A DNA stretch of 15,526 nt from Promethearchaeota archaeon (lineage in GTDB: Archaea > Asgardarchaeota > Lokiarchaeia > Sigyniarchaeales > SOKP01). Where the stretch lies: assembly GCA_029838195.1 (NCBI GenBank), contig JALGVJ010000064.1, positions 1-15,526 of the forward strand, read 5' to 3'. The position numbers and the translations under genes are program-made. Positions 1 to 15,526 of the stretch are shown here, one piece after another (position 1 is the stretch's first letter; each line of letters begins with the position of its first letter). Below the pieces are notes generated by a model. The model worked only from the letters and a program-made list of their open reading frames with translations, did not search any database and was not told the origin of the DNA.

Positions 1-210
1 GAAATCCACCGATACCCATTTTTATATTTTACATTTTTATATTTTAAAAAGAGCAATTGTTTTCCTCGTGTTTTTAGGATCCTTAATTATGGGGCTCTTC
101 TAAATGTTTTGGTAAGATTCTGACCTTGAATTGACATTTTTCATTTGATAGGATTTTTCATTTATTTTTTTGGCTTCAGATTTAAAAAAGTTAAGTTAGA
201 GCAAGGATGG

Positions 211-272
211 CACATGAGATTTTCAGCCCTTTAGAAACGTGATTTTCCGAAAGGGCGACGAAATCAGATGTG
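211..272. other. Long imperfect hairpin (62 nt), function unknown
   Basis: Pairings read by eye: cacat(211-215)/atgtg(268-272), gattt(218-222)/aaatc(261-265), gcccttt(226-232)/aaagggc(250-256), aaa(235-237)/ttt(244-246). Confidence 0.6.
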
Positions 273-287
273 ATATAATTGAGAGTT

Positions 288-415
288 TTGTCGGCATGAG
301 ATTTAAAAAACTTAAAAAGCAAGCCAAATTATAAACTTAAAAACACCCTCATTGTCGGCATGAGATTTAAAAAACTTAAAAAGCAAGCCAAATTATAAAC
401 TTAAAAACACCCTCA
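288..415. repeat. Perfect 64-bp tandem duplication (288-351 = 352-415)
   Basis: ttgtcggcatgagatttaaaaaacttaaaaagcaagccaaattataaacttaaaaacaccctca occurs twice, head to tail, with no mismatch. Confidence 0.97.
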
Positions 416-627
416 ATAAGATATTAAATAAAATATAAAAATCGAAAAAAGAACTCCAGTTAAGACAATTATATTTTCTATTGGAAACTGTGGCATATAA
501 GCAGTTCTTACTAATTTCCAATCAATATTAATGAACCATTGAACGTTAAAATTACAAATAAACTAAGATCTACATCCTCAATTAAATGTCCTAATAAGAT
601 AAATCGAAGGCATGGATTATTTTTACG

Positions 628-1050
628 CTATGGATCTTTTTAATTTCCAATATACTAAAGGAACGCCCCAAGGGCATCATCCAAGCCTATCTGAAGCGCT
701 GGACCATCGAAACGAGTTATCGGGACGAGTCCCAGGAGTTGCACTTGAAGGGGTGCATGTTTAGAAATATCGAAGGGCAGTATTGCTTTATTACCCTGGT
801 ATTTTTAGCGTACCGCCTCCTCACGTGGGCAGCTCGCTTGGGATTGTCATCCCCGTATCACCCGGATGTGGACACGTTGGGCAAGAAACGGGCGGCTTTT
901 CGCCGATTTCTTGAGGCAATCTTTGGCGCTTGGATTACTTCATTAAAAGAAGAATGCAAGGCGTGCAAGATGGCTCGCGTTATATATACGCTAATCCATG
1001 GAGGGAATCCGTATGTTTTAGCCCCCTTTAAGCGAGAAAGCCAAAATTAA
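628..1050 (+). pseudogene. C-terminal fragment of an IS4-superfamily (IS701/ISH3-like) DDE transposase
   Basis: The frame of ORF 739-1050 is open upstream to 598 and reads FLISNILKERPKGIIQAYLKRWTIETSYRDESQELHLKGCMFRNIEGQYCFITLVFLAY. It contains the Y-x2-RW-x-IE-x3-R motif with the third catalytic residue (E). The N-terminal two-thirds is missing. GC is higher than in the flanks. A probable right end ttgtcgaactttag lies at 1057-1070. Confidence 0.8.
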
Positions 1051-1438
1051 TAGGCCTTGTCGAACTTTAGTTAATAATTCCCTTTTTTAAAGAATGAAAT
1101 TTTACTTAATAATTCTAATATTTTTAGCCTACAATATTTATACTAATTCATAAAAAACGTTTTAATTAATATTAATTAATCCTTTCAAAATTTTCTTGAT
1201 TAAAGAAATTAAATTTTTTAGCGCTTCAAAATAATGATTAGATTAAATAATTTTTTAGATTTTTTACAAGAAAAATAGAAGGATTTTGTTAATTATTTTT
1301 GAATAAGGTTTAAAATTTTTAAAACTTAATCTAAAGTATGAATCAAATTGATATTACATTTATAATAACATCAATAACAATAACATGTATTAAATAAATT
1401 TTATTATAAAAGGCATAGCAAAGCTTACAAGAAAAAAA

Positions 1439-3808
1439 ATGTACGTAAAAATCAAAAAACTTAAACATAGAAAAAAAAAATCATTATTTTATTTTATTCT
1501 ACTACTTGTGTTATTCGAAATAATTTTTTCTAAATGTTTTTTTAAATTTTCGGGTATTTATGAAAAAGGAGTTGAAATTAATAATATCCTGGATGTTAAT
1601 AACAAAGATTCAAATCTCAATACGATAGCAGAATCTTCTCCTTATGATATATGGTGGAATGCTAGTTGGCATTATAGAGTACCCATAATAATATCATCAA
1701 ATCAAGATCTCCATGATTATCAAATACAAATTAATATTAATCTTACAGAGTTCCAAAATTTAGGATACATTAATGAAAATGGTAATGATATTCGTTTTAT
1801 TAATGAATCTAATAATGAACTTAATTTTTGGATCGAAGAAATGGGTGTTTTTGGTATGAATAGTACAATTTGGGTAAAGATACCTGAGATAAAAAGTCCT
1901 TTTACAAAGATATACATGTATTTTGGAAATCCAAATGTTGCGAGCAAATCAAATGGTACCAGAACATTTAACTTATTTGATGATTTTGAAAAATCAAATT
2001 TAGATTCAATATGGAGATTATCATCACCTCAAACTAATTATATAATTTCTAATGGAATATTAAGGATTAATTCAGGAGCTATTGGGTTAAATAATTCTCT
2101 AGATTTTAATATTCAAGATGGATATATAGTTGAATCTAAAATTTTATTTAATGAGCCCCCATTGGCAAATGTCTATTCAGGAGTAATACCTGAACTATCA
2201 TCCTCTAGATATACTACACTTAATAATGGAAATGAAGATGCAACTATTTTCTGGATGAGACAAAAAAATACTCAATCAATTTATTATTGGGTTGCGGATG
2301 GATCTACTACATCATATAATCTTATCAATGGAGTTAGTTTAGAATGGGTTTCAACGGAATATATTTGGTATTTATCAGGAATTTCAGTTATTGGTGGAAA
2401 TTCTGATAGTACAATACAATTATGGAAAAATAGAGAAAATCTAAAAACTTTAACAGGTGTTTATTGGAATGATGCCATTAAATTTGTATCTTTAGGTCAT
2501 TTTAACGGAGAAATGAAGGATTGCCAAGATACATCATATGATTGGATAAGGATTAGGAAATATATCTTAGATGAACCAAAAATCACTTTTGGCGAACCTG
2601 AAAAAATTGAGTATAAGATAACATGTTATGATTTAGATGGAAGGCGAGTATCAAACGCTAAAGTTTTTATTACAAACAAGACTTTTCCTTTTCTTAATAA
2701 ATCGGGTATAACAAATATAAATGGAGAAGTTGTTTTTGTAAATGTTTCAAGGACCGGAATTTATAACATCACGGTGAATTATACCTCGCAAAATGGACTC
2801 TATACGGAAACAGTGTATTCTAAGAACAATATTCGATTATATGATTTTACCGAATTAGAGCTTTATCTTAATTTATGGACCATTGATTTCGATGTAATTG
2901 ATTGGGATAATAATACCATGGATTATGGATATGTAGTAGTGTACAAAGATATTCATAAGACCCAGCCCTTGGCAAACATCACGTTGCAAAGCGGCACGGG
3001 AAAAGCTACATTTCGATGGATTAATAAATCGTATTATACTTATGACGTGTACTATCGAAATGAAGATTATTTTCAACGAGATACCTTGATCAACAATGGA
3101 ATGATTCAGAGAAAAAATAAAAAGAGAAATCAAGTTTTTTACGTAAATCAAACTAATATATATTCCAAAAATAGGTTGGAATATCGTGTTGAACAAACCA
3201 TCTGGGCAGAAGGTTCGGATGAAATTGAATTAGGACATATTCGGATAATTAATGCAACTATTAATTTAAACAACATGGAAGATAATGTATCTAGCGTTGA
3301 GGTATTTTACGTTGATTCTAATGGAGTTAACAAGATTAATGAAGCTAGCAAGACCTATTCTACAACGACTACTCAAGATACGATTAAAATTAACACGATA
3401 AATCAATATGATATGTTTGGATTAAAAATAATCGTAGAAGGTGGCAACTCTTCCAGATGTAATGGGACAATTGACCTACATTGGGTTGAGACAACCACTC
3501 CTATTGTCCAAGTAAACATGTCGAAAATGCACATTAAAGTGGAGGATGGGGGAATCGGCGTTGTAGGGGCAATTGTTAGAATTTGGAACGGCTCCGTTAA
3601 TACGGGACAATCCATCATCAATCTGACCACCTCCAGTGGAGAGGTATATGGTGTAAAAGGTTATGCGTATGGTACCATCCATAAGATTGAATTCTGGTAT
3701 CTCATAGGAACGAATTATAATATCACGATTGATATTGGAACTCAACAACAAGTTAGATTTAATGTGTCATATTCAATATTCAAATCCAGCTCAACCCATC
3801 TCGGATGA
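1439..3808 (+). CDS. DUF2341-domain cell-surface glycoprotein, N-terminal part of a frameshifted gene (1439-5402)
   Basis: Basic N-terminus plus hydrophobic signal/anchor (SLFYFILLLVLFEIIF); DUF2341 motifs WWNASWHYRVPI, DIRF, LNFWIE, IWVKIP, IYMYFGNP, FDDFE; lectin-like beta domain ending DWIRIRKY; prealbumin/carboxypeptidase-regulatory-like beta repeats (YDLDGRRVSNAKV...TNINGEVVF...YNITVNY); many N-x-S/T sequons. Confidence 0.85.
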   Translation: MYVKIKKLKHRKKKSLFYFILLLVLFEIIFSKCFFKFSGIYEKGVEINNILDVNNKDSNLNTIAESSPYDIWWNASWHYRVPIIISSNQDLHDYQIQININLTEFQNLGYINENGNDIRFINESNNELNFWIEEMGVFGMNSTIWVKIPEIKSPFTKIYMYFGNPNVASKSNGTRTFNLFDDFEKSNLDSIWRLSSPQTNYIISNGILRINSGAIGLNNSLDFNIQDGYIVESKILFNEPPLANVYSGVIPELSSSRYTTLNNGNEDATIFWMRQKNTQSIYYWVADGSTTSYNLINGVSLEWVSTEYIWYLSGISVIGGNSDSTIQLWKNRENLKTLTGVYWNDAIKFVSLGHFNGEMKDCQDTSYDWIRIRKYILDEPKITFGEPEKIEYKITCYDLDGRRVSNAKVFITNKTFPFLNKSGITNINGEVVFVNVSRTGIYNITVNYTSQNGLYTETVYSKNNIRLYDFTELELYLNLWTIDFDVIDWDNNTMDYGYVVVYKDIHKTQPLANITLQSGTGKATFRWINKSYYTYDVYYRNEDYFQRDTLINNGMIQRKNKKRNQVFYVNQTNIYSKNRLEYRVEQTIWAEGSDEIELGHIRIINATINLNNMEDNVSSVEVFYVDSNGVNKINEASKTYSTTTTQDTIKINTINQYDMFGLKIIVEGGNSSRCNGTIDLHWVETTTPIVQVNMSKMHIKVEDGGIGVVGAIVRIWNGSVNTGQSIINLTTSSGEVYGVKGYAYGTIHKIEFWYLIGTNYNITIDIGTQQQVRFNVSYSIFKSSSTHLG

Positions 3809-5402
3809 AAATATACTGTGGTATAATTATACATTATTAAGAAATTCTTCATTAATATTTGTTTTAAATGACACTAATAAAATTTATACTAATTTTACTC
3901 ATGCTCATGGGGATACAGACGTGCTATGGAATAGCACCATGTCTTATAGTGTTAACTTCTCTTATACTGAAGATGGAGGAATTAGTTGGTATGAAGTCAC
4001 CCCTTCTGCAGAAGTGTTATGTTCTGTATATATTTGGGGAGCATCACCAATATTATTATACCAAAAAAAAATGAATTATCAAGGTGATGGAAATTTTACC
4101 TTGGAATTTAATTCTAATATTTTTCCCGCAGGTACTATAAGTGAAAGTTATATAGTTAAGATTACCGGAGAATATATAGGATTTAATATTCCTTCACCAG
4201 TTTTTTTTAATGTTTCAATTAAAGCATTACCTACTGAATTAGAATTTTATAATTACCAGAATATATCAGGTTCAAGTATTAAGGAAATTAAACAGTACTA
4301 TAATGAAATCTTTAACATCTCAGTTAAATATAAAATTAAAGGTGGTCAAAATGGAATAGAAGATGCGAATTTAACCTATCATTGGCAGTTTTCAACGACA
4401 CCATTATCAATAACTGCTGATCCATTGAACCCAGGATTTTATACATTTTCAATTAATACTTTATTAGTGAATAATATTGGCAAATTCAATATAACAGTAT
4501 CAGCAAGTAAATTTAATTATTCCTCAATAATCACTAATTTTACATTGATAATTTTATCCAGACCTACTAAAATAAATGGATATTCAAATTTACTTTATAT
4601 AAATAAAACAATATGGGCGGGAAATGATTTTTTAATGTCGTTTGAATATATAGATTCCTTAACAGAAAATAGAATATCAAAAACTGATAAAGCTTACTTT
4701 TATTGGACAAAAATAGTTAATGATGTTCTTCAACAATTCAGTTCTAATATTGATTTGGAAAAAGATTCTAATAATTTATATATTTTAGATTTTAATGCTT
4801 CTGAAAAAAAAATCGGAACTTACGTTTTATATTTATTTTTCGAGAAAAATTTTTATGATACAAAAAGCGTTGTTATTAATTTAGAAATTATTGAACGTAT
4901 TTTTTCGGTCGAGGTGACTCTAAATAATAAAGTAACCACAACTATTCAAGTAACAAAGGGAACACCTGTAAAAATCAAGCTCAAGATTACAGATCTCTCA
5001 CGCTCCAATAAACCACTGTCCGGGGCAAGAATTATCTTATATATTGATGGTACTTCAAAAAATTTTACTATAAATGAAATAGAAAATACAGGAATTTATA
5101 AATTAACTTTAAACACTTCTGATCCTGATTATCAAGCGTTTTTTGTTCCGCAGACCTTAACGGGTAATTTCACGATTTTCAAGGAGAATTATGAAATCCA
5201 ATCTATACCATTTAAATTAACGATAAATATGGAAGAAATTATTCCCGGTTTTCCAAGTATTTATTTCATTTTATTAATTACTGGGATTACAGGTGTTTCT
5301 GTTGGTTTAATAATAGATCATTATCCTAAATCAATAAAATCTGAACACATTCAAGATCAAAATAGTGAATTAAAAAATTACATTAAAAAAAAATCATCTT
5401 GA
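3729..5402 (+). CDS. C-terminal part of the same surface glycoprotein: Ig-like beta repeats plus C-terminal IPGF-TM membrane anchor
   Basis: Overlaps the upstream ORF by 80 bp, has no signal peptide of its own, same Asn/Thr/Ile/Tyr-rich sequon-dense composition, and ends MEEIIPGFPSIYFILLITGITGVSVGLII plus a charged tail. The real coding part probably begins at ~3777. Confidence 0.8.
   Translation: MILELNNKLDLMCHIQYSNPAQPISDENILWYNYTLLRNSSLIFVLNDTNKIYTNFTHAHGDTDVLWNSTMSYSVNFSYTEDGGISWYEVTPSAEVLCSVYIWGASPILLYQKKMNYQGDGNFTLEFNSNIFPAGTISESYIVKITGEYIGFNIPSPVFFNVSIKALPTELEFYNYQNISGSSIKEIKQYYNEIFNISVKYKIKGGQNGIEDANLTYHWQFSTTPLSITADPLNPGFYTFSINTLLVNNIGKFNITVSASKFNYSSIITNFTLIILSRPTKINGYSNLLYINKTIWAGNDFLMSFEYIDSLTENRISKTDKAYFYWTKIVNDVLQQFSSNIDLEKDSNNLYILDFNASEKKIGTYVLYLFFEKNFYDTKSVVINLEIIERIFSVEVTLNNKVTTTIQVTKGTPVKIKLKITDLSRSNKPLSGARIILYIDGTSKNFTINEIENTGIYKLTLNTSDPDYQAFFVPQTLTGNFTIFKENYEIQSIPFKLTINMEEIIPGFPSIYFILLITGITGVSVGLIIDHYPKSIKSEHIQDQNSELKNYIKKKSS
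3769..3783 (+). repeat. 7-bp tandem duplication (tattcaa x2) causing the frameshift
   Basis: tattcaa at 3770-3776 and 3777-3783. Deleting one copy joins the frame of 1439 to the frame of 3729 (...RFNVSYSNPAQPISDEN...), giving one 1318-aa ORF. Confidence 0.85.
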
Positions 5403-5525
5403 ATTCATGAAATCAACAAATATTTTCTTCTCCCAGTAAAATTATTAGAAATGATGATATCGGGTGCGTTAGAAATTTTCTAGTTAGATTAATTATAATT
5501 CATAAAAAATAATACTTATAGTTTT

Positions 5526-6197
5526 GTAATTATAAAGAATTCTGATCAAAATATGGGTTATTAATACTAATTAATTAATCTACCTGATGAAATAAATTGG
5601 GATGATCAATGGTTCAAAACCTGGTATCCGTTCAAGAACGTCGATCCTCAAAACGCACGTTTAGCCGGTAACACGAAGAAAAAGCACTCTTTTGAACCTT
5701 TTATCCACTACCCTGCGCTATCGATACGTTTCCTAAATTATTGCTTGAAAACGGTTTAAAAGACGCTCGCTTTCAGCACAGGGGTTATCTTTCCTAAAAG
5801 CACCAGGTGTAAGGCTTTTCCGAAGTCCATGTCATGTTTCTTACAGGTCTGGTGGAGAGACAGGTATAAAGTAAAAGAGTCCATGACCTCCTCGCTCTTG
5901 AAATCGTAGCTTGTTTTTCGTATGATGATCGCGAGCTTTTTTCATGCTTTACAGCGATAGCGAAATCGATTTGTTCTTCAAGCGGTCGTCTCCATGTGTC
6001 TGGCAGGAAGTGAGCCAAGTACTGTTCTGCTCTAAACTCAAGATACTTTTTGGCTAAAATGAAAAGCCTGAAAAGTAATAAAAAATGAAGGAGGTAATAA
6101 ACCAACATGTCATGGAGATATTACATATCTTGATATAGCAAATAGAATATCACATAGAAAATATATTTATAAAGGACTCAGAATACTTTATAATTAC
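5526..6197 (-). mobile_element. Non-autonomous, internally deleted IS66-family element (672 bp, MITE-like)
   Basis: 20-bp TIRs with one mismatch: gtaattataaagaattctga (5526-5545) and tcagaatactttataattac (6178-6197), with GTAA termini typical of IS66. Encloses transposase N- and C-terminal remnants. No target-site duplication visible. Confidence 0.85.
5756..6108 (-). pseudogene. IS66 transposase remnant: ~57-aa N-terminus joined out of frame to the last 60 aa
   Basis: 5938->5756 reads KLAIIIRKTSYDFKSEEVMDSFTLYLSLHQTCKKHDMDFGKALHLVLLGKITPVLKASVF*. It aligns without gaps (17/60 identical) to RPFVVQRKVSGNFISPEVMKIYGIHMSLYRTCKRNDVNYEEVIIPLLKGDTAELLRLLGL of ORF 11563-12339. Junction is in the A6 run near 5937-5942. 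Confidence 0.85.
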
Positions 6198-6350
6198 AAA
6201 TAAATTTTTCATAAAAAATATGGAAAAAAAAGCATATAAGAAAATCTTCATGATCCTTATTAAAAATAAAATATTTATGAGAAATAAAAAGAAAATAGTC
6301 GTTACTTGTTCTCGAATAGATAGCAAAAAGAAATTTTTCCCATTCTTGGA

Positions 6351-7382
6351 ATGAATGCAGTGAAAAATCCTCCAAAAATCTCTATCATCTTTCCAATCTT
6401 TAATGGTGAGCATTTTTTATCGCGAAATTTAGATTCTATTAAAAGGTTAATCAATTTAAATGAAATTGAATTAATTCTAATTGATAATAATTCAAAAGAT
6501 TCCAGTATTGAAATCATAAACTCATATACAAACTCTATCAACATAAAAATAATTAAAAATCGTATTAATCAAGGTTTTGTAAGAGCATGTAATTTAGGCG
6601 TTTTAATTTCAAAAGGAAAATATGTTTTTATCACAAATCAAGATGTTATTTTTCCCTCTGATTTTTTTGTTGAATTATTGAAAATTTATAATCGATTTGA
6701 AAAAAAAGGAAATTTAGTGATTTCTCCATCTTTAATTTTTGAAAATGATGGAATTCATTATTATGGAGCTAAAATACATATTTTGGGTTTTTCTTATACG
6801 CCTGAAATTGGAAAAGGATTACCAAAACAAAAAATAATTAAAAAAACGCAACGATTTTCAGGAGGAACTCTATTTATCCAACGTAATACTTTCTTGAAAA
6901 TGGGTGGCTTTGATAAAAGATTCTTCATGTATTATGAAGATACGGATTTATCTCTAAGATTTTTACGAAAAGGTATTGTCATGTATACGACAAGTTATCC
7001 CTATTTAATTCACCAAAAACATGAGCTTACATTTAATGATTTTAGATATTTTTTACTCGAGCGTAATCGCTATATTGTTTTTTGTAAAAATATCGATGGA
7101 TTTAAAAAATTAATTCCAATATTTCTGATTACAGAAATTCTGCTCATCTTTCAATCCATTCTCATGAGAAAATTTAGAATTAGAATTAGAATATATTATG
7201 AGCTCCTACATAACTTAAAAAGTTTTAAGGAACTCCGCCGTGAATCTAAAAAACAAATACCTCTCATACCTTATCAAAATCTCTCAAGGACTCTTGATGT
7301 CGCTTTGCTAGGAAATTTAAAAAAAAATACCATGTTCTTAAAGTTATTAAAAATTTATAACAGTCTATTAAAATTGATTTAA
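6351..7382 (+). CDS. Glycosyltransferase family 2 (WbbL/rhamnosyltransferase-like subgroup)
   Basis: ISIIFPIFNG, LIDNNSKDSS, NQGFVRACNLG, ITNQD, GGFDKRFFMYYEDTDLSLR motifs. Confidence 0.93.
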   Translation: MNAVKNPPKISIIFPIFNGEHFLSRNLDSIKRLINLNEIELILIDNNSKDSSIEIINSYTNSINIKIIKNRINQGFVRACNLGVLISKGKYVFITNQDVIFPSDFFVELLKIYNRFEKKGNLVISPSLIFENDGIHYYGAKIHILGFSYTPEIGKGLPKQKIIKKTQRFSGGTLFIQRNTFLKMGGFDKRFFMYYEDTDLSLRFLRKGIVMYTTSYPYLIHQKHELTFNDFRYFLLERNRYIVFCKNIDGFKKLIPIFLITEILLIFQSILMRKFRIRIRIYYELLHNLKSFKELRRESKKQIPLIPYQNLSRTLDVALLGNLKKNTMFLKLLKIYNSLLKLI

Positions 7383-7456
7383 AAAAAGTTTATTTCTTGT
7401 ACTATTTTAAAATTAAATTCACATGATTCCTTTTATTTATATGAAAAACAAGAGTT

Positions 7457-8320
7457 TTATTCTCGGCTAAAAAAATATTTAATTAAAGCATCTAATTTTC
7501 TGTGAAAGGTTTTTGATGAAAAAATGAAATTCATCAATTTTTTAATTGTATATATAATAATACAAATTAATATTGAGCGTATTAATTCCATTAATTTTAC
7601 TCTAGAAACGCCATGGAATCGAGGATGAAGTGTAATAGGGATTTCTTTTATTCTCAGATTTCTAACAGCTGCTTCAAATAACATTTGAGTACATAATCCA
7701 TAATTCTTAAAGAGAGAATTTTCAAAAATTTTTATACTTTTTCTATTAAAAGCTCTAAATCCACTCTGATTATTAGAAATTTTTTGACGATACATTAACC
7801 AAAGCAATGTTTCAATAGATTTTTCACCAACTCGCGTGTGTAGGGGGACATCATAATTACATTTCCCTAAGTACCGTGAGCCAATAACTATATCTGCTTG
7901 ATCATTAATTATTGGAGTGAGCATTTTGGGAATATCTCGTGGATCGTGCTGACCATCTGAATCAATTGTTATAATAAAATCTCCTGTAGATTTATTGATA
8001 CCCGTGAGAATTGCAGCCCCATAACCCATATTTTCTTCGTGTTGAATAAGTTTTATCTTTTTTCTTATTTTCAGTAAATTTTTTACGCTATTATCCGTTG
8101 ATCCATCATCAACAACAATTATTTCATATAGCGAAGAATGCGGTATTTTTTCTATCACTTTTCCAATTGTTTTTTCTTCATTATATAAAGGAACTACAAC
8201 GGATATTTGAAAAGAATTTAATCTAATATTTTTACATGCTTTATTATATTTATTTTTAGGAAGATCTGAAGGTGCTATATCATAGATTTCTTTATTAACC
8301 TCAGATTTTGAATAAAACAT
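7457..8320 (-). CDS. Glycosyltransferase family 2, dolichol/polyprenol-phosphate hexose synthase-like
   Basis: SVVVPLYNEEKTI, IVVDDGSTD, NMGYGAA, TIDSDGQHDP, ADIVIGSR, QSGFRAF, IKEIPI motifs. Confidence 0.93.
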   Translation of the reverse strand: MFYSKSEVNKEIYDIAPSDLPKNKYNKACKNIRLNSFQISVVVPLYNEEKTIGKVIEKIPHSSLYEIIVVDDGSTDNSVKNLLKIRKKIKLIQHEENMGYGAAILTGINKSTGDFIITIDSDGQHDPRDIPKMLTPIINDQADIVIGSRYLGKCNYDVPLHTRVGEKSIETLLWLMYRQKISNNQSGFRAFNRKSIKIFENSLFKNYGLCTQMLFEAAVRNLRIKEIPITLHPRFHGVSRVKLMELIRSILICIIIYTIKKLMNFIFSSKTFHRKLDALIKYFFSRE

Positions 8321-8519
8321 TATTAGTAGAAAAAAGTATTTTTAAATTAATCAATTATTACAATCTTAATAATAATTATACTAATATGTTTTATATTTAT
8401 TTTGTTTTCTTAAAATCGAATATAAAATCAATTTTAATATCTTATCATGAAATTAATTTAGAGAGTTTAATATCAATCATTTTTAATTATTATTGAGAAG
8501 AATTGCATGAAATTTTATT

Positions 8520-9548
8520 TCATTTTTCTTCCGGCATTTTGAAACTTAATTTTTCTAACTTGATATTTAAAACAAACGAAGAAGTCAAACCATAAATAAA
8601 AACATAAGAAGTTCTAATCACATGATCTAGAATAAAAATTGAAAGTAAATTATTGTACGGCATTGTTGGATAAAAGAGAAAAATAATAAACGCTCCTACA
8701 TTTTCAGAAAGAACCCAACCACCAGGCGTTATGGGAAATGTTTTAGTAAAAAATAAAATGATTTGTGAAATAATGATAATAAAAGCATTAATATCATATC
8801 CTGCAAGGAAAAAAAGCAATACCAATGTAAATGACTCTAAAATCCATATTGGCAAACTAAGAAATAATACAATCGCTGCTTTTTTTTTATTTTTTCTAAA
8901 ATCGTCTATGCCTTCGAGGAAATTCTCAAGAAACTTTTCTAAAATATTTCTTAATTTCTTAGAAACAAGGGAGACAATTCTCAAAAACCATTGGGTTTTC
9001 AAAAATAAGAGCGCAACTAATATTAAACCTGTTAAAATTATAAATGCTCCGATCATTAAAGGAACTTGTAAATTTATCACTGAAGTTCCTTGGACATTAT
9101 TTATATACATGAAAGTTAAAGCACAAGAAGAAATTACGAATAATATTAACAAATCAATAAATCTTTCAATAGCCACACCACATGTCGCTTTACTTAAATT
9201 AATTGTTTTTTCTTTTTGATACATGATTTCTATTCTAATAAGATCCCCAATCTTGCCGGGTGTTAACTCATTTATGGCCCATCCAATTCCAAAAGCACCT
9301 AATAGCGGTAAATATTTCGGCCTAAGATTTAATGCATTAAAAATTAGTCTTAAACGAAAAGATCTTAGTAAAAACACTCCGGAATAAATTAAAAAAAAAA
9401 ATACAATACCTAAAACTGAGATTTTTTTTAAATTAAAAATGATATTTTGAATATCAGCAAAAATAAACATAATTATTATTAAAATTAAGGTCAATATTCC
9501 AATTAATATTCTTTTAAGGGAATCTCTCATTTTAAAGTATTTCTTCAA
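8520..9548 (-). CDS. UPF0104 / lysylphosphatidylglycerol-synthase TM-domain (flippase-like) membrane protein
   Basis: About 8 hydrophobic segments; family motifs LRSFR, NELTPGKIGDLIR, ERFIDLL, PITPGG. Start may be the ATG at 9530 rather than the TTG at 9548. Confidence 0.92.
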   Translation of the reverse strand: MKKYFKMRDSLKRILIGILTLILIIIMFIFADIQNIIFNLKKISVLGIVFFFLIYSGVFLLRSFRLRLIFNALNLRPKYLPLLGAFGIGWAINELTPGKIGDLIRIEIMYQKEKTINLSKATCGVAIERFIDLLILFVISSCALTFMYINNVQGTSVINLQVPLMIGAFIILTGLILVALLFLKTQWFLRIVSLVSKKLRNILEKFLENFLEGIDDFRKNKKKAAIVLFLSLPIWILESFTLVLLFFLAGYDINAFIIIISQIILFFTKTFPITPGGWVLSENVGAFIIFLFYPTMPYNNLLSIFILDHVIRTSYVFIYGLTSSFVLNIKLEKLSFKMPEEK

Positions 9549-9627
9549 TAAGATATCTTTTTATAATAAACTCATGAGGTTAAATAATAACAACATCTTT
9601 CATATTTATATTTTTTTAATTTTAGAT

Positions 9628-9645
9628 GTAATACGAAGGTATTAT
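9628..9645 (+). repeat. 18-bp quasi-palindromic motif, copy A (gtaatacgaaggtattat)
   Basis: 17/18 match to consensus RTAATACGAAGATATTAY; 90 bp upstream of the RHH gene. Confidence 0.7.
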
Positions 9646-9735
9646 TGGATATACGTACTACTAATGCCATATCCTAAATATGATTATTAATTATTATTAG
9701 TTAGGGAACTAAAAAATGCGAAAATCTCGATCAAA

Positions 9736-10227
9736 ATGCCTAGAAAAGAGATTGAATATAAAAATAAAATAAACGTGAGAGTAACCGAAGCTCAATATGA
9801 ACGATGGACTAAATTTACGGAAGATAAAAACAATAACTTTAAGTCTTTATCATCAATGATAAGATATGCCGTAGAAGAATTGATTGAAAATAAATTCGTG
9901 CAAAATAAAATGACCGAATATCAATCGGCCCTCCAGAAGGAAATCCGCAGATTAACCCAACAAAATGAGGAATTACTTGCTCAAAACTGAAAAATATTAG
10001 AAATAATCGCCAAAAAGAGCTCTCCTTCTAAAGACGATAAAATAAGAGAATTTCAAAGAGAAACTATCATTAATTTATTGCGGGACGAAGCGCTGGACGA
10101 AGAAGAAATTCAGCGTAAAGTTCATAGATTGACTGAAATAGAGATGTTGAAGATATTGAACGAGCTTCTTGGAGAAACCATAATTGTACAGGAAAAAAAT
10201 AAATATAGGACCCTTGAAGGGATGTAA
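9736..10227 (+). pseudogene. Ribbon-helix-helix/coiled-coil/putative winged-helix DNA-binding protein interrupted by an in-frame TGA (9988-9990)
   Basis: KINVRVTEAQYERW...SLSSMIRYAVEELIE is an RHH (CopG-like) pattern. After the TGA the same frame stays open for 78 more codons (KILEIIAKKS...IINLLRDEALDEEEIQRKVHRLTEIEMLKILNELLGETIIVQEKNKYRTLEGM*). Confidence 0.75.
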
Positions 10228-10228
10228 A

Positions 10229-10495
10229 TTGAAGGAAGCATAAAGCAGGTATCAGGATTATGAGGATCATTTCCTGGGGGAAAAACCACTCGTCTTATCC
10301 AAGAAAAATAGGTTTTTCGTGAATAATTATCTTTTTAAAGTGAAGAAGCGGAGCGATGGAGCTTACAGAAACCATAATTCCACCTTAAAAAGCTTTTTTG
10401 ATTACATTGATAAACCAGCCGATAAGATCACCAAGTTTGACGTGATAAATTATTTTAACGATGTTTTGGATAAAAAGGACATTAAAAAGAGGTAA
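10229..10495 (+). pseudogene. N-terminal core-binding (SAM-like) domain of a tyrosine recombinase/integrase, truncated by IS66
   Basis: Not in the ORF track. TTG at 10229, TAA at codon 5, then SRYQDYEDHFLGEKPLVLSKKNRFFVNNYLFKVKKRSDGAYRNHNSTLKSFFDYIDKPADKITKFDVINYFNDVLDKKDIKKR. The YL..K.RS...RN..S.LK.FF.Y.....IT..DV.NY pattern resembles XerC/D-type N-domains. The frame runs into the IS66 left TIR at 10492. Confidence 0.65.
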
Positions 10496-10541
10496 ATATT
10501 TAGTTTTTTGATCCTTACTTATTCTTCTTTCAATCGTAACA

Positions 10542-10548
10542 TTTATAT
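10542..10548 (+). promoter_or_regulatory. Putative archaeal TATA box for a leaderless transposase transcript
   Basis: tttatat lies 23-29 bp upstream of the ATG at 10571. Confidence 0.4.
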
Positions 10549-10570
10549 CTTCTAGTTAATTCGTAATAGC

Positions 10571-12339
10571 ATGGGTCTATGGCTCCCGCTCTCACTTCTC
10601 TTTGTCGTAATATTAATGCTCGGATACCACGCGCTCCGACAAAAAGGAAAGAAATATAGAAAAGCAATTAAAGATCATCAAGCCCAATTAATAGCCAAAG
10701 ACTCCAAACTACAAGAAATAAACTCCAAATTACAAGAGAAAGACTCCGAGAATCTACAGCTTAAGGAAGAGCTTCTGAAGATTAAATCGGGTAAAGAGAA
10801 ATTGAAAGATAACCTCGAAAAGTATCGAAAAGAGAATAAGCGTCTTCAGGAAGCCACCAAGAAAAAGAAAAGGCAACGCTCAGATGCCGGGAGACACCGG
10901 GATGTTTCAGCCCCGTCCAATAAAAGAACGGGCAAGCCGATAGGAGCTAAAGGCGGCGGCTTGAAAAATCCCAACCCGAAAGAGATAGACTACACGCGGC
11001 ATTGGCGCTTAGATTCTTGTCCTAAATGCAATGGTTCGCTTAAAAATTCCAACCCGATTGATCACCACGACCATCATATTCGGGATTTAGAGAAGCTAAA
11101 AAGGGGAATTCGTTTGGTTTATACAAAACACGTGATTTATCGCTACAAGTGCCCGCACTGTAAGTGCCTCGTCTCGAAGTATTTTGGAAAATTGAAAAAT
11201 GCCCGCTATGGCATCGGCATGATCGCTTTCGTGTTATACGAGCGTTTAGAACGCGGTGGCTCGTGGGAAGGCATTAGAACGACCTTAAATCACGTGATTC
11301 ACACGAAAGAATGTGTCCCCACCGTTAAAGCGTTCATCGATTGGATTCGAAAATACGAGACCGAGATGTGGGAGGTGTATCACGCGTTCTTGGATGCAAT
11401 TGGTCAGTCGTCTTTTGCCCACGTTGACGAGACGGGCATTCCGATGGACGGTCAAAATTGGTGGCTCTGGGTTATCGTTGCCACGGAAGTCGTTCTTTAC
11501 TTGCCTTCAGAAACCCGTGGTAGTGATGCCATGAAGACATCTTTCACGAATATAAGGGCATCTTGCTGTCCGATTTTTGGAGCGCTTATAATAAGTTAAA
11601 CGTCGAGCAACAGAAATGTTTGGAGCATTTAGTAAGGGAATTGAGGAAAATCAATCTGAGGGCAATAGACAAGCGCGACAAAGCGAAAAAGAAACTCGAA
11701 AAGGATGACGAGCTACGGGCTCGAGAAATTGTCCCTGATGAGACCAAGCTGAAGAAACAGGGGCGTCTTGCGAAACAACCCGAACCGCTGACGGATAAGA
11801 AGCGGGCGAAATTAGAAGAAATCATCGCCCAAAGCGAGAAGATCAGCTGCCAGCTGACGGCCTTTTACGAGTTCTTTCAACAAGCGTGGAAAAAGGACGG
11901 TAACGACATGAGCGTGCATGCTCCAATCGACAAGCGGATAAGCATTTCCGAGGCGGAGTTAAGGTTGCAATTGCTAATTCAAGAGGTCATGGAAGAAGGT
12001 CCTGCTAACGCGGATATAGAGCGAATGATAAAGCGCTTTGAAAAGTATGGCCCGTGCTTGTTTACCTACTTGGAAAACCCAAACATCATGCCCGATAATA
12101 ACGCCGCAGAGCGAGCCATTCGCCCTTTTGTGGTACAACGTAAGGTTTCGGGTAATTTTATAAGCCCCGAGGTCATGAAGATTTACGGAATTCACATGTC
12201 GCTTTATCGGACCTGTAAAAGGAATGATGTTAATTACGAGGAGGTCATCATCCCCTTGCTTAAAGGGGATACGGCCGAACTCTTGCGATTGTTAGGTCTA
12301 AGGGAAGGCGAGCCGCCGCCTGAAATTGAATGCAAGTGA
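10571..12339 (+). pseudogene. IS66 DDE transposase (TnpC-like, ~589 aa) with a 1-bp frameshift at ~11530-11536
   Basis: Coiled coil, GKPIGAKG linker, CPKC...CPHC zinc finger, HVDETG, then in the next frame DIFHEYKGILLSDFWSAY, QKCLEHLVRE and PDNNAAERAIRPFVVQRK. ORFs 10571-11599 and 11563-12339 join if one base is added. Confidence 0.92.
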
Positions 12340-12591
12340 AATCCTATTTTCTTGTCTTGATTTTCGTCATTTATTTGACTTATTTTGCTTAGTGGACTTT
12401 AGAACCATTTATCTCTAAAACCCAGCAGTTCATGATTATAGACTAAAAAATAAAACGAATTTGCTTCTCCTTTTTTGAAATAACGAAAAAAATTTAACGG
12501 AATTTAGCTTTTTGCAAATAATAAGATAAAGTATTGATTGGATCAAAAAACTAAATATTTACCCTCCTTTTTTATATTTTTTTCGAATATT

Positions 12592-12615
12592 TATTCATAA
12601 AACTTTTTATGAATA
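12592..12615. promoter_or_regulatory. 24-bp palindrome (tattcataaaa-ct-ttttatgaata), possible protein-binding site
   Basis: Perfect 11-bp arms with a 2-nt spacer, 30 bp outside the IS66 right end; function not inferable. Confidence 0.35.
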
Positions 12616-12992
12616 TAGAAAGATAAATCTCCTATATAAATCTAAAACTTGGGATTTAGGATGATTAAATTTCTGAAAGTGGTCAATAGTCTTACTCTTT
12701 TTGATCCACTTTATAAGATAGTAAGGCTCATCCTAGAAAAAAGTTTGAGACACAGAATAATTAATATTCATTTATTTCTAATATTAATTTTAATAGATGA
12801 AATAGATATTTTTTTAAGAAGATTTCTTTTAAAGATGATGTAGCGGGCAATACGTTTAATTCTTCGTCATTTAAAAAAGTTATTTCCATTGATTGAAAAA
12901 ATGGGAAGTTATTTTCGATCAACATCCTCGTTGCGTGAATCGATAATGAATGCATTAAAAAAATGTATTGCTAGTATATTGCAAGTACTGAT

Positions 12993-13010
12993 ATAATACG
13001 AAGATATTAT
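12993..13010 (+). repeat. 18-bp quasi-palindromic motif, copy B (ataatacgaagatattat)
   Basis: Exact consensus; arms extend to TATAATA/TATTATA around the spacer CGAAGA. Confidence 0.75.
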
Positions 13011-13347
13011 ACTATTGAGTTAACTAGTAAATAAAATATTTATAATCTCATATATTTCGTGCAGGTTTATTATCTTTATATAGATTTCCATCACCCTACT
13101 TAATTAATTCTCCATTTAAAGCCTACTATTCCCCCCTATTCGATTAATACATCTTCTTTTTCGTGTTATAACTTCTCTAAGAAATCAAATAGATTCTTAT
13201 CAAATTTATCCGCTCTTCTTTCTAGCTCTTTCCATTTTTTTCCTTTTTTTAATTAGGAAAAGAATAAGGACTATTAAAATTAAAGGCAATCTCGCATATT
13301 TACTGTTTAATTAAGAAATAGGGGATGAACAGAGAGAGAAAGGACAA

Positions 13348-13704
13348 TTATGGAGTGAGAAATTCAAGATCATACTCAGAAATTATAATTTTTCCAGGAT
13401 ACTTTAAACATTCGACAGCATTAATTAGGTTATTTTTGATCAATCCTGCAATTTTCTTAGGATTTCTCGGATGAATTTTGATATAAATAATCCTACTCTT
13501 TTTTTGAAACTCTTTTTTCAAGATTAAGAAATCAGAGTTAAGAGTTAGGATTATAGCATCCTTCTTTATTGTTAATTCTGCTACATCACCTTTCTTTATT
13601 CCAAGTTGATTCTCATCTTTAAAGTGATTGCATCGTATTCAAGTCCTTTAATAACTTGTTTAATAGAAAGAGGTACATTTATTTTCATCTAAGAGGAACC
13701 TCAA
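13348..13704 (-). pseudogene. DUF5615 (PIN-like, VapC45-type) toxin pseudogene
   Basis: Reconstructs to MRFLLDENVPLSIKQVIKGLEYDAITLKDENQLGIKKGDVAELTIKKDAIILTLNSDFLIL...RIIYIKIHPRNPKKI...PGKIIISEYDLEFLTP after removing a 4-bp aaat duplication (~13677-13684) and restoring single bases at ~13620 and ~13391. Confidence 0.85.
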
Positions 13705-13875
13705 TTTCTAATGAACCTCATTATTCAGTAAGTTATCCAAATTAACTTGAGAAAGATTTTTTAACGCATCATTTCCTAATTCAATAATTTTTAAAGGTTT
13801 CCACATTTATGCCATAAGAATATGGTAATTCGAACATGTTTTATCATCGTATCAAGTTATTTTTAATTGAAGATT

Positions 13876-14476
<601 letters not shown>

Positions 14477-14811
14477 TTAATATTACTTTAAATATATATA
14501 TCTTTTTATAATATAAAACCAAAAGAAATATCTGTGCGAAATGAAATTCTAAAATGGTTGTTCTTTGTATAGAGCGCTTAATATATTAAAAAAGATTAAA
14601 AATAGTGTAGTTTTTAGGATTTAGAGCTGGAACCATTATTATTGTTCTTAAACCTTCTTTTCCGACATTATTTCAATTAAATCTTACTCTTTAATAACAT
14701 TACCTATCAAATAAAAAATAACAAAAACAAAAAATAATAAGGAAAAATCATATAAAGTTAGAAAATGAAAAAAGTGAAAAAAAAGGACAACACTCGTACC
14801 ACAAAAGTATG

Positions 14812-14829
14812 GTAATACGAAGATCTTAC
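14812..14829 (+). repeat. 18-bp quasi-palindromic motif, copy C (gtaatacgaagatcttac)
   Basis: 17/18 match to consensus. Confidence 0.7.
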
Positions 14830-14950
14830 ATTTATTTCAGAAAAATTCAGATTTTTAATTTTTATTAAAATTTCACAAAATTTCTATCTAAATTATATAG
14901 TCATTTTAGAGTTTCATTACAAAAAACCCAAAATTCATTACATTTCGTAT

Positions 14951-14968
14951 ATAATATCTTCGTAATAT
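14951..14968 (-). repeat. 18-bp quasi-palindromic motif, copy D, inverted (reverse complement atattacgaagatattat)
   Basis: 17/18 match to consensus on the minus strand. Confidence 0.7.
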
Positions 14969-15526
14969 TTTGCGAAATATATACCGTGTATACATTATCA
15001 AAGGATTTATCATTTTCGCTATTATATATAAATAATCTATAATTTTAAAATAAACCATTTTTAGATATGATATGATAGGTTCATTATATAAAAATTTTTA
15101 ATAGTTAGGGCTTGTTTATTATATATATTTAGGAAAGATGTTAATTCGTTAAAAAATAGATATGAAAGATTAAAAGATACATCTAAATTTTAATTGTCAA
15201 GATAAATTTTAATTTCCCAAAAGATAAGTACCTTTTAATCTCAGTAAATATTGGAGTTGGCTAAATGGCCAAATTTTAAAAATAATGAATAAAAAAGCAA
15301 TTGCATATAAGGGAGAAATTGAATACGAATTAGAATTAATGGGTGTAGGTCATTTCGATACTGGTAGATCCTTGGAATTTTTAAGCCAATTAGCGCCCAT
15401 TAAACATATTTCAAGAGTTTGTTTAAAATTAATTTAGTGCCTCCATGCAATAATTTTTTTATCCAAAAAAACATGTCGGTTTCAAATACTTGTCTTCTAC
15501 TCCCGTTTCATGCGCTACGATAATCA

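What the first reader, a model, noticed from the sequence alone, without database searches (positions are those of the whole stretch)
10571..10870. IS66 transposases with an N-terminal membrane-anchor-like helix, in two independent elements
Seen: the transposase begins MGLWLPLSLLFVVILMLGYHALRQKGKKYRK (about 18 hydrophobic residues then a basic cluster) before a long coiled coil, 79 bp inside the TIR with a TATA-like box at leaderless spacing. The diverged element at 5526-6197 begins MLVYYLLHFLLLFRLFILAKK, 89 bp inside its TIR. Established: IS66 TnpC proteins are described as soluble (coiled coil, zinc finger, DDE). Inference: a lineage of membrane-tethered transposases, with the catalytic part cytoplasmic by the positive-inside rule. 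Tethering could sequester or regulate activity, or couple transposition to membrane-associated DNA uptake or vesicles. I cannot confirm novelty without a search.
Basis: partly seen in the sequence, partly recalled or inferred. Interest (0 to 1): 0.7.

Follow-up and report, generated by a model that had tools for sequence, protein, structure and literature searches.

The report
Membrane-anchored IS66 transposases in Asgard archaea
A whole clade of jumping-gene enzymes (IS66-family transposases) from Asgard archaea starts with a conserved membrane-spanning helix. These DNA-cutting enzymes are therefore probably made tethered to the inside of the cell membrane, which I found described in no paper; both copies in this window are broken.

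Summary
Element A (10492-12562) is a single-ORF IS66-family element. Its transposase ORF starts at 10571, 79 bp inside the GTAA end. A conserved TATA-like box lies about 29 nt upstream. The ORF opens with about 20 hydrophobic residues, a basic cluster and a long helix.

Element B (5526-6197) opens the same way, 89 bp inside its end. Both window copies are defective:
- A has a 1-nt deletion near 11534.
- B is an internally deleted remnant of an intact 1987-bp element elsewhere in the genome. That element encodes a 555-aa transposase and has a perfect 8-bp target duplication.

The helix is a clade-wide protein feature:
- All 25 helix-bearing representatives fall in one clade of 31.
- None of 86 other IS66 relatives has the helix.
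- Helix sequences cannot be aligned between subfamilies, yet all are hydrophobic with positive charge on the C-terminal side.
- Named carriers are Promethearchaeota, Sigynarchaeota and Helarchaeota.
- The DDE triad, zinc finger, terminal repeats and 8-bp duplications are kept, so these are working elements.

Best reading: an N-out/C-in membrane anchor on an otherwise ordinary ISBst12-type transposase. What tethering achieves is inference. No paper describing it was found. This scan noted the same thing in other genomes (e1-5628212, e1-5620657).

The parts
10492..12562 (+). Element A: a single-ORF IS66-family (ISBst12-type) insertion sequence, 2071 bp. It is the only copy of this subfamily in the genome and has no target duplication.
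   Evidence: Terminal repeats and boundary. GC is 41-46% against about 27% in the surroundings. Single copy in the genome.
10492..10514 (+). Left terminal inverted repeat of A, GTAAATATTTAGTTTTTTGATCC
   Evidence: Nearly invariant in nine loci, while the flanks before it diverge.
12540..12562 (-). Right terminal inverted repeat of A
10542..10549 (+). TATA-like box TTTATATC, 29 nt before the ATG. This spacing fits a leaderless archaeal transcript.
   Evidence: Conserved in nine loci. The reading of the spacing rests on general knowledge of archaeal promoters.
10571..10636 (+). Start codon and predicted membrane helix, residues 1-22
   Evidence: AF2 of homologue P0001 gives a helix from residue 2.
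10637..10663 (+). Basic cluster RQKGKKYRK directly after the helix (the positive-inside side)
   Evidence: Net charge +7 in the 15 residues after the helix.
10664..10870 (+). Long helical, coiled-coil-like stalk with heptad-like SxLQEKD repeats whose number varies between copies
   Evidence: AF2 gives a continuous helix 2-100 in P0001.
10571..11599 (+). Transposase ORF, first part: helix, stalk, basic linker, zinc finger and start of the DDE domain. It runs out of frame after about 11534.
   Evidence: PF03050 matches residues 213-326. 77-85% identical to intact 560-590 aa homologues.
11531..11538 (+). Site of the 1-nt deletion that splits the gene. The window reads ATG-AAGAC; intact copies read GTGAAAGAT or similar.
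   Evidence: Alignment with five intact homologues.
11527..12339 (+). Transposase, second part in the -1 frame: rest of the DDE domain and the C-terminal helices.
   Evidence: PF03050 matches residues 139-203 of ORF 11563-12339..
5526..6197 (-). Element B: an internally deleted, non-autonomous remnant of a second IS66 subfamily. Both terminal repeats are kept. No target duplication.
   Evidence: Its pieces match G000:C34 at 87-94% with about 1.3 kb missing. Terminal repeats, flanks.
5794..6108 (-). Remnant ORF of B (104 aa). Its first ~20 residues, MLVYYLLHFLLLFRLFILAKK, are the helix of the parent transposase.

Best explanation
Both elements belong to an Asgard-archaeal clade of single-ORF IS66-family (ISBst12-type) insertion sequences. 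Their transposase has gained a single-pass signal-anchor helix at the extreme N-terminus.

Proposed mechanism (inferred):
1. The mRNA is probably leaderless and starts at the ATG.
2. The first ~20 residues insert into the membrane with only 0-8 residues outside. The basic cluster holds the rest inside.
3. A ~80-residue helical stalk and a ~25-residue disordered basic linker then hold the zinc finger and an intact DDE catalytic domain some 10-15 nm below the cytoplasmic face.
4. The enzyme should therefore work only on DNA that comes near the membrane.

The most likely consequence is spatial restriction. Co-translational insertion keeps the new enzyme close to its own gene and ends (cis preference), and two-dimensional confinement keeps activity low.

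Shown here: the architecture, its conservation, its restriction to one clade, and that the elements transpose. Inferred: membrane insertion, topology, and the effect on transposition. In this window, copy A is inactivated by a frameshift and copy B is a deletion remnant.
For: Start codon:
- In related loci the helix ATG is the first start codon after an in-frame stop 4-10 codons upstream.
- There is no conserved downstream Met. In 20 of 56 helix-bearing proteins the next Met lies beyond the zinc finger.
- A conserved TATA-like box sits 29 nt upstream.

Helix as a protein feature:
- Homologues at 60-85% identity begin MG[LI]W[LF] plus about 15 hydrophobic residues plus RQK. So do relatives at 31-33% identity.
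- Representatives at 50% identity or less carry unrelated hydrophobic N-termini followed by K/R clusters.
- The second subfamily, 38% identical, has its own version.

Tree:
- All 25 helix-bearing rows fall in one clade of 31 (FastTree, 98), and 0 of 86 fall outside.
- IQ-TREE recovers the same split (SH-aLRT 94).
- At least two of the six helix-less rows inside the clade look like gene-call artefacts: P0063 starts mid-helix, and P0087 has an upstream ORF with a hydrophobic N-terminus.

Energetics and charge:
- Summed insertion energy averages -2.6 against at least +5.6 in 92 controls.
- Net charge is +3.3 after the helix and about 0 before it.
- Hydropathy is kept above a neutral-mutation simulation, 2.10 against 0.88.

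Structure: AF2 (pLDDT 83.7) gives one helix over residues 2-100, a disordered stretch at 100-123, then the folded body. Foldseek finds DDE transposases: ISCth4, Hermes, P element.

Still transposases:
- PF03050 and NF033517 score above their cut-offs.
- D280, D329, E508 and four zinc-finger Cys are invariant.
- 8-bp target duplications occur in L015, L021, L029, L036 and the C34 copy.

Hosts: Promethearchaeota, Sigynarchaeota and Helarchaeota.
Against: - No experiment exists, and no dedicated topology predictor was available.
- dN/dS of the helix codons is 0.59 against 0.14-0.18 elsewhere, and dS there is lower (0.65 against 1.4-1.7). Residue identity is therefore weakly constrained, and part of the MGLWL conservation may be a constraint on the DNA or RNA at the 5' end.
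- In the neutral simulation, 8% of runs reach the observed hydropathy, and the pairs are not independent.
- The window's own helix scores only marginally (-0.06) because of Pro6 and Ser8.
- Both window copies are defective, so nothing here is expressed as a working enzyme.
- A few clade members (P0078, P0094) seem truly to lack the helix.
- The functional consequence (cis restriction) has no direct support. The existence of a deletion derivative with intact ends (element B) shows only that such remnants arise, not whether they are mobilised in trans.
Confidence: 0.7

Rival explanations
1. The hydrophobic helix is translated but does not span the membrane. It could act as a self-association or aggregation module, an autoinhibitory plug, or a degradation or instability signal that keeps transposase levels low.
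For: - AF2 draws it as the continuous start of the 100-residue helix, not as a separate element.
- Canonical IS66 transposases use an N-terminal leucine zipper for oligomerisation (general knowledge).
- Relaxed dN/dS of 0.59 shows that only bulk hydrophobicity matters.
Against: - A stretch of 19-22 uninterrupted apolar residues has no polar face.
- Aromatic residues sit at both ends of the helix.
- The positive cluster lies strictly on one side, and the N-tail is near zero length. Together these are the signature of a signal anchor, not of a soluble zipper.
- The pattern is kept across unalignable sequences.
Confidence: 0.12
2. The helix is not part of the functional protein. Translation starts downstream, possibly at a non-ATG codon. 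The hydrophobic reading would then be a by-product of T-rich, DNA-level-constrained sequence at the IS end (promoter, transposase-binding sites).
For: - Synonymous divergence is lower in these codons, and the first five codons are nearly invariant at the DNA level.
- Gene callers chose downstream starts in several homologues, for example P0005-P0007 and P0010-P0013.
- The window copy has Met16.
Against: - There is no conserved alternative Met, and in 20 of 56 proteins none lies before the zinc finger.
- The frame stays open and hydrophobic in subfamilies whose DNA cannot be aligned, including sequences whose residue make-up (Ala/Gly/Arg-rich, e.g. P0061, P0064, P0100) suggests higher-GC DNA.
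- A stop lies just upstream of the ATG.
- The TATA spacing points at this ATG.
- The feature tracks one protein clade.
Confidence: 0.08
3. The segment is a cleavable signal peptide, and the transposase (or a part of it) is exported.
For: It is an N-terminal hydrophobic segment at the very start of the protein.
Against: - There is no positively charged n-region.
- The hydrophobic core is 19-22 residues, against 7-15 in signal peptides.
- There is no small-x-small cleavage motif.
- The strong positive cluster follows the core, which favours the reverse orientation.
- An exported DNA transposase makes no biological sense.
Confidence: 0.03

Closest known systems
IS66 family, ISBst12 group (single-ORF elements; Gourbeyre, Siguier and Chandler 2010, as cited in PMC12898284)
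   Same: - One transposase ORF, with no tnpA or tnpB.
- Terminal repeats start with GTAA.
- 8-bp target duplications.
- The same domain order: coiled coil, basic region, zinc finger, DDE.
- PF03050 and NF033517 score above their cut-offs.
   Different: - About 20 extra hydrophobic residues plus a basic cluster precede the coiled coil.
- The elements are about 2.0 kb with 555-620 aa proteins, against 449 aa for ISDge4 (PMC12898284).
- The host range is Asgard archaea.
- None of 86 other IS66 representatives has the helix.
Canonical three-ORF IS66 / IS679 elements (TnpA, TnpB, TnpC)
   Same: Homologous DDE transposase (TnpC) with a leucine-zipper-like N-terminus and a zinc finger.
   Different: There are no accessory ORFs here. 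As far as the survey here shows, TnpC has no membrane helix.
Tn5/IS50 transposase and inhibitor, reported to associate with the inner membrane (from memory; no paper found in the library)
   Same: A precedent for a DDE transposase found at the membrane.
   Different: That association is peripheral and sequence-unspecific, not a dedicated N-terminal membrane-spanning helix conserved across a clade.
Membrane-anchored DNA-binding proteins such as ToxR, TcpP and CadC (general knowledge)
   Same: A single-pass anchor holds a cytoplasmic DNA-binding domain, so the target DNA must come to the membrane. This is what the element would work like.
   Different: Those are transcription regulators with a sensory outer domain and the anchor in the middle or at the C-terminus. 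Here there is essentially no outer domain and the cargo is a DNA-cutting enzyme. This is an analogy, not membership.
Earlier notes of this scan on other genomes (e1-5628212, e1-5620657)
   Same: Same architecture and same clade: an IS66 transposase in Asgard archaea that starts with a signal-anchor-like helix.
   Different: Different genomes and copies. The window here adds two defective copies of two subfamilies side by side, and an intact parent in the same genome.

Membership tests
IS66 family transposase | DDE_Tnp_IS66 domain (Pfam PF03050) above the gathering score | tested here: met
   Window halves score 35.2 and 60.3 bits against a cut-off of 23.1. Intact relatives score 118.9 and 123.2 bits.
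IS66 family transposase | NCBIfam equivalog NF033517 above its cut-off | tested here: met
   P0001 scores 208 bits and the C34 protein 227 bits against a cut-off of 180. The match covers residues ~110-559, so the helix and stalk lie outside the model.
IS66 family transposase | Catalytic DDE triad and CxxC...CxxC zinc finger | tested here: met
   D280, D329, E508 and C144, C147, C188, C191 are invariant in 19 diverse members. Assigning these residues to the triad rests on motif knowledge (DETG, SD..Y, NNxAER). PF13005 gives a weak hit in the C34 protein.
IS66 family element | Terminal inverted repeats that begin 5'-GTAA | tested here: met
   Both window elements and all related loci.
IS66 family element | 8-bp target-site duplication | tested here: inconclusive
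   Perfect 8-bp duplications flank L015, L021, L029, L036 and the intact C34 copy. Neither window copy has one.
ISBst12 group of IS66 | A single transposase ORF, with no tnpA or tnpB | tested here: met
   No other ORF of 60 aa or more lies on the coding strand within 10492-12562, apart from the two halves and one overlapping out-of-frame ORF. The C34 element holds one 555-aa ORF.
Single-pass signal-anchor (N-out/C-in) membrane protein | An uninterrupted apolar segment of about 19 residues or more at the N-terminus | tested here: met
   Best 19-residue Kyte-Doolittle mean is 1.9-3.2. Summed insertion energy averages -2.6 against at least +5.6 in controls.
Single-pass signal-anchor (N-out/C-in) membrane protein | Positive-inside charge asymmetry | tested here: met
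   Mean net charge is +3.3 in the 15 residues after the helix and -0.04 in an N-flank of 0-8 residues.
Single-pass signal-anchor (N-out/C-in) membrane protein | Demonstrated membrane insertion and topology | not testable with these tools
   This needs fractionation or reporter fusions. No TMHMM, DeepTMHMM or Phobius was available.

The most novel reading that the evidence does not exclude
Membrane tethering is a previously unrecognised way of controlling a DDE transposase. Co-translational insertion would tie the enzyme to the membrane next to its own gene, which enforces action in cis. It would also bias insertion towards membrane-proximal DNA, such as genes for membrane or secreted proteins, or DNA entering the cell. 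The length of the variable heptad-repeat stalk would set the reach.
Probability: 0.3. Interest if true: 0.8.

Novelty: new variant of a known kind. Interest (0 to 1): 0.62.

Why it matters
In the survey here no IS66 relative outside this clade has a membrane helix, and I found no paper describing one. Control of transposases is usually explained by expression level, cis preference, host factors or inhibitor proteins.

A deep clade of still-mobile elements that has kept a membrane anchor implies that location in the cell is under selection for a transposase. That idea is directly testable: add or remove the helix, then measure localisation, transposition frequency, cis against trans action, and target choice. 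It may also bear on how mobile elements behave in Asgard archaea, whose cell and membrane architecture is unusual.

There is also a practical point for annotation. Gene callers often cut off this helix or choose a downstream start, as in several homologues here.

Tried and rejected
- Dimer prediction: two copies of residues 1-125 were folded to see whether the stalk pairs in parallel. The result was no verdict (score 0.35, mark 0.42). It counts neither for nor against.
- Upstream DNA of helix-less clade members: P0062 and P0085 returned no DNA. Only P0087 could be read.
- Host identification by 16S: no SSU rRNA is present in this MAG. The host is inferred from the named carriers of the closest copies.
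- Literature: seven full-text searches found nothing relevant. They combined IS66 with transmembrane; Asgard with IS66; transposase with membrane-anchored; N-terminal transmembrane with insertion sequence; IS50 with membrane association; ISBst12; and Lokiarchaeota with transposase and transmembrane.
- Programmed frameshift in copy A: rejected. There is no slippery motif, and all five intact homologues carry one more base at that spot.
- Signal-peptide reading: rejected on charge and length.
- General Asgard habit: another repeated IS in the same genome (fragment at 630-1090) encodes a transposase with no such helix, so this is not a habit of all transposases in this genome.
- Not attempted: a test for enrichment of membrane-protein genes next to insertions. 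There are too few loci with enough flank, and no gene caller was available.

Full report
**What is in the window**

The window is low in GC (about 27%) with two islands of higher GC. It is contig 25 of a 4.5-Mb, 94-contig MAG.

Element A spans 10492-12562. An alignment of nine related loci places the left boundary exactly before an invariant GTAAATATTTAGTTTTTTGATCC, where the flanks diverge. The inverted copy ends at 12562. The only gene inside is an IS66-family transposase (PF03050).

That gene is split into 10571-11599 and 11563-12339. Five intact homologues all carry one more base at about 11534, and there is no slippery motif. The split is therefore a 1-nt deletion (or a base-calling error), not a programmed shift. 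A is the only copy of its subfamily in the genome and has no target duplication.

Element B spans 5526-6197 and has 23-nt terminal repeats that are 96% complementary. It is an internally deleted remnant. Its pieces match an intact 1987-bp element on contig 34 of the same genome at 87-94%, with about 1.3 kb missing. The contig-34 element encodes an uninterrupted 555-aa transposase and is flanked by a perfect 8-bp duplication, CTTAATTT.

**The observation**

- The ORF of A begins MGLWLPLSLLFVVILMLGYHALRQKGKKYRK. Its ATG at 10571 lies 79 bp inside the end.
- TTTATATC at 10542-10549 lies 29 nt upstream and is conserved in all nine loci. By general knowledge of archaeal promoters, this spacing puts the transcript start at or next to the ATG.
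- The remnant ORF of B begins MLVYYLLHFLLLFRLFILAKK, 89 bp inside its end. The intact parent begins MLVYYILHFLLLFGLFILAKKY. A TATA-like CTATATC/CTTATAC sits at a similar distance.

**Is the helix a real protein feature?**

1. Close homologues. The 5.8-billion-protein search returned 60 relatives, mostly 560-590 aa. Nearly all that are complete at the N-terminus begin MG[LI]W[LF], about 15 apolar residues, then RQK. This includes relatives only 31-33% identical overall.
2. Distant representatives. The search of 50%-identity representatives brought in far more distant members whose N-termini cannot be aligned with these or with each other: MDVFPILTLLLLAAFIASWALKKAGRR, MNTRTGFPIIAIFLLVLLIMFACALFRRRGR, MVIFISIILLNIIILGIISVIY, MVIWIVFCIILIFIMISLFYFYQRH, MPRVMAVIIILVAVVIIQCFFILWQRNK and others. 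All are apolar and are followed by K/R.
3. Trees. On a tree of 117 IS66 relatives, all 25 helix-bearing rows fall in one clade of 31 (support 98), and none of the 86 rows outside has a helix. An IQ-TREE run on 57 rows recovers the same split (SH-aLRT 94).
4. Helix-less rows inside the clade. There are six. P0063 starts in mid-helix, which is a gene-call truncation. P0087 is preceded, 45 nt upstream, by an ORF with a hydrophobic N-terminus and a coiled coil. P0078 and P0094 may be true losses.
5. Start codon. In the loci with DNA, the helix ATG is the first start codon after an in-frame stop 4-10 codons upstream. No downstream Met is conserved. In 20 of 56 helix-bearing proteins the next Met lies beyond the zinc finger.

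**Does it look like a membrane anchor?**

The minimum among 92 helix-less relatives is +5.6.
- The stretch before the helix is 0-8 residues long with net charge about 0. The 15 residues after it carry +3.3 on average. This is the pattern of an N-out/C-in signal anchor, not of a cleavable signal peptide.
- AF2 on P0001 with a 19-row alignment (pLDDT 83.7) gives one helix from residue 2 to 100, a disordered basic stretch at 100-123, then the folded body.
- Foldseek matches that body to DDE transposases with an inserted helical domain: ISCth4, Hermes and P element. No IS66 transposase structure turned up among the matches.

**Caveats from the codon analysis**

Within the MGLWL subfamily, dN/dS of the helix codons is 0.59, against 0.18 and 0.14 for the stalk and the body. 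dS is lower in the helix codons, 0.65 against 1.4-1.7. Residue identity is therefore only weakly constrained, as expected for an anchor. Part of the conservation of the first five codons is probably at the nucleic-acid level, for example at the transcript start.

A neutral-mutation simulation gives a mean hydropathy of 0.88 against 2.10 observed. Still, 8% of simulated sequences reach the observed value, and the pairs are not independent. The stronger argument is the retention of hydrophobicity across subfamilies that cannot be aligned.

**Are these working transposons?**

- PF03050 and the NCBIfam equivalog NF033517 score above their cut-offs, with the match starting near residue 110-119.
- D280, D329, E508 and the four zinc-finger cysteines are invariant in 19 diverse members.
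- Ends begin GTAA.
- Perfect 8-bp duplications flank copies in L015, L021, L029, L036 and on contig 34.
- Many homologues sit on contigs of 2-3 kb, about the length of the element. This is what assemblies produce at multi-copy repeats.
- With a single ORF, the elements fit the ISBst12 group as defined in PMC12898284 and the works it cites.

**Hosts and spread**

Named carriers of clade members are Promethearchaeota, Candidatus Sigynarchaeum or Sigynarchaeota, and Helarchaeota. One copy on a contig binned as Thermotogae is nearly identical to one in an uncultured archaeon and is probably misbinned. More distant, helix-less relatives are bacterial: Planctomycetota, Victivallaceae and others.

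In a sample of 201 genomes of the window's phylum, 8 have a match at E <= 1e-20. Six are in the window's own family (the window's genome included). Copy numbers are 1-5, and many copies are decayed. MAGs under-represent repeats.

The window's genome holds one intact copy (contig 34), the two defective copies here, a decayed copy with stops (contig 14) and an N-terminal fragment (contig 89).

**Mechanism**

Shown: the domain order is helix, basic cluster, ~80-residue helical stalk, disordered basic linker, zinc finger, DDE. The stalk holds a variable number of heptad-like SxLQEKD repeats.

Inferred: the helix is inserted co-translationally, so the enzyme hangs from the cytoplasmic face of the membrane. 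It can then act only on DNA near the membrane. I think the most likely effect is spatial restriction of activity: cis preference through coupled transcription, translation and insertion, and a low overall rate. Targeting of membrane-proximal or incoming DNA is possible but unsupported.

I put 0.7 on a genuine membrane anchor on a functional transposase. I put less, about 0.3, on the specific regulatory consequence.

**Comparison with what is known, and novelty**

These are members of the IS66 family, ISBst12 group, on every sequence criterion tested. The difference is the N-terminal anchor. None of 86 other IS66 representatives has one, and seven full-text searches found no description of it.

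It works like membrane-anchored DNA-binding proteins of the ToxR/CadC type only by analogy. This scan has already reported the same architecture in other genomes (e1-5628212, e1-5620657), so this window is a further instance, not a first sighting. I rate it a new variant of a known kind.

Noticed in passing
window 630-1090 (ORF 739-1050): This GC-rich segment is a fragment of another repeated element, with at least five further copies at 88-90% identity in the genome. A fuller copy on contig 72 (L128) carries frameshifted ORFs that I take, unscanned, to be its transposase; none has an N-terminal hydrophobic helix.
   Followed up: partly
window 288-415: Two perfect tandem copies of a 64-bp unit, with a third diverged partial copy at 165-194.
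   Followed up: no
window 12945-13009 and 14764-14828 (also 9628-9644, 6350-6367): Two short motifs (AATGAATGCA..AAAAA and the quasi-palindrome GTAATACGAAGGTATTA) recur with the same 1819-bp spacing. They flank the DUF5615/DUF433 gene pair at 13876-14470.
   Followed up: no
window 10700-10760; L014, L025, L030 N-terminal regions: The stalk after the helix holds heptad-like SxLQEKD repeats. Their number differs between copies, from about 2 in the window to 6 or more in L025, so stalk length varies.
   Followed up: partly
window 10484-10491 / 12563-12570; L025, L030, L035 flanks: Several copies lack a direct 8-bp duplication. Instead their flanks are roughly reverse complements of each other (for example AAAAAGAG ... 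CCTCCTTTTT). Other copies have perfect 8-bp duplications. Unexplained; possibly insertion into AT-rich palindromic targets.
   Followed up: no
L035 (contig QNAR01000216.1, binned as Thermotogae): It carries a helix-bearing element nearly identical to one in an uncultured archaeon (L033). This is probably a binning error rather than transfer to a bacterium.
   Followed up: no
L113:204-1133 upstream of P0087: In one clade member the hydrophobic N-terminus and a long coiled coil lie in a separate 309-aa ORF, 45 nt upstream of the transposase ORF. This is either a split gene or a two-ORF variant.
   Followed up: partly
window 1439-9548: Both defective elements lie in a surface-glycan island. It holds a large DUF2341 protein and a second large protein with many N-glycosylation sequons and a C-terminal anchor, two GT2 glycosyltransferases, and an LPG_synthase_TM-type membrane protein.
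   Followed up: no
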